Part shown: positions 1 to 54,182 of the stretch, in pieces
Layout of the letters: each line of letters starts with the position of its first letter
Position numbering within the stretch: position 1 is the first letter of the stretch
Virus record (IMG/VR): IMGVR_UViG_2585427735_000009
Strand: one strand, 5' to 3'
DNA length: 54,182 nucleotides
DNA from: a virus
Taxonomy: Duplodnaviria; Heunggongvirae; Uroviricota; Caudoviricetes
Notes under the pieces: model-generated
Databases searched by the model: none
Told to the model about the DNA's origin: nothing
Seen by the model: only the letters and a program-made list of their open reading frames with translations
Made by a program: the position numbers and the translations under genes

Positions 1-566
1 GCATTCGCCGCCCTGTTTACCGTTTCCCGTAAACCGACGTTATCGATAAAAGCCCCTTTATCCGGAATGTCTGCGCCGTTCTGCTCCCTGCGCAGGTAAC
101 GGTTATCACCTTCGCTTTTGCTGTAAACATCCAGATTATTACGGGCGGTTCCCTTATTCTCCAGGTCGGCGAGATTCTGATCCTTCGCCAGGGCATTAAC
201 GTCAGCGGGACCAAGACTGTTTTTTGTGGCAAGCGTCCCCAGACCAAGATAACCACGGGCCAGACGCTGGGCCTCCGCACCGGCATCAGCAATTTCTTTC
301 AGGTTATTTTTCCGGGAAAAGGCATTCGCAGCGATAATGGCTTTAATGGACAGCGTAAGCTGGTTTAACTGCGCCTTATCCGGCTGAATACTGGCTTCAG
401 CCAGAATATTCAGCAGTTCGGCCTGGAGAATATTCAGCCAGTCCTGACCAATCCAGCTGATACCTTTTTGTCCGTCACCTTCGGTAAACCAGGTGGTGGT
501 ATTACTCTGCGCCGGTGCCAGCGCAGGCATATTCGCCACGCCGGAATTATTATCAACATGAAACAT
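1..566 (-). CDS. Tail fibre protein, N-terminal part (CDS runs off window start)
   Basis: Hand translation from ATG at 566-564: MFHVDNNSGVANMPALAPAQSNTTTWFTEGDGQKGISWIGQDWLNILQAELLNIL..., the conserved N-terminus of Mu/P2-type tail fibres; start overlaps stop of upstream gene (TAATG). Not in ORF track because no stop in window. Confidence 0.6.
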   Translation of the reverse strand, partial: MFHVDNNSGVANMPALAPAQSNTTTWFTEGDGQKGISWIGQDWLNILQAELLNILAEASIQPDKAQLNQLTLSIKAIIAANAFSRKNNLKEIADAGAEAQRLARGYLGLGTLATKNSLGPADVNALAKDQNLADLENKGTARNNLDVYSKSEGDNRYLRREQNGADIPDKGAFIDNVGLRETVNRAAN

Positions 567-1126
567 TAAATAGTCTCCTCTTCATGGCTGTTTGCATAAA
601 CGTAAATAAACGTCTGCCATGCAGGCTTATAACGGTTCAGAATACATTCCAGCGCACCGCCTTCATAAATACGCAGCGGCGTGAGAATATCATCCAGCAC
701 ATTCATATTCCGGTAGCCGGTTTCACTGTTAATCGTGACAATACTGACCCACTGCGAATCCGGTGAGGGCTGAATGTCAATCTGATAACCAAACTCCGCC
801 GCAAACCGGATATAAAATTCACGGTTCAGCGAGGGCTTCATCCGGTATTTATTTCCGGCATAACGCTGTCGCTCCGTGAGGGTGGCTCCGGCCATATCAC
901 ACTCGGGAAGCCCGAGATAACGCTCCCAGTCTTCCAGCAGCAGGCGCGACGTGTCAGGGAAACGCTCGGCAAGCAGCTGTTTACCCGTCCAGGATACACG
1001 CGCTGTCGAATGACTGAGGCCCAGACATAATGATGCCAGTACGGATGACGGACGCTTGTCCCATGCCAGCCCGTCAGGCAGTAACTGCAACAGGGCGCGC
1101 TGATGCGGGGTCAGGGTTACAGCCAT
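566..1126 (-). CDS. Mu gp48-like baseplate/tail protein
   Basis: 186-aa ORF, position between baseplate J-like gene and tail fibre; translation resembles Mu gp48 family tail proteins; ATG at 1126. Confidence 0.65.
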   Translation of the reverse strand: MAVTLTPHQRALLQLLPDGLAWDKRPSSVLASLCLGLSHSTARVSWTGKQLLAERFPDTSRLLLEDWERYLGLPECDMAGATLTERQRYAGNKYRMKPSLNREFYIRFAAEFGYQIDIQPSPDSQWVSIVTINSETGYRNMNVLDDILTPLRIYEGGALECILNRYKPAWQTFIYVYANSHEEETI

Positions 1127-2199
1127 GTGATTTCTCCTACCGTCAGCAGCTCACTGTCTCCCGCCTGAACTGACGTCAGCGGACTGCGCACTTCAAAATC
1201 CTCCAGATTTTTCACCCCTGCCACCGCCCGCCAGAAAGACGACGGCAGAACCAGACCGCCGGGCCGGGATTCGTTATACAACAGGTCGGTCAGCGCCTGT
1301 TTTACGGCCGCCTGATTCTCCGGTGTTTTCGGGATGATCCTGATGCTGAAGGGCACCGGCTTATTGGTCAGTTTAAACACGGTCACCGTCGGCCCCAGAG
1401 GCTGTCCGACAGGCTGGCCGGTCGCCGGATCATCATGACTGCGGATATAATCCGCCACCCGCTGAACATCACCGTCACCGGGGAAAATATCCGGGTTATT
1501 ATCCTGAACAAACGTTACCCCCACGCTGCCCGCCTGCGGCCATTCCGGGCGGCACCATGCCCGCGTCACGCCCGGCACTTCACGCGCCCAGCGTTCAAAA
1601 TCATACTGCGTGCCGCCGGACGGTGGATTCTGCACCCGGAAAACCAGACGGGAAAGCAGCTCCGGCACGGTTTCCACATCCGCACCACCGGTGATCCCCG
1701 TTCCGGTCACCGTGGCCGTCTGGTTGATCCCCGCCTGCGGTGTGATAAATGTCAGTTTTGTCCCTGCCGGGGCATTCCCCGCACGACCGGCACTTTCGGC
1801 TTCCACACTGACATTCAGCGTACCGGCCTTACCGGTCAGGGAGGTGGTGATACGGTAAACCACGCCATCACTTCGCTGGAGAAGCACACCTTCCTTGATC
1901 CCCGCATCCGTGGTCAGCATCAGCTGAACCGGCCCGTCCCCCCGAGAGGCAGGCTTACGCATGACGCCCCAGAATGCACAGTGTTTCAGCAGTTCGGCTT
2001 CATCGGCTTCGGTCGGGATGATCTGACGCGCAATCCAGGCCAGATGCTCATGCTCCTGAGCAGATAACCCTGCCTGAGCGTAAGCAATGGCATTCAGGGT
2101 GGTTTCATTCACACCCGGCTGCGAGCCGGGCAGGCGCTGGCTGATATCCTGCTGTGTCTGCGTGATTAACTGTGCCAGCGGTAAAGGCTGATAAGGCAT
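1117..2199 (-). CDS. Baseplate J-like protein (Mu gp47-like)
   Basis: 360-aa ORF in baseplate block; 8-nt overlap with downstream gene typical of phage morphogenesis operons. Confidence 0.75.
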   Translation of the reverse strand: MPYQPLPLAQLITQTQQDISQRLPGSQPGVNETTLNAIAYAQAGLSAQEHEHLAWIARQIIPTEADEAELLKHCAFWGVMRKPASRGDGPVQLMLTTDAGIKEGVLLQRSDGVVYRITTSLTGKAGTLNVSVEAESAGRAGNAPAGTKLTFITPQAGINQTATVTGTGITGGADVETVPELLSRLVFRVQNPPSGGTQYDFERWAREVPGVTRAWCRPEWPQAGSVGVTFVQDNNPDIFPGDGDVQRVADYIRSHDDPATGQPVGQPLGPTVTVFKLTNKPVPFSIRIIPKTPENQAAVKQALTDLLYNESRPGGLVLPSSFWRAVAGVKNLEDFEVRSPLTSVQAGDSELLTVGEITWL

Positions 2200-2636
2200 T
2201 ACTCCCCCTTAAGATCAGCATAAAAAATCATGGGCCTCACTGAACCATCAGGCAGGGTTATGCGCACCGAAAGCGCCAGCCGCGCGTGTCCCACACGTTC
2301 TGCATGACAGACCACGGATGACGCCACGCCATCCTGACTGAGCCAGCCCAGCGCCTCATCCGCGTAAGCACGGGCACGGCTTATCACCGAGGCCAGCGTT
2401 TTTTCCCGGCTGAGAAGCCACAGACGGGAGCCAATGGGGCGCGGGCGAAAACTGTCTCCCCACCATCCCCGGCGGTCGCGCGTACCGTCAGGGATTTCAT
2501 CCGATGCCAGCGCCCGGCGGTCAGTAAACAGCGAAATCAGAACGGCCGTCAGCAGACTGTCATCCGTCAGCAGGTCGGCACCGTTCAGTTGCAGCGAACC
2601 GCATCCCTGATCCCACACAATTGCAATATCAGCCAT
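2199..2636 (-). CDS. Mu gp46-like baseplate protein
   Basis: ORF track 2199..2780; likely true start is ATG at 2636 (MADIAIVWDQGCG...), overlapping stop of upstream gene by 8 nt. Confidence 0.6.
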   Translation of the reverse strand: MADIAIVWDQGCGSLQLNGADLLTDDSLLTAVLISLFTDRRALASDEIPDGTRDRRGWWGDSFRPRPIGSRLWLLSREKTLASVISRARAYADEALGWLSQDGVASSVVCHAERVGHARLALSVRITLPDGSVRPMIFYADLKGE

Positions 2637-3243
2637 TCTCCGGCACTCCTGTCTTACTGCCTTCGCCGTTATCATGATGCACATGGCCGGAATACCGTAT
2701 CCCTGCAATAACGGCATCCGACATTGTGAACAGTCCCTGAGATTTCCCCGTACCCTCAAGCGCGAAATTACCCTTAACATGCAGGTTCTTATCCACCGTC
2801 ACATTGCCCGTAAAGGTGGCTTCCGGCGTATCCACCCGCATCCCCTCGTCGGCGTAAATCTCCAGCATTTTGCATGTCACAATAATGCGGCCATCCTTTG
2901 TTAACCGTATCCGGTGCCCCTCATGGTGATACACCCCCGTATCTCCGGCTGTGAGTCCGGTCGGGCGGCTGCGCCGGTCTTCCACCACAAGCACCACAGT
3001 CTGATCCCGCTGTCCGCCCAGACAGGCAAAAAAGGTTTCCGCACCCGGCAGGGGAACGCTGATCTGCCCGTACTGCTGGGGACGCTCCACATCATCAAAG
3101 GTTTCGCCGTCCATGCCGGTGAGCTGCACATTCTGCATTTTCAGTTCGTCATGTGTGCCGGTCAGAACGCCCCGGCCAAACAACAGGCGAATACCGCGCG
3201 TTACCGGGGCAATCAGGCGGCTGAACACTTCATCATTCATCAA
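2629..3243 (-). CDS. Baseplate assembly protein V / spike (Mu gp45-like)
   Basis: 204-aa ORF in conserved position between gp44-like and gp46-like genes. Confidence 0.7.
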   Translation of the reverse strand: MMNDEVFSRLIAPVTRGIRLLFGRGVLTGTHDELKMQNVQLTGMDGETFDDVERPQQYGQISVPLPGAETFFACLGGQRDQTVVLVVEDRRSRPTGLTAGDTGVYHHEGHRIRLTKDGRIIVTCKMLEIYADEGMRVDTPEATFTGNVTVDKNLHVKGNFALEGTGKSQGLFTMSDAVIAGIRYSGHVHHDNGEGSKTGVPENG

Positions 3244-4357
3244 AGCTGATCCCCTGTTTTTTCATCTGCTGGCGAATAAAGGCATCAACATCGTCACCGG
3301 AACCACCCCGGCCCTTACTGTCCGGCTCTGCCGGAACGATAAAGCCGTCACGCGGTGCCAGTACCAGCCGGGTGACTTCCCCGTTATGCTCATCAAGTAA
3401 AAACTCCACCTGACAGACCAGCAGTTCAGTCTGTTCTATACCGAAACGCAGGGCTGAAACACCGGTCAGCAGATTGACATCCCATAACCGGCCATCATCC
3501 CGGAACCAGCCACGCACGGTGGCAGAAAACCGTTCTGAACGGGCAATCGCACGGCGCATTTCACGCAGGGCACGCTGCCGTGCACCGGTGATGCCTGTCT
3601 GTTGATCGGCGAGGATGATTTTCGGCCGGTAGCGGCCGATCTGCTCATCACTGATGACGCCCACAGGTGCTGCCAGACGGGCGGCGGATTCGCTGTCTCC
3701 CCGTTTGCCACCACCGCGCCCGTGTCCCCGGACACGGTATTCGCTGTATCGTCCTCGCCAGTCCGTGTTGTAATCGGCATCAAGCAGGTTATCTCCCAGC
3801 ACCAGTCTGTCCGTCTGCTGGCTTCCTGCCTGGGTGAACACCAGATCGCCGTCAGCATTACTGGTCACCAGCACCCCGCGATGCCGGGCAGCACGGGTCA
3901 GCGCATCCGCCACGGTTTCTGAGTTTTCCAGCGTAAAAGAGCTGAAGGGGCGTGCAGCCGTGTCGTCGTTAACCTGCCAGCGCACGGCTATCCCGAAGGG
4001 CGCACATAAATCTGCGGCAATCTGTGCCAGCGTCCGGTTGCGCCACTGGCTGCCGGGATGGATGGCGGCACAGTCCACCAGGTCGCCGGTTTTATCCCGA
4101 CCGCTGATGCTGATCTGATGACGGGTTGCACTGATCCGCTGACTGACCTGATCCAGCCAGCCACTGATGACCGTCTGCCCGTTAATTCTGAGCGTCAGGG
4201 ACTGACCGGTCCGCAGGGCTGAGGGGATGCGCTCACCGGGCAGCATCAGCCCCAGTTCAAACGACCCGGCCAGATGCTCCAGCGAGCGACGGACGCTGAC
4301 CGTCAGCCAGCCGGAAAAAATACTGCCGCCGATATACAGTTCAATCCTGCTGCTCAC
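3233..4357 (-). CDS. Tail protein, Mu gp44 (P) / P2 gpD-like
   Basis: 374-aa ORF downstream of circularization-protein gene; translation MSSRIELYIGGSIFSGWLTVSV... typical of this family. Confidence 0.65.
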   Translation of the reverse strand: MSSRIELYIGGSIFSGWLTVSVRRSLEHLAGSFELGLMLPGERIPSALRTGQSLTLRINGQTVISGWLDQVSQRISATRHQISISGRDKTGDLVDCAAIHPGSQWRNRTLAQIAADLCAPFGIAVRWQVNDDTAARPFSSFTLENSETVADALTRAARHRGVLVTSNADGDLVFTQAGSQQTDRLVLGDNLLDADYNTDWRGRYSEYRVRGHGRGGGKRGDSESAARLAAPVGVISDEQIGRYRPKIILADQQTGITGARQRALREMRRAIARSERFSATVRGWFRDDGRLWDVNLLTGVSALRFGIEQTELLVCQVEFLLDEHNGEVTRLVLAPRDGFIVPAEPDSKGRGGSGDDVDAFIRQQMKKQGISFDE

Positions 4358-5699
4358 TGATCACCTCCACGCGGCGGCCACCCGGAACAAAAACCGGATC
4401 GGGGATATTGTTTCTGCGGACAAAATACTGCCAGCGGCGGCTGTTACCGGTGGCACGGTACAGCGTGACCAGTGCCGGTTCGGTGGTTCGCACCATGACC
4501 TGAAAAGCACCGGGAAGATGCACGCTCCGCGTGGTTAAATCTTCTGTCAGCGCAAGCCCTGCATCACGTAATGCAAGGGCGGTGCCGGTATGGCCCTGTG
4601 CGGACAGATCCAGCACCTGTTGTTCCATGGCATCGCTCAAATCCCGGTTGATACGCTGCACATCAGCAGAACTTTCCAGCCAGGCCAGTCCGCCCGCACG
4701 GTCAGTATCCTGAACGTGCGTCGTATTCTGCCGGATGACCTGATCCAGCAGTTTTCCGACCGTCTGCGCCTGCGACACCAGGGCTGCACTCTGCATGACG
4801 CTCCGCAGCAGACGGATATTGTTCTGTGCCGCAGGCGTCAGACCAATCAGGCGCTGCGGATCATCCTGTTCGCTGAGGGTGTAACGCAGGGAAGAAAGTG
4901 TGCGGTACAGCTGCGGCATGGCCTGCTCTGTCGTGCTGTCACGGTTTGTGGTCAGGCTGCCGGACGGCGTTCCGGCTTTTCCGGTCAGCGACAGGGAAGG
5001 ATCGCCGGGCAGCCCCGCCAGCACGGCAAACATTCCGGCCAGCGATTCAGCCATGCGACGGGGCGCATTAATCAGGGCGGCGGCATTCCCTTTCAGGGCA
5101 GTAAAACTGGCCGTAAAGGCACTGATATCCTGCACAATCCCCATCCCTGAAACGGCATTCTCCAGCGCATCAATTTTATCGCTGATGGTGTCGGTCATGG
5201 CCTGTACATCATGCAGACCGTCTGAAATCACCGTCCAGCCGTCTGAAAGTGTGTTAAACAGCTGATTCATTGCTGAGCCGCTTTTCTGCTCCAGCGCAGC
5301 TGCCGTATCTTCTGCCACCGAAGGGGCGGTATCGTCACTGGCGGGGATCACGTTGATCGTGAACTCAACCGTTCCCTGCTCGCTGGCGTTATAACGGCTT
5401 TCAAAGCTGTTTATCAGCACGTTTAACGTGCCGTAATCCGGGTGCATCAGTTCACCGGCACCGGGTGCACGCAGCGCATCACGCAGGCGGCTTCGCTGTG
5501 TCTGAAGATCGTCTCCGGTCACTAGAACCGTGAATGTGAACTCCGGGAGTTTTGGCCCCAGATCATCCGCACCGCCGCTTTCACGCAGTGGGTATTCACG
5601 GCGCACAATGTTACGTCCGCCCCGTTCCCGCTGCTCCTGATAAACCAGGAACGGTACGCCACGAAAGGAGCCACGCCCCGGCGTGTCAGTAGAGGCCAT
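4341..5699 (-). CDS. DNA circularization protein N-like (Mu gp43-like)
   Basis: 452-aa ORF directly after tape measure; N-terminus ...SFRGVPFLV... resembles DNA circularization N-terminal domain. Confidence 0.7.
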   Translation of the reverse strand: MASTDTPGRGSFRGVPFLVYQEQRERGGRNIVRREYPLRESGGADDLGPKLPEFTFTVLVTGDDLQTQRSRLRDALRAPGAGELMHPDYGTLNVLINSFESRYNASEQGTVEFTINVIPASDDTAPSVAEDTAAALEQKSGSAMNQLFNTLSDGWTVISDGLHDVQAMTDTISDKIDALENAVSGMGIVQDISAFTASFTALKGNAAALINAPRRMAESLAGMFAVLAGLPGDPSLSLTGKAGTPSGSLTTNRDSTTEQAMPQLYRTLSSLRYTLSEQDDPQRLIGLTPAAQNNIRLLRSVMQSAALVSQAQTVGKLLDQVIRQNTTHVQDTDRAGGLAWLESSADVQRINRDLSDAMEQQVLDLSAQGHTGTALALRDAGLALTEDLTTRSVHLPGAFQVMVRTTEPALVTLYRATGNSRRWQYFVRRNNIPDPVFVPGGRRVEVISEQQD

Positions 5700-7743
5700 A
5701 GTTCCCTCCGTTCCAGACGTTCACATCCAGGCCATGCTGTGCGGTATCATCCACATCAATACTGCGCGCCCGCCAGCCTTCAGGGGCCACAAGCTCCACC
5801 CGTGCGGCGGTTTTCGCGGTGGCCTGTCCGCCGTTTTCGTCACTGCTGCCACGCAGTTTCTGCCAGGCCTGCGTCAGCCAGCCCCCCAGATAATCACCGA
5901 GATAGCTGCCCACCGTGGAACCAATGGCAACCCCGACCGGACCGGCAGCCGCCCCCAGCGCGCCACCGGCGATACTTCCGGCAAGAGAACCCACGGCACC
6001 GGCTTTATCGGCTGCACTGGCGCTGCTGTCCAGCAGTACAGGAGCCGCCATGGCACCGGCCCACAGGGCACCACCACCCAGCCGACCGGCACCACGGAAC
6101 AGCCCGGCAAAACGCCCCAGCCCCATGCGGTTTCCGGCCGCCGTTAGCAGACCACCGGCACGGCTCATCATACGACCGAAGAAGCCCTGTTTACCGGCAC
6201 TCTCCGCCAGTTGCTCACCGGCAGTCACGACGGTCGTGACACCCCGTCCACGTCCGGGGCCGCGTTTTTTACGGCCGCGCACGGTTTTGCCGTCACCGCT
6301 GACCACCACATCCCCGCCACCTGAGGCCAGGCCACCCGCAGGCCAGTTGGTGACCAGCACGGGCTGAACGGCAGCCGGATTTACCCCGGTAAGGAAATTC
6401 AGGAACCGGCCAGCGCGTCCGGGCTGCGTTCCCGGTACAGTGGTCTGCGGTTTGCGGAAGGGCGACGTCAGCACGGAGGTCATCGCCATGCCATAGCGTA
6501 AGGGGGTTGCGCCGAGACGTAATGCCCCCGTCCCCGCAAACCTGAGCACCTTCAGCGCACGGGAGGCGAGATACATATACATCAGGTACTTTGCGGCGGT
6601 CTGCGCACCCTGACCAATACGATCCAGCGCATCGCCATAACCGGCGTCGCGCAGTGCCTGAAGCGTTTCCCTGACTTTCTGAATGACCCGGTAAAAGCCG
6701 GTCGCAGCATCTCTGGCATACTCAAATCCCTGATTCAGAGCTAAGGCCGTCTGTGTGGCCAGCTTATCCTGTAAGCCGCTTTTCTGTGCCGCATCGGCAT
6801 AATCCAGGAAGCCTTTCAGGCTCTTTTTCAGGCTATCAAACGGTCCCTTTGCCATCACCTCGCGGGCAAATCCGTCCCAGACATCGCCCATCATGGACGT
6901 CATTCCCGTCCAGGAATTCATGGCGTTTTTCTGGGCACCTTTTGCCTGTTCGGCCATCACCTGAAATAACAGGCGAATGCTGTCCGGCCCCAGTTTTCCT
7001 TTTTCGCCTTTCTCACGGATGATCTTCTGGTTTACGCCCAGCTTATCGGCCAGTAACTGGTAAACGTTAATCCCGTATCCGGTCAGAATATTGGCGTCCG
7101 CTGCCTGGATACTCTGGCGGGCAAACATCTGTTTGAGTTGCAGGGACGCACCCTGTGCATCTGACAGTGACCAGCCGTGATAGCCGCCCTGATCCTGAAG
7201 CATGGTAATAAAGCGACGGGCTTCCCTGTCACTCATGCCAAACCCGCGACTGGAGGCGTATTCCTGCATAACCCCCGCCAGCCCCCAGGTGGTGTCTTTG
7301 GCGTTCTGTACTGCCCAGGCTTTCACTGCTTCCGTTTTTGCCGTATCGCCATGATTAATGGCGTTGAGACGCAGAATATAGTTCTCCATCTCTGCGGCCG
7401 GGCGGATAAAGGCTTTATTAAAACCGTAGACCGCAGCCCCTCCCGCCAGCATCCCGTAAAGGTTGCTTATCCGCCCGATGGTGCCGGTAATGCTGCCCTG
7501 CAGGCGGTCAAAATCTGACGTTACCGTGCGGATGCTGCCACGAACACCGGCAAGCGTTCGCTGCATACGGGAGCCGACAAGTTCTGTTTCCTGACCGGCC
7601 CGGCGGGCTGCATTTCCAAGACCACCCAGGCCTGTCCTGCCGGAACGGGAGAACGCCCCCAGCTCCTGTGACCACTGGCGGGATTTGGCGGAAATATTGC
7701 CGAGTAAATCGACAATCAGGGAGGCTTTCAGGTTTTTTGCCAT
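5686..7743 (-). CDS. Tail tape measure protein
   Basis: 685-aa ORF, Gly/Ala-rich repetitive segments, located between tail assembly gene and baseplate genes. Confidence 0.85.
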   Translation of the reverse strand: MAKNLKASLIVDLLGNISAKSRQWSQELGAFSRSGRTGLGGLGNAARRAGQETELVGSRMQRTLAGVRGSIRTVTSDFDRLQGSITGTIGRISNLYGMLAGGAAVYGFNKAFIRPAAEMENYILRLNAINHGDTAKTEAVKAWAVQNAKDTTWGLAGVMQEYASSRGFGMSDREARRFITMLQDQGGYHGWSLSDAQGASLQLKQMFARQSIQAADANILTGYGINVYQLLADKLGVNQKIIREKGEKGKLGPDSIRLLFQVMAEQAKGAQKNAMNSWTGMTSMMGDVWDGFAREVMAKGPFDSLKKSLKGFLDYADAAQKSGLQDKLATQTALALNQGFEYARDAATGFYRVIQKVRETLQALRDAGYGDALDRIGQGAQTAAKYLMYMYLASRALKVLRFAGTGALRLGATPLRYGMAMTSVLTSPFRKPQTTVPGTQPGRAGRFLNFLTGVNPAAVQPVLVTNWPAGGLASGGGDVVVSGDGKTVRGRKKRGPGRGRGVTTVVTAGEQLAESAGKQGFFGRMMSRAGGLLTAAGNRMGLGRFAGLFRGAGRLGGGALWAGAMAAPVLLDSSASAADKAGAVGSLAGSIAGGALGAAAGPVGVAIGSTVGSYLGDYLGGWLTQAWQKLRGSSDENGGQATAKTAARVELVAPEGWRARSIDVDDTAQHGLDVNVWNGGNYGLY

Positions 7744-7870
7744 GGGTTACTGCTTCGTTCTGAGAATTTTTTCGGTCTGTCGGCAGTGCCGGTAAAGCTG
7801 CGATAAAGGGAGGTTAAGCGCCCACTCCGGGCCGCTTTTTGTCACCATCCCCAGCACAATTGCGGCTTCT

Positions 7871-8350
7871 TCAATCTGATCCCGGCACTGCATCTGGTCG
7901 CCCCCGTTCAGCGACCAGCTTTCCTGCCATCGCGGAATCAAGCAGGCTTACCGCCGCCATCAGACGGGAGAGATCGCGCTCGCTGAGCTGTCCGATCTGA
8001 CGCGGAGACAATGGCCCCTCAATCTGGCCAACAGCGGCAATCTGACGGCGCAGCAGTGCAATGCCGCGCAGTGCCGGCGAGGCTATCAGAACCGGGCCGC
8101 CATTTCGGGTTTCCATAAGACGCTCGGCCTCGGTTTCCGCGTCAATGCTGTCTTTCGCCGTCAGTTCGCGGAAGGTGACGCGGTATTCACGGGATTCCCC
8201 GAACGGCAGACCGTCGAGCAGATCCACATAGCCGTTCGCCAGCTGTTCAGCCAGCCCGGCGGTGCGGGGATCGCCGTCTTCAAGTACATCCCGGATAGCC
8301 TCCATCACGGCCTCGTCAGAAACCGCCGTTTTTTTCTTACGTGTGGTCAT
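7871..8350 (-). CDS. Tail assembly protein (Mu gp41-like)
   Basis: 159-aa ORF between tail tube and tape measure genes. Confidence 0.5.
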   Translation of the reverse strand: MTTRKKKTAVSDEAVMEAIRDVLEDGDPRTAGLAEQLANGYVDLLDGLPFGESREYRVTFRELTAKDSIDAETEAERLMETRNGGPVLIASPALRGIALLRRQIAAVGQIEGPLSPRQIGQLSERDLSRLMAAVSLLDSAMAGKLVAERGRPDAVPGSD

Positions 8351-8364
8351 TGCATTTTTCCTGA

Positions 8365-8730
8365 TTACTGGACACGGGTACTGGTGGCGCTGGCGAACTT
8401 CGCGGAGATATCACCGCCACCGTCAAGCGAGGCCGGTTCACTGCTCCAGGCCTTCGTCATCATATGGACTTCACCGGTATCGGCCACGAACTCAATCGTG
8501 ACCGCAGTCCAGGTGTTGATTTCATCGGCAGCCGGTGAACCTTCTCCGCCAGCCGGAAATTTACAGTCCAGCGTCGCCTCACGGGGTTTCTCACGATAGC
8601 CATAGACTTTCGCGCCTTTCACCACTTCACGCTCAAAGCCGGACGGGGAGAACGTGGCTCCCTCAAGGGTGGCGTACTCCTGTCCGTTCACACGGATGGT
8701 GGCCGTGCCCTGATGCTGTTTTCCGCTCAT
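8365..8730 (-). CDS. Tail tube protein
   Basis: 121-aa ORF immediately downstream of sheath gene; translation consistent with contractile-tail tube family. Confidence 0.75.
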   Translation of the reverse strand: MSGKQHQGTATIRVNGQEYATLEGATFSPSGFEREVVKGAKVYGYREKPREATLDCKFPAGGEGSPAADEINTWTAVTIEFVADTGEVHMMTKAWSSEPASLDGGGDISAKFASATSTRVQ

Positions 8731-8738
8731 GCCTTACC

Positions 8739-10241
8739 TCACAAAATGAAACGGATCTGCGCGGCCATGAAGCGGAACTGGTTAACCAGATCCGGTGTAC
8801 ACATCACATCCAGACGGTTACGGTCTTTTGTGTTGCGCTCCACGAGCAGATTCTTTTTAAAGGTGTCCAGATTTTCGACCAGCCCGAGTTCCACCCATTC
8901 TTCCCCCAGTGCAATCAGCTGGAGCGTCATAATCTCCGGCGTCACGATATTCTGACCGGGCCGGACGGGAGTACCGTTATCGGCCAGTTTGTGGCGCGGG
9001 AAACGCTGCGTGATAAAGGTGCGCAGGGAATAACGCAGATATGACAGGGTGTAGATGGTTTCTACATCCAGATAGCTGGGATCGCTTTCGCCGTATGCAT
9101 TCTGACGGTACATCGTCACCTGACGTTCAATCTGCACCACATCAGCGGCCGCAACGGTCACCGTGGACATGCCGGTATAAAGCAGGCTGTTTCGCTCTTC
9201 CCGCGTCAGACGAGCCGGTGCTTCAGGTGCCATACGGGCAGGCAGCGCCAGTGTCTGTAATGGTCGGGCCGGATCCGTTGACAGGGAGGGCGCACAGACC
9301 GCACAAATGGAGGCCGCCCAGACATAATCCGGCTCTGGTGCTTTAGGAATAGAAGTGCAGGTAAACAGGAAGTCATTACGGGATTCACCAAAACTGGTTG
9401 CCGTACCGAAGGTGCCGGTATGCGCCATCCAGACCATACCGTCCGACATTTTTACCGGTCCCCAGCGTTTCAGCAGTTCATCCGCCAGAATTTTGAGATT
9501 TGCCGCATCCTTATAGGGCATGACGATGTAGTTGTACTGACGATTCCCCATCCCTGAGACGCTACGGGTGATATCGGGGTTTGTTGCCTTCTGTGTTGGC
9601 GCGACGAGCTCCAGCGTAAGACCGGCCGGTGTAGTTTCACCGTCATAATAGTTCACCCGTAAATCATGAGCTGAGCATTCACCGATAAAGCGGGCGTTAA
9701 CCCCCATGCTCCCTTTAAGTCCTTCAGCATTATCACCACTGACTTCAGCTGCGATAGCAGTGAATGGCGCATCAGTGTCAGCGTTAATGACCTTAGCCAG
9801 CTCTTCCACAAGCTCTTTACCTTTTTTCCCCTTACTGACGGGCAGGAGGTAACGGCGACCGCCGATGTAAACACTTAACACCCCGTCTGCCAATGCTGTT
9901 CCAATGATATTCATCACGCATGCCCTGGACTGACCTGTTCCAGCCCCCTGTGCAATGGCATATAACTCTGTGTCAGGGTTAATGGCGATAAATTCCTCTA
10001 CCATCAGTGCAATCATGGAACCTCGCCCCCAGAGTTCTCTTGCTTGTGAAGCTCGGGTAATACGTACTGGTACATCAAGCTGACCGCGCCCCTGAATGGT
10101 GGTGTCTTTCATTGCAGCCTGACCAAACAACAGTACCGCCTGACGCTGTGGTGGAGTGCCGGTCACGGCCATTGAATTATTGATTTCAATCTGTACCAGC
10201 GGAATGCGATTGTTATCGCCGATATAATCAAAGTTAATCAT
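8739..10241 (-). CDS. Tail sheath protein
   Basis: 500-aa ORF; size, position and translation (MINFDYIGDNNRIPLVQIEINN...) match contractile tail sheath proteins. Confidence 0.88.
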   Translation of the reverse strand: MINFDYIGDNNRIPLVQIEINNSMAVTGTPPQRQAVLLFGQAAMKDTTIQGRGQLDVPVRITRASQARELWGRGSMIALMVEEFIAINPDTELYAIAQGAGTGQSRACVMNIIGTALADGVLSVYIGGRRYLLPVSKGKKGKELVEELAKVINADTDAPFTAIAAEVSGDNAEGLKGSMGVNARFIGECSAHDLRVNYYDGETTPAGLTLELVAPTQKATNPDITRSVSGMGNRQYNYIVMPYKDAANLKILADELLKRWGPVKMSDGMVWMAHTGTFGTATSFGESRNDFLFTCTSIPKAPEPDYVWAASICAVCAPSLSTDPARPLQTLALPARMAPEAPARLTREERNSLLYTGMSTVTVAAADVVQIERQVTMYRQNAYGESDPSYLDVETIYTLSYLRYSLRTFITQRFPRHKLADNGTPVRPGQNIVTPEIMTLQLIALGEEWVELGLVENLDTFKKNLLVERNTKDRNRLDVMCTPDLVNQFRFMAAQIRFIL

Positions 10242-10528
10242 CAGGACGTCCCCTTGTCTGATGCTGCGGGTTTTTCAGTCGCGGGTTTTTCAGTCGCAGG
10301 TTTTTCTGCTGCCGCTCCCGCGGGTTTTCCGGCGGCATCAGTCGTTGCAGACGCTGCTGCCGGTGCTGCTTCAGCCGCTTTTTCCACCACAATGACGTCC
10401 CCGTCATTAAGACGGCGGCACCAGAACGGGGTGAAGGGTTTTTCCTCTCCCTCCTGCGCCAGCGGTTTCATGGTGTCCGGATCGCGGATCAGGCATCCCG
10501 GCGCGGGTTTGATAAAAATGGTTGTCAT
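10241..10528 (-). CDS. Mu gp38-like small virion protein with C-terminal EKPAT repeats
   Basis: 95-aa ORF; C-terminus AAEKPATEKPATEKPAASDKGTS reflected in direct nucleotide repeats at ~10264-10300. Confidence 0.5.
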   Translation of the reverse strand: MTTIFIKPAPGCLIRDPDTMKPLAQEGEEKPFTPFWCRRLNDGDVIVVEKAAEAAPAAASATTDAAGKPAGAAAEKPATEKPATEKPAASDKGTS

Positions 10529-10531
10529 CTG

Positions 10532-11095
10532 TTATTCCTCTGACGGTCCGGCTTTTTCACCGGCGGCGGTTGCACCTGGCAGGCTGATGTGCGCCTTAAA
10601 TTCCGGTGTGCCTTCCGGTTCGGTGAAGGTTTCGTAATGGCGCAGGAAATCATCCAGCGAGCTGATATCCGTCAGCGGGTCGATCATTTCCTCGCATGAG
10701 AAATAAAGGGCGTACATCACGGCTCCGCTGTCGGCCTGCGTTTCGGTGTAACCGTTAACCGCCTTTTCAAAGTAAAGCGGTGAGGTTTTTTCGGTTCTGA
10801 AGCCGTTCAGTACGGCAATCAGGCGGGCCACAATCTGATAAAGTCCCGGACGGCTGACCTCACGGCCATTGAGCATGTCGCCGATGACGTAGAACACCCA
10901 GTGACTGACCAGACGCCCACGGGTACGCCCTTCACCGGCACCCAGCCAGGCAACATAGATAGCCGGGGCGTTAATCAGCATGGTGCGCAGCACGCTGTCG
11001 CTCCAGTCGCCGGGATGGGTGTCAACAGACACCAGTTCATTCCCGAAATACTCACGGATGCGGGCGATATATGCCTGTTCGGTTTCCGTAATCAT
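10532..11095 (-). CDS. Mu gp37-like head-tail joining/virion protein
   Basis: 187-aa ORF in conserved position between gp36-like and gp38-like genes. Confidence 0.55.
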   Translation of the reverse strand: MITETEQAYIARIREYFGNELVSVDTHPGDWSDSVLRTMLINAPAIYVAWLGAGEGRTRGRLVSHWVFYVIGDMLNGREVSRPGLYQIVARLIAVLNGFRTEKTSPLYFEKAVNGYTETQADSGAVMYALYFSCEEMIDPLTDISSLDDFLRHYETFTEPEGTPEFKAHISLPGATAAGEKAGPSEE

Positions 11096-11511
11096 ATAAA
11101 GCCCTTCTGGTTGCGCCCGAACACCGCCGCATCAGACTGCACCTGCGGTAAATCCCCGGATTCAGGGGCCGCACCGTCGGTATCCACGCCGACCGGCACA
11201 TTGCCGTTCATGACGTCTTTCAGCCAGGCCAGCGCCTCACGGTAACGGTCACGCGCCTGATCGGATGCCCGCTGATCGCACAGGTAATAAAAGGCAATCG
11301 TGCAGCAGTGCTGAACAAGAACCGCCGGAACCACCGCCAGCGGCAGCGTGTAACGGGAAGACAGATAGCTGTCGATAAGGGCAGACGCGTCCGTCAGTGC
11401 CCGGTTCAGCTTGCGCGTGTCCGGTTCATCCGAACGGGGCACGGCCAGTAATGGCCTGAGCAAATCCTCGCGGTAACGTGCCCGCATATCGGTTTCGGTG
11501 GCGTAATTCAT
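11092..11511 (-). CDS. Mu gp36-like head-tail connector protein
   Basis: 139-aa ORF, 4-nt overlaps with both neighbours. Confidence 0.55.
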   Translation of the reverse strand: MNYATETDMRARYREDLLRPLLAVPRSDEPDTRKLNRALTDASALIDSYLSSRYTLPLAVVPAVLVQHCCTIAFYYLCDQRASDQARDRYREALAWLKDVMNGNVPVGVDTDGAAPESGDLPQVQSDAAVFGRNQKGFI

Positions 11512-11867
11512 GCGCGCGCCTTTTTTGCCTGTCTGGCGTTATTGCCGGTCTTTTTCCGGGGAGCATCCTGTACGGTTTCGGCTTCGGCTAAATCTGCACC
11601 GGTCTCTGCATGAACCACCCCCGCCACGGCTCCCGCATCATCACCAGGCGTCTGTAGTATTCGTACAGTGAGGCATGGCTCCGCTTCCAGTCGGGCAAGC
11701 TGCTCCGGGGTGACGTCAACCTGCTGGCGTCCCCGCATGAACAGGAACCCCGCACGACGAAAATGCGTACGACTGCAACGCACTTCTGCCAGTACCGTGA
11801 CAGGACTGTCACCACTGACCTGAAGGCCTGAATCATCTGTTGCTGCCACAGTGTGATGTTCATTCAT
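11508..11867 (-). CDS. Hypothetical virion protein (Mu gp35 position)
   Basis: 119-aa ORF; ATG at 11867 preceded by GGAGGG RBS; preferred over the overlapping 91-aa frame. Confidence 0.45.
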   Translation of the reverse strand: MNEHHTVAATDDSGLQVSGDSPVTVLAEVRCSRTHFRRAGFLFMRGRQQVDVTPEQLARLEAEPCLTVRILQTPGDDAGAVAGVVHAETGADLAEAETVQDAPRKKTGNNARQAKKARA

Positions 11868-11910
11868 ATTTGCCCTCCGCAGGGGCCGGGCCGTAAGCCC
11901 GGCTCACCGT

Positions 11911-12858
11911 TTACAGATAATCCGCGACAACCAGCTCCAGCTTGCCCTTCATCTCGTTAGAGACTGTGGCGTTACCGTCCGCGAACAGCTCGCGCTCCAG
12001 CAGCTGCACCGCCTGTTTTTCCAGCGAAGTGGGGACAACAATATGGGTGGGTTTGATGCCGAGTTTGCGGCCACCGTCAGCCTTAAAGTCACGCATGGCT
12101 GACCAGCCGTGCCACAGCGCATCCAGCGTCAGCGGTGACTGCATCATGTAGGCCATCTGCCAGAAGCCGTAGCCCACATTGCGACGGGCGGAAGCACCGA
12201 ACACAAACTCGTTATCAGTAAACGCACGGCCTTCATCGACTTTTGTCTGGGCAACCAGTTCGGCCTTGCGGCGATCCTGGTAAATCAGCGGTTTTACCGC
12301 GCGGGAGCAGTCGAGCAGATACCAGGCCGGGCCACTGTAATCCGCCTGTGCACCGACAGAGCCGGTTTTTGCCACAAACATATTGCTGACCATCTGTGCA
12401 TCCCCGGAGCCATCCACTTTGGGGTAAACCGGGTGTTCGGTATCAAAGAAGTTCTGGCCGTCATAGCAGGCCGCACTGATCCCGTCACGCAGTGCAGCAA
12501 AGACCAGTTCATCCGGTTGTGCCGCCGCAGCGCGCCCCATCTCCTGGAACAATGGGGAGTAGATGCCAAGATTGTCGTCTTCGAAGTCATCGCGGCTAAT
12601 GGCGACGGTGCCTTCGAAGGTTTTGTTCACGATGGCGTAGCCATAGGCTTTCATCTTCTCGATGACGCGGGAGCCGATCCACTCACGGAACTGCGGGAAC
12701 TGCCCAAGCCAGCCGTAGGTGTTGGATTTCGACGTGGACGGTACGGTCATCGCAATTTTCTGGTACTGCGACGGAGCCATGGACATCCCGGCCTGAAAAT
12801 CAGAACGGTAGCCCGTCATCAGGGCGGTGATCATCGCCGGTGTAATCGGGGTAGGCAT
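11911..12858 (-). CDS. Major head subunit (Mu T-like)
   Basis: 315-aa ORF; translation matches Mu-type major capsid proteins; follows protease/scaffold gene. Confidence 0.85.
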   Translation of the reverse strand: MPTPITPAMITALMTGYRSDFQAGMSMAPSQYQKIAMTVPSTSKSNTYGWLGQFPQFREWIGSRVIEKMKAYGYAIVNKTFEGTVAISRDDFEDDNLGIYSPLFQEMGRAAAAQPDELVFAALRDGISAACYDGQNFFDTEHPVYPKVDGSGDAQMVSNMFVAKTGSVGAQADYSGPAWYLLDCSRAVKPLIYQDRRKAELVAQTKVDEGRAFTDNEFVFGASARRNVGYGFWQMAYMMQSPLTLDALWHGWSAMRDFKADGGRKLGIKPTHIVVPTSLEKQAVQLLERELFADGNATVSNEMKGKLELVVADYL

Positions 12859-13982
12859 TATTGCATTTCCTCTTTCATTTTCAGGAACTCGGCTTCGGTT
12901 TTACCCAGCAGATGGGCGGCGGCGATATCTTCAGCCGACAGCACAGCAGTGGCGGTCTTTTTATCCGGCACGGTCACGGTGTCGGTCTGAAGAGTGGTCA
13001 GAGCCGCAACCGGCTGGCGGGCGTCAAGCTGTGCAGAAAGTGCTGTAACGCCAATCTGTTGTCCGAGTCCTTCCATGTATCCGCGTTCGCTTTTGAAAAT
13101 GCGTCCTTCGGACTCAGCCTTATCCAGCAACTGCTCCAGCGTGGTGCTGCCGTGCTGTGCCGACAGCGCGACATATTCGGTACGCAGGGCGTTATACGTC
13201 TCAACGGGCACGTATTTCGTCAGATCAATAGTGCCGCCAGTTGGTGTGCCTTTTGCGGTTTCCAGCTCTGCCGACAGGCTGGCAACCTGCGTTTTCAGGG
13301 TGTCGTGCGCATCCGCACGGGTTTTGATCCCGGTAAGGGCAGACAGCGCCGCCGTGCCCAGTTCCGGTGTAAATTCGTCACCGTCGGCCACGGTCAGACC
13401 GAGCGCCGTCAGCAACTGGCGTAATTGCTCATTCATGGAGGTGTCCTTTAAAGGAGGGTTTAAGGCGTTATAAAGGTCATCCGCCGACAGTGCGGCGACA
13501 GGATTCATGCCAGTCAGACCGGGGTCACCGGTAATAGCCAGCATCCGAAGCTCAACAGGTTCACCGGTGATTTCGTCATAACCAATCACCGGGGAAAACC
13601 AGGGAAATTCGTTATTGCGCAGGTGTTCAATGGCCGGAGGGTTCCACTTCGGACGCACTTCAAAACCCCGCTCTTCACTGAAACGGAAGTTCTCCGGCGA
13701 GGCCATGACAAAACCGGCAGCCGGTGCCGCATGCCCCTCAATCAGTGACTGGTGGTTATAGTCAATCTTCACCGGCTGATTGAGTGCCACGACCCCGGAT
13801 ACCATACGCTCAACGGCCGCATGGTTAATCAGCCAGCCTTCCTCCGGTTTTTCCGGGCGACCGTCACGGGCCTTTACCCGACCGGCTGGCATGATCTGAC
13901 ACCAGTCACCGTCCCCGTCTGCGGACAGGCTGATGGCATTCAGAATGGCATAAGCAAGTTTGGGCGTGTTTTTCGTCTTCAT
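12858..13982 (-). CDS. Head maturation protease / scaffold (Mu I-like)
   Basis: 374-aa ORF with Mu I protease-like N-terminus; adjacent to major head gene. Confidence 0.8.
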   Translation of the reverse strand: MKTKNTPKLAYAILNAISLSADGDGDWCQIMPAGRVKARDGRPEKPEEGWLINHAAVERMVSGVVALNQPVKIDYNHQSLIEGHAAPAAGFVMASPENFRFSEERGFEVRPKWNPPAIEHLRNNEFPWFSPVIGYDEITGEPVELRMLAITGDPGLTGMNPVAALSADDLYNALNPPLKDTSMNEQLRQLLTALGLTVADGDEFTPELGTAALSALTGIKTRADAHDTLKTQVASLSAELETAKGTPTGGTIDLTKYVPVETYNALRTEYVALSAQHGSTTLEQLLDKAESEGRIFKSERGYMEGLGQQIGVTALSAQLDARQPVAALTTLQTDTVTVPDKKTATAVLSAEDIAAAHLLGKTEAEFLKMKEEMQ

Positions 13983-14159
13983 TCCGGCAGCATAAGCCGG
14001 TGTTTTTCGGGGCAGGTTTTGCGGGACTTCAGAAAGTGCTGACAGGGGAAAAATGAGAAAGGCGCTTCACGCAGATTTTAAAGCCCGTTAAATACAGGTT
14101 AGAAAATCACGACACGCGCCTGAAGAGGGTAAGGTAATGCGTTTGTATACCTTAAACCA

Positions 14160-14633
14160 TTACGGCGTTTCTGTGGCCTTTTTAAAGCGTTTTCTGATTT
14201 CGTCCATGATCTCCTGTTCTGCCACCTGATCAAAGCCCATATACGGACGTGCGCCAATGGCCGCCGGTCCCGGTGGCATACCAGGCAGGCCCCCCCACTG
14301 ATGAATGGCTGCATAAGGTTCATTTGATCCAATCAGCGCCCAGGTATCGCCATAATCCGTGGTCAGGCGGCGGGCCAGATCGCCGTTCAGCGTCAGGATT
14401 TTGCCGGGCGTGTATCCCTTACGGGTACGCCACTCACGGTAAGGATCTGACCAGTCATGCCAGCGTTCACCATCCGGCTCTTTTTCCTGCTCAAATGCCA
14501 TTTCTGACGATGACAGAAGACTCTCCGCCACACTGCGTGCCAGGTCTTTTCCGCTTCCCACAAACTGAAGCCGGGCAAAGACCCGCTGGAGACGCGCAAC
14601 GTCCACCACGACCGCCGCATCAATGGATGACAT
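14160..14633 (-). CDS. Virion morphogenesis protein (Mu G-like)
   Basis: 157-aa ORF; translation closely resembles Mu G family. Confidence 0.78.
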   Translation of the reverse strand: MSSIDAAVVVDVARLQRVFARLQFVGSGKDLARSVAESLLSSSEMAFEQEKEPDGERWHDWSDPYREWRTRKGYTPGKILTLNGDLARRLTTDYGDTWALIGSNEPYAAIHQWGGLPGMPPGPAAIGARPYMGFDQVAEQEIMDEIRKRFKKATETP

Positions 14634-14754
14634 ATTGCCTCCGCATAAAAGATGAATATAAAATAAACAGGCGGTCAGTGTACGCTTAACTGGTAAAGTC
14701 GGTGCCTGCCTCCGGGTGGATCATGTATGCGGGTTCGACCCCCGCCACTGACCG

Positions 14755-16086
14755 TTAATCAATTTGTCCTTCCAGCACCTCAAGCATTCCGCCCCGGATA
14801 TCCGATTTCAGCTTATCCATATTGATAACCCGGTAAGCATTCACAATCACATCCAGTTTGTCGGGCTGACGTTTCAGACTGTACGGTGCATTAACGGCAA
14901 TCTGCACACTGCCATCCTTATTTTCCACGATATACATCAGATTGTTGTGCCGTTTGTCCCACAGCACCGCTTTTGGCTTTGCCAGCATTGCCGGTAAGCG
15001 CCCGAAGTCCTCTGGCATCAGGGCGATGCCGTCATTCTGATGTTTCACACTGTCTGCATGGAGCACATTTTTACCGCTCATCGCCAGCAGGCGGGCCGGT
15101 GGCGTTCCCGTCCGGCTTTCCACTGCCTGCGCAATGCTTTCAGTCATAAAGCCCAGCGTGCGGATATCGTTACCACCTCGCCGGGTCTGCATGATGTTTT
15201 TTGCCCAGATGCGGAACGCCAGCTGCCGCTCCGGGCTGTTGTTCATCTCCTGAACCACCATTTCCCGTAACGCCGGGCTTTTCACCTCGATCAGTTTGCG
15301 GATCAGCGCCTGGTCTGTGCCGAACGCTGCCGAGCCGGGGTTATATGACCAGCCCACATCCGGTGTCATGGTTCTGGTGCCATCTGAATATGTGGTCACC
15401 GGCATTTCTCTGACTTCTCCGGTCTGTTTATCCACGCCAGCCTCAACATTGCGGGTGGAGAGATGATCCTCACCGGATGAAACGGATAACCCCATTGCAT
15501 CCAGACGGGCCTGAGACAATGGCCGCACACGGCAGCGACAGTTCCAGCCATTGGGCGGGTAGTGAGTATTCCAGAACGGATCATCATAGCGGAATACCAG
15601 CCCGTTAAGGGCGGAATGTGCCGGGCGGGTGCGGCTGTCCATCACCGCCACATACTGCCAGAACGGATGCGTGTCCGTGTTGTTCATCATCTGCGTGTAA
15701 CGCCCGGCATTGTAAGCCACACGGGTGTTCACGTTGTAAATCAGCGCCAGACGGCGGGGGCTGCCAAGCTGCACTTCTTCCGCGTTCCCTGCACTGTCCA
15801 CCACAATCTGCTTTCCCCACCATCCCAGCTTTTGCAGGCGGGGGGTCAGCGTGCGGATAAATGTTTTCTGTGAAATGCCCTCATCAACAGCACGCTGCAC
15901 TTCCGCCTGTAGTGTGGTCAGTACGTCCAGGCGTGCCACTTTTGCCGCCGTGAATGAACGGGCATGAACATCCGCGTCTGTTTCGAACCAGTTCCAGCTG
16001 ATATGCTCCCCTTTGGCGCGGAAGTATGCCACCGCCTCTTTTGAGGGAAGCGTGGCGGCATAACCTAAATCAATCCCCTGTGTCAT
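14755..16086 (-). CDS. Head morphogenesis protein (Mu F-like)
   Basis: 443-aa ORF directly after portal gene with 17-nt overlap; Mu F-like family. Confidence 0.82.
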   Translation of the reverse strand: MTQGIDLGYAATLPSKEAVAYFRAKGEHISWNWFETDADVHARSFTAAKVARLDVLTTLQAEVQRAVDEGISQKTFIRTLTPRLQKLGWWGKQIVVDSAGNAEEVQLGSPRRLALIYNVNTRVAYNAGRYTQMMNNTDTHPFWQYVAVMDSRTRPAHSALNGLVFRYDDPFWNTHYPPNGWNCRCRVRPLSQARLDAMGLSVSSGEDHLSTRNVEAGVDKQTGEVREMPVTTYSDGTRTMTPDVGWSYNPGSAAFGTDQALIRKLIEVKSPALREMVVQEMNNSPERQLAFRIWAKNIMQTRRGGNDIRTLGFMTESIAQAVESRTGTPPARLLAMSGKNVLHADSVKHQNDGIALMPEDFGRLPAMLAKPKAVLWDKRHNNLMYIVENKDGSVQIAVNAPYSLKRQPDKLDVIVNAYRVINMDKLKSDIRGGMLEVLEGQID

Positions 16087-17668
16087 CCAGCATCCCCTTC
16101 ATTTCCGCAGCGAACATGGCATCACTGAGCAGCGTCATCAGGCGGGAATCATCCATTTCACGATAAAGGGCAGGCAGGTCTGCCAGCGCATCCGCCAGCC
16201 CCCGCGTTCTGATGGCATCAATGACCGGCTCCAGTACCGGGTCGATGGCCTCCTGTAAGCGGCGGGCAGGCACCGCGTCCCCCATATCATCCAGTTCATC
16301 ACGCGGCGTGCTTTTCGCTTCCGGCAGTCTGGCTGACAGCGCCGTCTGCTCTGTTTTTTCCTGTTTTTCCGGTGGTGTTTCCCTGTCGGTCTGAGCCGGT
16401 TCATTGCCACTCTGACGGACACGGAATATGGCTTCACCGGGCGTGGGCTGCGGAATACCGGTCTGCTCCCGTATCCAGGGATCAGAAATATCCATCCCCG
16501 TACTGAGCTGCATCACCGCACTGGTGATTTTGGTGATATCACCTGGTTCTTTGGTCTGGAAGCAGATACGTGGCAGACGGCGGATATCAATAGTGTGCGT
16601 GGTGTTCAGGGCGTACAGCGGATACACCAGATCGCGGTTCAGGGTTGCAGCCAGCTGCCGTAAATCAGAATCCCTGATTTCCCGGCGCACCTCGTTATGC
16701 ACCTCACCCAGCGAGCGCGCGCCTTTGTCTCCGGCTTCCGTGGTCAGCGTGCCGCCGAGTATTGCTTTGGAGATGGAACGCTCCCCCCACGAAATCATGG
16801 TTTCAAATGGATCGGCCTGACCGTTTGCTGCCGCCTGAAATTCCAGCGACATCCCGGCCGGGATGATCCCGCCTGTACGTCGCCCGATATCCATCACCGC
16901 CCGCATCAGGGCGCTTTTCTGCTCCGGTGTTGCCCCGGACGGGTATTTCCCGACCTTCATCGGCAGTCCGTACACCTCCAGAAATTCGGCCAGATCGCGC
17001 ACGGAATAGTTTTTGAAAATGAACGGCCAGATAAGCGTCCTGACAAGCCCCGTTGCGCCACCGTAACCGGTCCGTGAACGTGACTGATGCACTATCCAGC
17101 CAAAAGGCTGAAACGCCACCCCGGCATGGCTGCCGTCACGCAGCCGCAGTTCGCTCAAATCATCCGGGTTAAGGCAGAAATGCCCGCTGTCACGCCAGCG
17201 GATGGCGCGGATGATGTGCATTTTACCGAGCATCCCGTGCTCAATTTCCATGCAGGAATAGCCCTTCAGGATGGCATCCGTGGCGTCAAACAGCATGGCA
17301 TCAAACCAGTCTGCGGAATGCAGATATTCGTCGAGCATTTCCGCGTCCTTTTTCTCATTCGCGCTGGCGTTCGGTGGCGGCTCAATACTCCATGGCACCC
17401 CCTGAATGGCAAGACGTCGCTTGCCCAGCTCCGCAAAAAGGTGGGTGTCCTTTTCTTCAATGTCAGCCGCCAGATCGGACTGGGCAATCAGGTCGCCACG
17501 TTCAGCCCCCCGAAGGCACTGCGCCGCCCGGTTCGGGGTGATACCCGAGGCGGGATGCTCAACATAACGGCTGGCAATCTGCGGAATATCCAGCGCGGTA
17601 CTCTGCATCTCCGGGTCAAAGGAGAGAGGTTTTCCGTCAAGATCAATTATGCGTCCCACTACCAGCAC
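16070..17668 (-). CDS. Portal protein (Mu H / gp29-like)
   Basis: 532-aa ORF between large terminase and F-like gene. Confidence 0.85.
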   Translation of the reverse strand: MLVVGRIIDLDGKPLSFDPEMQSTALDIPQIASRYVEHPASGITPNRAAQCLRGAERGDLIAQSDLAADIEEKDTHLFAELGKRRLAIQGVPWSIEPPPNASANEKKDAEMLDEYLHSADWFDAMLFDATDAILKGYSCMEIEHGMLGKMHIIRAIRWRDSGHFCLNPDDLSELRLRDGSHAGVAFQPFGWIVHQSRSRTGYGGATGLVRTLIWPFIFKNYSVRDLAEFLEVYGLPMKVGKYPSGATPEQKSALMRAVMDIGRRTGGIIPAGMSLEFQAAANGQADPFETMISWGERSISKAILGGTLTTEAGDKGARSLGEVHNEVRREIRDSDLRQLAATLNRDLVYPLYALNTTHTIDIRRLPRICFQTKEPGDITKITSAVMQLSTGMDISDPWIREQTGIPQPTPGEAIFRVRQSGNEPAQTDRETPPEKQEKTEQTALSARLPEAKSTPRDELDDMGDAVPARRLQEAIDPVLEPVIDAIRTRGLADALADLPALYREMDDSRLMTLLSDAMFAAEMKGMLDDTGD

Positions 17669-19323
17669 CCCCGTTCAAATTCATGATATGCCTCATCGTC
17701 ATCACGATAACCGCCCTCCATTGCCCGCGACCGCTCCGGCAGCGCCTGACAGGCTGATTCATCCAGGATGAATCCCTCCATGTATGACGCCCGGTTTGCC
17801 ATACAGAGTGCCACGGCAAAATCACCATGGCGGCGGGCGTTCGCAGCCGTTGCGTTCTGGTCCTTCGTGCGCCCCTTGTCGATTTGCGGGATACCATTCA
17901 CCACCTTCACATGGCGCAAATCATCAAGCGTGGTCTGATGGCGGGCGACGAGGATATTCTGATCTTCAAACTCGGCTTTCAGTTTTGGCATCCACTCGCC
18001 GTACCACTTCGGCGACAACATCACGCAGTCGATGATGTCCGGGCCAAAGGCCAGCAGTGCGGCTTCTGCCAGATAGCCGCCGTTACCGGTGGCGTCGAAC
18101 GCCGCACCGACCAGCGCCGGAACGCGGGTCAGGATGTACATCATCACCTGTTCCTGCTGGGCATACGGCAGGTTGCGCAGCTCCACGCGAAACACCTCGC
18201 GCTTTGCCAGGGATTCGGTGATTTCCAGCAGCACAAAGCAGGACAGGTCACCGGTGCGGGCAAAGTCTTCCCCGAAGCTGAAGCGGGAACGGGGATTTAA
18301 TTTCTCTAAAAGCGGTTTTAAATGTTCTTCACACCAGGTTAAAACTTCCGATTCACGCAGCCATGCGGCACGGCTGATGAAGTTGTCCGGGGCTTCAAAC
18401 GTCAGAATCGGGATGTCGCGGATCATCGCCATTTCAATAAGCGCGTGAGGAATATAGGCACCGCCGGATTTTTTCGGGATACAGCCGTATTCCTCGTCGG
18501 CATCCTCACGGGTCGGGGCGTTTTTGTAGAGATCATCACGCCATTTCTGCTCGCTTTCCGGTGACCATTCCTGATCGGTGACGTAACAGATACGACGGTA
18601 CAGCCCGTCCGCAATGGCATCATCCAGGGTTATGCGGTGGACGCTGTAATCCTTGCGCCCCTCGCGGGCTTCCTGAATGTACTGATTAAACAGATTATCG
18701 ACGCCGTTATGCGTGGAGATAATACGCACGCGCGCGCCCCACATAGTGAGCGCCATTGCCGCCTTGAGAAGCTCATCCAGTGACTCGTGGAACGCGGCTT
18801 CATCAATCACCACATCCCCCTGAAGGCCGCGCAGGTTTGACGGACGGGAAGACAGTGCCTGAATTTTGAATCCACTGTTCGGAAAGCGGATCATGTAGGT
18901 CAGAATTTCTTCTTTTTTATCCCGATCCCAGAAGGTCTGCTCATACACATCAGCATCCGCCAGCTGGTTAAAGGCGCGGGAGAACAGGGCGCAGGCAGAA
19001 ATATATTCCAGCGCCATCTCCTGCTTTGATCCCACATAAAACACATTGCGGCCACCACGACGCTTCGGTTTTGCAGCAGTAATGACGTTACGCCCGGCTT
19101 CCGCCCAGGTAAGACCGGTGCGGCGGGGTTTTTCCGCAATGCAGACCTGACTTTCATCCTCAAACCAGCGGGCCTGATAATCCAGAAACACCGGCATATC
19201 ACCGGGCAAATCAAGTCTGTCCGGCACATCCACGCCCAGCAGGGCTTTTTCACCGGACAGATCAATTTTGCGGGGAGGCGTCATTTGTATCAGTGAAGGA
19301 GACGTTTCTTTGGCTTTGTTCAT
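17659..19323 (-). CDS. Terminase large subunit (Mu gp28-like)
   Basis: 554-aa ORF; size and position upstream of portal. Confidence 0.88.
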   Translation of the reverse strand: MNKAKETSPSLIQMTPPRKIDLSGEKALLGVDVPDRLDLPGDMPVFLDYQARWFEDESQVCIAEKPRRTGLTWAEAGRNVITAAKPKRRGGRNVFYVGSKQEMALEYISACALFSRAFNQLADADVYEQTFWDRDKKEEILTYMIRFPNSGFKIQALSSRPSNLRGLQGDVVIDEAAFHESLDELLKAAMALTMWGARVRIISTHNGVDNLFNQYIQEAREGRKDYSVHRITLDDAIADGLYRRICYVTDQEWSPESEQKWRDDLYKNAPTREDADEEYGCIPKKSGGAYIPHALIEMAMIRDIPILTFEAPDNFISRAAWLRESEVLTWCEEHLKPLLEKLNPRSRFSFGEDFARTGDLSCFVLLEITESLAKREVFRVELRNLPYAQQEQVMMYILTRVPALVGAAFDATGNGGYLAEAALLAFGPDIIDCVMLSPKWYGEWMPKLKAEFEDQNILVARHQTTLDDLRHVKVVNGIPQIDKGRTKDQNATAANARRHGDFAVALCMANRASYMEGFILDESACQALPERSRAMEGGYRDDDEAYHEFERGCW

Positions 19324-19571
19324 CAGGCTTTACCTGTCAGAATGCTTTTGATTCGGAACTCAAGCTCTTCAGTCATCACGTCCACGCCACTCAACTCATC
19401 AGTGACAGCCTCTGCCAGCAGCGAATGCAGTTGTTCCAGGGATATTTCCCCGGCAATGCTGAGTTCAGTCAACTCACGACACGCTTTTATGGTTTCAGGA
19501 GGTAACTGTGTTGCAAGACTGAATGCCTTCTGATGAGCACTACTCATCAGTGAGCGGTTATCTGTTACCAC
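19323..19571 (-). CDS. Small protein paralogous to the C-terminus of the terminase small subunit
   Basis: 82-aa ORF; C-terminal ~30 aa (AEAVTDELSGVDVMTEELEFRIKSILTGKA) resemble the C-terminus of the adjacent 193-aa protein (ANAVTDELRGVDGMSEQIEFRIRQMLLGKA). Confidence 0.4.
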   Translation of the reverse strand: MVTDNRSLMSSAHQKAFSLATQLPPETIKACRELTELSIAGEISLEQLHSLLAEAVTDELSGVDVMTEELEFRIKSILTGKA

Positions 19572-19581
19572 GATTCACCTC

Positions 19582-20163
19582 CTACGCCTTACCAAGCAGC
19601 ATCTGCCTGATACGGAATTCTATCTGCTCGCTCATGCCATCCACGCCGCGCAACTCGTCGGTGACGGCGTTCGCCATCTCTTCAGCAAATGCGGCCCGGA
19701 TTTCTTTTTCACGCTTAATGCTGCGCTCGGCGGCACTTTCCGCACGCTGTGCCGACAGGAGGATGTCCTTAATAAGGCGCATATCCACATCGCTGTCGCT
19801 GTTCAGGGATTCGGTGGCAGCACGCAGACGGCGGTACATCAGGGCGCGGGACATTTCCAGAATCAGTGCCGTGGTTTCACCGGTCGGCTTGTCCCCCAGT
19901 TCGGCCATCATGGCTTTTGTCTGCTCGCGTAAATCACGCAGGTTACGGGCAATCAGCTCATTACGGGAGGCCTCCCGGCTGATGGCCGCCGGTGAAAGCT
20001 GCTGCTCTTCCGGCAGACCCGCCTCACGGATCAGGCGGTTGATTTCCTCGCGGATCTGGACCTGCGTCAGGCGTTTTTCACGCAGCATTTCCAGCAGCGG
20101 CTTACGGATGCTGTCGGGGAGCAAATCCACCTTGCGTACACGGCCACGCGTTGGCTTATCCAT
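19582..20163 (-). CDS. Terminase small subunit (Mu gp27-like)
   Basis: 193-aa ORF upstream of large terminase; basic N-terminus, Mu gp27 family. Confidence 0.7.
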   Translation of the reverse strand: MDKPTRGRVRKVDLLPDSIRKPLLEMLREKRLTQVQIREEINRLIREAGLPEEQQLSPAAISREASRNELIARNLRDLREQTKAMMAELGDKPTGETTALILEMSRALMYRRLRAATESLNSDSDVDMRLIKDILLSAQRAESAAERSIKREKEIRAAFAEEMANAVTDELRGVDGMSEQIEFRIRQMLLGKA

Positions 20164-20165
20164 CG

Positions 20166-20456
20166 TTACCCCCTTGCGCGTGGTTTCTTCACACCCGGAA
20201 CGGTGGCGCGGCCTTCCGCCACATCCTGACCCCGGCCGGTCAGTTCAACGATGAAATAACCGTTAACAAGCGTGCGCTTACGCACCAGTCCCTGCTCGGC
20301 AAGCCAGGCAATATGGGTATGCACGGTGTCGCGGGACACGCGGTGGCCGTAATCATCCAGGCAGTCCTGAAGCACGGATTCGCCCAGTTCGCCGTTGTAA
20401 TCCGCCAGCGACCGCAGAATGACAAGACGCTGATCTTCAGTAATGAAATCACTCAT
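20166..20456 (-). CDS. Mu gp26-like phage protein
   Basis: 96-aa ORF in conserved position upstream of small terminase. Confidence 0.45.
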   Translation of the reverse strand: MSDFITEDQRLVILRSLADYNGELGESVLQDCLDDYGHRVSRDTVHTHIAWLAEQGLVRKRTLVNGYFIVELTGRGQDVAEGRATVPGVKKPRARG

Positions 20457-20760
20457 TGTGTTTTTTCCTTACAGCCTGCTCCAGCAGCAGTTCGTTCTGG
20501 TGGGAGACGGATTTCAGGGTGGCATTGGTGGCCTTAAGCTCACCGCGCAGGGTGGTGATTTCGATATTGAGTCTGTTCACCTCCTGCTGCGTGGGCAGGC
20601 CGGAAATCCGGCTCTCCACCCGCTCAACCCGGTCGGAGAGTTTTTCAAAGGCCTCGCGGGGGACAAAGGTTTTGCGCATCAGCGCCATAAAGATCCCCCC
20701 GGCCGTGGCCGTTGCCGACAGGATCGGCACGACATAATCTTTAACGATGCTGATCCACAT
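20449..20760 (-). CDS. Mu gp25-like membrane-anchored coiled-coil protein
   Basis: 103-aa ORF; N-terminal hydrophobic segment then coiled-coil-like sequence. Confidence 0.45.
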   Translation of the reverse strand: MWISIVKDYVVPILSATATAGGIFMALMRKTFVPREAFEKLSDRVERVESRISGLPTQQEVNRLNIEITTLRGELKATNATLKSVSHQNELLLEQAVRKKHNE

Positions 20761-20968
20761 GACCGGCCTCCATGATGCTCTGGCAGTTCACACAACGGAT
20801 GGCATCCGGCACGGCAACCAGACGGGCGGCCGGAATGTCACCCCCGCAGTCTGCGCATACACGCCTGCCCGGAGTATCCTCCACCCGGCACTTACGTGTC
20901 AGCCGGTCACAAAGGGCGCGTTCTGTTGCCCGCTCCATGACTGCCTGAGCACAATCTGAATCATCCAT
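20741..20968 (-). CDS. TraR/DksA-family C4 zinc-finger protein
   Basis: ATG at 20968 (MDDSDCAQAVMER...) with AGGAAA RBS; motif CADCGGDIP...CVNC is the DksA/TraR zinc finger. Confidence 0.75.
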   Translation of the reverse strand: MDDSDCAQAVMERATERALCDRLTRKCRVEDTPGRRVCADCGGDIPAARLVAVPDAIRCVNCQSIMEAGHVDQHR

Positions 20969-20978
20969 ACCTTTTTCC

Positions 20979-21254
20979 TTACTTCGTCTTTCCTGCCGGA
21001 ACAGCAGACGTTCCGGCCATATCAGTAAATTCATGCTGTCGCCGTACCTCCAGACGGCGGATGCTGGCCTTGTCCACGTTGCAGTTCTTAATCACCGCCA
21101 GCAGTTGCAGGTTGTAAGTGACCGATGCGCCAAACGTGAACGGCTGCGGCACAGAAGGGACCAGACAGTCAGCCAGCCATTCAGCGGGGATCGGCACCGG
21201 CTTCACCGGCACGTATTTCACAGACGGCCCGCCGCACCCGGTCAGCCACATCAT
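20979..21254 (-). CDS. Rz1-like outer-membrane spanin lipoprotein
   Basis: ATG ATG at 21254 gives MMWLTGCGGPSVKYVPVKPVPIP...; lipobox LTGC, Pro-rich, overlaps 3' end of Rz-like gene in another frame. Confidence 0.6.
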   Translation of the reverse strand: MMWLTGCGGPSVKYVPVKPVPIPAEWLADCLVPSVPQPFTFGASVTYNLQLLAVIKNCNVDKASIRRLEVRRQHEFTDMAGTSAVPAGKTK

Positions 21255-21702
21255 CAGGCACAGGAACAGCGGCCGCAGGCACCGTTGCCAGCGACCGGCG
21301 GACAATGCTCTGCTGTTCCTCGCTGTGCTGCATGTTCTGCTGTTTTTCATTCGTGGCCGCCTTACTGATTTGTGAAATGAGTTGCAGGGTGCGTTGCTGG
21401 TTTGCCAGCACCAGACGGGCTTCGTCCCGTTCACGCACAAGCACATGATTATTGTCCTCAAGGCGCTGCGTCTTCTGGTGCATTCCCCATACCACGGCAG
21501 CCAGCACACTCATCACCCCCAGCGCCGCCATACAGCCTCCGGCAATCAGGGCTGGTAAGGGATTATTCACCGCAGCCACAGCACACCCCGCAGCACCACA
21601 ACAGCACACAGCAGCGCAATCATGAGCGGTCGCCAGAAACGGTTCAGACTTTCGGCAAGTCGTAACGACATAACCATTCATCCGCCGAACGGCGGGCCTC
21701 AA
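21181..21702 (-). CDS. Rz-like inner-membrane spanin (start uncertain)
   Basis: ORF-track frame starts at a non-ATG codon; hydrophobic N-terminal segment then coiled-coil region; true start probably an internal Met (about 21681 or 21531). Confidence 0.55.
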   Translation of the reverse strand: MRPAVRRMNGYVVTTCRKSEPFLATAHDCAAVCCCGAAGCAVAAVNNPLPALIAGGCMAALGVMSVLAAVVWGMHQKTQRLEDNNHVLVRERDEARLVLANQQRTLQLISQISKAATNEKQQNMQHSEEQQSIVRRSLATVPAAAVPVPDDVADRVRRAVCEIRAGEAGADPR

Positions 21703-22144
21703 GACCGGGGAGTTTCACCCCCTTTGAATAAATCCAGCGGATATACTGCTTACAGGACGCGGGCATCTGCCCGGCATTGATAAGGCGCAGGAGCGTGGAG
21801 TTGCGAAAGTTCGTTTCACCGGCCCAGAAAATCCAGGAGGCCAACGCCACCGTCTGACCACGGGTAAGCGGCACCTGAACATGACGATCGATAGCCGCAA
21901 AGGCCCATTTCATGTCCTTTTCCAGCAGCTCCAGACACTCTTCATCAGTTTTTGTCATCCCCGGTTTCACATCCGGGCCGGTATGGCCGTAACAGATGGT
22001 GGGGGTGCCGGTGGGATCAATGTACGTGGTGTTTTCTTTCCCTTCCCAGTAGCCGGTGTAGTGCGTGGCAATGGTGAACGTCCCGGCTCCGGCCAGAACA
22101 AGGGCAATCAGCTTTTTACGCAGGGGTGCGGGGAGTTTTGGCAT
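21644..22144 (-). CDS. SAR endolysin (T4-type lysozyme, GH24)
   Basis: 166 aa; N-terminal Gly/Ala-rich signal-anchor (LIALVLAGAGTFTIATHY) followed by lysozyme catalytic region (E...D...T spacing). Confidence 0.82.
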   Translation of the reverse strand: MPKLPAPLRKKLIALVLAGAGTFTIATHYTGYWEGKENTTYIDPTGTPTICYGHTGPDVKPGMTKTDEECLELLEKDMKWAFAAIDRHVQVPLTRGQTVALASWIFWAGETNFRNSTLLRLINAGQMPASCKQYIRWIYSKGVKLPGLEARRSADEWLCRYDLPKV

Positions 22145-22215
22145 TGTTACGCTGTCTCATGGTGTTCTCTGAGTCAGCGTAACCGTGGGAAAAAGTGGGC
22201 AGGATTTGCGGAATA

Positions 22216-22638
22216 TCAGAAAAGCCGGGGCTGCGTGCGTTCCTGATGCAGGCGGCGCTGGTTACGGATAACGGAGTAAATCTGCGTCTCTGACATCTGG
22301 TAGTGGCGGCGCAGGGGTTCAATTTTTTCGCCCTGGCTCCAGCGGGAAAAAATCTCATTATTGCGCAGTTCGGTGAAAAGGGATTCACCGACCGGGAGAT
22401 AATAACCACGCCCGCCCATGTACCCGGCCTGTGCGGCCGCAACTTTACGGGCAAGCATTCCCGCCTGAGCAGGTTCAATCCCCTGACGGTGCAGTTCAGC
22501 ACTGATCACATCAACCAGGTCCCGCAGCGTGCCGGGCCAGTTCTTTTTCAGCTCATCATCAGGAATATCATCCAGACGGTCAATCAGCGCGTGCAGCTGT
22601 TCGCTGTCACCAAACATGCTCATCTGTGTTTCAGCCAT
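22216..22638 (-). CDS. Mor/C-family transcriptional activator of middle/late genes
   Basis: 140-aa ORF between gemA-like gene and lysis genes; C-terminal HTH typical of Mu Mor/C family. Confidence 0.75.
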   Translation of the reverse strand: MAETQMSMFGDSEQLHALIDRLDDIPDDELKKNWPGTLRDLVDVISAELHRQGIEPAQAGMLARKVAAAQAGYMGGRGYYLPVGESLFTELRNNEIFSRWSQGEKIEPLRRHYQMSETQIYSVIRNQRRLHQERTQPRLF

Positions 22639-22708
22639 ACCCGCCTCCGGTCATCATTACACAGGGCAAGTTTAAAATAAAAATCCCGCGCTGTGGCGGG
22701 ATTTGGAG

Positions 22709-23221
22709 TTAACGGGGGAATGATTTTTCATACAGCCTGCAAACGCGCTCATAACTTATCACTGTACGCGCTGACATCCCCAGCACATCCAGCATTTTGC
22801 GGCGGTGCCAGCGTTTGAGACGCTCCAGCACATCAGAGGCCAGTGCGGGGTGTTGCTCCAGCCACTGCCAGTTAGCCACACCTTCACCGCCGTTCTGCGC
22901 GGCCGTCTGCGATTTCACCCAGCGGTTAATGGCGTTTTCCCCGCCATCAGCGATAAAGCCCTGCCGGTGCATCACTTTCCAGATGGCGCGAATTTTGGCG
23001 GTCACCGTCCCCGGTTTTAAGGCCCGGTTAACCGGCTTCTGACGCACTTTAAAACCGCGTTTTTTGAAAACATCCAGCACGCGGGATAACTCATCCGGTG
23101 ACATATCCCGGCAACTGGGTTTGCCGGTGGCTGCCAGTAGTACGGATGTGTAGGTCTCATGGTCAAGCTGTAGATCGCGTTTTGCGACATGTATTAAGGT
23201 AATCAGGGAAGCGCGATTCAT
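22709..23221 (-). CDS. gemA: GemA-like regulatory protein (Mu gp16-like)
   Basis: 170-aa ORF, position immediately upstream of mor/C; translation resembles Mu GemA family. Confidence 0.7.
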   Translation of the reverse strand: MNRASLITLIHVAKRDLQLDHETYTSVLLAATGKPSCRDMSPDELSRVLDVFKKRGFKVRQKPVNRALKPGTVTAKIRAIWKVMHRQGFIADGGENAINRWVKSQTAAQNGGEGVANWQWLEQHPALASDVLERLKRWHRRKMLDVLGMSARTVISYERVCRLYEKSFPR

Positions 23222-23285
23222 TATCGTGTCTCCGTAACAACAGGCGGCATGGCAACGCCGCCCGGATAAAACTAAAGGTATCGAT

Positions 23286-23696
23286 ATGAAAATAGATTAC
23301 GATGAAGTATTAAGTATTCTCACAACTTTTCAGGATGCTGAAACACCTTTCCTTACACTACAGGATCTGGGCATGGCTGAGGCAGAAGGAGAGGAAAAGG
23401 ATAAAAAAGTTTTTCATCTTATGCTTCTCGCTGATAATGGCTCAATTGTTAATGGTGATATGCAGTCAGAAACACCCAAATATATTGGTTTCTTTTTCCA
23501 TTCTCTGGGCGTTGGTTTCAGAAACACGCCCATTATGCTTACCCAGCAGGGGCATGATTTAGCTAACGCCCTGAGAAAAAAACCAATCCTTGAAAGAATC
23601 AAAAAGGAGTTTACAGACGCACCATTTGATCTAATTAAAGAAGTTACCAAATCAATGTTAACCAGGTTCGTCAAAGAACGTATTGGGATTGACTGA
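23286..23696 (+). CDS. Hypothetical protein, inverted AT-rich insert in early region
   Basis: 136-aa ORF on opposite strand to all flanking phage genes; visibly AT-rich; no recognisable motifs. Confidence 0.5.
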   Translation: MKIDYDEVLSILTTFQDAETPFLTLQDLGMAEAEGEEKDKKVFHLMLLADNGSIVNGDMQSETPKYIGFFFHSLGVGFRNTPIMLTQQGHDLANALRKKPILERIKKEFTDAPFDLIKEVTKSMLTRFVKERIGID

Positions 23697-23966
23697 ACAA
23701 CTTAATTCAGCCAGTAATCGCAGGGCGGCGACAGCCGCCTGCTTGTCACTTCTTTTAGCTATTTCCGCAAGAGTATGCACAATCCATAACGGACTTAACG
23801 CCACGGCTGAATCCAGAATCATGTCATCCATAATAATTTCTGGCATATCCCGCTTGTCACATTCTTTATCCATAAAAGAAACGAATTTCTCTGCATCTTC
23901 CGGTTTCATGCCTCCGGCGATAAGGATTTTGCGATATTCATAAGACGATCTTAATTCAATACTCAT
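23658..23966 (-). CDS. Hypothetical early-region protein
   Basis: 102-aa ORF; 3' end overlaps convergently with the plus-strand ORF. Confidence 0.4.
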   Translation of the reverse strand: MSIELRSSYEYRKILIAGGMKPEDAEKFVSFMDKECDKRDMPEIIMDDMILDSAVALSPLWIVHTLAEIAKRSDKQAAVAALRLLAELSCSVNPNTFFDEPG

Positions 23967-23981
23967 TATTCACCTGCCTGC

Positions 23982-24374
23982 TTAATCTGTTTCCAGTGCT
24001 TTGCTACGGGCTATAGCCTCACATTCAAAAAATACCGACTCCGGCACGCGCTCTTTTAATTCACGAACAAGGAAATCATTAACGCGTTCATGACGTCTTA
24101 TATTTCTTTCCTTTTCCTCCTGGCGCAATACAGCAAGGCGGTATTCAACAGCCCGGCGTTGTTTCTGAAAGACAGCCAGTGCTTTTCTGGCAGCATTACG
24201 CCATGCATCATCGCCACATGGTGCGTATTCAAGCTGAAATTTAATCTCTTCAATAGTTTCTTTGATTTTTGCCAGCAAGCTAAGACAGTCGCTTATTGTC
24301 TCCAGCTTTTCATTATCAATATAACTTCTCACGCATTCACCTCCCGTAATTCCGGTAAAGCCGAAATATGACAC
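23982..24374 (-). CDS. Hypothetical early-region protein
   Basis: 130-aa ORF in co-directional early gene block. Confidence 0.45.
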   Translation of the reverse strand: MSYFGFTGITGGECVRSYIDNEKLETISDCLSLLAKIKETIEEIKFQLEYAPCGDDAWRNAARKALAVFQKQRRAVEYRLAVLRQEEKERNIRRHERVNDFLVRELKERVPESVFFECEAIARSKALETD

Positions 24375-24658
24375 CAGTGCGTCACCTGTCCGTCTTCATC
24401 TTCAAGGCAGGCTCCGGTTTCTTCATCAACAAAAAAGCCTTCATACCCCATATGGCCGATGCGCAGCTCCTGACGGTGACCATACTGAACAATCAGCACG
24501 ACAGCCTCCATATCAGGTGGGAAAGCATCATTCAGTGAATGCCAGGGATAACCGCGTAAATCCCCGAAATAAACACCGGTCAGCGTTCCGCCACAGAGCG
24601 GCATTCCGGCGGCACACACAAGAGGTTCATCTGATTCAACAAATAAGGTCGTTATCAT
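24329..24658 (-). CDS. Hypothetical early-region protein
   Basis: 109-aa ORF; 4-nt overlap with upstream gene. Confidence 0.45.
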   Translation of the reverse strand: MITTLFVESDEPLVCAAGMPLCGGTLTGVYFGDLRGYPWHSLNDAFPPDMEAVVLIVQYGHRQELRIGHMGYEGFFVDEETGACLEDEDGQVTHWCHISALPELREVNA

Positions 24659-25206
24659 GGCGTTAACTCCCGTAATACAGCGTCCTCGGCAGTCCGGCGA
24701 CGGTAATAAACTGCGTGAGCAGAATGTTCAGATATTCCAAACTTTTCGCCAATTTCCCGGAATGACAGACGGCGTGGGTAATCGGAATCACGCAGCGCAC
24801 GTATAAGACGTACATCATCATCAGATATGCGCGTGCCGGGGCGTAACTCTCCGCACTTTGTTAATCCAGCACCAATCATTCCTGCCCGACATCTGACAGA
24901 ATCTTTATTACGTCCGAGATATTCTCCCATTTGCTGGCAGGTCATTGTTCTGGCATTTTTTCGAATAAACTTATCTTCATCAGGTGTAAATCTTGGGTGT
25001 TTATATTTCAGTAACTCCGGGTATGAACTGCGCAATACACCAGTCCGGTTATATACAGCCCAGACAGTTCTTTTTATTCTGGCAGCAATATCCTTAACCG
25101 GGGTGGATGAATAAAGCGCAATCAGTAGCGCATCTTCTTCAGGTGTCCACGCGCGGACATGAGCGGGTGTACGACCTTTTCGCCCCATGTGTTGTAAAAT
25201 CATCAT
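24655..25206 (-). CDS. Hypothetical protein with Myb/SANT-like helix-turn-helix repeats
   Basis: 183-aa ORF; repeated W/F-x-TP-(E/D)-ED motifs (RAWTPEEDALLIALY, RFTPDEDKFIRKN, ISDDDVRLIRAL) suggest tandem HTH repeats. Confidence 0.45.
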   Translation of the reverse strand: MMILQHMGRKGRTPAHVRAWTPEEDALLIALYSSTPVKDIAARIKRTVWAVYNRTGVLRSSYPELLKYKHPRFTPDEDKFIRKNARTMTCQQMGEYLGRNKDSVRCRAGMIGAGLTKCGELRPGTRISDDDVRLIRALRDSDYPRRLSFREIGEKFGISEHSAHAVYYRRRTAEDAVLRELTP

Positions 25207-25209
25207 ACA

Positions 25210-25725
25210 TCACCCCCTGACTCGCTTTTCGGCAGCATAAAACTCATCAGACAGAATTTCGGTCATTTTCCGTTTTGCGGAATCATCTTCGCACTGAAGA
25301 TAAATCACATTGTCAACGCAGAACCAGTTCACGGGACCATACAATATTGCTGAGAAGTCAATACCCAGCCAGAACAACAGGGCATCGGTTCTGGCATACG
25401 TGACGGGCGAATATTCACGCCACAGACTGTTCAGTTCATCAGAGGCAACACGCAGGGCTTTAGGGATACGTGATGTGCGCGGTGTGCAGCTCCAGCCATT
25501 CGACGCAGTCGGTTTTCGCCATAAGTCGCGATGAAAAGGATATTTGTCCTCCGTAAAACGCAGTCCCTTAAAACAAAAACCACTGATACTGAATTCAAAT
25601 ACCGACCGGCACGCAACATTCAGCACGGCCTCAAGGCGTTTCGCCTCATCTTTTACCGTCTGGCAGTCCTGCTGGTATTTTTGCCACGCAGCCAGCGCGG
25701 AAGGGTTTGATGTTTTAAAGAACAT
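25210..25725 (-). CDS. Hypothetical early-region protein
   Basis: 171-aa ORF in co-directional early block. Confidence 0.45.
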   Translation of the reverse strand: MFFKTSNPSALAAWQKYQQDCQTVKDEAKRLEAVLNVACRSVFEFSISGFCFKGLRFTEDKYPFHRDLWRKPTASNGWSCTPRTSRIPKALRVASDELNSLWREYSPVTYARTDALLFWLGIDFSAILYGPVNWFCVDNVIYLQCEDDSAKRKMTEILSDEFYAAEKRVRG

Positions 25726-26258
25726 TACGCCACCTCCGCAGATATCCCGGCAGGCGCTGCTGTCCGGTCAACAATCAGGTAGCGCAGAACACGCGCGGTG
25801 ATATTCCAGCCGCTTAAACCGCAGATGATGACACCCAGGCGAATGTCGATATACGCCATCACAAACTGGGGCACGCCTTCTTTCATGGCCTGCTCATCAA
25901 CTTCAGCCACCACATAAACGGTTTCACAGGTCAGAACGCCCTGAGCAAATTCCCACGCCATCGACGGAATATCATGCCCCTCAATCCATGGCAGGGATTT
26001 TCTGAAGCTGCACCACTGAACATCATCAGCCGCAGATTCCTGTCTGCATTTGCGACGAATCGGCTGCACCGGGCGGGGACGCGGAATATCATAAAAACCG
26101 TTACATTCCGTCAGCACCCCGGCATCAACCGCATCACGCAGAAAATAAACCATGGAGGATGGCGGCATATTCATTTTTTCAGCCAGTACGCCGCAGGTCA
26201 GACGCCCGTAAATACTCAGCCAGTTTTTAACCCCTTCAAGCACTTTTGCATCAATCAT
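25725..26258 (-). CDS. Hypothetical early-region protein
   Basis: 177-aa ORF, adjacent to next gene without gap. Confidence 0.45.
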   Translation of the reverse strand: MIDAKVLEGVKNWLSIYGRLTCGVLAEKMNMPPSSMVYFLRDAVDAGVLTECNGFYDIPRPRPVQPIRRKCRQESAADDVQWCSFRKSLPWIEGHDIPSMAWEFAQGVLTCETVYVVAEVDEQAMKEGVPQFVMAYIDIRLGVIICGLSGWNITARVLRYLIVDRTAAPAGISAEVA

Positions 26259-26261
26259 GAA

Positions 26262-26804
26262 TTATTCCTCCGTCAGCGCCACATATTCAGAATGTTTAAT
26301 TTCCTGGCATTCTTCAGGAATACATCCGTTTATTTCCCTGCCATAAGCGCCCACTTTAAACACCACGCACAGGGCATCACGGGAGAACGAAGGGGTCCAC
26401 CAGGAGTCCGTGTTAAACATGGAGGGGATTCTCATTACCCCCAGCTTTTCACAGAGCCAGACAAGGAAATCAGGACGCTTTCTTAACTCGCGTTCAGCGG
26501 CTTCAATCATTGCGGCAATCGCCGGTCCTTCAGGGCATGACTCATCAGGTCTGGCTATAAAGCACTGTCCGCCACCGATAAAAGCCACATCATCGCGCTT
26601 ACGCCAGCCCGCAGGCAGAGCACCGGCAAAATAAAACTCACTGATTCTGTCCATGGCGAACGGCTTTAAGCGCAATCCGGCAGCGCCTGTATTTTTCAGT
26701 AATGTCCGAAGAATACTGTTGCGTAGCGGTAAAACAGCCTGTTGATATTTGGTGAAATATTTATTTGTCTGCACACGGTCTAATTTGAAATAAAAATATG
26801 CCAT
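26262..26804 (-). CDS. Hypothetical early-region protein
   Basis: 180-aa ORF downstream of gam. Confidence 0.45.
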   Translation of the reverse strand: MAYFYFKLDRVQTNKYFTKYQQAVLPLRNSILRTLLKNTGAAGLRLKPFAMDRISEFYFAGALPAGWRKRDDVAFIGGGQCFIARPDESCPEGPAIAAMIEAAERELRKRPDFLVWLCEKLGVMRIPSMFNTDSWWTPSFSRDALCVVFKVGAYGREINGCIPEECQEIKHSEYVALTEE

Positions 26805-26901
26805 ATTTCCGATTCCTTATTTTCAGCTTTCAGGCGCAAGCAGTCCCCTGACGCGAGCGCCATAATTAAAATGAAGTGATATTTAAATAATTAATGCGGT
26901 G

Positions 26902-27432
26902 TTATTTATTCAGTCCGGCATCCTGTTCAAAAGGCTCGACATAAAAACTTTCAGCGCCTTTATTCACCTTTATACCGGCAATGCCTTTCACCGCATCCGG
27001 CTCCGCCAGGACGGCTTCCTTGTTCACTTCCTCTTTCGTGCGGATGAATCGCTCAAGCCCCATACGGCGCAGCGTGTCAATCACACCTTCCACATCACGG
27101 CTGACGCTGCATGATGGCGTTCCCAGCCGCCATGACACCGTTCCGGTGGTCAGATTGGCAGTTTTGGTTTTGCCGCCGTTCGTCAGCTCATCACGGTTGG
27201 TTTTACACCAGTCCTGAATCCCTTTAAAAAGCACTTTGATTTGCTTTTTAAGATTTTCAATCTGCGGCGTATAACGGGCGGTGATTTCTGCCACTTCATC
27301 ATTCATCGCCGTTTCCAGGCGCAGCGCCTCTCGCTGAATATCGCCCAGGGTGCGGATATCGCGGCTGACTTCTTCGCGGGTCTGCGGTGCGGCCTCGGCT
27401 ACAGCCTTTAATTTTGTAACGCGTTTTGCCAT
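26902..27432 (-). CDS. gam: Host-nuclease inhibitor protein Gam (Mu Gam-like)
   Basis: 176 aa; strong similarity to Mu Gam as recalled (..DIQREALRLETAMND.., WCKTNRDELTNGGKTKTANLTTGTVSWR, FIRTKEEVNKEA, PFEQDAG). Confidence 0.85.
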   Translation of the reverse strand: MAKRVTKLKAVAEAAPQTREEVSRDIRTLGDIQREALRLETAMNDEVAEITARYTPQIENLKKQIKVLFKGIQDWCKTNRDELTNGGKTKTANLTTGTVSWRLGTPSCSVSRDVEGVIDTLRRMGLERFIRTKEEVNKEAVLAEPDAVKGIAGIKVNKGAESFYVEPFEQDAGLNK

Positions 27433-27443
27433 TTTGTTTTTCC

Positions 27444-27737
27444 TTATTGCAATGTATCTGGTGCGTTCTGCAAGGAGCGGCGCTCAATGCTGCTTTTCAC
27501 CCCCAGAGCCTGCATGGAACCCTGAAGTTCATCTGTCAGAAACTGAATAATTGTGGGGCTGTGATATTTAAGAATTTGCGCATAAACATCACATGGGCCT
27601 GTCGGTCTGTTCTCCGTATCACGTTCGATTTTTACAGTGGCAGTAACCCCCTCCGTGATTTCCTGACTATCATTACCGGCTGGCTTTACTTCATGCATTA
27701 CGTGGTTAAATTCAAAAATAACGCGTACTTTGCTCAT
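27444..27737 (-). CDS. Hypothetical small early protein (paralog A)
   Basis: Internal start MSKVRVIFEFNHVMHEV...; N-terminus similar to the adjacent upstream gene. Confidence 0.4.
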   Translation of the reverse strand: MSKVRVIFEFNHVMHEVKPAGNDSQEITEGVTATVKIERDTENRPTGPCDVYAQILKYHSPTIIQFLTDELQGSMQALGVKSSIERRSLQNAPDTLQ

Positions 27738-27741
27738 GGAA

Positions 27742-28014
27742 TTACCCCTGCTGATTAAATTCATTACCGTTAATAACCCCGGAAGCCATGCCCCTGTCTT
27801 TCATGAATGCACTGGCTTTCATTGCCACAAGCTCTGCGAAGTTTCTGCTTTCCGCGAGCATAACCACCCCAAAAATCATGGCGGGTCCATCACCTTTCTG
27901 CTTTATCCCGGTTGAACGTATGTCCAGACTTACCCCCATGCGCACTGTTCCATCAGCGTTTTTATGGATAACGTGCTCCTTATATTCGAAAATAATGTGT
28001 ACGACTTTACTCAT
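27742..28014 (-). CDS. Hypothetical small early protein (paralog B)
   Basis: 90 aa, MSKVVHIIFEYKEHVIHK...; N-terminal similarity to neighbour. Confidence 0.4.
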   Translation of the reverse strand: MSKVVHIIFEYKEHVIHKNADGTVRMGVSLDIRSTGIKQKGDGPAMIFGVVMLAESRNFAELVAMKASAFMKDRGMASGVINGNEFNQQG

Positions 28015-28292
28015 CCTCTGGTCCTCGTTCTGTTTGGATAACTGACCCGGCGTCTGACCTCACGGCAGAACCGAATCATGGCATTAAAGGCTTCTTCCTC
28101 CGTCACCGCTTCCGGTATCCCCGGAACCAGTAACTGCTCCTGTTCATCACGTCCATGACGCGCCATAACCTCAATCACATGCCGTACCGTGGCAGGCTTT
28201 CCGGCAACTATCGGCAATGCACCTTCCGGCAGGACGTAACCAAACTCAATAAGACCACTCGACCACGCCCATGCAATGAGATTTTTTTTCAC
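28011..28292 (-). CDS. Hypothetical small early protein
   Basis: 93-aa ORF, 4-nt overlap with downstream gene. Confidence 0.4.
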   Translation of the reverse strand: MKKNLIAWAWSSGLIEFGYVLPEGALPIVAGKPATVRHVIEVMARHGRDEQEQLLVPGIPEAVTEEEAFNAMIRFCREVRRRVSYPNRTRTRG

Positions 28293-28293
28293 C

Positions 28294-28560
28294 TCACACC
28301 TCCCAGTAAACCGTGCAGCCGCTGATGCGGGTGGCCTTCACACGGCGGCGCAGGCCGTTGGTCTGTATGGTGATTTCAATTTCACCGGTTCCCTGCACGT
28401 TGCCTACCGGCGGCGTGGTTTTCAGTGCAAAACGTTGCGGATAGCGCTTACTGCGTTCCAGTACCGCACCGGCAAGTTCGGTCAGACGGCGCGCGCTGTT
28501 CAGGGAGTCGAATAAATTCATTTTGTTACCGCAGGATTGCATATTCATATAACACCTCAT
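28294..28560 (-). CDS. Hypothetical small early protein
   Basis: 88-aa ORF, tightly packed in operon. Confidence 0.4.
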   Translation of the reverse strand: MRCYMNMQSCGNKMNLFDSLNSARRLTELAGAVLERSKRYPQRFALKTTPPVGNVQGTGEIEITIQTNGLRRRVKATRISGCTVYWEV

Positions 28561-28788
28561 TTAGCTGACTTGTTTCGCACCAACAGAACGGCATATTCCG
28601 CTGTAAACTTCTGTCGCACCTTCGCGATCAAGTCCGGCAGATATCACCATTCGTGTGCGGTCATTAAATTCAAAAAGTAAATCGCCACATTCTTTATTTT
28701 CGGCCAGTGAAATCACCTTCACGTTATCGAAATTAACCAGGTAAAAGCGTCCGTAAATATCAGGAATATTAAATACCGCCATAATCAC
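28561..28788 (-). CDS. Hypothetical small early protein
   Basis: 75-aa ORF immediately downstream of B. Confidence 0.4.
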   Translation of the reverse strand: MIMAVFNIPDIYGRFYLVNFDNVKVISLAENKECGDLLFEFNDRTRMVISAGLDREGATEVYSGICRSVGAKQVS

Positions 28789-29726
28789 ACCTGTGAGAGT
28801 AATTCAGGGTTGGTATAAACCTCTTTAAAGGCCGCATTAATATGTTTTTCTGTCAGCGCCGCGCCTTCACCGCTGGCGGTGAGCCACGCCTGGTTAAGCG
28901 TATGTGTCAGAACGCGTAACGCTCCCGGCTTTTCAGCGATAGCCTGCATGACGGCCAGCTCGGCCTCACCACTGATCCCCCACGCCATGGCAATGGCCAG
29001 CACATCCGCCTTTTTGGCCTTGCGAAGTTGTTTTGTACGGGCAAGACGGCTGAACAGGCGCGATAAATCATCAAAGGCGCGGCGTCCACCTTTAAACAAT
29101 CCGCGCGGGTTACCAATAAGCACCATCCCGATCCCCGTGGCGTCCTGAATTGCCCGGAGTTGCTCCAGACCGTCAATACCAAGATGATCCGCCTCATCCA
29201 CAATCACCAGTCCACGCGTTCCCATCAGGCGACGGCGGATGGCGCGGGATAATGCCCCTTTGTTCGCGCGGGTGTAATCAATCCCCAGCGCATCGGCCAG
29301 CTCCAGCAGACACTCCGTGACGCTGGAGTGCGCGGGTGACAGGGTGATCATCCAGGTGTTTGGTTGCTCCTGGCAGTAATTACGGGCAGTGGCCGTTTTA
29401 CCCACACCCGGTACGCCCACAATAACGTTAATACAGCCCATCAGGCGAACCGCCTGAAACAGTGCGCGCAGCTCCTGGACTGTCTGAGTTTCCACAAACT
29501 GCGGCGGTTCCGGCAGTGCGCTTTGTTTATTCCAGTTCTCATACCAGGAGCGCAGGGAAGCAGCCACAGCAGCGTTATCGCCTTTATATTTTCCCTTACG
29601 GAAAGCCGATAATGTGCCGTCGGAAATTCCCGCCTCTCTGGCGATGGCATACTGCGTCAGTACGCCGCCATCAATAAGTTCATCAATGGTCTTGATTACA
29701 TCGTTAATATCGGTCATATTATTCAC
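28785..29726 (-). CDS. B: DNA transposition protein B (AAA+ ATPase, Mu B-like)
   Basis: 313 aa; N-terminal HTH, Walker A VGVPGVGKT, Walker B VIVDEADHL; colinear with Mu B. Confidence 0.9.
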   Translation of the reverse strand: MNNMTDINDVIKTIDELIDGGVLTQYAIAREAGISDGTLSAFRKGKYKGDNAAVAASLRSWYENWNKQSALPEPPQFVETQTVQELRALFQAVRLMGCINVIVGVPGVGKTATARNYCQEQPNTWMITLSPAHSSVTECLLELADALGIDYTRANKGALSRAIRRRLMGTRGLVIVDEADHLGIDGLEQLRAIQDATGIGMVLIGNPRGLFKGGRRAFDDLSRLFSRLARTKQLRKAKKADVLAIAMAWGISGEAELAVMQAIAEKPGALRVLTHTLNQAWLTASGEGAALTEKHINAAFKEVYTNPELLSQV

Positions 29727-29799
29727 CTCGCTTGAGACAGCATTCTCCGAGACTGAAACCTCAAATAACCTGAGTCACCCCTCGGGTTATTTTTTTATT

Positions 29800-31890
29800 T
29801 CAGGCCAGCGGATCACTTTCTTTTAATTTCGCTTCGAGCAACTGCAATCCCCGCTGGAAATTACGCTCGTATTCTTCATCAGGTTCATCGTCAGCGACCG
29901 GTTGCTGAACGGTCACCGTATTACCCACAGGGCGGTATATGTTTTCCAGCCAGGGCTCCTGCGGCTTGTGCTCCAGCACGTTGACAACCTCATCCTCGGC
30001 ATCACGGATTTTTTCCTCTGCGCGTTTACGCATGCCTTTAAGGCGCTGCTGCTGTTTGTAGTATTCCGCGCTGACAGGGAAGGCTTCGCGTTTATTGCCG
30101 TCCCATACCGCCTCGCAAATCACGCTGCCATCCGGGCGGCGCACGGTAATTCGTTCGGCATCATGAATGTCATAGCTGATAAGTACCTTACGGCCATGCT
30201 CGTCACGCAGCTCGGGCGCGTAGTAAATATTATTCAGCCAGCGTATTTCACAGCGTCTTACAGGGCGCTCCACCATCGGCCGGAACATATCCCGCAGTTC
30301 AACATCGGACAGCCATTCAATTTCCGTGTCCTCTTCCGCCAGGCGTTTTTTTCTGAACTCCGCCGGGCTGTAATGTTTACCGTTCGGCTTCATGGGTAAT
30401 TCATCGTGCGGCCGGTTGTTGTACCACTCAACACCGTCACGAATGGCATCAATCAGTTCAGACCAGGACGGTAAATCACGCATCGCTGACTGCTGCCGGG
30501 CGTTCAGCCGTTTGCCCTGTTGCAGGGCACTGAATGCCGAGCGTAAATCGCGGTTGGTTTTACGTAACGTCTCGCGATCTGCTCCTTTCCCGAAATAGGT
30601 GCGGTATTTACGGGCTATGCGCATCGGTAATGTGCGGTTAAGCCGTTCGATAATGCCCCGTCCCTGCGGATTACCGGCAATCCCTGTCGGGTGATTAATC
30701 CCCAGTCGTGGCAGTATCCCCACAATCTCCTTATCCAGGACGTCGGCGGTTTCCCCGGAGCCATTATCCGAGTAATACAGAAACGGTTTGCCATGATGGC
30801 GAATACCGTGCTGTATGGCACCGGCTACGGCGAAAACATTTTCAGCCAGGTCAAGGCTCCAGCCCACCACAAAGCGCGTGCCACCGTCGATAACAAAGGT
30901 CACTTCCGGTGCGAATGGCCGCCCGTGAACCGGGTGCGCGCATTTCAGCTTCATGCCGTGACCGTCACCAATCCAGACATAATTCACCGGCATTCTGGAC
31001 CAGTCGCGGCGCGTGAATCCCTCAAGCTGACGGTATTCACTGCCAGTTACCCGGCCTTTTTGTTTCACCACTTCCGGCAGTTTCTTCATTGCGCGGCGAA
31101 TGGTGTCATAAGAGGGCATGATATCGAGCATATAAGGCTCATCAGCGTGCCGGTGCTGCCATTCAGCAACAAAATCCTCGTAAGCCTCGGTCATTGGTCG
31201 GCCGTTTGACTGGCGATACTGCGCCAGAAATTCGGGCAGCCAGTTAATATCTTCGGCTTTTATTTCCTGGCGTTTACCCGGTGCCAGTAAAAGCAGGCGT
31301 TCAGCGGCGTTCTGTGCCTTGTTAAAGGCCGCAATCCAGCGTTTCAGCGTGATTTCACTCAACGCGCGGCTGTTTCCCTTTTTGGCGTTCGCCGTCTCAA
31401 CCATTGCCACAATGCGCTCGTCCAGTTGTGATCGTGCCAGGCTGTTAACGAGGAACCGGATAGCCTTAGCGCAACTAAAGCCGGGTTGTTGCGCGATTTT
31501 CAGCACCTCGCTGACGATCGCTATTCGTGCCTCTGCCACTTTACGTTGGTTTTCAGTCAGGGCATTGAGGCGTTCGACCATCAGTTGGGGTGATCCGCGA
31601 TATGCCTCCACCGCATCAACCACGGCAGGTGAGCGTCTGGCCTTTGTCACCACCGGAGCCGGTGATTCATCGGCTTTTTGCGTCATCAGTTGCAGGGCGT
31701 AGCGTTCACGTAATGCCTGCTGCGTCACTTCAGGTAAACAGTCGATGCTGTATTCAGTTGCTTTAGAGCCTGAGCGACGACGGGAACAACAGCTTTTCCC
31801 TTGTACGTAACGTTGTAATGCCTGGCGAATACCTTTTGTTGTAGCAGGCATTCCGGGCGCGCCAATCAGTTCTTTTGCAATGACATACAT
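29800..31890 (-). CDS. A: Mu-type DDE transposase A
   Basis: 696-aa ORF between ner and B; size and position of Mu A. Confidence 0.88.
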   Translation of the reverse strand: MYVIAKELIGAPGMPATTKGIRQALQRYVQGKSCCSRRRSGSKATEYSIDCLPEVTQQALRERYALQLMTQKADESPAPVVTKARRSPAVVDAVEAYRGSPQLMVERLNALTENQRKVAEARIAIVSEVLKIAQQPGFSCAKAIRFLVNSLARSQLDERIVAMVETANAKKGNSRALSEITLKRWIAAFNKAQNAAERLLLLAPGKRQEIKAEDINWLPEFLAQYRQSNGRPMTEAYEDFVAEWQHRHADEPYMLDIMPSYDTIRRAMKKLPEVVKQKGRVTGSEYRQLEGFTRRDWSRMPVNYVWIGDGHGMKLKCAHPVHGRPFAPEVTFVIDGGTRFVVGWSLDLAENVFAVAGAIQHGIRHHGKPFLYYSDNGSGETADVLDKEIVGILPRLGINHPTGIAGNPQGRGIIERLNRTLPMRIARKYRTYFGKGADRETLRKTNRDLRSAFSALQQGKRLNARQQSAMRDLPSWSELIDAIRDGVEWYNNRPHDELPMKPNGKHYSPAEFRKKRLAEEDTEIEWLSDVELRDMFRPMVERPVRRCEIRWLNNIYYAPELRDEHGRKVLISYDIHDAERITVRRPDGSVICEAVWDGNKREAFPVSAEYYKQQQRLKGMRKRAEEKIRDAEDEVVNVLEHKPQEPWLENIYRPVGNTVTVQQPVADDEPDEEYERNFQRGLQLLEAKLKESDPLA

Positions 31891-31891
31891 A

Positions 31892-32140
31892 TCATGACGC
31901 CTTTCTCATATAGCTCTTAACCTGGTATCGACTGGGCCAGATTTCTTCAGGTGATACCCCAAGAGCATCAGCAATTATTTGCTGATACGGTCGGCAAGGA
32001 GTACGTAATACGCTTTTCAGCGAATCCCTGCTGTAACCAGCCTTTAAAGATAAAGAGCGCAGTGATAAGCCAGCCATGTGTAAGCGCGCCTTGATGATTT
32101 CAGGCGGCCAATCGTGATCTGAAACTTCTCTTCTACTCAT
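31892..32140 (-). CDS. ner: Ner-like DNA-binding protein
   Basis: 82 aa; HTH ..HMAGLSLRSLSLKAGYSRDSLKSVL.. and C-terminal ..ADALGVSPEEIWPSRY match Ner/Nlp family. Confidence 0.85.
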   Translation of the reverse strand: MSRREVSDHDWPPEIIKARLHMAGLSLRSLSLKAGYSRDSLKSVLRTPCRPYQQIIADALGVSPEEIWPSRYQVKSYMRKAS

Positions 32141-32320
32141 ACTTCCTCTATTCTAAAAAGTTACCCGCGCGGATATTCGTGCGGATATCTGTACGGGTAA
32201 ATAATGCATCACCAAAAATACCAAATCAAGGTATTTTTGGTATTTTTGCTTTTATCCTTATTTTTCAATTGGATAAATAGAAAGAAACCTTTCCTTAGAA
32301 AAGCACCAAGAGGTATCTTT
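32141..32320. promoter_or_regulatory. Divergent early/repressor control region with operator-like repeats
   Basis: Perfect 11-bp inverted repeat CCAAAAATACC-N7-GGTATTTTTGG at 32212..32240, adjacent direct repeat GGTATTTTTG, and direct repeat GCGGATAT at ~32169 and ~32181, between divergent ner and c. Confidence 0.5.
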
Positions 32321-32851
32321 ATGTCGCAGGGAAAAGAACCTGTTATTGAACGTATTGGAATGCTTACAAAGCGCTACCCTTCAAGAAGTGCAGCTGCCAG
32401 AGCGTGGGGAATCAATATCAACACATTAAACAGCTATTTCAAGGGAGGACAAACACAACCAGCCCCCAGAGAAAGTATCCTTATACGAATTTCTGAAAGT
32501 GAAGGCGTTAGTCTTGAGTGGCTTAAAGAGGGCAAGGGTGAATTACCAAACGATATTGGTATTTATGGTAATTTTGGTTGTTCTGGTGATAAGGGAGATC
32601 AGCTTACACAGATGCTTTCATTCCTTACGAAAGACGAACGAGAACAGTTAACCAATCTCCTTGCTCGCAAAGGTGTAGAGACGGTTCTGACACTGCTGAA
32701 TAAAGAAAACCAGGATTTATTACAACTAGAAGGCAGGAAGCGCCTGGCTGCGTTGATGATTGTAGATATGCCAGACGATTGCGTCAGAGAGATTTTGGAA
32801 AAAACCGAGACAAGTAGGCAATCAAATCCGGTAGAATCTAAAGCGGGTTAG
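32321..32851 (+). CDS. c: Mu c-type repressor
   Basis: ATG at 32321 with AAGAGGT RBS (MSQGKEPVIERIGMLTKRY...); divergent from ner/A/B; the upstream extension in the ORF track is probably not translated. Confidence 0.75.
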   Translation: MSQGKEPVIERIGMLTKRYPSRSAAARAWGININTLNSYFKGGQTQPAPRESILIRISESEGVSLEWLKEGKGELPNDIGIYGNFGCSGDKGDQLTQMLSFLTKDEREQLTNLLARKGVETVLTLLNKENQDLLQLEGRKRLAALMIVDMPDDCVREILEKTETSRQSNPVESKAG

Positions 32852-33010
32852 TTTGGCGAGGCTGGCCCGTATGTTAGTTGCCATATAGATTTAATGAAGT
32901 TTTAAACGCTTTAAAAAGTTGAGATCGCAGTATCAAAAGTTTTGCCGATTTTAGAATAAACGATTAATTATTGCACAATCGATATCAAATAGACTTTAAG
33001 CGCTCATCCA

Positions 33011-33101
33011 GACATCACCTGTTTTATTTCAGTATCTTACAGGTGATTTCACCTCCTTTCACTAAAACCCTCGTTGGTATCAAATGATTCACCTGGTTAC
33101 A
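33011..33101. repeat. Prophage terminal region with repeated TCACCT(G)/CAGGTGA motifs (putative transposase binding sites, attL-like end)
   Basis: TCACCTG at 33015, CAGGTGA at 33040, TCACCT at 33049, TCACCTGG at 33089; element ends ...GGTTACA at 33101 (TG on minus strand) immediately before dbpA sequence. Confidence 0.5.
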
Positions 33102-33609
33102 CGGTAGCGCCCGTGTACTGGTTGCTACTGATGTTGCTGCGCGTGGTCTGGATATTAAATCGCTTGAGCTGGTGGTGAACTTTGAGCTGGCGTGGGACCC
33201 TGAAGTTCATGTACATCGCATCGGTCGTACAGCTCGTGCAGGAAATAGCGGTCTGGCGATCAGTTTCTGTGCTCCGGAAGAAGCACAGCGGGCCAATATC
33301 ATTTCTGACATGTTGCAGATAAAACTTAACTGGCAAACGCCGCCAGCTAATAGTTCCATTGTGCCGCTGGAAGCAGAAATGGCAACGTTGTGTATCGATG
33401 GCGGGAAAAAAGCCAAAATGCGCCCGGGTGATGTATTAGGTGCACTGACAGGAGATATCGGGCTTAATGGCGCAGATATTGGCAAAATCGCCGTGCATCC
33501 GGCGCATGTCTATGTCGCGGTCCGTCAGGCTGTTGCTCATAAAGCATGGAAACAGTTACAGGGCGGGAAGATTAAAGGAAAAACGTGCCGGGTGCGGTTA
33601 TTAAAATAA
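33102..33609 (+). pseudogene. dbpA: 3' fragment of ATP-dependent RNA helicase gene dbpA, truncated by prophage insertion
   Basis: In-frame translation from 33103: [47 protein letters not shown]... (DEAD-box motifs V and VI) to stop at 33609; no N-terminal helicase core upstream, phage DNA instead. Confidence 0.85.
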
Positions 33610-33737
33610 TGAAATGTTGAATTGCCGGGTGCAAGAGTAAACATCTTATTCGGGATTGCCGGATGCGACGCTGGCCGCGTCTTATCCGGCCTCCATAAGA
33701 GTAGCCCGATACGCTTGCGCATCGGGCGCTATCCTGG

Positions 33738-34673
33738 TTATTTCACTTCAACCACATTCAGTCGTAACTCATCCAACTGATTTTCATCTTCTTCTGGCTG
33801 CCAGCCCGCCGGTTGTAGTGGGATCTCTTCGCGATCAAACGCCAGATCACCCCCGTTAACCACTTCAGAACCGTGGGTAATGCCTTTAAAATCGAACAGG
33901 TTGGTATCGCACAGATGCGACGGCACCACATTCTGCATCGCGCTGAACATCGTCTCGATACGCCCTGGATAACGTTTATCCCAGTCACGCAACATGTCAG
34001 CAATCACCTGACGTTGCAGGTTAGGCTGTGAACCGCACAGGTTGCACGGAATAATCGGGAACGCTTTTGCATCGGCAAATCGCTGAATATCTTTCTCGCG
34101 GCAGTAGGCCAGCGGACGAATAACGATATGTTTGCCATCATCGCTCATCAGTTTCGGAGGCATACCTTTCATCTTGCCGCCGTAGAACATATTTAAGAAC
34201 AACGTTTGCAGGATATCGTCACGATGGTGACCCAACGCGATCTTCGTCGCCCCCAGTTCCGTTGCGGTACGATAAAGGATACCGCGACGAAGGCGAGAAC
34301 ACAGTGAGCAAGTGGTTTTGCCCTCTGGAATCTTCTCTTTCACGATACCGTAAGTATTCTCTTCAACAATCTTGTACTCAACGCCCAGCTTTTCAAGATA
34401 CTCGGGCAGAACGTGTTCCGGGAAGCCCGGTTGCTTTTGATCGAGGTTAACAGCCACCAGCGAAAAATTGATTGGCGCGCTTTGCTGCAAATTGCGCAGA
34501 ATCTCCAGCATGGTATAGCTGTCTTTACCCCCGGAGAGGCAAACCATGATGCGATCGCCTTCTTCAATCATATTGAAGTCAGCAATGGCTTCGCCCACGT
34601 TACGACGCAGACGTTTTTGTAATTTGTTCAGGTTGTATTGTTCTTTCTTTGTAATTTGTTGATTTTCTTGCAT
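33738..34673 (-). CDS. ttcA: tRNA 2-thiocytidine biosynthesis protein TtcA
   Basis: 311 aa; PP-loop motif SGGKDS and paired CxxC motifs; sits beside dbpA and intR as I recall the E. coli K-12 layout. Confidence 0.92.
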
Positions 34674-34724
34674 TATTTCAGTTCTCTGGTACTAAATGGG
34701 GCAAATTGGGGGCAAACTTTGCAA

Positions 34725-35960
34725 CTACGATAACCGCGCATTCAACATGGCTATCTGTTCGTCGTTCATGTCATCAATCCACATACCGTAAATTTCATAC
34801 ACCATCTGCGCAGTTTCATGCCCCATTTGGCTGGCTATAAATGCCGGGTTCGCTCCTGCCGTCAACAGCCAGCAGGCAAAAGTATGCCGCGTATGGTACG
34901 GATTACGGCGGCGAATACCAGCACGTTTTACTGCTGCATTCCACCTTGCCCCCAAACTGCTTACCGAGTAATAAGGTTTTTGTTTTCCGTTACACACCCT
35001 GGGCATGAAAACAAAATGCAGTTTTTGCTTTTCGGTTCTGCCGTACTCCCGATGATAAAAGGTGATTTCGCTTTTGCGATGATGCCCGGTCAGTTTGTAT
35101 TGCTCCTTCAGTGCTTCAAGAGCAGGCTGCAGTAGTGTTACTGTTCGGATCCCGGCATTTGTTTTTGGGGGACCGAACATATCAAGTATCGTCAGGTTTC
35201 TTCTGACATTCACTATTCCCTTTTCGAGATCCACATCCTCCCACGCCAGAGCTGCCAGTTCCCCGTGACGAAGTCCTGAGTAAACGGCAAATTTCCACAA
35301 GTTCTGGCTCTGTCCTTTTTCACTTTCCATTAATGCATTGAATTCTGTTTTAGATAACGGATCAGGCTTTATTCTGTTTCGCTGTAATTTTTTTACTCCT
35401 TCAAATGGTTTGGTTGATATAAATCCCGACTGATACGCAAAACGCAACAGCGAACAGAGCAGGGCGATATAGTTATCAACTGTGCGCACGGTTCTTCCTT
35501 TTTTGTTGGATCTTGGATTATCCAGGTAAAGCGTTTCTCCATGCAGCAGTTCATTCCGGTAGTTTAAGATATCGCTATAACGAATATGTGATATCGGGGT
35601 ACTTTCACAAATTATTATTCTGAGTGTTTTTAATTGTGATTTCGTTTTCTTCATTGTGTTTGTTGTTAACTCTGTCTCTTTAATTTTTGTCCAGATATCA
35701 CAAAGCTCTCCGAACGTTTTTATGACTCTCGTTGTCACCATTTTTGCCCCAGTGCTGGACTGGGGAAAACGTCTTAAATACTCAAATTCACCGGAGTTTA
35801 TTTCATGAACTATCAGCGCTCTTAAATTTCCGGCCTTTTTAATATTACTGTTTGTAATCTCCCAGCCTTTTAATGTTTCCCGACATCGTTTTCCTCGAAA
35901 CATGAACCAGATGCGAATGTATCTACCTCTAATCTCGACACCTGTTGGTAATTTAGACAT
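34725..35960 (-). CDS. intR: Tyrosine integrase (Rac IntR-like)
   Basis: 411 aa; C-terminal catalytic region with RHTFA...H..Y-type residues; adjacent to ttcA attachment site. Confidence 0.92.
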   Translation of the reverse strand: MSKLPTGVEIRGRYIRIWFMFRGKRCRETLKGWEITNSNIKKAGNLRALIVHEINSGEFEYLRRFPQSSTGAKMVTTRVIKTFGELCDIWTKIKETELTTNTMKKTKSQLKTLRIIICESTPISHIRYSDILNYRNELLHGETLYLDNPRSNKKGRTVRTVDNYIALLCSLLRFAYQSGFISTKPFEGVKKLQRNRIKPDPLSKTEFNALMESEKGQSQNLWKFAVYSGLRHGELAALAWEDVDLEKGIVNVRRNLTILDMFGPPKTNAGIRTVTLLQPALEALKEQYKLTGHHRKSEITFYHREYGRTEKQKLHFVFMPRVCNGKQKPYYSVSSLGARWNAAVKRAGIRRRNPYHTRHTFACWLLTAGANPAFIASQMGHETAQMVYEIYGMWIDDMNDEQIAMLNARLS

Positions 35961-35961
35961 A

Positions 35962-36177
35962 TCATGAGTCTTTGATAAACTGATTTATCTTTGGATAGTT
36001 GTACCAGATAATCCCTCGTTTGCTGTCTGGCTTACCTAAAGGAGATACTCGTTTGAAGTGGAAGCCCTCCACCCAACAGTTCTGGCGGTATGCTTCAATT
36101 TGTCTGGCCCCCAGACCAGTGCGAAGCATCAGGCCGTATTCAACCATCCACTCTTCATTAAAGATTACTTGTGCCAT
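35962..36177 (-). CDS. xisR: Excisionase-like protein
   Basis: ATG at 36177 ([15 protein letters not shown]...); small basic protein directly upstream of integrase. Confidence 0.7.
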
Positions 36178-36255
36178 CGCATCACCTCTGGCAGGCGCCA
36201 ATGTTAGACTGAAATTGACGCCCGATGTTGATTATTAATAATCAGCTATGAAGTT

Positions 36256-36465
36256 TTAATTTGAATACAATGCAATTCTCGAGGACTGAAGTTTCTCGCA
36301 ATTAAAATTTATCAGTTTTACTTTCTGCTCTCTGGAAACGCCTGCTTCTTTTTTACCTGAGAGCATTTTTTCGTATTCTGATTTCGTTAGTTTAGATTTT
36401 GAATATCTTGTCCAGTTAGTAGGAGTGCCACATTCCTTTTCAATAGTGGCGGTAATTTTATACAT
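36256..36465 (-). CDS. ydaC: Rac prophage small protein YdaC-like
   Basis: ATG at 36465 (MYKITATIEKECGTPTNW...), 8-nt overlap with ralR stop. Confidence 0.55.
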   Translation of the reverse strand: MYKITATIEKECGTPTNWTRYSKSKLTKSEYEKMLSGKKEAGVSREQKVKLINFNCEKLQSSRIALYSN

Positions 36466-36652
36466 GAACACCTCCATTATTATTTCCAGTGGTTCGTTTA
36501 TTCCATCTTTCGAGTGCTTCTTTTTCACTTCCACCATAACCGGTTCGGGATTCGCATCCGTTACACTTCGCTCGGTAATATCCTGAAATGGCTTTCACCG
36601 TTACTGATGGACAACCACAAAATGGACATGGTTTAACATTGTCATATCTCAT
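36458..36652 (-). CDS. ralR: Restriction alleviation protein (Lar/RalR family)
   Basis: ATG at 36652: MRYDNVKPCPFCGCPSVTVKAISGYYRAKCNGCESRTGYGGSEKEALERWNKR, Lar-type zinc ribbon. Confidence 0.8.
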   Translation of the reverse strand: MRYDNVKPCPFCGCPSVTVKAISGYYRAKCNGCESRTGYGGSEKEALERWNKRTTGNNNGGVHV

Positions 36653-36708
36653 AATTTTTCTCATAAAAAATATTTCAAGTTGGCGGTGCATTACACCGCC
36701 AGGCTGAA

Positions 36709-37518
36709 TTATTCCTCTGAATTATCGATTACACTGTATTCCCCGGTTAATACAGAGGAATCTGCAGGATCGATTGTCAGTGGTTCCTTTTCATCCATTG
36801 ATACTGCACGCTGGATCTCAATTGATACGGGCAGATATTTGAACAGGCGACGAATAGCCGTTTTCTTTGCCATTTCTTCCCAGTGAGTTACCCACGGCCC
36901 GTTATTACCAGCTTTACTCAGGCTGCGCACCAGCTCAATCTGTTTGCGCGTCATAACTTCAAACTGAGTACCTCCGTCTTTCAGTCTTGCGACAGCATAG
37001 ACGTGGGTAACCGGGGCATCTTCGTTTTCTCCCGGGCGGTGTATTAACTTTTCATCAAGGCCAAATTCGAAGCTAAACTCGTCACCTTCACGGACAACAC
37101 GGGCTGACAGGCTGGCGATTTGACCAGAACGGCGAGCCAGATCAATCATGCCGCGATAGCCAATGATTAGCTGAACGTTCTTTTTACCGCTCTTTTCGTT
37201 TTTATTACCAAAAGGCAGTAAATATGCATGACCGAGGGCGCTACCTGGCTCAAGTCCGAGCTGTGAACACTGTACGATCGCACTGACAAAACTCATAGTG
37301 TCACAGTTTCCTAACGCCGGAACTTTACGAATTTCTGTGGTGGCGATACGGATCATACGTTCAGCCGTCATATGGCGTGGAAGAGCTGCTGCCAGTTGCT
37401 CTTTCATTGATGGCTGGTTAATAAAACTAATCACGTCGCTATTTTTAACTGCTGCTGGTGCACGGTTTCCCTGAGTTTTTTGCAGATCGGCTTTTGCGAT
37501 TGGTGGTTGCTTAGTCAT
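36709..37518 (-). CDS. recT: Recombination protein RecT
   Basis: ATG at 37518 ([13 protein letters not shown]...), 269 aa; downstream of recE with 8-nt overlap. Confidence 0.92.
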
Positions 37519-40111
37519 TTGCATATTCCTTAGCCCAGCGGGGCAGTGATAATGTCTTAATAGCTGGCCATTCATCGGTATTCAGGCAGTCAGACAGGGT
37601 TCGCAGATTGCGGTGATATTCCTGTTGACCTGCCAGTTTTGCTTCTTCGCCCATCATGAAAATTTCAACCGGATAACGTCCGCATTCAATAGTTGTGCTG
37701 GCAACCAGAAAAACGAAAGTTGGCTGCACTCCAAACTGTGCTTCATAACCGTCACTGTAGAATGCATCCTGAACGTGATAGCGGTAGTCGTAATAAGCGG
37801 TTTTGAATCGTTGAATATCCGCCGTAGTTTTCACGTCCATGATCCAGTGAAATTCAGGGATAATTTTGTCCGGACGGCACCGACACAAAATTCCTGTTTC
37901 AGGATCTTCCCAGTAAATTGATGATTCAGCGTGTCCGGCGCTTTCAACAAGCCATTGCCCCAGCGGCAAAGCCATAACGCTTTGATACATGAGTTCAATT
38001 TTCCGGCCTTCTTCCGCAGTGATAACCGTTTTTCCTGTGCTTGCGCATTCCATCAGAAACGCTTTCTCTTCTTCTTTTCCGGCGTTTGTACGGCGGTTAA
38101 ATTCAGGTGCTACGATAAAGCGGTTACTGAATTCTTCCGGTTCAAGTACCCGGCAGTGGAAAGCAGTTCCTAAATCGAGCGTTTTTGTCTTTGTGGTGTC
38201 CACGGGGGCATTTTTACGCCACAAATATAGTGCCGGAGTATCAGCAATGTCATCGAGCTGAGACTTACTGATACCGGGACCCGCGTGGTAATTCTCATTC
38301 GAAATTCCGTAATAAATACCTGGCTCTATGTCTTCTACGATTACGGGATCTGCGACTTCGCCAGTTTCATCACTGCAATCGCGATGCGGATCGCTGCCAG
38401 CATTCTCATTGTGCGGATGTTCAGCGCCTTCCATTTCCTCCGGATCATTTTCCTTAGCTTCAACCTGACTCTCTTCAGCGAATGTTTCCTGGTATGTTGC
38501 GTCCCCCACCCCCGCCCCACAGTCAGGGCAGTTACCCCCGCCAGTCTGGCCGCAGGCATTGCAGGCTATTTCCGGTTCCTGTTGCACTACTGGCTCAGGT
38601 TGATTCATATCTGGGCTGGTTTTTTCCGTTTCTGGCTGGTTCTGGTACACACAATCGCGAGTCTGGATCCCCTTTACCCATTTCGGATCGTTCGGGTCGC
38701 TAATTCCGTCAACAAATTCACCACGTGATGCAGCAAGCAATTTATCGGCATCGACAGGATTTTTTGATGGAATGTTTTTCCGGGCTTCATGGAGTTCTGC
38801 CCGCAGTTCCTGATATTTCGCATCAACAGAATTTACCTGTGACTGAGCATCCAGCGGCTGCGTGTCCTGATGATGTTCAGTTGCGTCCGGTTCCATTGTT
38901 TCAGCCTCTCCCTGTTCAACTGCCGTTGTTCCAGATGGTTGCGGTTTTTCTTCATCATCCTGTTTTCCTTCTTCTGTTACTCGCTGCGGCATCGGGGCAG
39001 AGGAGCGACCGCAGGCAATATCCACGATTTCCGGATCAGGGTTGGCATGATCGGTTTCAGTCAGTACTTTGTTCAGATATTCAGTGACGTGCGCGGGGAT
39101 GACCTCGATCCCAATTGGTGCTTCTTTTACGGACGCAACCACGATGGCGCGGGAATAATCCAGCCCGCCAGGCATGGTGATGAATTTGTCGCGGAAAACA
39201 GAAAAGGGCGGTTTATTTTCAGCGATAATTTCCTCAATGCGTTTAGCGTGTGCCGGATGAAGGTTATAGATGTCCAGATCCATTGAACGGGCCAGTACGC
39301 CAGTGGCTACGTCGCGCGCCAGTGACGTCAGATCGTGTACGAAACTTTCGCCGCGATCGGTGAGGTTTCCGCCGCCAGCATTAGCACCGGAAGCCGTGCG
39401 AGTGATGTGTGAAACACGATTACCCTTCATCCACTCTTTTGTCAGCAGTCCTCGATCGGTGTAGTCAGCGTTCAGGTATGCTTCGAAAAAAGCAGTTATC
39501 AGTCCCAGGTTTGAATTACCAGGATTAGGGAAAACTTTGTCAGTGTCACGAACCAGTTTGTGGAGTTCGCGAATTTCCAGCGGGTCGAGCAGGCTGGTTT
39601 TGTGGGAAACAGCCAGGGCAGTAACAGCCGGTAGTTCTTCAGCCCGAGCAATGTGTAATGCCTGGAGTCCGTCGCGTGAAACGTGCGTTACCGGTTTTTC
39701 GCTGCCGTGTTGAGCAAGCCAACGAATGGGCAGTTCCTGGCCAGAAATTGGGAGTAGCATATTCTCCTCAATCTCAGTCATGTCTTCGCCGTTGACGTTG
39801 GTATTGCCTTGATAGTGAGCGTTGTCTGGTGCTGCTCCCGGTTTTAGTTCCCATGTCATGGAGTCTTTGCTGAGTTGATAGCGTTCACTCCAGGTAAAAT
39901 CGATCTCACCTTCAGCGGGCAGGTCATTAACGACAGGAAAATTCGTGGCAACAGCTTTAAAATAGCTGCTCAGTTTTTTACCTGACTTAACGATCAGGTA
40001 GTCCAGAGTGGCACAGGTCGATTCAAAATCGTTGCTTGCCCACAGGACGACGTCAGGTTCACCGGATGATTTTTTCGCTTTCCGTAACAGGAAGAGTGGT
40101 TTTGTGCTCAT
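37511..40111 (-). CDS. recE: Exodeoxyribonuclease VIII (RecE)
   Basis: 866-aa ORF; acidic central region and C-terminal nuclease domain; size as recalled for K-12 RecE. Confidence 0.92.
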
Positions 40112-40182
40112 TGTTTTTTAACCTCAACTCAGATTAAAATTCGTTTTGTTCAGTGAATGATCTTGCCGGATACACACTGTTC

Positions 40183-40207
40183 ATAGCCTGCGCCATACGC
40201 AGGCTAT
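40183..40207. other. Perfect 10-bp stem hairpin between racC and recE
   Basis: ATAGCCTGCG-CCATA-CGCAGGCTAT followed by TTTCTTTCAGATTT on plus strand. Confidence 0.4.
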
Positions 40208-40212
40208 TTCTT

Positions 40213-40488
40213 TCAGATTTCACCTTTTAATTTCATTGCAATTAGAGTTGCCAGAAATTCGGCTTTTTTTTCTGCGGGCAGATTCTTTCCGATATGCACC
40301 AGGCACATTTTTTTGACACCTTCATCAAGTGTTTTTACGTTGCCTGATGGACCATCGATATCAACCACAGTGAATGGGGTTTCTTTATTTTCTGTTTTAA
40401 TTACGTAGCCAATGCGCTTTCCTTCCAGATTCACCTCGTGAACAATGTCATCGGTAGTTACAACAGTGGCTTCATAATTGGTAATCAT
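40213..40488 (-). CDS. racC: RacC protein
   Basis: ATG at 40488 with AAGGAGAAAA RBS (MITNYEATVVTTDDIVHEV...), 91 aa. Confidence 0.75.
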   Translation of the reverse strand: MITNYEATVVTTDDIVHEVNLEGKRIGYVIKTENKETPFTVVDIDGPSGNVKTLDEGVKKMCLVHIGKNLPAEKKAEFLATLIAMKLKGEI

Positions 40489-40562
40489 GTTTTTCTCCTT
40501 AATTAAGGTTGAGCGAATACCTGCCATTTCTGGCATAAATTCAGTTTCGAATAGTCAATTAA

Positions 40563-40733
40563 TTAAAGTTCATGTGCCATCTGGTCTTTTTCGGCACAAG
40601 CTTCACTGCAATATTTTCTCGGTTCGTCTTTTGATAAAATCCCGTGCATGAAGTGAAGCATTCTTTCAATAGCTTTGCTTTCTTCAACGTCTTTTTTGCA
40701 AAGGTGGTAAGCACATTTTATTTTCTTAGTCAT
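40563..40733 (-). CDS. ydaE: Small Rac protein YdaE-like (below ORF-track size cutoff)
   Basis: Hand translation: [56 protein letters not shown] (56 aa); start ATG overlaps kilR stop (TGATG). Confidence 0.55.
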   Translation of the reverse strand: MTKKIKCAYHLCKKDVEESKAIERMLHFMHGILSKDEPRKYCSEACAEKDQMAHEL

Positions 40734-40954
40734 CACCATGACTCCGCCTTTACAGGTAAACCATCACGACCGAGGAAGACTTTAATCATGCGGTCAGTAA
40801 TGCATGTTTTTGTGGTCAGGTTACGAATATATAGTTTTCGCTTTTTAATATTGTTTGCCGAGGCAATATATGTCCGGCCTTCATGAAGAACATAATCGCC
40901 AGGAGTCACACACTGACGTGGTATTTCATCAGTTCCGAAGTGATGTGCAATCAT
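40733..40954 (-). CDS. kilR: Killing protein KilR
   Basis: ATG at 40954: [73 protein letters not shown] (73 aa). Confidence 0.8.
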
Positions 40955-41395
40955 AATTATCTCCATTTTTACAAATGAACTCTGTTGATGCGGTGCCTGG
41001 TGCCTCCAGGTGACTGCAACCAGTTAACAATTACAGTCGGCTTTCCCACCCAAACCAATAAGGACTAACATGACTTTTAACTGTGCCACGTGCGCTTAGC
41101 CGCATTCACCGCATCACAAAATTCACTTTAAAAAGGGCGGACATCAGCCGAACTTCAAGAAAAAAACTGATGCCGCCAGGACTACACACAGCAATGTCGT
41201 TATTTACAACCGGAGGCGCACTCCCACCATTTAAATTTAACAGACAAGACCGACTCTTTATGGATATCGGAAATGCGCCTTCGTGTTGTGCCCGGTTTTA
41301 TTTCACCACCTCCGGGCTTCGGTGGTCTCGGCTATACCCCTACAGCGAGAGCTTGTGTTAACATTTCAATACCCTTACAGTTGAGAGTTATTGAT

Positions 41396-41884
41396 ATGTT
41401 GGATGTATTTACTCCATTGTTGAAACTTTTTGCTAACGAGCCACTCGAAAGACTTATGTATACGATTATCATTTTTGGTCTCACTCTCTGGCTGATACCG
41501 AAAGAGTTTACTGTCGCATTCAATGCTTATACTGAAATACCTTGGCTCTTTCAGATTATCGTTTTTGCCTTTTCTTTCGTGGTCGCCATTTCCTTCTCAA
41601 GATTGCGAGCACATATTCAAAAGCATTATTCATTACTACCAGAGCAACGAGTATTGCTTCGTTTATCTGAGAAAGAAATCGCTGTATTTAAAGATTTCCT
41701 TAAAACAGGAAATCTTATTATCACTTCTCCTTGCCGTAACCCGGTTATGAAAAAATTAGAACGGAAGGGCATCATTCAACATCAGAGTGATAGCGCAAAC
41801 TGTTCTTATTATCTCGTCACCGAAAAATACTCCCATTTTATGAAGTTATTCTGGAACAGCAGGAGTAGACGTTTTAATCGTTAG
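41396..41884 (+). CDS. sieB: Superinfection exclusion protein B
   Basis: ATG at 41396 (MLDVFTPLLKLFANEPLERLMYTIIIFGLTLWLIPKEF...), two hydrophobic segments; 162 aa. Confidence 0.8.
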   Translation: MLDVFTPLLKLFANEPLERLMYTIIIFGLTLWLIPKEFTVAFNAYTEIPWLFQIIVFAFSFVVAISFSRLRAHIQKHYSLLPEQRVLLRLSEKEIAVFKDFLKTGNLIITSPCRNPVMKKLERKGIIQHQSDSANCSYYLVTEKYSHFMKLFWNSRSRRFNR

Positions 41885-42046
41885 CTTACTGTGTGCTTCT
41901 CCAACCATCGGCGCGCACCAGTTTCGGTTTTAAATGTTTTGCTTTTGGTATACGTCATGGCAGTGAACGTTCCATCCTGGTTGGGGAACACGCCGCACAC
42001 CAGGGATTCGTTGTTGCCGAGGTCGATTTTTTGCATTTTGCGAATC

Positions 42047-42181
42047 TCACATCTTGTAGCTACGTATAGCGACTTCTGCCTGCCAGAGATCCCAGTCGTT
42101 GCTGCGTAAAGCCTGCACAGCCTGGTTGTAAGTGATACCGCAACAATCCATCAAATACTGAACTACTTCGTAATGCACCAT
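42047..42181 (-). CDS. Small Rac protein (YdaF/YdaG-like, below ORF-track cutoff)
   Basis: Hand translation MVHYEVVQYLMDCCGITYNQAVQALRSNDWDLWQAEVAIRSYKM (44 aa), last gene of racR operon, convergent with sieB. Confidence 0.4.
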   Translation of the reverse strand: MVHYEVVQYLMDCCGITYNQAVQALRSNDWDLWQAEVAIRSYKM

Positions 42182-42213
42182 CTTATCTATCCCCTTAACG
42201 CCGGGTGGCGGAA

Positions 42214-42372
42214 CTAACTGCTGCACTGCAAAATTTGAATCCCGCCGTCATGTTCATACGCCTCGGGCTGGCTACTTAACCCCTGACCACTGCCTGGTAA
42301 CTCGAAGTATTGCCCGGCGTTCTGTGGGGCGGGGTGGATTGGTAGGTATATAATGTACTTTGTGTTCATCAT
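42214..42372 (-). CDS. Small Rac protein (YdaG/YdaF-like); start uncertain
   Basis: Frame of 72-aa ORF; plausible start MMNTKYIIYLPIHPAPQNAGQYFELPGSGQ...; weak RBS. Confidence 0.3.
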   Translation of the reverse strand: MMNTKYIIYLPIHPAPQNAGQYFELPGSGQGLSSQPEAYEHDGGIQILQCSS

Positions 42373-42468
42373 TGTAAAGTACTTTAAGTACATTTTATGT
42401 ATAAAAAAATGAGACGGGATAAAGTGAAGCACAAACCCGGAGGGGGACGCTACCGGATTTATGCTGGT

Positions 42469-42888
42469 TTAAGAGGCTTTTTGTTTTTTCTTTCGTGCTA
42501 ACTCTTCGTAAATTGCATTGTACTTCTGTTTTTTCTCCTCAAGAGTTTTTAAAAGTTCATCTGTCTCACTGTCAGGGAGCTCGTCCAGAAGGTCAATGAT
42601 GATTTTTTGTCTTGGATTTAACTCCTGATAGAAACGTATCTGTCCACTTTCTTCTGTATCCTCTCCCAAAAGATAGGTTGGTGTTGTTCCAATGAGTGTT
42701 GCTAATTCCCTTAATTTCTCTCGGCGAGGAATTGTTTCACCATTAAACCATTTGCTAACCGCTTTTGGTGTTAATTTCATTCGACGGGCAATTTCTGCCT
42801 GCCTTCCATGTTGTTCATAACCAGCGTTTTCACAGGCTAGCGCAAGCCTACTGGCGAACTCTTTACGCGCTTTATCTTCATGAACCAT
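42469..42888 (-). CDS. racR: XRE-family prophage repressor (RacR-like)
   Basis: 139 aa; HTH ..RQAEIARRMKLTPKAVSKWFNGETIPR..; divergent from ydaS-ydaT. Confidence 0.65.
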   Translation of the reverse strand: MVHEDKARKEFASRLALACENAGYEQHGRQAEIARRMKLTPKAVSKWFNGETIPRREKLRELATLIGTTPTYLLGEDTEESGQIRFYQELNPRQKIIIDLLDELPDSETDELLKTLEEKKQKYNAIYEELARKKKQKAS

Positions 42889-42967
42889 AAGTTCAATGAT
42901 ATTCGCTCTTGAATGTACTGTCAGTTCTGTTATAGCATGTACTCAAAGTTCACATTGTGAGGATGAT
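42889..42967. promoter_or_regulatory. Divergent racR / ydaS-ydaT promoter-operator region
   Basis: 79-bp intergenic region between divergently transcribed repressor and Cro-like gene. Confidence 0.45.
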
Positions 42968-43222
42968 ATGAACCAGAAAACACTTGAAGATGTAATCAAA
43001 ACTGTTCGCGTTTCTGTTGTGGCCGACGTTTGTGGTGTCAGCCAAAGAGCAATCTACAAATGGATGGATAACGGAAAATTGCCTCGCACAGAATATACCG
43101 GCGAAACAAATTACGCTGAAAAAATCGCTCATGCATCAAACGGATTATTTTCTGCCGATGCAATTTTAACTATTGGCAGAAATAAAACTACTACGAAAAA
43201 GCTGATGGGAGTTGATTCATGA
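42968..43222 (+). CDS. ydaS: Cro-like HTH protein YdaS
   Basis: ATG at 42968 (MNQKTLEDVIKTVRVSVVADVCGVSQRAIYKWMDNGKLP...). Confidence 0.7.
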   Translation: MNQKTLEDVIKTVRVSVVADVCGVSQRAIYKWMDNGKLPRTEYTGETNYAEKIAHASNGLFSADAILTIGRNKTTTKKLMGVDS

Positions 43223-43641
43223 AAATCAAGCATGAGCACATCGAATCAGTGTTGTTAGCCCTGGCAGCCGAAAAAGGGCAGGCGTGGGTCGCTAACGCAA
43301 TTACTGAAGAATATCTGCGCCAGGGGGGCGGCGAATTGCCCCTGGTACCAGGCAAGGACTGGAACAATCAGCAGAATATCTATCATCGTTGGTTGAAAGG
43401 TGAAACGAATGCGCAAAGGGAAAAAATTCAGAAACTGATCCCTGCGGTTCTGGCAATTCTTCCTCGCGAGCTGCGTCACCGACTCTGCATCTTCGATACC
43501 CTGGAACGCCGTGCATTACTGGCGGCACAGGATGCACTGAGTACGGCAATTGATGCGCATGATGATGCAGTCCAGGCCGTTTACCGTAAAGCACATTTCA
43601 GCGGCGGCGGTTCTCCTAGCGATTCTGTCGTAGTGCATTGA
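43219..43641 (+). CDS. ydaT: YdaT-like protein (cII-position regulator/toxin)
   Basis: 140-aa ORF overlapping ydaS stop by 4 nt. Confidence 0.7.
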   Translation: MKIKHEHIESVLLALAAEKGQAWVANAITEEYLRQGGGELPLVPGKDWNNQQNIYHRWLKGETNAQREKIQKLIPAVLAILPRELRHRLCIFDTLERRALLAAQDALSTAIDAHDDAVQAVYRKAHFSGGGSPSDSVVVH

Positions 43642-43686
43642 TTGAAATTAATCGTACCGAACTGTTTTGTTCGGTATCAGTTAAAT

Positions 43687-44104
43687 GTAACGCTGCGAGC
43701 GTTACAAGGTGAAAACAAATGGCTTCAAACTGGATAAAGCTCGAAGTTATTACGCCGGATAAGCCGGAAATATTCAGGCTTGCTGAGATTCTGAATATTG
43801 ATCCAGATGCCGCATTAGGGAAAGTCATTCGCTTCTGGGCATGGGCGGATCAACAAATGATAGACGGTAACGCAGAGTGTAACGCTCGAGGCGTTACAAA
43901 AAGTGCAATAGACCGTATCACTTTTATGGCTGGTTTTGCTGATGCGTTAATTCAGGTTGGATGGCTGGTCGAAAGTGATGGAGTGCTTTCACTACCAAAC
44001 TTTGAGCGTCATAACGGAAAAAGCTCGAAAAAACGGGCGGTTACAAACGAGAGAGTTACAAAAATACGCGAACTGAAGCGAAAAGGTAACGCTGCCAGCG
44101 TTAC
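43687..44104. repeat. Three perfect palindromes GTAACGC-N5-GCGTTAC plus GTTACAAA half-sites (putative iterons/origin)
   Basis: Palindromes at 43687..43705, 43879..43897, 44086..44104; extra half-sites near 43867, 44039 and 44054; one upstream of and two inside the ydaU reading frame. Confidence 0.55.
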
Positions 44105-44507
44105 ACAAACGGATCAAAAAGCGTTACCAGAGGAAGAGGAAGAGGAAGATATAAATACTGATCTCCCCCTAAATCCCCCTCGGCAAAAACGAGCGTCTAA
44201 ACAATTCGAGCCGGAGGCCATTGCTCTGCCCGACTGGTTGCCAGAAACACTCTGGAATGAGTGGGTCCAGTTCAGGCAGGCATTGCGAAAACCGATTCGA
44301 ACGGAGCAGGGCGCTAACGGGGCGATACGGGAACTGGAAAAATTCCGCCAGCAGGGTTTTACCCCTGAGCAGGTGATTCGACACAGCATCGCCAATGAAT
44401 ACCAGGGCTTGTTCGCGCCGAAAAGTGTTCGGCCTGAGACGTTGCTCCGACAGGTTAACACTGTCTCGTTTCCGGACAGTGCGATCCCGCCAGGCTTCAG
44501 GGGGTAA
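43719..44507 (+). CDS. ydaU: Replication initiation protein (lambda O-position, YdaU-like)
   Basis: 262-aa ORF directly upstream of DnaC-like gene; acidic linker (EEEEEEDINTD); contains iteron-like palindromes. Confidence 0.7.
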   Translation: MASNWIKLEVITPDKPEIFRLAEILNIDPDAALGKVIRFWAWADQQMIDGNAECNARGVTKSAIDRITFMAGFADALIQVGWLVESDGVLSLPNFERHNGKSSKKRAVTNERVTKIRELKRKGNAASVTQTDQKALPEEEEEEDINTDLPLNPPRQKRASKQFEPEAIALPDWLPETLWNEWVQFRQALRKPIRTEQGANGAIRELEKFRQQGFTPEQVIRHSIANEYQGLFAPKSVRPETLLRQVNTVSFPDSAIPPGFRG

Positions 44508-44513
44508 CTGACC

Positions 44514-45260
44514 ATGAAAAATATTGCGACAGGCGGCGTTCTGGAACGTATCCGCAGACTGGCCCCGCCACATGTAACCGCGCCATTCAGGACGGTGGCG
44601 GAGTGGCGCGAGTGGCAACTTGCAGAAGGCCAGAAACGTTGCGAGGAGATCAATCGCCAGAATCGTCAGTTGCGGGTGGAAAAAATTCTGAATCGCTCCG
44701 GCATCCAGCCGTTGCACCGCAAATGCTCGTTTTCGAATTACCAGGTGCAGAACGACGGCCAGCGATACGCGTTGAGCCAGGCGAAATCCATCGCCGATGA
44801 ACTGATGGTCGGGTGTACAAATTTTGCGTTTAGCGGAAAACCTGGTACCGGAAAAAACCATCTGGCGGCGGCTATCGGGAATCGCCTGCTGAAAAACGGT
44901 CAGACAGTGATTGTGGTTACCGTGGCTGATGTTATGAGTGCTCTACACGCCAGCTATGACGACGGGCAATCAGGCGAAAAATTTTTGCGGGAACTGTGCG
45001 AAGTGGATCTGCTGGTTCTTGATGAAATTGGCATTCAGCGCGAGACAAAAAACGAGCAGGTGGTACTGCACCAGATTGTTGATCGCCGGACAGCGTCGAT
45101 CCGCAGCGTGGGGATGCTGACAAACCTGAACTATGAGGCCATGAAAACATTGCTCGGCGAGAGGATTATGGATCGGATGACCATGAACGGCGGGCGATGG
45201 GTGAATTTTAACTGGGAGAGCTGGCGCCCGAATGTTGGTCAGCCAGGAATTGAGAAGTAA
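44514..45260 (+). CDS. ydaV: DnaC-like helicase loader (IstB-like AAA+ ATPase)
   Basis: 248 aa; Walker A GKPGTGKNHLAAAIG, Walker B LLVLDEIG. Confidence 0.85.
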   Translation: MKNIATGGVLERIRRLAPPHVTAPFRTVAEWREWQLAEGQKRCEEINRQNRQLRVEKILNRSGIQPLHRKCSFSNYQVQNDGQRYALSQAKSIADELMVGCTNFAFSGKPGTGKNHLAAAIGNRLLKNGQTVIVVTVADVMSALHASYDDGQSGEKFLRELCEVDLLVLDEIGIQRETKNEQVVLHQIVDRRTASIRSVGMLTNLNYEAMKTLLGERIMDRMTMNGGRWVNFNWESWRPNVGQPGIEK

Positions 45261-45282
45261 TTTTTACCGGGAGGAAATTTTA

Positions 45283-46008
45283 ATGGAGACCGTTTTTGAC
45301 GCACTGAAAGCAATGGGAAAAGCCTCTTCCCAGGAAGTGGCAGCACGTCTGGGAATGACCCGGGATGAGGCGATTAACGAGCTGTGGAAACTGAAGCGTC
45401 GTGGGGAAGCTGATAACAAGGGCCCGATGTGGTGGTTGACTCAAACCGACGAAAACGCATCTGTAGCACAGGCTTCTAAAGTGACAGCGCAAATGCTGAT
45501 CGAGGCGATTGAACAGCATGGCCCTAAAGCGGCTGATGAACTTGCACTGATATTCAGAATTACTTCCCGCAGGGTGAACTCATCGCTGGCTATGGCCATC
45601 AGCAAAGGTCGTCTGATTCGCGTAAATCAGAACGGTAAATTTCGTTACTGCCTGCCGGACGGTAATTTACCAGCAGAGCCGAAAGTTGTATCGGTAGTGA
45701 AAACACCTGGTAAAGGCTTTCCTCAGCCAGCCGGTGTTGCGTTACCAGTACAGGAAGCGGCAACACAGGAAGAAATTAAAACAGATACTGTGGGGGACAT
45801 TGTGCAGTCACTACCATCGTTCACTGAAACGCGAGCCAATGACCTGATTATACCATCGCTGCAAATGGCAAACCGCGAACTGCGCCGGGCGAAAAGTTAT
45901 GTCCAGAAGTGGGAGCGAGTCTGCGCCGCGCTGCGTGAGCTGAACAAGCACCAGGATATTGTCCGTCAGATTGTCGATTCCTCCAGTCGTATTGTGTCGG
46001 AAAAGTGA
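45283..46008 (+). CDS. Hypothetical winged-helix protein (YdaW position)
   Basis: ATG at 45283 with GGGAGGAAA RBS (METVFDALKAMGKASSQEVAARLGMTRDEAINELWKLKRRG...). Confidence 0.45.
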   Translation: METVFDALKAMGKASSQEVAARLGMTRDEAINELWKLKRRGEADNKGPMWWLTQTDENASVAQASKVTAQMLIEAIEQHGPKAADELALIFRITSRRVNSSLAMAISKGRLIRVNQNGKFRYCLPDGNLPAEPKVVSVVKTPGKGFPQPAGVALPVQEAATQEEIKTDTVGDIVQSLPSFTETRANDLIIPSLQMANRELRRAKSYVQKWERVCAALRELNKHQDIVRQIVDSSSRIVSEK

Positions 46009-46024
46009 TTCCTGGGGAGGGCTT

Positions 46025-46447
46025 ATGGCAAAAGTATTTACACAGGAAGAGCGAGAAAAAATTAAAGGGCAGATTGTTGATCTTGTACGCCAGAGCGGGC
46101 GAGAGACGTTACGACAACTGGAAGCTAAAACGGGGGCGACAAGATATCTGATAAGCGCTCTTGCTAGGGAGTTGGTTGCGAATGGTGATGTATACAACTC
46201 TGGCTATGGGTTATTTCCGTCTGAGCAGGCACGTCAAGACTGGCAAAACGCCCGCAAAAAACTATCGAGGGCAAAGGTGAAGAAACCAGTTGTGGTTGAT
46301 CTGGACCTTATTTGGTCATTACCAGACGGAGAAATACGTCGCTACGACAGGCGTCTGAACATAATTTGCCGTGAGTGCCGGAAGAGTGAAGTTATGCAGC
46401 GTGTATTAGCATTCTATCAGGGAAATGTTCGGTATTTATTGAAGTGA
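46025..46447 (+). CDS. Hypothetical protein with N-terminal wHTH-like region
   Basis: ATG at 46025 with GGGGAGGG RBS (MAKVFTQEEREKIKGQIVDLVRQSGRETLRQLEAKTGATRYL...). Confidence 0.45.
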   Translation: MAKVFTQEEREKIKGQIVDLVRQSGRETLRQLEAKTGATRYLISALARELVANGDVYNSGYGLFPSEQARQDWQNARKKLSRAKVKKPVVVDLDLIWSLPDGEIRRYDRRLNIICRECRKSEVMQRVLAFYQGNVRYLLK

Positions 46448-46656
46448 CGAGATTAAAGACCATTAATTCATATGTGAATTGACAGTTTCATGGCACAGGA
46501 TACGGCTAGCGTGGTTGTCTGTTTTGTGCCAGGGGCGGGCCTAACTAAGTTCACACAACATTGATTATTGAAGATTAGGTCAGAAATAAATAGGTTATTT
46601 TGATAATTTAGTTACGTTAGAATGCCGCAGTGTACAAAGTAAAAATGAGGAATAAT

Positions 46657-48018
46657 ATGACTCGGAGTGAAATAAACGTCTGGGATAAGAGACGAGGCAC
46701 CAATAGTCATCGTGTGGAGGAGATTCGATCTGAAGCTCAGCACGACCTTTCTCGACTGATTCACTCGTCTGCTTTCAGACGATTGCAATCCAAAACACAG
46801 GTTCTTGGTCTGGGTGAAAGTGATTTCTACCGCACACGACTGACTCATTCTATGGAAGTCGCACAAATCGGTTCAGGTCTTCTTGCTAAGCTGAAAATAA
46901 AATATAAAGGTAAAGAGCAAGAGCAATTTTTACCAGATAACGATCTTATGCAGGCAGTATGTCTCGCACATGATATTGGACATCCTCCATTTGGTCACGG
47001 CGGTGAGGTAGCTCTTAACTACTGTATGCAGGATTACGGTGGTTTTGAAGGAAACGGTCAGACACTTCGCATTCTCTCGAAACTAGATAAGTATACCGTT
47101 GAACACGGACTCGATCCTACACGCAGACTTCTGCTAGGCATACTGAAATATCCGGTTAAATACTCGGATCTAGTGGTTACAAAAGACAGAATCCCGGCCA
47201 CTATCGGATCGCCGAACTGGCTCTTTAAGTCATCTGATTTTAAACCTCCAAAATGCTATCTAGATTCAGAATGCGATGTTGTAGAATTTGCTCTTTCACC
47301 ATTTACTGAACAGGATCGGAGGCTTTTTACTTCCGTTGAAGATGGTCAAACTAAATCCGATCATAAAAAAGCTTCTTATAAAGCTCTCGATACAACCATC
47401 ATGGATCTTGCCGATGAAATTTCGTATTCGCTGCACGATTTGGAGGATGCTATTTCTCTCGGAATGGTGACACGAGAAATGTGGATGGAGCATTTCAGTG
47501 AATATGAAACCCTATTTACTAACTGCCATGGAGAAACATTTTCCGCAACATGTGAATCTGTCGCGGATAGCCTTTTTGGTGAAAGTTACAAGAGAAAAGA
47601 GTGCATCGGGATGCTGGTTCACCTGATGATTACAAGCGTTGAGCTTATTACAAAGAATCCAGCATTCGAATGTGGCATGCTCAAATATAATGCGGTCCTT
47701 CCGGAAGCGGTCGAAGCACTACGGTTTAAAATTTTCAAACTGGTCAAAAATAAAGTAATTAAGCATGAAAATGTACAGCAGCTTGAATTCAAGGGACAAA
47801 AGTTGATTGTTGAGCTTTTCGGTGTGCTGGCTAACGATCCGTGTCGGTTTCTACCGGCATCAACGAGGGAAATTTACGAGCGGCAGACTAGCTTGGACGA
47901 GAAGGCTGGTATGCGAGTCATTTGCGACTATGTTTCAGGGATGACTGATGACTATGCAACAAAGCTTTATGAGAAGATCCTTATTCCACGCAAAGGGTCT
48001 ATTTTTGACCATCTCTAA
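46657..48018 (+). CDS. dGTP triphosphohydrolase (Dgt-family HD-domain dGTPase); candidate anti-phage dNTP-depletion enzyme
   Basis: ATG at 46657 with GAGGA RBS; motifs AFRRLQSKTQV, RTRLTHSMEVAQIG, AHDIGHPPFGHGGE, LADEISYSLHDLEDA match Dgt HD-domain signatures as recalled; AT-rich relative to Rac core. Confidence 0.82.
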   Translation: MTRSEINVWDKRRGTNSHRVEEIRSEAQHDLSRLIHSSAFRRLQSKTQVLGLGESDFYRTRLTHSMEVAQIGSGLLAKLKIKYKGKEQEQFLPDNDLMQAVCLAHDIGHPPFGHGGEVALNYCMQDYGGFEGNGQTLRILSKLDKYTVEHGLDPTRRLLLGILKYPVKYSDLVVTKDRIPATIGSPNWLFKSSDFKPPKCYLDSECDVVEFALSPFTEQDRRLFTSVEDGQTKSDHKKASYKALDTTIMDLADEISYSLHDLEDAISLGMVTREMWMEHFSEYETLFTNCHGETFSATCESVADSLFGESYKRKECIGMLVHLMITSVELITKNPAFECGMLKYNAVLPEAVEALRFKIFKLVKNKVIKHENVQQLEFKGQKLIVELFGVLANDPCRFLPASTREIYERQTSLDEKAGMRVICDYVSGMTDDYATKLYEKILIPRKGSIFDHL

Positions 48019-48079
48019 TGCGGCAAGAATGATGCTCTGAGTTCAATTGACCTATAAACATTAACCAAGGCATCTACCA

Positions 48080-48099
48080 GGGGGATATCAAATCCCCCC
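48080..48099 (+). terminator. Hairpin GGGGGAT-ATCAA-ATCCCCC, candidate terminator after dGTPase gene
   Basis: 7-bp G/C-rich stem 62 nt after the dGTPase stop, followed by a weakly T-rich stretch (ATTCTGAATTTGTT). Confidence 0.4.
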
Positions 48100-48428
48100 A
48101 TTCTGAATTTGTTCGTGCAGAATCGGTGAACGTTCTCATCTGAGCGTTAAACGCCAATAATCGTTGATCTACATTGATCATTAATACACCTTAATACCAT
48201 TAGCGTCTTACTCCGTTATGAGAACAAACGCGAACTGACCTGCCCCCAGTATTAGTGACCTTCAGCTACGGTAACTTGTCCGCTTCGTGCCAGAAGCGGA
48301 CATCCATAGAGAAATAAGCGATCAGTTCTTAAATTTGTTGTGATTTTTTGATTTTTTTGTATTCGCAAAGGGATTTGTGTTGGTTGTATAATTACCTAAT
48401 ATTCATACAGTTGAATGGGAGATGTGGG

Positions 48429-49322
48429 ATGAAGTTCTCGTACAGACATGGTTTTGATCCTGAGTATAATAAAAAGCCGATACGGGAAGATGCTCCAGAG
48501 TGGCTTCGCTCTTTATTTTTTGTAACTGTCCTCGATAATTTTTTGTACATTGATGGTGATAGCCGCATTACGAATGATGAGAACAAGCCGTTGGGTATTA
48601 AGGCTTTGATCGAGCGACTTTGCGCAGAGAATGGTCAAGAAACAGATCATGAGGATTTCGATTCATGGTACTGCTATGATGCTTTGAAAGCGCGTTTGCA
48701 ACATATGCGTTGGTTTCAATTTTATGATGCTGTTGAGATTATCGGAGATCTATTAAGAAAAAGAGATGTAGAAAGAGGCCATACTTGGGGTAAGAAGGCA
48801 TTAGAAGACATTACTTTTACATCATATCGTCAGAAATTGAACGAGTTATTCGCATCTCGAAATATTGACTGGAAAATGAATTCTGCTGGTAGGTTAGAAA
48901 CACCACTACCAAATGAATTAGAACAAAAAATCGATGAAACTAACAACTTATTGCAAGACCAGTTTGAACCTGCAAGGAGGCACTATGTGAAAGCCCGGGC
49001 TTTTGCATTAGGTGCGCATAAGGATCCAGAAAATTCCATAAAAGAATCAATAAGTGCAATAGAAAGCATGTGTCGGACTTATTATCCTTCAGCCTCAACC
49101 TTGGGCGATGTATTAAAACTGATGAGAAAAGAAAACACTATCTCACCTATGCTTTTAACGGTGATAGAGAAATTTTACGCTTATACAAATGCAGAGCCAG
49201 CAGTAAGACATGGTAGCAACAAGGTTTCTTCTGTCTTGGAATACGATGCTGAATTCGTGTTGCATATATCAGCAGCATTTATTAGAACAATAATACAAAG
49301 AAAAGCTGTTTTGGATAACTAA
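48429..49322 (+). CDS. Hypothetical protein, possible Abi/HEPN-like abortive-infection candidate
   Basis: ATG at 48429 (MKFSYRHGFDPEYNKK...), about 297 aa, AT-rich; possible R-x6-H motif (RAFALGAH) in C-terminal half; upstream extended -10 TGTATAAT near 48386. Confidence 0.5.
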   Translation: MKFSYRHGFDPEYNKKPIREDAPEWLRSLFFVTVLDNFLYIDGDSRITNDENKPLGIKALIERLCAENGQETDHEDFDSWYCYDALKARLQHMRWFQFYDAVEIIGDLLRKRDVERGHTWGKKALEDITFTSYRQKLNELFASRNIDWKMNSAGRLETPLPNELEQKIDETNNLLQDQFEPARRHYVKARAFALGAHKDPENSIKESISAIESMCRTYYPSASTLGDVLKLMRKENTISPMLLTVIEKFYAYTNAEPAVRHGSNKVSSVLEYDAEFVLHISAAFIRTIIQRKAVLDN

Positions 49323-49562
49323 GTCAGACTTACAGCCAACTGACTGTCTCTTATTATTCAAAACATAATAATGTTAGGTCCGCTTATCGCACATCAGGGA
49401 CAACCATACTCAAATCTCCCACATTGCAGGAGATTTGAGTGTGAACACGTCACCGTGGAACAAAGACTGTATCATCGGTCAAAAAAGACCTGGTTATCTA
49501 GCAAAAACTTTTAACATACCAACAAACTTAATTTATTTAAATGCTATTAATACAACTAATGT

Positions 49563-50789
49563 TTAAAATATATATTTTATATCAACCCAATTTTTAGCAT
49601 TATTGTCAACTAAAGTAACGCTATGTCCATGACTTGAATTTATAGCATCGATTACTGATTGTGATGGGTGTCCATGTGAATGACCATCCGACTGAGCTAT
49701 AAACAAAACATTATCAAAATCCGCAATTATTTTTTGATTGAAATTTAATTCCGAACCATGATGAGGTAATGTCATCACCCTTACCGTTTTAATCACTTTT
49801 GAATAGAATTCAGCCCATTTATTATAATACAATGATGTATTAAGCTTTGAGTCACCTGTTAATAAAACAGATCTAATTCCTTTATCTCTATCAAAGAGAA
49901 AATGTCGCTCAACCCGACTATTTCTAAAACTAAACCACTCACGAGAAGGCTCATTAACAATTTTCATCTCAGCTTCTTGATTATTAATAATCAAGAGATT
50001 GATTGATATTACATTATGATCGCCAGCAAGTTTTAAATAACACTCGCGTAATTTCTTTCTTTCCCCCGTGCTAGTTAATATTTTAAGCATTTTTTTCTTA
50101 CTTAACTCAGTAAAACCATTTTCTATTAACTGCTGACTGAAAATTTCAATTTTCTTACGTGAACGGGGCGGTATCCAAGAAATAAATGACATTAGTGTAT
50201 CAGTTTTGTTTTCCCCAATCCTTTTAACCAACCAACGGTTACATTCAACATCTCCTTTGGAGTCAGATATTTTCATTGGTAAGCTTACAGCGCTATCCTT
50301 AATGTTTTCACTATTAAATATAGGAGGGTCAAAATTATCATCAATATCACAGGGGTAAAGCAAAGATATATCTACCTCAGGCAACCTTGATTTTATCCAT
50401 TTGACAGGATCAATGAGAAATTCCATAAAAAGACCTGACGTAGAATTAGAGCATAGCTCCGATGCAATTAAGTAATAGCTATCATGGATATCTAGGTATG
50501 GTAATACAACCTTGCGTATTTTGTTATCTACAAGCTGACATAAATGGTCAAATCCATTTATATGGTCTGAATCCAAATGAGAGATGTATACCACATCAAT
50601 ATATTTCTCATCAATATTAAAGAGAGATTTAGCCACATCCATCTCCCTACGCAACGCATTTAATTGGTCACTTCCGCAGTCATACACATAACTGTAAAGC
50701 AAACTACCATCCCTTCCCCTCAGTCCGCCTAAACTAAATCCACCCTGGCCAACGGGAAACAATCTTTTATGAAATACTTCTCCGCTCAT
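49563..50789 (-). CDS. Standalone metallo-beta-lactamase-fold hydrolase (ComEC-type motifs), candidate nuclease
   Basis: 408 aa, ATG at 50789 with AAGGA RBS; MBL motifs HLDSDH (HxHxDH), LTGDSKL and LPHHGS; very AT-rich. Confidence 0.7.
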   Translation of the reverse strand: MSGEVFHKRLFPVGQGGFSLGGLRGRDGSLLYSYVYDCGSDQLNALRREMDVAKSLFNIDEKYIDVVYISHLDSDHINGFDHLCQLVDNKIRKVVLPYLDIHDSYYLIASELCSNSTSGLFMEFLIDPVKWIKSRLPEVDISLLYPCDIDDNFDPPIFNSENIKDSAVSLPMKISDSKGDVECNRWLVKRIGENKTDTLMSFISWIPPRSRKKIEIFSQQLIENGFTELSKKKMLKILTSTGERKKLRECYLKLAGDHNVISINLLIINNQEAEMKIVNEPSREWFSFRNSRVERHFLFDRDKGIRSVLLTGDSKLNTSLYYNKWAEFYSKVIKTVRVMTLPHHGSELNFNQKIIADFDNVLFIAQSDGHSHGHPSQSVIDAINSSHGHSVTLVDNNAKNWVDIKYIF

Positions 50790-51503
50790 ATATCCTTCTT
50801 ACACCCTAACGTGATCATAAAATTGTCTTAAAGTTAAGTTTAAAGCTAAAAAGTCACAGCTCATTCCAACTCGTGAGCAATAGGAATGTATATTCAATCA
50901 GTTAGAGGATCAACCCGATTTTCTCTAATGAGATTTCGCAACGCAGTACGAACAGCAGCTACTTCTGCCATCTCATTAACAACCACACTGGACTACAATC
51001 CCCTAAGTTCTACAGACTGTAACCATATCCTCTTCACAGAAATAATCTGATTAATGCTGAAGGTCATCTTTCTCGACGCGAATGTATGACATAACAACCT
51101 CAGTTAATTATCTTTCGATAGAAAAATACCTTCACAAAAGGTTTAAGCAACCCATCACAAGACAACACGCTAAGCTTGCCTTGTAAGCGTCCTGCTTAAC
51201 CGAACAGTTCGCTTTCAGAGGATCTCCGGAGAACAGCTCCGATGCCTTATAAGGCCAATGCTCGCTCCTCGCTCACTGCGGACCTAAGGTTTGGTCAGCT
51301 TGTTCGCACTCTGCCAAAAGCGGGAGTTACTCCCATTCGGTGTTAATCAATGTAGAGCAGATCAATCAACGACAAAGAAAATGAGAGGCATATCACTACT
51401 CATATGAAAATTATTGTAGTAAAGTGAGCCGTAAGTTCATCATTTATAAATCATATAGCATATATGTTATATCAATTTTAATTTAAATGGCAGAATAATT
51501 ACC

Positions 51504-52208
51504 ATGGAAAAAATTAAAACTCCTTGTCCATATTGTAAAGGTGAAAAAAATTGCCACATAATAGGCCATAAAAAAAGAGAATGGAGTGAGGATGATGGGG
51601 GCAACTATTTTTGGGCTGAAAGTGAATACAAATTATTAGAGTGTATGGGGTGCGACGGAATATTTACATATATTAAATCCCGTCACAGTGAAGATTACGA
51701 CATTGAAAGAGATGAGTCAGGCTATGATTGTATGGTATATAACTATCATATATCAACATATCCCACTCAAGAGCAAGAAGAGATTAGACCAACTTGGTTT
51801 GGTGAGACATTAAACAAAGATCGTCAGCTGTATGTAATAATGAACGAAATGTACATCGCATTTCAAAATAAATCATTCATTTTAGCGGCGATTGGACTTA
51901 GAACTATTTTTGACAGAACAGTTGAGGTTCTAAATATTCATCCAGGATATACATTAGGCCAGAAGGTTGACATTCTTAAAGAGGAAGGTTTTATTGGGGA
52001 AACAGAAAGGAGCCAACTTAAAATTGTAACCGAAGCTGGCAACTCAGCTGCACACAGGACATGGGCACCGAACGAAACTGAATTTAAATCGCTTTTGGTA
52101 ATTATAGAAAATTTTGTAATGCGAACAATACTAAAAAATGAGGATATATTTAAGATTACAGAAAAATTACCTGCGAAATATCCAAGACCTCCCAAAAAGC
52201 AAGAATAA
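51504..52208 (+). CDS. Zinc-ribbon protein with DUF4145/HEPN-like C-terminal domain (candidate Abi-type effector)
   Basis: 234 aa; N-terminal CPYC-x-CH ... CMGCDG zinc ribbon; C-terminal AAIGLRTIFDR...GETERSQLKIVTEAGNSAAH resembling the DUF4145 GNxxxH signature as recalled; AT-rich. Confidence 0.55.
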   Translation: MEKIKTPCPYCKGEKNCHIIGHKKREWSEDDGGNYFWAESEYKLLECMGCDGIFTYIKSRHSEDYDIERDESGYDCMVYNYHISTYPTQEQEEIRPTWFGETLNKDRQLYVIMNEMYIAFQNKSFILAAIGLRTIFDRTVEVLNIHPGYTLGQKVDILKEEGFIGETERSQLKIVTEAGNSAAHRTWAPNETEFKSLLVIIENFVMRTILKNEDIFKITEKLPAKYPRPPKKQE

Positions 52209-52704
52209 TGTACGTAAGTGTAAATAGAGCTAAGAGATTATATATTGACTCTGGTTATCTCTATTAGCACATGCTTTTTGTAATGCCTTAACTGATTATT
52301 TAAACTCCTGTCAGCTTTTCGCTCAAAGCGGACTAAAGTGTTGGCTTGTGACTGACTTAGCGCATTTAAGGAAGTGGTGGTGGTGACGGGGTGTTGTGTC
52401 CCATTTCCACAGAATAAATCAGAGAAACTATAGCGGCTGTAATGGCAATCTATGGTCTTGCTATTGCTCTTATGGATCACCTTTCTGATTGATTTCATAT
52501 TGGCGAGGTAACGGGAGTTAAGTAGAATAGCTGCGGGTGCTTGAGGCTGTCTGCCTCGGGCATGAACACCAAAGGCAGATAGAGAAAAGCCCCAGTTAAC
52601 ATTACGCGTCCGGCAAGACGCTTAACATTAATCTGAGGCCACATCTATGCTTTGCATACGTAGATTAGCCTCTTACCGACCAAAAGGTCAAGGAGAAGCA
52701 GGCT

Positions 52705-52860
52705 ATGAAGCAGCAAAAGGCGATGTTAATCACCCTGATCGTCATCTGTTTAACCGTTATAGTGACGGTACTGGTAACGAGGAAAGACCTCTGCGAGGTA
52801 CGAATCCGAACCGACCAGACGGAGGTCGCTGTCTTCACAGCTTACGAACTTGGGGAGTAA
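52705..52860 (+). CDS. hokD: Hok-family membrane toxin (HokD/RelF-like)
   Basis: Hand translation MKQQKAMLITLIVICLTVIVTVLVTRKDLCEVRIRTDQTEVAVFTAYELGE (51 aa); below ORF-track cutoff. Confidence 0.8.
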   Translation: MKQQKAMLITLIVICLTVIVTVLVTRKDLCEVRIRTDQTEVAVFTAYELGE

Positions 52861-52882
52861 GAGGACCAGCGGGGAGAAATCC

Positions 52883-52905
52883 CATAAGCGCTAACTTAAG
52901 GGTTG
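52883..52905. repeat. IS186 terminal inverted repeat
   Basis: CATAAGCGCTAACTTAAGGGTTG, matching the IS186 terminal repeat as recalled, preceded by G-rich target-like sequence GGGGAGAAATCC. Confidence 0.6.
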
Positions 52906-53053
52906 AACCATCTGAAGAATGCGACGCCTCGGTGCCTCGTTAAGACGATGCCTCGCGTTCTTCAATTGCGTTTTGTAGGCTGTCAGGGATACTGTCCCAC
53001 GAATGGCCACCTGTAAGCTCCAGATGACCATTTTTGTTATTCTCCACAACGAG

Positions 53054-54166
53054 TTAGTTCTTCTTTTCGGATCCGGCACTTCTGGGGGGGAAATCCAGCG
53101 ATGGCTGGATTATGTCGTCAATTAAAAATGCGGCGAGTAGATTAGCAAATATCCACGCTTTCGCGAGTTCAGGTTCCTTTGCACGCAAAGCATCCAGGTG
53201 CAGCAAACTTTTGAGCCGCTTAAAAGCCAGTTCAATTTGCCATCGCAGACGGTAACAATCAGCCACTTGCTCTGCTGAATATTCATCTTCCGGTAATGAT
53301 GTTAGCAATAGCACATGGCCCGCTGCTTCCAGCGTTTCCGCCTGAACTACTCGTCCTTTTCGACGATTCTCGCTGAGCAGTCGGGTTTTACTGATTAATG
53401 CTTTTTCGGGAGGAAGTGATACGGCAATGAGACGTGCCGGAAAGGGAGCTCCGGCTTTTTTATTACCTGAATTGCCTATCATTACAGTGGTTTCACCGTT
53501 CTTACCGCAATCCAGCCCGCGCAGAAAACCCATCATGTCAAAGCGCATTCCTTCTGCAGTTAACCAGCGCAATCCTCGCCAGTGAACCCGGACGATATAA
53601 TCAGCTTCTCCAAAAGCAAGTGAGCGGATACATTCGGGACGCGAACCGAATCCCCGGTCAGCAATGCGTATCTCGTCTGCCGTTTGCGCAAATCGGTCCA
53701 GCCGTTCAGCGTCTCTGCTGTCGGTTAGCTCAAAATCAGTGAACTGACAGGTATGAGGATCATATCCCATATGTAGTCGCCATTCAGCGCTGCCGCCCCC
53801 GGGCGCACTGATTGCTGTTCCATCGACAAGACGCAATCTCTTTCCGCTTGTACAACCCGTAACTGCGGCGCGTACAGCAAGTGTTTGTGCGGCAAGTATG
53901 CCAAACCAGTCGGCGGCATTCCGCAGCCGCTTCAGGAGAGCCACGTCAGATAATGTTGCAACGTCATGGAGCTGAGCCCATGCAGTGACTTCACGTAATG
54001 ACATCCCCCCGGGGCCGTAAGCCAGCCCCAGACGTAGCAGAGTTGCAGCATCACGAATTTCGCGGCGGCGGGTTAGAGCCCCGGCATTACGTGCCGAAGT
54101 ATCCAGTTCTTCGGGCTTACCAATATGGGCCAGAATTGCTGACCAGTTATCGTGAGAGTAATTCAT
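53054..54166 (-). CDS. IS186 transposase (IS4 family, DDE)
   Basis: ATG at 54166 (MNYSHDNWSAILAHIGKPEELDTSARNAG...), 370 aa. Confidence 0.85.
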   Translation of the reverse strand: MNYSHDNWSAILAHIGKPEELDTSARNAGALTRRREIRDAATLLRLGLAYGPGGMSLREVTAWAQLHDVATLSDVALLKRLRNAADWFGILAAQTLAVRAAVTGCTSGKRLRLVDGTAISAPGGGSAEWRLHMGYDPHTCQFTDFELTDSRDAERLDRFAQTADEIRIADRGFGSRPECIRSLAFGEADYIVRVHWRGLRWLTAEGMRFDMMGFLRGLDCGKNGETTVMIGNSGNKKAGAPFPARLIAVSLPPEKALISKTRLLSENRRKGRVVQAETLEAAGHVLLLTSLPEDEYSAEQVADCYRLRWQIELAFKRLKSLLHLDALRAKEPELAKAWIFANLLAAFLIDDIIQPSLDFPPRSAGSEKKN

Positions 54167-54182
54167 CGGCACGTTAAATCAT

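Follow-up and report, generated by a model that had tools for sequence, protein, structure and literature searches.

The window, as we call the whole 54,182-bp stretch of DNA that was analysed, carries the early rightward operon of an E. coli Rac-like prophage. A 951-bp query was 100% identical in strain AMSCJX02, and ≥80% of this query was present in 679 of 5,426 complete E. coli genomes. The operon comprises a cro-like gene, ydaT, a gene for a putative replication initiator and ydaV, after which genes for DUF1627 and DUF977 proteins are listed, and a cI-like repressor gene lies on the opposite strand. Three GTAACGC-N5-GCGTTAC palindromes (sites 1 to 3) and several solitary half-sites are found in and just upstream of the initiator gene. 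The features, in window coordinates, are as follows.

42469-42888, minus strand: cI-like helix-turn-helix (HTH) repressor
42968-43222, plus strand: cro-like HTH protein
43219-43641, plus strand: YdaT/cII-like protein
43642-44145, plus strand: cassette exchanged relative to K-12 Rac, consisting of the spacer, the N-terminal domain and all palindromes and half-sites
43687-43705: site 1, GTAACGC-tgcga-GCGTTAC, in the 77-bp spacer between ydaT and the initiator gene
43719-44507, plus strand: initiator ORF, 262 aa
43719-44135, plus strand: initiator N-terminal domain and linker (aa 1-139), presumed origin-binding domain
43866-43873: left-arm half-site GGTAACGC, a full heptamer 12 bp upstream of site 2
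43879-43897: site 2, GTAACGC-tcgag-GCGTTAC, within the coding sequence of the N-terminal domain (C-N-A-R-G-V-T)
44040-44047 and 44055-44062, plus strand: two weaker half-sites GTTACAAA, 15 bp apart, in right-arm orientation
44086-44104: site 3, GTAACGC-tgcca-GCGTTAC, in the disordered linker past the N-terminal domain (G-N-A-A-S-V-T)
44121-44128, plus strand: right-arm half-site GCGTTACC, past site 3 and directly 5′ of the polypurine tract
44129-44149, plus strand: polypurine tract AGAGGAAGAGGAAGAGGAAGA, encoding EEEEEED
44136-44507, plus strand: initiator C-terminal domain, 78% identical to that of K-12 Rac YdaU and presumed to act as an adapter for the DnaC-like loader
44147-44163: short AT-rich stretch AGATATAAATACTGATC, with GATC at 44160-44163
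44514-45260, plus strand: ydaV, DnaC/IstB-like AAA+ helicase loader (NF009043 at 4.6e-152; phrog_50, DnaC-like helicase loader)

The motif GTAACGCNNNNNGCGTTAC (GTAACGC-N5-GCGTTAC) had exactly three matches in the window, each a perfect 7-N5-7 inverted repeat of 19 bp, with no GTAACGC palindrome in the window outside 43687-44104 and no match in any of 100 dinucleotide-preserving shuffles. The three palindromes that an earlier note on this DNA had placed at 43687, 43879 and 44086 are thus real, and its description of their layout was borne out as well: the start-to-start distances are 192 and 207 bp, where it had given roughly 190-210 bp, and one site precedes the gene, with two in the coding sequence. 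Site 1 lies 32 nt 5′ of the ATG at 43719 and ends 1 nt before the Shine-Dalgarno sequence AAGGTGA, and its arms extend to 9 bp (TGTAACGCT/AGCGTTACA, 43686-43706). Sites 2 and 3 are within the 262-aa ORF, which also contains at least four half-sites. The heptamer GCGTTAC, counted on either strand, occurred 19 times in the window compared to a whole-window expectation of 5.1, with 8 of the 19 copies inside the 441 bp at 43687-44127. The half-sites reported earlier between the palindromes were found as GTTACAAA at 44040 and 44055, and the half-sites GGTAACGC and GCGTTACC had been overlooked. The GGTAACGC half-site comes with a 4-aa insertion (DGNAECNARGVT, versus DGNAxxVT in most relatives), and the resulting +148/+160/+174 pattern of an extra half-site plus site 2 is common to a subgroup of Enterobacterales. 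GTTAC at +321/+336, the positions of the GTTACAAA half-sites, was found only in some Enterobacterales relatives, and the role of these two half-sites is less certain.

The gene had been taken for ydaU, a name that fits the C-terminal 124 aa and fails for the N-terminal domain. K-12 Rac YdaU matched residues 139-262 only (97 of 124 residues identical, 78%), and DNA homology to K-12 resumes at 44146, with the ydaT stop codon as its leftward limit. The DUF1376 domain (PF07120) was detected in K-12 YdaU at 2.7e-26 and had no match in the window protein, which gave no Pfam match even at E ≤10 save an insignificant one to DUF6760. Searches of the N-terminal domain against Pfam, NCBIfam and PDB sequences yielded nothing usable, and sequence search found no solved structure for it. 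The name of the 262-aa protein comes from PHROGs only, where it belongs to phrog_2509 ('replication initiation protein', 3e-89), and its RefSeq label is 'hypothetical protein'. Assignment of the N-terminal domain to DUF1376 was rejected as hhalign aligned the C-terminal parts only, as was assignment to lambda O (no Pfam Phage_rep_O match, hhalign probability 0.1). Judged by these comparisons, the gene annotated as ydaU is a chimera, the presumed origin-binding half of which is unrelated in sequence to K-12 YdaU, and the annotation is corrected here. In an AF2 model (pLDDT 73) sites 2 and 3 encode parts modelled with low confidence, namely residues 51-56 (a loop) and 125-136 (the linker), and the palindromes thus appear to be placed where the protein tolerates them. 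The model weakly suggests a winged-helix-like fold for the N-terminal domain. The prophage in the window may be defective, in which case its origin may be silent in this strain.

Relatives were collected by searching with the N-terminal 139 aa and by scanning genomes and viral contigs, giving 151 loci, from which 89 non-redundant loci with identities down to ~40% were used for the conservation counts. They were found in Enterobacterales, Pseudomonas, Burkholderiales, Xanthomonadales, Planctomycetota and Verrucomicrobiota (including Akkermansia), among others. Phages encoding the domain include a deposited 'Escherichia phage Rac' record, Stx phage TL-2011b, epsilon15 and SPN1S-like Salmonella phages, Xanthomonas CP2-like phages, and Ralstonia and Pseudomonas phages, with the homologues labelled 'DNA replication protein O', 'primosomal protein I' or hypothetical. 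A scan of 1.84 billion cluster representatives returned 6,706 matches at E ≤1e-3 and 4,189 at E ≤1e-10, which puts the family at ~6,700 clusters at 50% identity.

The N-terminal domain is joined to other C-terminal domains in relatives, such as the DnaT-like PF17948, and the replication partner encoded downstream is a helicase or loader of varying type, with the C-terminal domain changing along with it. The downstream gene is IstB/DnaC-like AAA+ in the window and in locus L024, a less specific AAA+ ATPase in L151, lambda P-like in L114, L130 and L133, DnaB in L015 and, by its length of ~467 aa, probably also in L018, and a Toprim-DnaB primase-helicase in L011. The only component constant across the loci is the N-terminal domain with its palindromes, which go with this domain regardless of the C-terminal domain or helicase partner. 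Homologues from Verrucomicrobia have lost the palindromes, and at the three such loci inspected the neighbours are host genes (sulfatase, glycosyltransferase, UvrD) with no replication partner gene adjoining. We counted these palindrome-less homologues, as a natural negative control, in favour of a role of the palindromes in replication.

In nearly all loci a palindrome (≤2 mismatches) was present at +148, +151 or +160 and another at +337 to +412 from the ATG, and the zone outside −300/+700 contained only four such matches in the 151 loci, two of which are sites of a single locus displaced by an insertion sequence (IS). Conservation in Rac-like prophages had been suggested as a check on the palindromes; they are indeed conserved, and their reach is far wider than that group, with two fixed gene positions kept in the 89 non-redundant relatives from several phyla. 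Across these 89 loci the arms hardly vary, in contrast to the freely varying 5-nt spacer, and close E. coli relatives (93-98% identity) already have several spacers per site, with only two single-base changes in the arms. Site 1 (−32 to −44) was found in many, though not all, Enterobacterales relatives and was absent from the other phyla; it is optional and possibly autoregulatory. The distance from site 2 to site 3 was 189-231 bp, with one locus at 264 bp. Strict helical phasing of these two sites was considered and rejected, as the distances cluster at 207, 209 and 219 bp yet include 204 and 216 bp.

Several observations separate the DNA sequence from the peptide that it encodes. Site 2 is read in one frame throughout (G-N-A-x-x-V-T, at +148/+151/+160), while site 3 is read in frames 1, 0 and 2 in 38, 18 and 6 loci, respectively (for example as V-T-Q-S-A-L), indicating that the constraint on site 3 is at the level of DNA and not of peptide. 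At site 2 the codons used are those that preserve the arms: Gly50 is GGT in 63 of 78 sequences versus 9-39% at four other invariant glycines, Asn51 is AAC in 69/69 versus 69-74% at two other invariant asparagines, and Val59 is GTT in 73 of 82 versus 25-32% at control positions. GCGTTAC was the most conserved 7-nt window in the DNA of the N-terminal domain, and when third codon positions were ranked by conservation, leaving aside TGG and ATG, the best positions all lay in the arms of site 2 or, once, in its spacer. The palindromes are thus far more frequent than chance would allow, are inherited together with the N-terminal domain across phyla, and show selection on their nucleotide sequence.

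Where the arms do vary, both arms change symmetrically, and sites 2 and 3 of a locus share the same variant. The pair GTCACGC/GCGTGAC was present in eight loci on at least three sequence backgrounds, coupling an Asn-to-His change with a synonymous GTT-to-GTG change (these counts ignore kinship), GTTGCGC/GCGCAAC was found at both sites of one locus, and CTAACGC/GCGTTAG in another. A solitary half-site with the same core followed within ≤45 nt past site 3 in 52 of 70 loci, where chance would give ~4% per locus (kinship ignored), and in all GTGAC and GCAAC variant loci this solitary half-site shows the variant of its own locus (GCGTGACC, GCGCAACC), at 11 or 22-23 nt. GTTAC/GTAAC pentamers occurred at 10.6 per kb in the −150 to +480 region versus 1.29 per kb in the rest of the loci, with the extra copies around sites 2 and 3 at a pitch of 11-12 or 23 bp. 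This pattern favours one common reader of the palindromes and the solitary half-sites. Apart from the embedded Asn51His, no residue in the domain tracked the change from GTAAC to GTCAC.

The order downstream of site 3 is the same in nearly every relative: the GCGTTACC half-site, a polypurine tract (AGAGGAAGAGG... or AGAGAAGAGAAG...) and AT-rich GATATAAAAGAT, with most Enterobacterales relatives having GATATAAA(A)GAT after the polypurine tract. The purine maximum over 24 nt after site 3 averaged 0.94 in the relatives, compared to a background median of 0.67 and a 99th percentile of 0.83. Arginine was encoded by AGR in 89 of 109 cases in the 22 codons past site 3, versus 229 of 1142 elsewhere in the same genes (odds ratio 17.7, p 1.5e-38), a codon bias which indicates that selection acts on the DNA of the polypurine tract. 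In the window the AT skew was +0.45 to +0.59 across 43990-44170, and the region after site 3 has a GC content of ~0.45, being purine-rich, not strongly AT-rich, and less AT-rich than the tract of lambda. The polypurine tract at 44129-44149 is a candidate unwinding or helicase-entry zone.

Taken together, we propose that the palindromes are the cognate sites of a winged-helix-like initiator domain belonging to no Pfam family, and that they form a lambda-style origin inside the initiator gene, a reading to which we assign a probability of roughly 0.7. The earlier suggestion of candidate initiator-binding sites in a lambdoid-style origin is thereby favoured by the comparative evidence, that is by co-travel, nucleotide-level selection and the polypurine/AT tract. 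The lambdoid iteron picture that came with it fits in that the sites are in the initiator gene, and does not fit in their arrangement, which is no tight array, with sites ~200 bp apart and flanking half-sites. The identity of the protein that binds the palindromes, the unwinding and the origin activity are what we infer from these comparisons. A broader interpretation, to which we would give even odds, is that this large initiator family without a Pfam or PDB relative and its single 19-bp palindrome represent an ancient origin/initiator pair, the recognition sequence of which has stayed essentially unchanged between enterobacterial prophages and the phages of Planctomycetota and Verrucomicrobiota. 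The DNA site would then dictate the GNAxxVT loop and the linker peptides, and the origin would consist of dispersed sites ~200 bp apart plus a polypurine tract, with no compact iteron array.

In the mechanism that we envisage, the origin would be made up of the palindromes, the flanking half-sites and the polypurine/AT tract (44129-44163), in and just upstream of the initiator gene. Transcription of the early rightward operon would supply the initiator, and dimers of its winged-helix-like N-terminal domain would occupy the 19-bp palindromes, in which the half-site centres are 12 bp apart and both half-sites thus on one helix face. Additional subunits could then bind at the solitary half-sites that flank sites 2 and 3 with a spacing of 11-12 or 23 bp, and the resulting cluster at site 3 may nucleate a complex resembling the lambda 'O-some' beside the polypurine/AT tract, which would open. 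The C-terminal domain would recruit the DnaC-like YdaV together with host DnaB, and sites 1 and 2, ~200 bp away, might join the complex by looping. Alternatively, at site 1, next to the ribosome-binding site, the initiator may damp its own expression.

An unlikely alternative is that the palindromes do not act as duplex sites and function as hairpins, either as stem-loops in the early mRNA for control of translation or stability or for antisense termination, or as single-stranded DNA hairpins or cruciforms in priming or primosome assembly. Each site does fold as an RNA hairpin (−11 to −16 kcal/mol, z −2.8 to −4.5), the symmetric arm changes resemble compensatory changes in a stem, and many relatives have a DnaT-like (primosomal) C-terminal domain. 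Site 3 on the minus strand also resembles an intrinsic terminator, yet the coding strand has no T-run, the plus strand had no terminator-like structure, the look-alikes were confined to the minus strand in a number within the shuffle expectation, and an Rfam search gave no matches at E ≤1. A stem only needs pairing, yet the GTAACGC arm, and above all TAACG, predominates across phyla, and departures in a single arm are mostly non-wobble mismatches (C-C, G-G, C-A). Moreover, the arm variants appear in concert at two independent sites and also in the solitary half-sites, which lack a partner to pair with, and this speaks more for recognition of duplex DNA by a sequence-specific protein than for a hairpin function alone; the 11-12 or 23 bp pitch of the solitary half-sites likewise suits duplex binding.

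Equally improbable in our view is that the palindromes are operators only, through which the initiator or another phage regulator represses or times the replication genes, with the true origin elsewhere. The position of site 1 directly 5′ of the ribosome-binding site of the initiator gene and the ~200 bp between sites, which would suit repression loops, are consistent with such a function, and there is a general parallel in the Rep proteins of iteron plasmids, which autorepress via inverted repeats. Site 1 is however the least conserved of the three, the two intragenic sites being universal, and a promoter scan detected no σ70-like promoter near the palindromes. The conserved array of half-site, polypurine tract and AT-rich stretch has no obvious role in repression and fits the ori-lambda layout. 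The earlier note had raised operators as its other option, and for a link to immunity through cI/Cro or to YdaT this did not hold up: the cI-cro intergenic region lacked the GTAACGC-N5-GCGTTAC motif, and the YdaT box (TTGATT-N6-AATCAA, PMC9986795) differs in sequence and is present as a perfect copy at 43212-43229 in the window. Site 1, upstream of the gene, may by itself serve in autoregulation.

A further reading, in which the palindromes are recognised by a host protein or by the product of a neighbouring phage gene and the link to the N-terminal domain is a by-product, is very improbable. The failure to find a specificity residue co-varying with the arm variants would agree with it, but the hosts span several phyla and the N-terminal domain alone is common to all loci, the palindromes are gone in K-12 YdaU where that domain is replaced, and the arm variants are locus-specific. 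That the repeats merely reflect a required G-N-A-x-x-V-T peptide, as the shared GNAxxVT coding of sites 2 and 3 in the window and the conserved residues G50, V59 and T60 might suggest, was ruled out by the reading-frame and synonymous-codon tests, with site 3 encoding VTxxAL and other peptides in its three frames and synonymous positions strongly biased to the arm bases relative to controls, and furthermore site 1 is non-coding and both coding sites fall in a low-confidence loop or linker of the model.

The literature searched, on ydaU, oriJ and Rac, the motif, replication modules and iterons, and epsilon15, contained neither a description of this origin nor a binding or replication experiment on this family, and the N-terminal domain and its site seem likewise not to have been described there before. 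If confirmed, the initiator-binding reading would show where the origin lies in a widespread group of temperate phages and prophages, which includes epsilon15-like phages and TL-2011b as well as the Xanthomonas, Ralstonia and Pseudomonas phages with this N-terminal domain; in E. coli, ≥80% of the query was matched in 679 of 5,426 complete genomes. Under the broader interpretation, a predictable, ready-made origin would be available for hundreds of uncharacterised phages, among them epsilon15-like and some Stx phages. Confirmation of the initiator-binding reading would also provide a clean example of a protein whose coding sequence is constrained by the DNA site that it binds, and would raise the question why the specificity is fixed across phyla while lambdoid O/iteron specificities diverge quickly.

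One of the closest known systems is the ydaU-ydaV region of K-12 Rac, which has the same operon of cI-like repressor, cro-like gene, ydaT, initiator and ydaV, a C-terminal domain with 78% identity and the same C-tract motif after the linker, and which also carries mid-gene repeats just before an A-rich tract. K-12 YdaU differs in its DUF1376 N-terminal domain and in its repeats, (A/G)ATGTTCAAACA, which sit where the palindromes are in the window gene. Five direct copies and one inverted copy of this repeat are present at L001:2357-2463, ahead of the A-rich tract and the C-tract motif, and they are candidate origin sites. Rac has been reported to hold an active origin, oriJ (PMC3945230), with Potrykus et al. 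2000 as its source in the citation given by PMC11014345. Those reports concern K-12, the initiator of which bears the other N-terminal domain (DUF1376).

Iteron plasmids (pPS10, F, R6K and similar) likewise have a winged-helix-type initiator and repeated cognate sites beside an unwinding tract. Inverted repeats near the rep start are generally known to serve autoregulation in these plasmids (review PMC4980987). Such autoregulatory inverted repeats are a possible parallel for site 1.

An origin within the initiator gene is classic for lambda, and lambdoid O genes are known to exchange their DNA-binding half along with its sites, with O/iteron specificities that diverge quickly. In the lambda origin sequence, examined alongside, four iterons, each an 18-bp inverted repeat, precede ACAAAAGAAAAAAGAAAAGATTATT, which is purine-rich on the coding strand. 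This layout, with a purine-rich, A-rich tract past the iterons, is that described for ori-lambda (PMC7466680). In the window, too, the putative origin sites are inverted repeats of ~18-19 bp in the initiator gene, situated between its presumed N-terminal DNA-binding and C-terminal partner-binding parts, with a purine-rich coding-strand tract past the sites and then the helicase-loader gene downstream, and the N-terminal domain and its sites are exchanged as a unit between phages. In contrast to the single block of four iterons at ~20-bp pitch in lambda, there are two or three palindromes ~200 bp apart with solitary half-sites, one palindrome lying within the coding sequence of the presumed DNA-binding domain itself and one upstream of the gene. 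The loader is DnaC-like and not lambda P, although some relatives have a P-like loader, and the window initiator has no detectable sequence relation to lambda O. Whereas O/iteron specificities differ among the lambdoid phages, the site described here is near-identical across phyla, and by analogy the element reads as one that works like ori-lambda without membership in the lambda O family.

A second copy of the YdaT (cII-like) box, with two mismatches (TTGATTGAAATTAATCGT, 43638-43655), overlaps the ydaT stop codon just 5′ of the initiator gene, while the perfect copy, TTGATT-catgaa-AATCAA at 43212-43229, runs from the 3′ end of the cro-like gene across the start codon of ydaT, the same arrangement as described for CP-933P (PMC9986795). 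Three further features were identified upstream of, within and downstream of the initiator gene:

43655-43676, perfect 8-bp inverted repeat TACCGAAC-tgtttt-GTTCGGTA in the spacer between ydaT and the initiator gene
44165-44181, C-tract motif CCCCCTAAATCCCCC, encoding P-L-N-P-P, directly after the AT-rich stretch
46630-48018, + strand, dGTP-triphosphohydrolase-like ORF of 462 aa, containing HD and HD_assoc domains and immediately following the replication genes

The inverted repeat belongs to the cassette exchanged relative to K-12 Rac, and site 1, the first of the three GTAACGC-N5-GCGTTAC palindromes, begins 10 nt past it. Folding of the repeat as RNA gave -12.9 kcal/mol (z -4.9), with no T-run following it on the plus strand.

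In E. coli FDAARGOS_1249 (L003:943-2010) an IS5-family element sits in the right arm of site 2 within the same initiator gene, flanked by a 9-bp target duplication (CTCGCGGCG), and divides both the gene and the palindrome. The initiator ORF is also broken in two closely related viral contigs (L100 and L126), with the first stop after 123 and 112 aa, and these retain all three perfect palindromes despite the broken ORF. Palindromes were absent from the loci of the Verrucomicrobia homologues of the N-terminal domain (L031, L042 and L053), and the same loss was seen in L036, L039, L043, L045, L050, L059 and L060. In the three Verrucomicrobia loci inspected the homologue is surrounded by host genes, and the C-termini of the proteins read ...QPMLF or ...QPLLF, similar to a beta-clamp-binding motif; the homologue is possibly a domesticated host protein.

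The prophage genes are bracketed by a 17-bp direct repeat (TTGATTATTAATAATCA, 36228-36244 and 49977-49993), the copies of which are 13.7 kb apart with unrelated flanks and may be the cores of the element's attachment sites. The position of the HD/HD_assoc ORF suggests that the phage carries it as cargo, possibly for defence by nucleotide depletion, and other genes take its place in E. coli strain AMSCJX02, which is identical to the window over the 951 bp compared.

The C-tract motif has a counterpart in K-12 ydaU (GATCCCCCCCTAAATCCCCCCCGGGGG, L001:2520-2548), and relatives from other phyla contain CCCCCCTTACCCCCCAAGGGG-like versions, whichever type of N-terminal domain is present. It could be a protein motif with which the C-terminal domain opens, or else an additional element at the DNA level (C6...G6 hairpin). 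The ydaU gene of K-12 Rac also has a repeat family of its own, (A/G)ATGTTCAAACA, present five times in direct orientation and once inverted (TGTTTGAACA) at L001:2357-2463, located mid-gene and immediately 5′ of an A-rich tract, and these repeats are a candidate iteron set of oriJ.

Follow-up and report, generated by a model that had tools for sequence, protein, structure and literature searches.

The ydaW and lygF genes, encoding predicted winged-helix proteins, close the replication module of a Rac-type lambdoid prophage

Results and Discussion

The two genes analyzed here, located on the plus strand at positions 45283-46008 (ORF1) and 46025-46447 (ORF2) of a viral DNA stretch of 54,182 nucleotides (IMG/VR record IMGVR_UViG_2585427735_000009; referred to as the window), are the final pair of genes in the early-lytic replication block carried by a Rac-type lambdoid prophage of Escherichia coli. 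ORF1 encodes a ydaW-type protein with DUF1627 (241 amino acids), and ORF2 a lygF-type protein of the DUF977 family (140 amino acids) that is, as judged from profile comparisons, a longer homologue of lambda Ren. This result is chiefly a tidying of annotation, by which the two genes become the end of a phage replication module. The functional leads are limited to two, lambda Ren versus Rex and K-12 YdaW versus the retron-Sen2 toxin, and both point toward counter-defence.

Identification and conservation of the two genes

The initial annotation had placed two consecutive ORFs, each with a strong ribosome-binding site, after a DnaC-like gene, and both limits of the pair, 45283 and 46447, were exact. 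ORF1 has its ATG at 45283 and its TGA at 46006-46008; for ORF2, the start and stop codons are the ATG at 46025 and the TGA at 46445-46447. The same two CDSs are called in identical RefSeq DNA. The ORF1 start is found 22 nt past the TAA (45258-45260) of the DnaC-like gene, and 16 nt separate the ORF1 stop from the ORF2 start. The ribosome-binding sites were borne out by a reading of the sequence: a GGAGG Shine-Dalgarno motif is located at 45270-45274 (plus strand), 8 nt 5' of the ORF1 ATG, and a second at 46016-46020 (plus strand), 4 nt 5' of the ORF2 ATG and within the 16-nt gap. Longer starts that are mechanically possible (45232 and 45959) are not used by the homologues, all of which open with METVF... 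and MAKVF..., respectively.

Both genes are real and under purifying selection: the median dN/dS values against 77-78 distinct homologous sequences from IMG/VR were 0.294 for ORF1 and 0.094 for ORF2, and the higher value of ORF1 fits the variable linker in its product (see below). When a 1301-nt query spanning both genes was used, 100% identity was found in at least six complete RefSeq chromosomes of E. coli, and a partial match in 3947 of 5426 complete genomes (~73%). DUF977/Ren and DUF1627 genes are, by this measure, among the commonest prophage genes of E. coli. A scan of genome contigs gave 13 loci in Escherichia and Shigella, a range that is only a lower bound because the scan needed an exact peptide pattern.

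Both proteins were already catalogued, with RefSeq entries and Pfam and PHROG families. ORF1 corresponds to WP_000450652.1 ("DUF1627 domain-containing protein"; identical DNA) and belongs to the family named ydaW in records of phage Rac, while ORF2 corresponds to WP_021554373.1 ("DUF977 family protein") and belongs to the family named lygF in phage Rac, Rac-SA53, and related records. A literature search with LygF, DUF977, DUF1627, and the Pfam and PHROG accessions found no functional study.

Domain structure of YdaW (ORF1)

ORF1 matched Pfam DUF1627 (PF07789) over the full profile (positions 1-155 of 155; residues 76-230) with 286.1 bits and E = 7.6e-86, far above the gathering threshold of 28.1 bits, and phrog_630 with E = 2.8e-113. 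When 1.84 billion cluster representatives were scanned in full with HMMER, only 162 relatives of DUF1627 were obtained at E <= 1e-3, and the family is therefore small.

The AlphaFold2 model of ORF1 (mean pLDDT 65.5; pTM 0.31) suggested a layout of four parts, which is kept in full-length relatives down to ~22% identity. The first predicted winged helix (amino acids 1-53; 45283-45441, plus strand) consists of helices 4-11, 16-23, and 27-39 with a pLDDT of ~80, and its wing was modeled with low confidence. The second (amino acids 67-125; 45481-45657, plus strand) was predicted with a pLDDT of 85-90 and consists of helices 69-79, 84-91, and 95-107 and strands 112-116 and 119-123. A putatively disordered linker rich in Pro, Ala, and Glu follows (amino acids 129-184; 45667-45834, plus strand; pLDDT 30-43); pLDDT is below 50 over about residues 129-188, and the length and sequence of this part vary across relatives. 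The C-terminus was modeled as a single long helix (amino acids 185-240; 45835-46002, plus strand; pLDDT 70-82), whose motif PSL..AN.ELRRAK..VQKWERVCAALRELN is near-invariant among close homologues and is still recognizable as EIRRTK..L..LE.LR in distant ones. This helix is probably an element for oligomerization or partner binding.

The YdaW protein of the K-12 Rac prophage (b1361) occupies the same slot after ydaV and shares 55% identity with ORF1 over the two winged helices. Unlike ORF1, it was shortened by the Rac deletion, at about residue 150, and is devoid of the linker and the conserved C-terminal helix; the same deletion removed lygF from K-12 Rac altogether.

Domain structure of LygF (ORF2) and the fold of both proteins

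ORF2 matched Pfam DUF977 (PF06163) over positions 1-133 of 134 in the profile (105.7 bits, E = 2.6e-30; gathering threshold 22.1 bits). Its AlphaFold2 model (mean pLDDT 74) contains an N-terminal winged helix (amino acids 7-64; 46043-46216, plus strand), with helices 7-24, 29-36, and 40-53 and a β-hairpin at 57-64 predicted with a pLDDT of ~90. An additional predicted helix (67-83) is followed by disorder at about residues 86-112, and the C-terminal part, referred to as the Ren motif (RRLNIICRECRKSEVMQRVLAFY; amino acids 109-131; 46349-46417, plus strand), was modeled as a hairpin of two helices (109-119 and 122-131) with a pLDDT of 60-74. The LygF/DUF977 proteins of E. coli and Salmonella prophages, including those of Rac-SA53 and mEp460, show 86-94% amino acid identity to ORF2 and have the same length and position, and only the last few C-terminal residues differ by lineage.

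The initial annotation had described N-terminal regions resembling winged helix-turn-helix domains in both proteins. The models and Foldseek supported this fold, a three-helix bundle with a β-hairpin wing, with the refinement that two such domains, not one, were predicted in ORF1. The top Foldseek matches in the PDB were all winged-helix domains for both models (probability ~1, E 0.003-0.1): FeoC (TMt 0.84; rmsd 1.2 Å), Zalpha, AspA, and the tandem winged-helix protein ScpB for ORF1, and the winged-helix domain of Rpa2, AraR/GntR, CadC/ArsR, and MarR for ORF2. These E-values are weak, and therefore the fold is supported, but not the family. Kinch et al. 2009 (PMC2686095) had earlier assigned DUF977 to this fold.

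Searches at the level of sequence gave no assignment to a family of regulators: all MarR/ArsR/GntR-type profiles in Pfam and NCBIfam remained below their cut-offs (FeoC, 19.4 vs 21 bits; MntR, 14.7 vs 153; ArsR, 13.9 vs 55), and the Pfam profiles FeoC and MarR_2 were sub-threshold for ORF1. In a search of PDB chains with both sequences, the best matches (E >= 0.001) were to a designed repeat protein and to the chaperone CupB2 and were not meaningful; a Foldseek search of ORF2 against the viral models of BFVD returned generic winged-helix matches, none at E <= 0.001 and none specific to Ren. Individual domain folds appear to be shared with the MarR, GntR, and ArsR repressors and with tandem winged-helix proteins such as ScpB, whereas the dimerization helices and ligand domains of the MarR type are missing from both ORF1 and ORF2.

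A look-alike segment (SLP...RELRRAK in ORF1 and RECRKSE in ORF2) raised the possibility that the two proteins are paralogues; this was rejected (BLASTP, E = 0.61; hhalign, probability 0.2%). A conserved C-terminal helical part in both proteins is an observation beyond the initial annotation.

Relationship of LygF to lambda Ren

Both ORFs had been placed at the lambdoid ren/nin position, and the comparison of ORF2 with lambda Ren agreed with this. ORF2 matched phrog_142 ("Ren-like exclusion protein") with E = 1e-46 over residues 1-137, and lambda Ren (96 amino acids; J02459) matched the same family with E = 1.6e-41 over residues 1-95. In BLASTP, only the C-terminal motif was aligned between the two proteins: NIICRECRKSEVMQRVLAFY in ORF2 against NLVFKECRQSAAMKRVLAVY in Ren, with 11 of 20 identities. 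When the DUF977 profile was compared with the profile of the Ren family by hhalign, a probability of 95.8% and E = 7.5e-9 were obtained over 27 columns, again the C-terminal motif, and the winged helices were left unaligned. MAFFT put the winged helices of ORF2 and Ren in register at ~25% identity, with an extra N-terminal segment and an insert of ~45 residues in ORF2. Beyond the 27-residue motif, the sequence similarity of ORF2 to Ren shows through the PHROG profile only. Lambda Ren itself matched no Pfam family, and DUF977 was not reached at E = 0.1. The Ren family is small (155 clusters).

The two proteins have in common a predicted N-terminal winged helix and the C-terminal motif N-x-I-x-x-E-C-R-x-S-x-x-M-x-R-V-L-x-x-Y, and both are encoded by the last gene of a block of initiator and helicase loader read, presumably in the case of ORF2, from the early rightward promoter. 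They differ in length (140 vs 96 amino acids), ORF2 having in addition an N-terminal helix segment, the helix at 67-83, and a disordered insert at 86-108, according to the model. The gene arrangement also differs: ORF2 is parted from the loader gene by ydaW and 16-nt gaps, whereas lambda ren has overlapping stop and start codons and, as stated in the supplement of Thomason et al. 2021 (10.1101/2021.04.19.439022), closes a co-translated O-P-ren unit. The same study describes ren as carried by phages with modules of initiator and helicase loader.

ORF1 showed no significant relation to ORF2 or Ren. A candidate relationship of ORF1 to Ren through winged helix 1 was weak (phrog_142, E = 6.7e-5; hhalign, E = 0.009 and probability 4%) and was not retained.

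Position of the pair in the replication module

Upstream of the pair, the window contains a gene for an O-like replication initiator (43719-44507, plus strand), which had no Pfam match, and ydaV (44514-45260, plus strand; RefSeq name ydaV), which encodes a DnaC/IstB-like helicase loader (Pfam IstB_IS21, E = 1.4e-19; Bac_DnaA, E = 1.7e-8). The annotation of strain RM9513 is that of a Rac-type prophage: recET, kilR, sieB, a cI-like repressor gene, cro, ydaT, the O-like gene, ydaV, DUF1627, and DUF977, followed by genes for an anti-phage dGTPase, a hypothetical protein, an MBL-fold protein, DUF4145, and hokD. The GC content of ORF1 and ORF2 (0.48-0.51) is that of the replication genes. A scan with consensus sequences from ydaV to the end of ORF2, with which expression in the lysogen is still compatible, found no promoter or terminator on the plus strand. 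Since none splits the pair from the replication genes, ydaW and lygF would belong to the early lytic operon.

Neighboring genes were surveyed by tblastn and clustering in the best 80 IMG/VR loci for each protein (160 loci). DUF1627 was located directly 5' of DUF977 in 41 of 75 DUF977 loci and missing in 34, and DUF977 directly 3' of DUF1627 in 46 of 74 DUF1627 loci and missing in 28; where the genes were paired, their spacing was constant (90 of 92 loci). The gene upstream of DUF977 fell into four families in 127 loci (DUF1627, 92; two types of initiator, 22 and 12; DnaC-like loader, 1), such that DUF1627 or a replication protein preceded DUF977 in all 127. The upstream neighbor of DUF1627 was a DnaC-like loader (64) or a lambda-P-like protein of 221 amino acids (53) in 117 of 119 loci; RefSeq labels the gene of the latter type "replication protein P" in strain NADC1036. 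Unrelated initiators and two unrelated types of loader (DnaC-like and P-like) are found in front of DUF977 proteins that are near-identical (87-93%) and of near-identical DUF1627 proteins. Individual phages show how the downstream side varies: mEp460 has LygF without YdaW and another downstream gene, the PPompW phages have DUF1627 without DUF977 and then Paa/AdfO, and in Rac-SA53 the pair is followed by rac19 and ead. Upstream neighbors are thus fixed and downstream neighbors varied, and therefore the pair is the conserved segment that ends the replication module on the right, the island behind it being one of many cargos.

The O-like gene carries or adjoins three copies of a 21-bp palindrome, TGTAACGCT-N3-AGCGTTACA, at 43686, 43878, and 44085, partly directly ahead of the gene and partly within it (copies expected by chance, 0.01). 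Among the 160 loci surveyed, the palindromes were present in 16 of the 17 with the O-like initiator and absent in 141 of the 143 without it; each of these loci has DUF1627 and/or DUF977. The palindromes track the O-like initiator; the idea that the winged-helix proteins target them was rejected, and initiator or origin sites are the better reading.

Possible functions of YdaW and LygF

We favor, with about an even chance of being correct, the reading that YdaW and LygF are accessory proteins of the early-lytic replication module with a role in counter-defence, because the leads for Ren against Rex and for K-12 YdaW against RcaT both indicate protection on the phage side against abortive infection during lytic growth. 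The first lead comes from lambda: a heteroimmune ren-minus phage grows poorly on Rex+ lysogens, a defect that mutations in O and P suppress (Toothman and Herskowitz 1980, as cited in 10.1101/2021.04.19.439022), and the two-hybrid data given by Thomason et al. 2021 (10.1101/2021.04.19.439022) show interactions of RexA and RexB with O and Ren. The second comes from Bobonis et al. 2020 (10.1101/2020.06.22.160242), in which K-12 ydaW is one of the prophage genes that, when overexpressed, blocked RcaT, the toxin of retron-Sen2; this was an overexpression screen with the shortened K-12 protein, which has the two winged helices only and is 55% identical to ORF1.

The favored reading would involve the following steps. 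Transcription of ydaW and lygF would start at the early rightward promoter and would require induction or infection. Both proteins would act beside the replication proteins, as lambda Ren would, and the phage's own replication would be spared by resident abortive-infection systems, those countered being of the RexAB type and, for YdaW, possibly toxins of the retron type. Nucleic acid or a partner may be the ligand of the winged helices, and a protein partner that of the conserved C-terminal helices.

The main rival is that both proteins are pure replication accessory factors that would aid the complex of initiator and helicase loader, for example in origin remodeling, membrane tethering, or a theta-to-sigma switch, without any counter-defence; we consider this somewhat improbable. 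The pair invariably sits behind a helicase loader or initiator gene and is tightly packed with the replication genes, and Thomason et al. (10.1101/2021.04.19.439022), in their account of the interaction network of O, place Ren within it, describe it as "likely involved in DNA replication", and favor "some role in replication". However, the near-identical copies behind unrelated initiators and two types of loader argue against one specific co-evolved contact, the candidate origin palindromes follow the O-like gene and not the pair, and either gene may be missing, as seen in 34 of 75 and 28 of 74 loci. Furthermore, in the work of Hayes et al. 2013 (PMC3640518) with lambda fragments, neither P-lethality nor Replicative Killing required Ren, and we found no report that lambda replication itself needs ren. 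A generic replication contact, for example with host DnaB, may be compatible with copies behind unrelated initiators and loaders.

A wider form of the favored counter-defence reading is that YdaW and LygF constitute a portable two-gene cassette, carried at the end of the helicase-loader modules of lambdoid phages, that neutralizes replication-sensing abortive-infection systems of the host or of prophages, such as those of the RexAB and retron-Sen2 types. We regard it as unlikely in this form. In such a cassette, the trigger, nucleic acid or protein, would be contacted by the winged helices, and the effector by the conserved C-terminal helices. If true, it would provide a mechanism for the 45-year-old "ren" phenotype of lambda and widen it to a second family, DUF1627.

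Boundary with the downstream cargo island

The initial annotation had suggested that the pair may regulate the downstream defence island or act in exclusion, and neither proposal found support. The first gene of the low-GC island, outside the pair, encodes an anti-phage dGTPase (46657-48018, plus strand; PADLOC, E = 1.3e-144; RefSeq "anti-phage deoxyguanosine triphosphatase"). In addition, PADLOC-DB 2.0 matched PDC-S32 (E = 5.8e-34) and, weakly, an LmuA-like MBL protein in the island; the same database gave no family for ORF1 or ORF2 at E <= 0.01.

It is very improbable that YdaW and LygF are DNA-binding transcription regulators of this dGTPase/PDC-S32/MBL island, in spite of the resemblance of their predicted folds to MarR, GntR, and ArsR repressors and of the direct contact between pair and island. 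When the 1.5 kb downstream of DUF977 was examined for its largest ORF, 43 families were found in 124 loci, and the dGTPase in only one, a locus identical to the window; with cargo this varied, the pair is therefore not a set of dedicated regulators of the dGTPase island. The composition changes directly behind the ORF2 stop, with a GC content of 0.40 in the bin that begins at 46400 and of 0.33-0.44 over 46400-52400, and the similarity to other Rac-type phages is lost close to the same stop codon, at a distance of a few to ~50 nt. The matches to Pfam regulators all fell under their gathering thresholds, as described above, and a defence island would have to be on in the lysogen, when a lytic operon containing the pair would not be.

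We give hardly any credence to superinfection-exclusion or defence proteins expressed from the prophage to shield the lysogen, an idea that the PHROG label of ORF2 and the defence genes in the neighborhood might invite, since the label is a misnomer (Ren enables escape from Rex exclusion and is not itself an excluder, in the description of the Rex system in 10.1101/2021.04.19.439022), PADLOC matched neither ORF, both proteins were modeled as soluble winged-helix proteins without a transmembrane segment, and a place inside the repressor-controlled early operon would argue against expression in the lysogen. Homology to a characterized nin-region protein, which the initial annotation had named as evidence against its proposals if the function was unrelated, was found for ORF2 in the form of Ren; the function of Ren is, on the other hand, related to exclusion.

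The defence island begins only after 46447, and this position sets the actual left limit of a cargo hot spot, with the 43 gene families occupying the slot.

Putative replication initiator gene and its palindromes

The gene at 43719-44507 (plus strand) was labeled as a hypothetical protein in RefSeq and gave no match in a Pfam search at E ≤ 0.1; however, in the window this O-like initiator gene occupied exactly the same slot as lambda O or ydaU. Three copies of a 21-bp palindrome, TGTAACGCT-N3-AGCGTTACA, with perfect or near-perfect symmetry, were detected at intervals of ~200 nt, just 5' of the gene (43686-43706) and inside it (43878-43898 and 44085-44105), against a chance expectation of 0.01. 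Since the palindromes were present together with the O-like gene in 16 of 17 related loci, this type of replicon probably uses them as initiator-binding sites or as origin sites. Their wide spacing differed from lambda, in which the iterons are clustered.

Comparison of YdaW and LygF with related proteins

When K-12 YdaW (L179; E. coli K-12 MG1655, 1422752-1423312) was compared with the YdaW (DUF1627) protein of the window (45283-46008), the alignment was confined to residues 1-138: the K-12 protein is a truncated version without the conserved C-terminal helix, and, therefore, results obtained with K-12 ydaW bear on the tandem winged helices only. Furthermore, lygF, the Ren-like (DUF977) gene, was entirely absent from K-12 because of an internal deletion in Rac. 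DUF977 proteins with 86-90% identity to the E. coli protein were also found, on short contigs, in metagenome-assembled genomes assigned to Gram-positive bacteria or to Veillonella: Collinsella (L167 and L168), Bacillota (L169), and Veillonella parvula (L170). These contigs most likely correspond to mis-binned Escherichia prophage, and not to true hosts.

Cargo region downstream of lygF

A strong hot spot for cargo lies in the slot directly 3' of the Ren-like gene: among the IMG/VR loci carrying DUF977 and/or DUF1627 (L006-L165), the largest ORF within 1.5 kb downstream of DUF977 belonged to 43 unrelated families in 124 loci. As judged by sequence alone, these families included a putative QueH-like protein, found in 26 loci, together with a putative DNA methyltransferase as well as large ORFs resembling ATPases. 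In the window, the cargo island 3' of lygF (46448-52400) showed a low GC content (0.33-0.44), and contained an anti-phage dGTPase (PADLOC, 1.3e-144), a PDC-S32/AbiJ_NTD4-like protein (48348-49322), a weakly LmuA-like MBL-fold protein encoded on the minus strand (49563-50789), and a DUF4145 protein (51504-52208). In the RefSeq strain with DNA identical to the window, the island was followed by hokD.

Upstream part of the window

Integrase-like and recE-like ORFs of the Rac-type prophage were located at 34725-35960 and 37511-40111, respectively. Ahead of this prophage, a long series of minus-strand ORFs (about 566-23000) was observed, which may be a second mobile element.

Follow-up and report, generated by a model that had tools for sequence, protein, structure and literature searches.

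The locus examined here raises the question of what four adjacent genes in an AT-rich block of a Rac-like prophage are doing next to a hok toxin gene: whether they cooperate, serve the prophage itself, or form a stack of unrelated single-gene anti-phage systems, as had been proposed from the sequence alone. We analysed the whole stretch of 54,182 nucleotides (hereafter the window) and denote the four genes g1-g4 in map order (Table 1). The reading we favour, at a probability of about 0.7, is that a Rac-like lambdoid prophage has its variable cargo slot here, holding four unrelated genes that were acquired separately and that each most likely exclude phages on their own.

A cargo slot of low GC content in a Rac-like prophage

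The predicted AT-rich block was borne out by a composition count. Positions 46450-52882 have 39.0% GC versus 50.8% for the whole window and form the window's minimum-GC stretch at the 6.4-kb size, while the replication module (43719-46447) has 50.5% GC and the remaining left arm of the prophage 46.3%. The GC3 values of g1, g2, g3 and g4 are 0.38, 0.33, 0.28 and 0.28, respectively, compared with 0.43-0.62 for the neighbour genes. The host element is, as proposed, a Rac-like prophage, here of E. coli, and its site is ttcA. The island contains g1-g4 and is flanked by the DUF977 gene of the replication module and by hokD. On the right side, the expected hok toxin followed by IS186 was recovered as well: the sok match at 52535-52710 scores 105.2 bits in Rfam (gathering score 59), the Hok/Gef peptide matches Pfam HOK_GEF at 5.3e-21 (74.4 bits), and the peptide with its overlapping sok RNA identifies a hok/sok locus. 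The IS186/IS421-type transposase gene lies beyond it; PGAP labels the same IS in a colinear genome as IS421 family.

Table 1. Features of the cargo slot and its borders (window coordinates)
Feature	Coordinates	Strand	Evidence
DUF977 gene, closing the Rac replication module and bounding the slot on the left	46025..46447	+	Pfam DUF977 4.3e-30; coordinates identical to PGAP annotation of colinear NZ_CP148277.1
g1, predicted anti-phage dGTPase (HD + HD_assoc), 453 aa	46657..48018	+	NCBIfam, PADLOC, Pfam
g2, AbiJ-NTD4 protein with conserved C-terminal helical domain, 297 aa	48429..49322	+	Pfam, PADLOC PDC-S32, alignment
15-bp inverted repeat, 93% complementary, 9-nt loop, between convergent g2 and g3	49405..49443	.	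Repeat search
g3, solitary MBL-fold metallo-hydrolase, ComEC-like core with inserted helical region of ~140 aa, 408 aa	49563..50789	-	Pfam, alignment, AF2, Foldseek
g3 leader, ~485 nt, accompanies g3 in other hosts	50790..51275	-	Cross-host DNA identity
g4, Cys4 zinc ribbon (C8, C11, C47, C50) in beta-rich N-domain and DUF4145/HEPN C-domain (R133, H184 invariant), 234 aa	51504..52208	+	
A7 homopolymer at g4 codons 14-16; strains RM9513 and ET490 have A6 and hence a frameshift	51544..51550	+	DNA alignment, annotations
hok/sok type I toxin-antitoxin locus, bounding the slot on the right (hok CDS 52705-52860)	52535..52860	+	Rfam sok, Pfam HOK_GEF; hokD in annotation of relatives
IS4-family (IS186/IS421-type) transposase gene, inserted past hok; element reaches the window end	53054..54172	-	

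The gene arrangement follows the original prediction less closely. Instead of alternating, the orientation reads + + - + +, with g3 the only inverted gene, and the intergenic gaps among g1-g4 range from 240 to 714 bp. Of the separate start signals claimed for each gene, Shine-Dalgarno sequences were seen for g1-g3, whereas promoter-like sites (19 versus 19.0 in shuffled sequence) and terminator-like sites (4 versus 4.3) showed no excess. The inverted repeat between g2 and g3 is not followed by a T run and is a possible two-way terminator for these genes.

The whole block is kept at >99% in 9 of 5426 complete E. coli genomes. In K-12 Rac, where late genes had been expected, there is a deletion at the slot position; in intact relatives the slot is bounded by the DUF977 gene on the left and by hokD/DUF1367/DUF1364/DUF1133 on the right. 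The slot lies between the replication module on one side and hokD, nin-like and Q-like genes on the other. Alternative cargo was observed there in other strains, namely an ABC-three-component system, a block of adenosine deaminase, NTP pyrophosphatase and SIR2, an alpha/beta hydrolase, and QueH. The partial islands of strains E1 and ET490 were considered as separate modules and rejected, as they are IS3/IS1-mediated deletions. The hotspots of P2 and P4 (Rousset et al. 2022, PMC9122126) are likewise fixed slots surrounded by conserved phage genes, with strain-variable and mostly defence-type cargo; the present slot differs in that its carrier is a lambdoid prophage of Rac/Qin-like type and its borders are the DUF977 gene and hokD. 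A shallow literature search did not find this slot described as a hotspot.

A dGTPase of a curated family and an AbiJ-NTD4 protein

The proposal of a Dgt-family dGTPase was upheld for g1 by NCBIfam NF041026 (559.6 bits, cut-off 400; residues 18-450 of the 462-aa ORF) and by the PADLOC dGTPase model (PDLC02374, 1.3e-144). Matches to Pfam HD (2.3e-7) and HD_assoc (1.6e-18) and to phrog_21998 (3.5e-197) were also obtained. The better start is the ATG at 46657, which is the PGAP start and has a GAGGA Shine-Dalgarno sequence. Compared with the anti-phage dGTPases of Tal et al. (2022), g1 shows no detected difference, its match to the curated model running from end to end, and judged by these profiles it is a member of this family. 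It would be expected to hydrolyse dGTP upon infection and so starve phage DNA synthesis. At 96.9% identity, g1 also occurs in other E. coli beside an integrase, with g2-g4 absent.

The other three genes had been described as Abi-like, MBL-fold and zinc-ribbon/DUF4145-like, and genes of all three kinds were found; that none could be assigned to a named defence system holds for g3 and largely for g2 and g4. For g2, the ATG at 48429 rather than 48348 was taken as the start. The protein matches Pfam AbiJ_NTD4 at 34.3 bits (cut-off 34), as do all 22 aligned homologues (best 1.7e-32). Its sole PADLOC match is PDC-S32 (PDLC04997, 1e-33; residues 2-292 on profile positions 7-280 of 285), which places g2, by profile, in this computational candidate family; no paper mentioning PDC-S32 was found in a literature search. 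With AbiJ of Lactococcus and PDC-S32, g2 shares the AbiJ_NTD4 N-domain, the full-length PDC-S32 match and the single-gene form, but its conserved motif is an adjacent R261-H262 rather than Rx4-6H; N203, K206 and E207 are the other residues invariant in the alignment. AbiJ is held to have a HEPN domain (PMC13064643). The C-terminal domain of g2 has no Pfam HEPN or Abi_C match at E<=1, and hhalign placed its H262 on H184 of the g4 HEPN in a weak match (probability 2.8%). The N-domain of g2 would sense infection and release a C-terminal HEPN-like RNase, resulting in abortive infection. Homologues occur alone in a Dickeya ICE-like region; in Pseudoalteromonas the neighbour is a SIR2-TPR gene, and in Klebsiella the setting is a small islet. 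The exact g2 protein was found on at least 1000 contigs, exceeding g3 and g4.

A zinc-ribbon HEPN protein with RAZR architecture

Across 116 g4-family sequences, C8 and C47 of the zinc ribbon never vary, and C11 and C50 are nearly invariant; in the C-domain R133, D137, R138 and H184 are invariant and R185 nearly so. Position 176 is Thr (Ile/Val in two distant homologues), and the consensus is D-A-G-S-A-A-A-H-R. The structure model has a beta-rich N-domain of ~85 aa with seven strands. The family numbers 2722 representative clusters at full length. No PADLOC match was obtained for g4, and the PD-T7-4 model, which we take to be included in PADLOC-DB 2.0.0, was matched by none of the 116 family representatives. 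No PDB chain was matched by g4, and neither sequence nor fold searches gave a RAZR chain.

RAZR is PD-T7-4 (Vassallo et al. 2022; Zhang et al., Nature 2026, PMC13017515; sequence RRL46918.1), which has catalytic R146/H154 (PMC13017515) and is activated by assembly around a phage ring protein, the portal or Gp77. g4 resembles it in the N-terminal Cys4 zinc ribbon, the C-terminal DUF4145 with HEPN fold and invariant His, the similar size (234 versus ~219 aa) and the occurrence of a single protein as solitary mobile-element cargo. However, the N-domain of g4 is larger and the linker longer, and the catalytic Arg eight residues ahead of the His is not matched, with Thr at the position of R146 (RAZR residues per PMC13017515). 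By profile search and by comparison with these published residues, g4 belongs to a distinct sequence family with the RAZR architecture. By analogy with RAZR, the zinc-ribbon domain would bind a phage protein assembly and switch on the HEPN RNase, stopping translation. Homologues of g4 are solitary on ICEs and plasmids, adjoining Mrr-like, AbiTii and toxin-antitoxin genes, and in another prophage type they lie between the integrase and invertase/tail-fibre genes. In strains RM9513 and ET490, which carry the A6 frameshift, g4 is annotated only as a 158-aa remnant. Altogether, 381 contigs carry the intact g4 protein and 122 carry the remnant, and since about a quarter of the copies are frameshifted, g4 is dispensable.

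These frameshifts would also fit an alternative in which g2-g4 protect against no phage, being selfish modules for addiction or stress or else cargo in decay, and the dGTPase is the sole functional defence. HEPN proteins also serve as toxin-antitoxin toxins, a hok/sok addiction locus adjoins the island, the island has been eroded repeatedly by IS elements, and the slot also carries cargo that does not look like defence (QueH and the alpha/beta hydrolase). On the other hand, no conserved antitoxin-like partner ORF was found beside g2, g3 or g4, nor any tandem RNA repeat like those of type III antitoxins. The catalytic and zinc ligands are invariant or nearly so across very large families, which argues for maintained function, and RAZR, with the same architecture as g4, is non-toxic alone and yet defends (PMC13017515). 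We consider this alternative rather unlikely.

A solitary MBL-fold hydrolase and its leader

The protein encoded by g3 matches Pfam Lactamase_B at 25 bits. H71, D75, H76, D313, H343, H344 and H374 are invariant in 88 homologues, and all metal-ligand motifs are kept, in a variant form: S-H-x-D-x-D-H replaces the usual H-x-H-x-D-H, the second His being changed to Asp. The AF2 model (pLDDT 86.7, pTM 0.90) has the ComEC MBL nuclease domain as its closest structural match (Foldseek top match 9ic4, E 2.8e-9). A match to the Competence domain is absent, and g3 falls outside ComEC/Rec2, in which the MBL domain is joined to a membrane competence domain. Scores for g3 are far below the curated cut-offs of Avs1a (31 bits versus 420), 6A-MBL (23.7 versus 220) and ComEC TIGR00361 (15.8 versus 190). 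As a ComEC-like MBL-fold metallo-nuclease with a helical addition, g3 would cut nucleic acid, probably DNA.

The MBL fold and the motifs LPHHGS and SHxDxDH are common to g3 and to the Lamassu LmuA-hydrolase, AVAST type 1 Avs1a, RT-associated MBL and DefensePredictor DS-42, but g3 is solitary, carries the additional ~140 aa region, and has matches that span only 50-95 residues. They comprise weak C-terminal matches to LmuA (2.7e-12, residues 306-400 only), RTasMBL and Avs1a, and a BLASTP alignment to the DS-42 MBL that is limited to the motifs. None of the partner genes of these MBL proteins (SMC/LmuB/C, Avs1b STAND NTPase, RT, DS-42B/C) was found in the window or in 37 loci of g3 homologues, where the sole recurrent neighbour is a NucS_C-like gene at six distant loci. 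On these sequence comparisons, g3 is assignable to no named defence system.

At least four prophage types carry g3. It is solitary cargo at the tail-fibre end in Enterobacter and between Q and lysis genes in Proteus, and homologues adjoin ogr in two P2-like prophages (39-43%, a tie to the P2 hotspots) or lie beside HNH/GTPase/WYL genes. The protein evolves fast, as its amino-acid identity is 82% where third-position identity is 84%. The leader of g3 is 75-87% identical in Enterobacter, Proteus and two Logan contigs, compared with 66-82% at the 4-fold degenerate sites of g3 and ~45-50% farther upstream. With no codon periodicity, no Rfam match and folding z-scores of -0.75 and -1.48, the leader is non-coding as far as tested.

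The spread of g3 among prophage types would also be expected of a phage-side tool, either an Apyc1-like phosphodiesterase directed against host cyclic-nucleotide immune signals or a lytic-growth nuclease directed against host or competitor DNA. Faint matches to Anti-Pycsar_Apyc1 occur in some distant homologues, and phosphodiesterase 7dck is in the Foldseek list (probability 0.98). However, the Apyc1 score is 20.6 bits versus a threshold of 50 and covers only the shared N-terminal metal motif, and the best structural match is the ComEC DNA nuclease domain rather than the phosphodiesterase (E 2.8e-9 versus 1.6e-2). The LmuA model, from a defence system, is matched by all 88 homologues, and g3 occupies moron slots with its own leader, outside the early and late operons; beside HNH/GTPase/WYL genes there is no obvious phage. 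This role for g3 is improbable.

It is tentatively possible that g3 is a new type of single-gene defence: a ComEC-like MBL nuclease standing alone, with an H-x-D-x-D-H site and a fast-evolving helical insert, which moves among prophages of lambdoid, P2-like and other types along with a non-coding ~485-nt leader that might control or sense. In parallel, the g4 family may form a further class of RAZR-like zinc-ribbon HEPN sensors, unrelated to RAZR in sequence and directed at other phage assemblies.

Independent mobility and the defence reading

Homologues of g2, g3 and g4 are each solitary, with no common neighbour, in unrelated prophages, ICEs and plasmids. In deposited phage genomes none of these genes was found at E<=1e-5, save weak partial g2 matches. 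Cooperation of g1-g4 as one multi-gene system, for instance with convergent g2 and g3 as sensor and effector or a dGTPase with accessory nucleases, would suit their adjacency in a single low-GC, highly conserved block and the intergenic hairpin common to g2 and g3, but it is very improbable given that g2, g3 and g4 homologues were never together outside the island lineage at the loci examined, that the dGTPase is found without the other genes, that the genes are widely spaced in mixed orientation and that g2 is far commoner than g3 or g4; the E1 and ET490 partial islands are uninformative on this point because they are IS3/IS1 deletions.

The originally proposed stack of single-gene defences is well supported in silico, because the g2, g3 and g4 homologues are solitary elsewhere and the cargo of the slot varies, and g1 passes the curated cut-offs. 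Weighing against it are the purely computational standing of PDC-S32, the missing HEPN or Abi_C match of g2, the Thr at the R146 position of g4 together with the failure of its family to match PD-T7-4 or RAZR, the variant motif of g3 and the restriction of its defence-family matches to the C-terminal motifs, the dispensability of g4, and the absence of g2-g4 from deposited phage genomes but for the weak partial g2 matches. The activities and triggers of g2-g4 and their role in defence are what we infer from these observations.

A locus of this kind is common: prophage defence hotspots typically look like this, and its value lies in the candidates it supplies, not in any surprise. Current views are not overturned, as prophage defence hotspots and HEPN/nuclease abortive-infection genes are already well known. 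What the locus offers is three compact single-gene candidates. If the reading is true, g4 would extend the RAZR principle, in which a zinc-ribbon sensor gates a HEPN RNase, to a far larger and sequence-distinct family, and with g3 an MBL nuclease would for the first time be shown to defend on its own, with no partner genes. In Rac/Qin-like prophages, the interval from the DUF977 gene to hokD is a variable cargo slot worth mining.

Composition and gene content of the cargo island

The locus is a prophage cargo hotspot that combines one known defence gene with three solitary nuclease-type candidates. Sliding windows give a GC content of 0.50-0.56 for the replication genes at 44-46 kb, only 0.30-0.44 across 46.25-52.5 kb, and about 0.50 again once hok and the IS are reached. 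By segment, GC is 39.0% in the island, compared with 50.8% for the window, 50.5% for the replication module and 46.3% for the remaining prophage arm. The AT-rich block proposed in the original prediction was therefore recovered by computation, the island being the 6.4-kb stretch with the lowest GC anywhere in the window. The same shift is visible at third codon positions, where GC3 equals 0.38, 0.33, 0.28 and 0.28 in the dGTPase, AbiJ-NTD4, MBL-fold and zinc-ribbon/DUF4145 genes, respectively, versus 0.43-0.62 in the four preceding genes.

ORF listing and family scans found all four predicted cargo genes, namely the dGTPase, Abi-like and zinc-ribbon/DUF4145 genes and, on the minus strand, the MBL-fold gene. 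The predicted hok was likewise found, with an Rfam match to sok, as was the predicted IS, whose transposase belongs to the IS4 family and is of the IS186/IS421 type. The alternating orientation did not hold, as the real order is + + - + +, while the overall picture of a prophage cargo island with defence-type genes was right in substance. Matches to promoter and terminator consensus sequences did not exceed the frequency obtained with shuffled sequence. A 15-bp inverted repeat lacking a T tract lies between the convergent AbiJ-NTD4 and MBL-fold genes and is a possible two-way terminator.

Coordinates of the island, its genes and related features in homologous loci
Feature	Location	Strand	Remark
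DUF977 gene	46025-46447		ends the replication module
Cargo island	46450-52882		
dGTPase gene	46657-48018	+	ATG start at 46657, preceded by GAGGA Shine-Dalgarno
AbiJ-NTD4 gene	48429-49322	+	ATG start at 48429
Inverted repeat	49405-49443		
MBL-fold gene	49563-50789	-	
Leader of MBL-fold gene	50790-51275	-	about 485 nt
Leader copy	L002:7480-8000		
Leader copy	L003:7480-8000		
Leader copy	L177:143-651		Logan/metagenomic contig
Leader copy	L178:1951-2500		Logan/metagenomic contig
MBL-fold homologue	L004:8001-9547		Serratia
MBL-fold homologue	L179:341-1873		metagenomic contig
NucS_C-like gene	L016:7170-8285		
NucS_C-like gene	L017		
NucS_C-like gene	L020		
NucS_C-like gene	L054		
NucS_C-like gene	L018:3163-4188		
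NucS_C-like gene	L023:4829-5854		
Zinc-ribbon/DUF4145 gene	51504-52208	+	
A7 run in zinc-ribbon/DUF4145 gene	51544-51550		codons 14-16
Alternative cargo block	L169:7929-11002		E. coli 2023CK-01687

The slot between the DUF977 gene and hokD

In relatives whose right arm is intact, hokD, DUF1367, DUF1364, DUF1133 (Q-like), lysis genes, trkG and head genes come next after the island. This gene order identifies the slot as the lambdoid interval between replication and antitermination genes. The cargo in this slot varies between prophages: after the DUF977 gene, other Rac/Qin-like prophages carry an ABC-three-component system, an alpha/beta hydrolase in one case and QueH in another. A block in the same slot of a further Rac-like prophage, that of E. 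coli 2023CK-01687, encodes a TetR regulator, an adenosine deaminase, a non-canonical purine NTP pyrophosphatase and SIR2, and looks like a nucleotide-targeting defence operon.

Of 5426 complete E. coli genomes, 9 have the whole block, with identities of 99.2-99.9%. In a larger protein collection, the exact DUF4145 protein occurred on 381 contigs, the main MBL-fold allele on 536 and the AbiJ-NTD4 protein on at least 1000. The partial islands of E1 (dGTPase to MBL-fold genes) and ET490 (DUF4145 gene and hok) were considered as separate modules; they are actually IS3- and IS1-bounded deletions of one island and hence provide no evidence of modularity.

The dGTPase and AbiJ-NTD4 genes

The dGTPase scored 559.6 bits against a cut-off of 400 for the NCBIfam family 'anti-phage deoxyguanosine triphosphatase' and 1.3e-144 with the PADLOC dGTPase model, and contains HD and HD_assoc domains. 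By these profile matches it is assigned to the validated anti-phage dGTPase family, which Tal et al. in 2022 are said to have found to deplete dGTP in infection. A homologue with 96.9% identity lies beside an integrase in other E. coli, without the remaining three cargo genes. For those three, a defence role is suggested by domain type and genomic association; their peptides were not found in the accessible portions of the DefensePredictor supplements.

The second protein matches Pfam AbiJ_NTD4 at 34.3 bits, just at the threshold of 34; the match is present in all 22 aligned homologues, the best at 1.7e-32. It also matches the PADLOC candidate defence family PDC-S32 over its full length (1e-33), for which a literature search found no publications. 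Alignment revealed invariant H186, D200, N203, K206, E207, S210, E213, R261 and H262 in the C-terminal half, and Pfam gave no HEPN or Abi_C match. Profile-profile alignment with the DUF4145 family placed H262 on the catalytic histidine of the latter, weakly and with a probability of only 2.8%. According to a 2026 review (PMC13064643), HEPN signals in lactococcal AbiJ are only weak, its mechanism is unknown, and the mutations that allow escape from it lie in single-strand annealing proteins. Dickeya, Pseudoalteromonas and Klebsiella have solitary homologues in unrelated settings, and 69 viral contigs of IMG/VR hold relatives. A search near the AbiJ-NTD4 and DUF4145 genes found no tandem repeats resembling type III antitoxins.

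The MBL-fold gene and its leader

We found 375 homologues of the MBL-fold protein at E<=0.001. Among 88 aligned sequences, the metal-site residues S70, H71, D75, H76, D313, P342-H343-H344-G345 and H374 are invariant, and the family motif is H-x-D-x-D-H, not H-x-H-x-D-H. AlphaFold modelled the protein with confidence (pLDDT 86.7, pTM 0.90). The sole strong PDB match of the model is the ComEC MBL nuclease domain 9ic4 (E 2.8e-9, TM 0.71 by target), which the protein exceeds in length by about 140 residues; far weaker matches were CPSF73, RNase J and a phosphodiesterase. Partial PADLOC matches to LmuA, RT-associated MBL and Avs1a were obtained for 88, 87 and 45 of the 88 homologues, respectively, and the protein falls well below the curated cut-offs. 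Matches to Apyc1-like proteins were also sub-threshold, and this assignment was rejected. So was DS-42, a validated three-gene system of an MBL protein and two other genes, whose MBL protein is a different one with only motifs in common.

Close homologues (82-91% identity) are solitary: in Enterobacter as cargo at the tail-fibre end adjoining umuDC, in a Proteus prophage between Q and lysis genes, and on a Logan contig beside HNH, GTPase and WYL genes. Homologues with 39-43% identity occupy another prophage cargo position, directly beside ogr where two P2-like prophages end, one in Serratia and one on a metagenomic contig. Neighbour clustering across 37 loci recovered no conserved partner gene except a NucS_C-like gene in six. 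This gene, whose product of 340-370 aa has a NucS_C-like endonuclease domain, adjoins six distant alphaproteobacterial and Pseudomonas homologues (27-32% identity), and the pair may constitute a version of the family with two genes. The E. coli and Proteus MBL-fold genes are 91% identical at codon positions 1+2 and 84% identical at position 3, and their products share 82% of amino acids. Amino acid change is fast relative to silent change, as expected under diversifying or relaxed selection.

In E. coli, Enterobacter and Proteus, as well as on metagenomic contigs, the region upstream of the gene is co-inherited with it. This leader is 75-87% identical, compared with 66-82% for 4-fold degenerate sites of the gene and about 45-50% for sequence further upstream. 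The leader is conserved only slightly more than expected under neutrality. The leader has an invariant block, TTACAAGGCAAGCTT, with which collection scans recovered only the same lineage. It was rejected as a gene, having neither codon periodicity nor a stable small ORF (a 30-aa ORF is broken in the L177 contig), and as a structured RNA, with nothing matched in Rfam and folding z-scores short of significance; covariation across 4-5 sequences was uninformative.

The zinc-ribbon/DUF4145 gene

Homologues at identities of 40-92% are full-length (228-237 aa) and share invariant C8, C11, C47 and C50 (the Cys4 ribbon), R133, D137, R138 and H184. An exhaustive profile search returned 2722 representative clusters, 279 of them at E<=1e-30, with full-length coverage in nearly all matches listed; C8, C47, R133 and H184 are invariant in 116 family representatives. 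In the predicted model (pLDDT 83.3), the N-domain is seven-stranded and the C-domain helical; the family matches phrog_1305. Solitary relatives on ICEs and plasmids adjoin Mrr-like, AbiTii, endonuclease and toxin-antitoxin genes, and in a different prophage type relatives lie between integrase and invertase/tail-fibre genes. Small ORFs upstream of the gene in two homologous loci (L010 and L013) are mutually unrelated and the window has none, which dismisses a conserved upstream ORF. DS-38 of DefensePredictor (zinc finger and HEPN, 366 aa) is a different protein.

The domain architecture is that of RAZR (PD-T7-4), a protein of about 219 aa. When the zinc-finger domain of RAZR binds ring proteins of phages (portal, Gp77), 24 copies come together, and its DUF4145-HEPN RNase (R146, H154) then cuts RNA and halts translation (PMC13017515). 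However, our protein has Thr where RAZR has R146. PADLOC matched neither it nor its 116 relatives, and three queries with phmmer or hmmsearch gave no matching PDB chain. By these searches and the published residues, it is not detectably a RAZR-family member. Given the shared architecture but no detectable homology, it is reasonable to suppose that it may work like RAZR, although it is not a RAZR.

In RM9513 and ET490, the A7 run is A6, and the resulting frameshift cuts the protein after 16 codons; PGAP annotates a 158-aa remnant, present on 122 contigs versus 381 for the intact protein. A PGAP start error was rejected since the A7-to-A6 frameshift is real and PGAP gives the full 234 aa elsewhere. 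Repeated inactivation or phase variation could underlie this difference, or errors in assembly could explain part of it.

Implications

The kinds of protein involved are all already known: abortive-infection proteins with HEPN domains, sensors that pair a zinc ribbon with HEPN, and MBL nucleases acting as defence effectors. Best worth experiment are the MBL-fold gene, as a stand-alone MBL protein, and the DUF4145 family, as a putative RAZR-like but unrelated lineage.

Follow-up and report, generated by a model that had tools for sequence, protein, structure and literature searches.

The dGTP triphosphohydrolase gene carried by a Rac-like lambdoid prophage of Escherichia coli raises the question of what such an enzyme does in a prophage. 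It could be a further copy of the housekeeping enzyme Dgt, the effector of a system shared with its neighbours, a tool of the phage itself or an independent anti-phage gene. The window, which is the whole stretch of DNA analysed (54,182 nucleotides; IMG/VR record IMGVR_UViG_2585427735_000009), is E. coli contig JOQC01000029.1 of GCA_000713905.1. On the sequence comparisons described below, the gene very probably encodes a stand-alone anti-phage dGTPase of the family that includes Sp-dGTPase and Ec-G177, carried as a single-gene cassette in a Rac-like prophage at ttcA. The protein belongs to this family and has intact catalytic residues, and its gene lies in prophage and other mobile DNA and has an accessory distribution. 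The dGTPase family is in turn part of the HD-domain, SAMHD1-like superfamily.

The gene, its catalytic residues and its flanking signals

The open reading frame at the locus (46630-48018) begins with GTG and spans 462 codons. An in-frame ATG at 46657 yields a protein of 453 amino acids, and RefSeq annotates the same start where other genomes have the identical gene. In identical loci, the coordinates of the gene coincide with those of RefSeq WP_021554374.1, annotated as "anti-phage deoxyguanosine triphosphatase"; the exact protein has already received this name from the NCBI pipeline, and is to that extent an ordinary find. The features of the locus are collected in Table 1.

Table 1. Coordinates of the dGTPase gene, its motifs and its flanking features in the window
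Feature	Position	Strand	Basis or remark
5' flank travelling with the gene, 131 nt	46526..46656	+	Alignment to the E. coli 1303 copy
Shine-Dalgarno sequence GAGGA	46647..46651	+	5 nt before the ATG; read from the sequence
dGTPase CDS, 453 aa, HD and HD-associated domain	46657..48018	+	ORF, HMMs, RefSeq
HSMEV motif, aa 64-68	46846..46860	+	H64, first metal-binding histidine
AHDIGHPPFGHGGE, aa 104-117	46966..47007	+	HD motif H105, D106; HE catalytic dyad H114, E117
DEISYSLHDLED, aa 253-264	47413..47448	+	D253, aligned to the last metal-binding aspartate
3' flank travelling with the gene, ~219 nt; cassette end	48019..48237	+	Alignment to the E. coli 1303 copy
Hairpin GGGGGAT-ATCAA-ATCCCCC	48080..48098	+	Fold; 7-bp, G+C-rich, 62 nt past the stop

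The three motifs on which the initial annotation had based its identification are each found exactly as quoted, and Pfam recognizes HD and HD_assoc domains in the protein. In an alignment with Sp-dGTPase, a G177-type protein, the copy from a P1-like plasmid and Dgt, residues H64, H105, D106, H114 and E117 show no variation, and D253 also lines up. When the protein is aligned to the structure 9P8W, D106 corresponds to D101 of Sp-dGTPase, a residue whose replacement by alanine abolishes defence (Tal et al.). The roles assigned here to the HD and HE residues are those given for CloA and SpdGTPase (Yamaguchi et al. 2025 preprint).

The ribosome-binding site that had been claimed for the gene is present, and its GAGGA is unchanged in a second genomic context, that of E. 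coli 1303. A -10-like TAGAAT can be seen by eye at 46618-46623, within the conserved leader, and is accompanied by no convincing -35 element. In a scan of positions 45900-51500, no sigma-70-like promoter scoring at least 9/12 was found in the 209-nt gap upstream of the gene, and the total number of promoter sites over these positions does not rise above the shuffled expectation. The initial annotation had also reported a downstream hairpin terminator. The hairpin itself is real and is retained, with one additional G, in E. coli 1303, but its designation as a terminator is not borne out. Its tail, CATTCTGAATTTG, is not T-rich, and a terminator scan neither called this hairpin nor detected any canonical terminator downstream of the gene. 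Because of the missing T-run and the silent scan, the hairpin has been downgraded to a non-canonical element; if it acts as a terminator at all, it is a weak or non-canonical one.

Family placement and known relatives

Profile models separate the defence-type dGTPases from the housekeeping enzyme, and the prophage protein falls clearly on the defence side. It matches NF041026 (antiphage_dGTPase, NCBIfam) with 559.7 bits (E = 4.7e-168) over profile positions 1-424 of 425, against a curated cutoff of 400 bits, whereas its score of 147.2 bits with NF003429, the housekeeping Dgt equivalog, lies below the cutoff of 405. The validated Sp-dGTPase (575.5 bits with NF041026 and 155.8 with NF003429) and a G177-type E. 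coli protein (558.4 and 146.5) were run as controls, as was K-12 Dgt, which gives the opposite pattern to that of the prophage protein (194.7 and 895.1). The TIGR01353 model (dGTP_triPase) is matched at 345 bits and the PADLOC dGTPase model PDLC02374 at 477.7 bits (8.5e-144). Together with the Pfam domains and the intact catalytic residues, the NF041026 score bears out the original identification of a Dgt-family dGTPase with HD motifs.

Among solved structures, 9P8W matches best, with 508.8 bits for residues 10-453 of the query; the depositors' paper describes it as the dGTPase of Shewanella putrefaciens CN-32 (Yamaguchi et al.). This protein, Sp-dGTPase, is colinear with the prophage protein over its full length, and the two are identical at 258 of 442 positions (58%). 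They have in common the HD and HE catalytic residues and the NCBIfam model, which they match with equivalent scores, and Sp-dGTPase is a single-gene system. They differ in the remaining 42% of residues, in small insertions and deletions in the variable middle and C-terminal regions, and in genomic context, which for the gene studied here is a prophage. The defence clade of Tal et al. is defined by at least 45% identity to Sp-dGTPase with at least 90% overlap; with 58% identity over query residues 10-453, the prophage protein is a member. In that clade, 53% of members adjoin known defence systems (Tal et al.).

A second protective relative, Ec-dGTPase, comes from the same species and the same family. 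This protein, from E. coli G177, was protective in plaque assays (Tal et al.). An N-terminal stretch of 133 aa is available for it, of which 131 residues align to the prophage protein, with 76% identity. A G177-type protein (WP_048216953.1), aligned over its full length, is 67% identical. The G177 gene represents another allele class, with a nucleotide identity of ~67%, and genes of this type are found next to yjcB in a chromosomal yjcB-ssb defence island, whereas the gene described here is located in a Rac-like prophage. In the same alignment, the copy of E. coli 1303 shows 97% protein identity and that of a P1-like plasmid 67%.

More distant relatives share the strategy or the fold. Vdg, an octameric Vibrio dGTPase (PDB 9VWA), is also directed against phages and built on an HD core, but it is only 402 aa long, differs in oligomeric architecture and is matched at 149.7 bits in two stretches; a Vdg-type octameric dGTPase was rejected as an identity for the prophage protein on account of this distance. 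Human SAMHD1 likewise is an HD triphosphohydrolase that depletes dNTPs and thereby blocks viral DNA synthesis. It is set apart by its description as a eukaryotic, allosterically regulated tetramer that has a SAM domain and acts on all four dNTPs.

Prophage slot, cassette boundaries and distribution

From ~33101 rightwards, the window contains the 3' part of dbpA, followed by ttcA and a Rac-like lambdoid prophage. The order of its genes is intR, xisR, ralR, recT, recE, kilR, sieB, repressor/Cro-like regulators and ydaT, followed by a DnaC/IstB-like replication ATPase (ydaV), DUF1627, DUF977 and the dGTPase. Beyond the dGTPase lie genes for an AbiJ_NTD4/PDC-S32 protein, for an MBL-fold protein (encoded on the other strand) and for a DUF4145 protein, and then hok. 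Past hok, this lineage carries an IS421 insertion, and relatives have late-regulatory, lysis and structural genes in this position. The stretch from 46448 to 53050 has a G+C content of 39%, compared with 46% in the adjacent prophage backbone. In phage Rac-SA53, the same slot, from lygF/DUF977 to mok/hok, holds unrelated genes, and it is because of this entirely different content that the slot can be called variable. The prophage cargo location proposed at the outset is thus refined to a variable slot with low G+C content in a Rac-like prophage at ttcA. The slot between DUF977/lygF and hok is now documented with a defence-like stack of dGTPase, AbiJ-like, MBL-fold and DUF4145 proteins.

The boundaries of the mobile unit can be read from the copy in E. 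coli 1303. An alignment of the two loci is conserved from ~46526 to ~48237, near-identical in its 3' part, and the sequences are unrelated outside these limits. This 1.7-kb cassette (46526-48237) includes the dGTPase gene, its ribosome-binding site and the hairpin, and leaves the AbiJ-like gene outside. In E. coli 1303 it forms part of an integrative island, next to a type I restriction-modification (R-M) system and DarTG, with neighbours that differ from those in the prophage. As a single-gene cassette, the dGTPase gene is therefore mobile between a prophage and an island with R-M and DarTG genes, in keeping with autonomous action.

These boundaries bear directly on whether the dGTPase might be the effector of a multi-gene system formed with its AbiJ-like and/or MBL-fold neighbours, and under the control of a partner in the way that CloB controls CloA, an arrangement that is judged improbable. 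The neighbours are indeed defence-like: the first is a PDC-S32/AbiJ_NTD4 protein, and the MBL-fold protein has partial PADLOC matches to LmuA, Avs1a and DRT MBL models. Both co-occur with the dGTPase in 10 complete genomes and in the 3 assembly contigs that are long enough to include them. PADLOC returned no match for the DUF4145 protein, for hok or for a 262-aa ORF of the replication region. However, the cassette in E. coli 1303 ends short of the AbiJ-like gene and has other neighbours there, so coupling to the AbiJ-like or MBL-fold genes is unlikely. In the prophage, moreover, the AbiJ-like gene is separated from the dGTPase gene by a 410-nt gap, and the MBL-fold gene is on the other strand.

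The comparison with Clover points in the same direction. CloA also acts in defence as a dGTPase and shares the catalytic motifs, but it requires activation by dTTP, is restrained by the product of the CloB nucleotidyltransferase and is octameric (Yamaguchi et al. 2025 preprint). No nucleotidyltransferase domain is present in the neighbours of the prophage dGTPase (the DUF977, AbiJ_NTD4 and MBL-fold proteins), and the CloA structures (9p8s to 9p8v) are matched in the N-terminal part only, at ~76-83 bits, as against 508.8 bits for Sp-dGTPase, which acts alone. Given the missing nucleotidyltransferase partner and a best CloA score of ~83 bits, an identity with CloA was rejected.

The distribution of the gene is that of a rare accessory element. 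At a nucleotide identity of at least 95%, 17 of the 5426 complete E. coli genomes carry it, and each has it on the chromosome; 11 of these copies are 99.9% identical to the gene described here and the other six 97.5-97.6%. All of the high-identity loci inspected sit in a Rac-like prophage. In the less similar group, the copy inspected is that of E. coli 1303, and four further records match in the same way, with a tyrosine-recombinase neighbour. A more sensitive search detects members of the family in 91 genomes, with 64 matching places on plasmids. The plasmid copies have ~66% nucleotide identity, and the plasmids among the matches listed measure ~71-115 kb; the single one inspected is a P1-like phage-plasmid with darB, pro, lyz and ssb. 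Proteins that cluster at 90% identity or more come from E. coli, Klebsiella, Salmonella, Proteus/Providencia, Raoultella, Enterobacter and Citrobacter.

Among deposited phage genomes, the gene is rare. A megablast search with the 5-kb region against phage genomes gave matches at the DUF977/lygF flank only, and a tblastn search of GenBank phage genomes gave one close phage-borne homologue in 50,697 records, in an induced P1-like phage (68%). This rarity counts against a role in the lytic cycle of the prophage itself, in which the enzyme would remodel nucleotide pools in the manner of DatZ and contribute nothing to the defence of the lysogen. The gene is phage-borne, and some phages with modified bases do use HD triphosphohydrolases of the DatZ type to remodel nucleotide pools. 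However, base-modification genes are absent from this Rac-like prophage, the identical cassette occurs in an R-M/DarTG island that is not a phage, and the protein falls in a clade validated for defence. A lytic-cycle function is accordingly regarded as highly improbable.

Family placement and distribution together exclude a housekeeping Dgt orthologue, or a redundant paralogue concerned with dNTP-pool homeostasis and devoid of any part in phage defence; the residual likelihood assigned to it is minimal. Dgt (b0160; PDB 4X9E, 6OIY) belongs to the same superfamily, as the 345-bit TIGR01353 match reflects, has the HD-domain dGTP triphosphohydrolase fold and the metal-binding and catalytic residues in common with the prophage protein, and probably catalyses the same chemistry. 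However, at 505 aa it is the longer protein, with an insertion of ~41 aa past the HD/HE motif and further C-terminal insertions that the prophage dGTPase lacks, and the identity between the two ranges from 26% (BLASTP, with 27% gaps) to 33% (alignment), far from the 58% shared with Sp-dGTPase. The prophage protein does not group with Dgt on NF003429, at 147 bits for a cutoff of 405 and 895 for the K-12 enzyme. A separate dgt gene is present between mtn and degP in 5425 of the 5426 complete genomes, whereas the prophage-type gene is limited to 17 and is always in mobile DNA. The earlier proposal of a defence-type enzyme agrees with all of these data: NF041026 is passed and NF003429 failed, the protein is a close relative of Sp-dGTPase, and its gene is a rare accessory in a variable prophage slot.

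It is equally hard to credit that the gene is a non-functional relic of a decaying cryptic prophage. IS421 does disrupt the prophage in the window, and relatives have frameshifted intR, sieB or terminase genes, but the dGTPase ORF is full length with intact catalytic residues, its nucleotide sequence is conserved at 99.9% in 11 genomes and at 97.6% in the second context, and its HMM score equals those of validated members.

Proposed mechanism and cloned relatives

For the prophage protein itself, enzymatic activity, oligomeric state, expression in the lysogen, trigger and phage resistance are predictions, modelled on its relatives. The prophage carries the dGTPase gene in the slot that extends from the replication genes to the hok and late-regulatory region. 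In the proposed mechanism, the protein is probably hexameric, as Sp-dGTPase is. The catalytic metal would be coordinated by H64, H105/D106 and D253, and H114 and E117 would catalyse the hydrolysis of dGTP, with deoxyguanosine and triphosphate as products. Since the 58% identity to Sp-dGTPase is accompanied by retention of all of the catalytic residues, hydrolysis of dGTP to deoxyguanosine is the most likely reaction. With dGTP kept low, a superinfecting lytic phage would lack the supply that its burst of DNA synthesis requires, and the starvation of that phage would therefore protect both the lysogen and its resident prophage. As the scans detected no sigma-70-like promoter upstream and no canonical terminator downstream, expression from the repressed prophage can only be presumed.

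The model follows what has been described for Sp-dGTPase, which is hexameric and by itself hydrolyses dGTP in vitro (Yamaguchi et al.). In cells with Sp-dGTPase under T7 infection, dGTP becomes undetectable and deoxyguanosine rises, and an HD mutant loses defence (Tal et al.). T7 escapers of Sp-dGTPase carry changes in genes 5.7, 5.5 and 0.7, a pattern that suggests a connection to the phage's interference with host RNA polymerase (Tal et al.).

The family, the dGTP-depletion mechanism and the association with mobile elements have all been published, and the discovery value of the locus is correspondingly small. A literature search for lambdoid or prophage dGTPases yielded reviews only. There is a small chance that the 453-aa Enterobacteriaceae-wide clade to which the prophage protein belongs differs from Sp-dGTPase in its trigger, phage range or regulation. 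One possible form of such a difference is that the gene's own 131-nt leader drives expression in the lysogen, tuned to starve superinfecting lytic phages and to spare the resident lambdoid prophage when it is induced. Another possible form is a functional coupling of the dGTPase to the adjacent AbiJ-like or MBL-fold genes.

The closest cloned relative of the prophage protein is the sole cloned representative of this subclade. Six dGTPases were cloned according to Table S5 of the Tal et al. preprint, and the four protective ones are Ec G177, Ms, Pl and Sp. The construct from Enterobacter sp. ODB01 is not among these four and apparently gave no protection (Tal et al.), even though the 133 aa shown are 92% identical to the prophage dGTPase. 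This construct begins at the position equivalent to M98 of the prophage protein, and is without the N-terminal 97 residues, including H64. Because the truncation removes H64, the negative result is uninformative on the full-length protein. It is the single published negative for the subclade, and a retest of the full-length protein would be both cheap and informative.

Neighbours of the dGTPase in the cargo slot

Directly 3' of the conserved dGTPase cassette, the unit that the Rac-like prophage shares with the E. coli 1303 island, lies a gene whose product is labelled hypothetical in RefSeq. This product matches the PADLOC candidate PDC-S32 (1.6e-33) and is barely at the threshold for the Pfam family AbiJ_NTD4 (34.4 vs. 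34), and its likely identity is that of an abortive-infection protein of the AbiJ type. The MBL-fold metallo-hydrolase that follows, encoded on the strand opposite to the dGTPase, has partial PADLOC matches in its C-terminal part to MBL-type effector models, namely LmuA (2.7e-12), DRT RTasMBL, Avs1a and PDC-M48B, and could possibly act as a stand-alone defence effector.

A PADLOC search with the DUF4145 protein, in the remainder of this variable low-GC cargo slot, returned no match. In relatives that lack IS421, the DUF1367, DUF1364 and DUF1133 late-regulatory genes come next after the slot. A strong 10-bp hairpin without a T-run (GTCCGCTTC...GAAGCGGAC, -18.4 kcal/mol) is located in the intergenic region at 48277-48302, immediately outside the cassette.

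Features around the dGTPase (window coordinates)
Feature	Position	Strand	Remark
Mu-like transposable prophage	1-33101		tail, head, Mor, Gam, transposase and repressor genes
Probable AbiJ-like protein, 297 aa	48429-49322	+	directly 3' of the dGTPase cassette
MBL-fold metallo-hydrolase, 408 aa	49563-50789	-	strand opposite to the dGTPase
DUF4145 protein	51504-52208	+	remainder of cargo slot
hok/gef toxin	52705-52860	+	remainder of cargo slot
IS421 transposase (IS4 family)	53054-54172	-	reaches window end

A second prophage adjacent to the Rac-like element

The left 33 kb of the window is occupied by a Mu-like transposable prophage, the terminus of which (...GGTTACA) falls within dbpA. What comes after it is just the gene's 3' portion (33102-33609), and the DbpA helicase gene has therefore been split by the insertion. 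Two neighbouring prophages are thus present around ttcA.

Relatives of the dGTPase on plasmids, in other islands and among cloned constructs

In a sensitive search of E. coli, 64 of the 92 places in which the dGTPase family was detected are on plasmids (about 71-115 kb among the matches listed), and plasmids, with a P1-like phage-plasmid among them, thus look like the commonest carriers of the family in this species. The P1-like example, a 96-kb plasmid (NZ_CP173566.1), carries an anti-phage dGTPase copy at 7914-9269, adjoining ssb and lyz, with about 66% nucleotide and 67% protein identity to the window dGTPase.

In the yjcB island (NZ_LR536430.1, 3540-9279), the G177-type dGTPase adjoins a gene cluster that may represent a DNA-modification or defence module and that encodes a PfkB kinase, a QueC-like 7-cyano-7-deazaguanine synthase, a dehydrogenase, an 8-oxoguanine glycosylase and also a Dam-like methylase.

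Finally, among the clones in Table S5 of the Tal et al. preprint, the 'dGTPase' from Enterobacter sp. ODB01 is 92% identical to the window protein when the tabulated sequence is compared with window 46948-47346. It begins at the equivalent of M98, and the gene call is therefore N-terminally truncated, which probably explains its absence among the protective constructs of that study.

Follow-up and report, generated by a model that had tools for sequence, protein, structure and literature searches.

The gene and its putative expression signals

The window, that is, the whole 54,182-nt stretch of viral DNA analyzed here (IMG/VR record IMGVR_UViG_2585427735_000009), carries on its plus strand a genuine open reading frame for a 297-residue protein, which begins with an ATG at 48429 and ends with a stop codon at 49320-49322. 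Reading frame, translation and RefSeq coding sequence agree with one another and with an earlier note on this DNA, in which a protein of about 297 residues had been placed at 48429-49322. The same 894-nt coding sequence is present in ten complete E. coli genomes, where RefSeq lists it as 'hypothetical protein'. We favored the ATG at 48429 over an upstream TTG at 48348 as the start codon, because homologues of the protein keep its N-terminal sequence MKFSxRxGFDP. The coding sequence and the signals in front of it are as follows:

48429-49322, plus strand: coding sequence, 297 residues, PDC-S32/AbiJ-NTD4 domain-containing protein family (open reading frame, translation and PADLOC match)
48417-48421, plus strand: Shine-Dalgarno sequence GGGAG, 7 nt 5' of the ATG (from the sequence; also conserved in Dickeya)
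48385-48392, plus strand: TGTATAAT, a promoter-like element of the extended -10 type whose -35 is weak (read from the sequence; invariant in Dickeya, where the surroundings are unrelated)

A promoter-like element of the gene's own had been proposed near position 48386, and TGTATAAT bears this out, as it is conserved together with about 70 nt around it 5' of the Dickeya orthologue; TTGTATAATT, which contains the extended -10, falls inside this conserved upstream stretch. The element was not listed in a consensus sigma-70 scan because its -35 is poor, and the scan itself returned counts no higher than those obtained in shuffled sequences. We hence treat TGTATAAT as a putative promoter element, cross-species conservation being its one line of support.

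Prophage setting in E. coli

In E. coli, the host element is a Rac-like lambdoid prophage integrated at ttcA, with intR, xisR, recET, kilR and ydaV present. The gene occupies a slot 3' of the replication genes (ydaV, DUF1627, DUF977) and 5' of hok and nin-type genes. GC content drops to 0.34-0.44 across about 46-53 kb of the window, as compared with 0.51-0.53 on both flanks, and the gene thus sits, as previously described, in an AT-rich cargo block, which extends from about 46.6 to 52.6 kb. The dGTPase reported as its neighbor was likewise confirmed: the upstream gene, separated from it by 410 nt, encodes an anti-phage dGTPase (NF041026, 559.6 bits). The other E. coli neighbors are a convergent MBL-fold gene and a DUF4145 gene, and a hok/sok module lies within the same AT-rich block. 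The 297-residue protein is rare in this species, its gene being found in 10 of 5426 complete genomes, in all cases on the chromosome and with at least 99.8% identity.

Orthologue contexts and cassette boundaries

Comparison with Dickeya, whose orthologue shares 86% protein identity, delimited the conserved DNA on both sides. Upstream, identity to the Dickeya sequence amounts to about 92% over the roughly 70 nt between about 48360 and the ATG and collapses further 5'; downstream, about 60 nt following the stop codon are conserved, with divergence from about 49378. As conservation ends about 70 nt 5' and about 60 nt 3' of the gene, the mobile unit is a single-gene cassette of about 1 kb:

48360-49378, plus strand: self-contained mobile cassette of promoter-like element, coding sequence and short 3' tail (from the Dickeya comparison)

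The orthologues are found in surroundings unrelated to one another, in mobile-element cargo and defence neighborhoods. The Dickeya gene lies in a conjugative-element/ICE-like region with TraD, MobA, H-NS and YafO/Phd, the Klebsiella gene in a small islet, and the P. aeruginosa gene at the end of a P2/phiCTX-like prophage, adjoining the portal gene. A metagenome contig places it in a TA-rich region with HicB/PIN nearby, and in Pantoea it is part of an integrase/PemK/AAA_21 island. Plasmid-borne homologues occur in Rahnella, Yersinia, Enterobacter, Pantoea, Piscirickettsia and Leptospira. Across the Dickeya, Klebsiella, P. aeruginosa, metagenome and Pantoea contexts, no partner gene is conserved.

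These comparisons bear directly on whether the protein might belong to a multi-gene system together with the dGTPase and/or the convergent MBL-fold and DUF4145 proteins. All four genes carry defence-like annotations, and in 9-10 E. coli genomes they are found together as one block, with an identity of 99.7% or more, as would be expected of such a system. The dGTPase, however, is far commoner and occurs in about 800 E. coli genomes that lack the 297-residue protein, while the Dickeya, Klebsiella, Pseudomonas, Pantoea and metagenome orthologues have no dGTPase, MBL or DUF4145 neighbors. Furthermore, the gene is set apart by the 410-nt gap, its own promoter-like element and the convergent orientation of the MBL gene, and the cassette boundaries leave all neighbors outside. 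We therefore rate a multi-gene system as very improbable; in particular, the context comparison and the cassette boundaries led us to reject both the dGTPase and the MBL gene as operon members or partners.

A toxin-antitoxin (TA) or addiction module, in which the protein would stabilize its mobile element or be held by an unrecognised antitoxin, deserves somewhat more weight, but is still quite improbable in our view. HEPN proteins are common as TA toxins, AbiV and AbiF being type III TA systems (PMC13064643), TA genes are often located near the homologues (YafO/Phd in Dickeya, HicB/PIN on the metagenome contig, PemK in Pantoea) and the hok/sok module shares the AT-rich block. The toxin AbiV is paired with an RNA antitoxin (PMC13064643), whereas none such was found beside the 297-residue gene: the region 47950-49650 contains neither a tandem-repeat array nor an Rfam family, its repeats being limited to two-copy matches of 8-10 nt, and the adjacent tandem-repeat RNA that marks type III systems of the AbiV/AbiF type is thus missing. 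Nor is any neighboring open reading frame conserved across contexts, and flanks of about 70 and 60 nt leave no space for a second gene within the cassette.

Domain architecture and family

The protein matched two PADLOC models of PDC-S32, a single-gene system defined on full-length proteins, namely PDLC04997 (E = 1.6e-33, covering residues 1-291 of 297) and PDLC04996 (E = 2.7e-26). PDC-S32 is a computational candidate system, and its members go by the name 'AbiJ-NTD4 domain-containing protein' at NCBI. We found 128 homologues, including a 99%-identical cluster of 193 member sequences; all 128 diverse relatives match the PDC-S32 models, and the query has the two-domain architecture of this family. 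Within the family, the 297-residue protein represents a divergent gammaproteobacterial subclade, scoring 114.7 bits as compared with a best E-value of 3.4e-121 among the relatives. The two domains are:

48429-48938, plus strand: AbiJ-NTD4 domain, spanning residues 1-170 and made up of six helices and short strands (PF18863; AF2 model, pLDDT 85)
48957-49316, plus strand: HEPN-fold domain, residues ~177-296, with helices 177-194, 200-218, 225-235, 240-260 and 271-296

For the query itself, the PF18863 match (residues 1-170, E = 3.8e-8) is borderline, its 34.4 bits barely exceeding the cut-off of 34, but the same domain is detected in 40 of 40 close and 125 of 128 distant relatives, with a best E-value of 8.8e-39. 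As the N-terminal half matches 'AbiJ N-terminal domain 4' (PF18863), the AbiJ-like architecture that the earlier note had put forward as a hypothesis is correct. The 2013 definition of AbiJ-NTD4 has this domain joined to an AbiJ-type HEPN domain, and a sensing or restraining role was proposed there for AbiJ N-terminal domains in general (PMC3710099); in the present protein, we presume it to be a sensor or regulatory module. The combination of AbiJ-NTD4 with an AbiJ-type HEPN domain has thus been catalogued computationally since 2013, and the family is already a PADLOC candidate. No NCBIfam model matches the protein, and the one match among PHROGs is marginal (E = 0.0096) and concerns a family that has no known function. 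We are all but certain of the architecture and the family assignment.

An adjacent Arg-His pair in the HEPN-fold domain

HEPN RNases are among the commonest effectors of bacterial immunity and are recognized by an Rx4-6H motif. The C-terminal domain of the 297-residue protein shows the fold of the HEPN superfamily, with which the earlier note had considered it compatible. Searching a profile of this domain against 1.84 billion cluster representatives yielded 4128 matches at E <= 1e-3, 2944 at E <= 1e-10 and 46 at E <= 1e-30, while a sequence search of the PDB with the family profile gave no match at E <= 10. Conservation was counted in two sets, an alignment of 40 homologues for the close clade (23-86% identity) and, for the wider family, 128 of the best matches of the C-terminal profile, reaching down to about 20% identity.

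The motif originally proposed for this protein was the R-x6-H string RAFALGAH:

48996-49019, plus strand: RAFALGAH, R190 to H197, without function as a motif (arginine at 190 in 15 of 40 and histidine at 197 in 9 of 40 homologues; chance-level)

The string does exist, in a largely helical region of a protein with AbiJ-like architecture, and could accordingly be read as the active site of an AbiJ-family HEPN RNase. The helical context holds for R190, which lies within predicted helix 177-194, but not for H197, which the structure model places in the loop that follows. Neither residue is conserved, and when the protein is shuffled with its composition preserved, 83% of the shuffles contain one or more Rx4-6H strings (mean 1.7, observed 2). 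The two observed strings start at residues 112 and 190, both away from the end of helix 3, where the catalytic HEPN motif is located (PMC3710099). Because RAFALGAH is poorly conserved, at chance level and located in helix 1 and the following loop, and because the protein matches no AbiJ or Abi_C model, the string was rejected as the active site, and an RNase built on it is extremely improbable. Of the two things on which the earlier note had staked its reading, conservation of the R and H residues and a profile-level similarity to HEPN/Abi proteins, the first therefore failed, while the second was found in both profile and fold searches.

Conservation converges on other residues. Invariant across the 40-sequence alignment are K188, A189, D199, E201, N202, I204, K205 and E206, followed by S209, E212, L225, G226, R260, H261 and I285; in the wider set, A274 is retained in 128 of 128 relatives. 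Three elements stand out:

49206-49214, plus strand: adjacent R260-H261 pair (R260 in 127 of 128, H261 in 128 of 128 wider relatives)
49023-49064, plus strand: helix-2 motif D199-P-E-N202-S-I-K205-E206-S-I-S-A-I-E212 (N202, K205 and E206 in 128 of 128, D199 and E212 in 127 of 128)
48975-48983, plus strand: R183-x-H185 in helix 1 (H185 in 39 of 40 close and 122 of 128 distant relatives; R183 in 38 of 40 close relatives, variable more widely)

At the junction between helix 3 and the loop that leads to helix 4, no Rx4-6H is found; R260 and H261 stand there side by side, and only 2 of 127 relatives carry a histidine four to seven positions after the R260 position. In the structure model, R260 closes a short helix (257-260) that continues helix 240-255, and H261 begins the loop to the last helix, so that the pair occupies the structural position of the HEPN Rx4-6H motif. 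Helix 200-218 contains E201-x3-K205, matching the position of the Ex3[KR] element described for HEPN helix 2 (PMC3710099), although E201 is kept in 40 of 40 sequences of the close clade as compared with 50 of 128 in the wider family. The family thus keeps a HEPN-like polar constellation, but with arginine and histidine adjacent.

Since the Rx4-6H spacing is absent, RNase activity of the 297-residue protein cannot be assumed. The missing spacing also lends some plausibility to a non-nuclease HEPN domain, that is, an RNA-, nucleotide- or protein-binding module akin to MtlR or motif-less HEPN toxins, acting through binding, sequestration or other chemistry. That eight polar residues are so extremely conserved speaks against a non-catalytic role, and we consider such a role unlikely. 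By analogy with other HEPN proteins, RNase chemistry through R260/H261 appears conceivable, with chances that are nearly balanced.

Relation to AbiJ and Abi_C

The best-studied comparison is SadR, an Abi_C protein of S. aureus and single-stranded RNA RNase, in which the sequence RNEYGDAH (R225, N226, H232) is needed for both RNase activity and defence (PMC13590631). A canonical Abi_C set was assembled by scanning genomes with the back-translated RNEYGDAH motif and expanding the result; the SadR-type proteins recovered in this way are indeed Abi_C (E = 2e-21 and 6e-25), and the R-[N]-xn-H spacer comprises five residues in 28 and six residues in 2 of 30 non-redundant sequences. The R-[polar]-x3-5-H pattern exemplified by SadR is absent from the 297-residue protein, which reads VRHGS instead. 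Like the PDC-S32 proteins, AbiJ/Abi_C members, among them the lactococcal AbiJ prototype and SadR, are single proteins that join a variable N-terminal domain to a C-terminal HEPN domain, and both groups have a 'D-P-E-x-A-I…E' helix in common, corresponding to the helix-2 motif of PDC-S32. They differ in that AbiJ/Abi_C proteins carry R-[N]-x5-H where the PDC-S32 family has adjacent R-H, and in that N202, K205 and E206 are invariant in the PDC-S32 relatives, but not in Abi_C.

Profile searches separated the two groups. Neither Pfam Abi_C (PF14355) nor PADLOC AbiJ (PDLC02347) matches the 297-residue protein at E <= 1. Abi_C was touched by 4 of 40 close and 5 of 128 wider relatives, none of which reached the 24-bit threshold (the best scored 21.9 bits), and the AbiJ model matched none of the 128 relatives as opposed to 10 of 10 canonical proteins (E down to 8e-83), none of which matches PDC-S32. 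With no profile match and a complete partition between PDC-S32 and AbiJ, membership of AbiJ/Abi_C proper was rejected. This partition agrees with the SadR study, in which AbiJ-NTD4 was found on merely 3 of 2815 Abi_C proteins (PMC13590631). What survives of the AbiJ-like hypothesis is therefore the architecture, AbiJ-NTD4 plus HEPN, and not the membership.

More remote relatedness was assessed by profile-profile alignment. Against canonical Abi_C, hhalign gave a weak but collinear alignment (E = 1.4e-3, probability 18%, 100 columns) that pairs DPENSIKESISAIES with DSEDAITSAKSMVES and AEPAV------RHGS with GLDEVRNEYGDAHGK, setting H261-G262 on SadR H232-G233 with a six-residue gap. Taken at face value, this alignment suggests a collapse of the loop by six residues that brought the arginine beside H-G. 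With richer profiles, hhalign probability was 9% and the register differed. The canonical HMM matched 115 of 128 relatives collinearly (E-values down to 5e-5, in a database of 128 sequences), and HMMER supported the helix-1/2 correspondence, yet moved the catalytic loop by about three residues relative to hhalign. Because the similarity is weak, though collinear, and its register differs among methods, we grade remote homology of the PDC-S32 HEPN domain to Abi_C as likely only. An exact equivalence of R260/H261 with SadR R225/H232 is no more than possible, as hhalign, hhalign with richer profiles and HMMER give three different registers.

Proposed mode of action

We propose that the gene, part of the prophage cargo, encodes a mobile immunity candidate that would act alone, as a single protein of 297 residues. 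AbiJ-NTD4 would sense a phage cue and/or keep the enzyme inactive, a sensor role that we purely infer. Sensing of a phage component would then lead to dimerization or oligomerization of the HEPN domain, in analogy to SadR, HepS and other HEPN Abi proteins, and the paired domains would form an RNase site from their R-H dyads, in place of Rx4-6H. Once activated, the HEPN effector would cleave cellular or phage RNA, as SadR and HepS do by means of canonical motifs, leading to translation stop and an abortive-infection type outcome. From genomic context and the candidate list, an anti-phage role of the protein is probable; the composite picture of an AbiJ-NTD4 sensor and a HEPN R-H effector providing abortive-infection-type immunity on their own is one that we favor slightly.

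Other HEPN systems offer partial parallels. HepS, a solo HEPN Abi protein of the Gifsy-1 prophage (PDB 9oik), is found in a comparable accessory slot of a lambdoid prophage (PMC13043305), but has a canonical Rx4H (R100-H105), no AbiJ-NTD4 and no detectable sequence relationship to the 297-residue protein. In AF0298-type HEPN-T and AbiV proteins, an alternative histidine is supplied by an insert between helices 2 and 3, whereas here the histidine directly follows the arginine.

A bolder version of the proposal, which we deem rather unlikely, would make PDC-S32 a distinct and very large class of HEPN immune effectors, in which an R-H dyad replaces a collapsed Rx4-6H loop and a death-fold-like AbiJ-NTD4, as obligate partner domain, drives trigger-induced homotypic assembly and thereby brings the HEPN domains together. 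The invariant N, K and E of helix 2 may then support the R-H dyad in a new HEPN active-site configuration, and AbiJ-NTD4 may be a CARD/PYD-like six-helix bundle, a bacterial parallel to immune signaling driven by CARD and PYD domains.

Implications

The searchable literature yielded no experiments on any PDC-S32, AbiJ-NTD4 or PF18863 member. Three aspects appear undescribed there: the separateness of the family from AbiJ/Abi_C, the family-wide absence of Rx4-6H together with an invariant adjacent R-H, and the nature of the E. coli gene as a prophage cargo cassette of about 1 kb bearing a promoter-like element. Present tools half-see the family, with Pfam covering its N-terminal domain only, RefSeq labeling the E. 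coli protein 'hypothetical protein' and PADLOC listing the family as a candidate. The 297-residue gene is a tractable representative of more than 4000 clusters at 50% identity, spread over many phyla and over prophages, plasmids and ICE-like elements.

If the protein does protect against phage, a large candidate defence family would be validated, and lambdoid prophages would provide another example of immunity carried as cargo. If R260/H261 proved catalytic, what counts as a functional HEPN active site would have to be defined more broadly, and motif screens that require Rx4-6H would therefore need revision. If no protection is seen, the family would serve as a warning against inferring defence from a HEPN fold and island context alone. 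Finally, relatives are also present in sequenced phages, where they are distant and correspond to the C-terminal part only.

A second HEPN-type gene in the cargo block

The cargo block that carries the AbiJ-NTD4/HEPN gene holds several further genes, which are given here together with the two hairpins around the cassette (the gene with its promoter-like element and short 3' tail).

Features in the neighbourhood of the AbiJ-NTD4/HEPN gene
46630-48018, plus strand: anti-phage dGTPase (NF041026, 559.6 bits; PADLOC dGTPase, E 1.3e-144)
48277-48302: hairpin with a perfect 10-bp GC-rich stem (TGTCCGCTTC/GAAGCGGACA), 260 nt past the dGTPase stop
49405-49443: hairpin in the gap between the AbiJ-NTD4/HEPN and MBL-fold genes, which converge; its 15-nt arms are 93% complementary
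49563-50789, minus strand: MBL-fold protein, 408 aa, convergent with the AbiJ-NTD4/HEPN gene
51504-52208, plus strand: DUF4145 protein (PF13643, E 3.2e-11)
52535-52860, plus strand: hok/sok type I toxin-antitoxin module (Rfam and ORF)
53054-54172, minus strand: 372-aa ORF, next after hok

As DUF4145 is among the HEPN families listed in PMC3710099, the PF13643 match means that the cargo block encodes two proteins of HEPN type. Its N-terminus contains a zinc-ribbon-like CxxC…CxxC segment, and the protein also matches phrog_1305, annotated as 'DNA binding protein' (E 4.9e-29).

The 408-aa MBL-fold protein showed weak similarity only, and this to defence-associated MBL proteins (PADLOC LmuA, E 2.7e-12; Avs1a; DRT-associated MBL), and scored 23.7 bits with the NCBIfam model 6A-MBL, for which the cut-off is 220. 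We consider it a further, uncharacterised candidate member of the defence island. On the upstream side, the dGTPase gene was found in about 800 E. coli genomes, most of which lack the AbiJ-NTD4/HEPN gene.

The cassette is flanked on both sides by strong hairpins. These lack a T-tract and fall beyond the limits of the stretch conserved with Dickeya.

Relatives in other phages and prophages

In P. aeruginosa (loci L006-L008), the homologue, encoded at 7001-7894, is located at the extreme end of a P2/phiCTX-like prophage, directly adjoining the portal gene in convergent orientation; this position is a classic moron slot. Five matches to the C-terminal-domain profile (P0125, P0142, P0145, P0153 and P0206; 110-139 aa) comprise the RH-type HEPN domain alone, without NTD4, and one relative is encoded at the end of the Rhizobium phage RHEph01 genome (42512-42907). 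These short proteins may represent solo versions, fragments or phage-borne decoys.

Downstream end of the block and base composition

The toxin-antitoxin module consists of an Rfam sok match (52535-52710, 105 bits) and a Hok/Gef-family ORF (52705-52860). The 372-aa ORF, which we take to be transposase-like, may be an insertion particular to the window's strain; in strain WGI31CT, nin-type genes (DUF1367, DUF1364, DUF1133) come directly after hok. Finally, GC content is markedly higher over roughly the initial 23 kb (1-23000; 0.51-0.61, mostly 0.56-0.61) than in the remainder of the window (0.34-0.55), suggesting a separate module or origin for this part.
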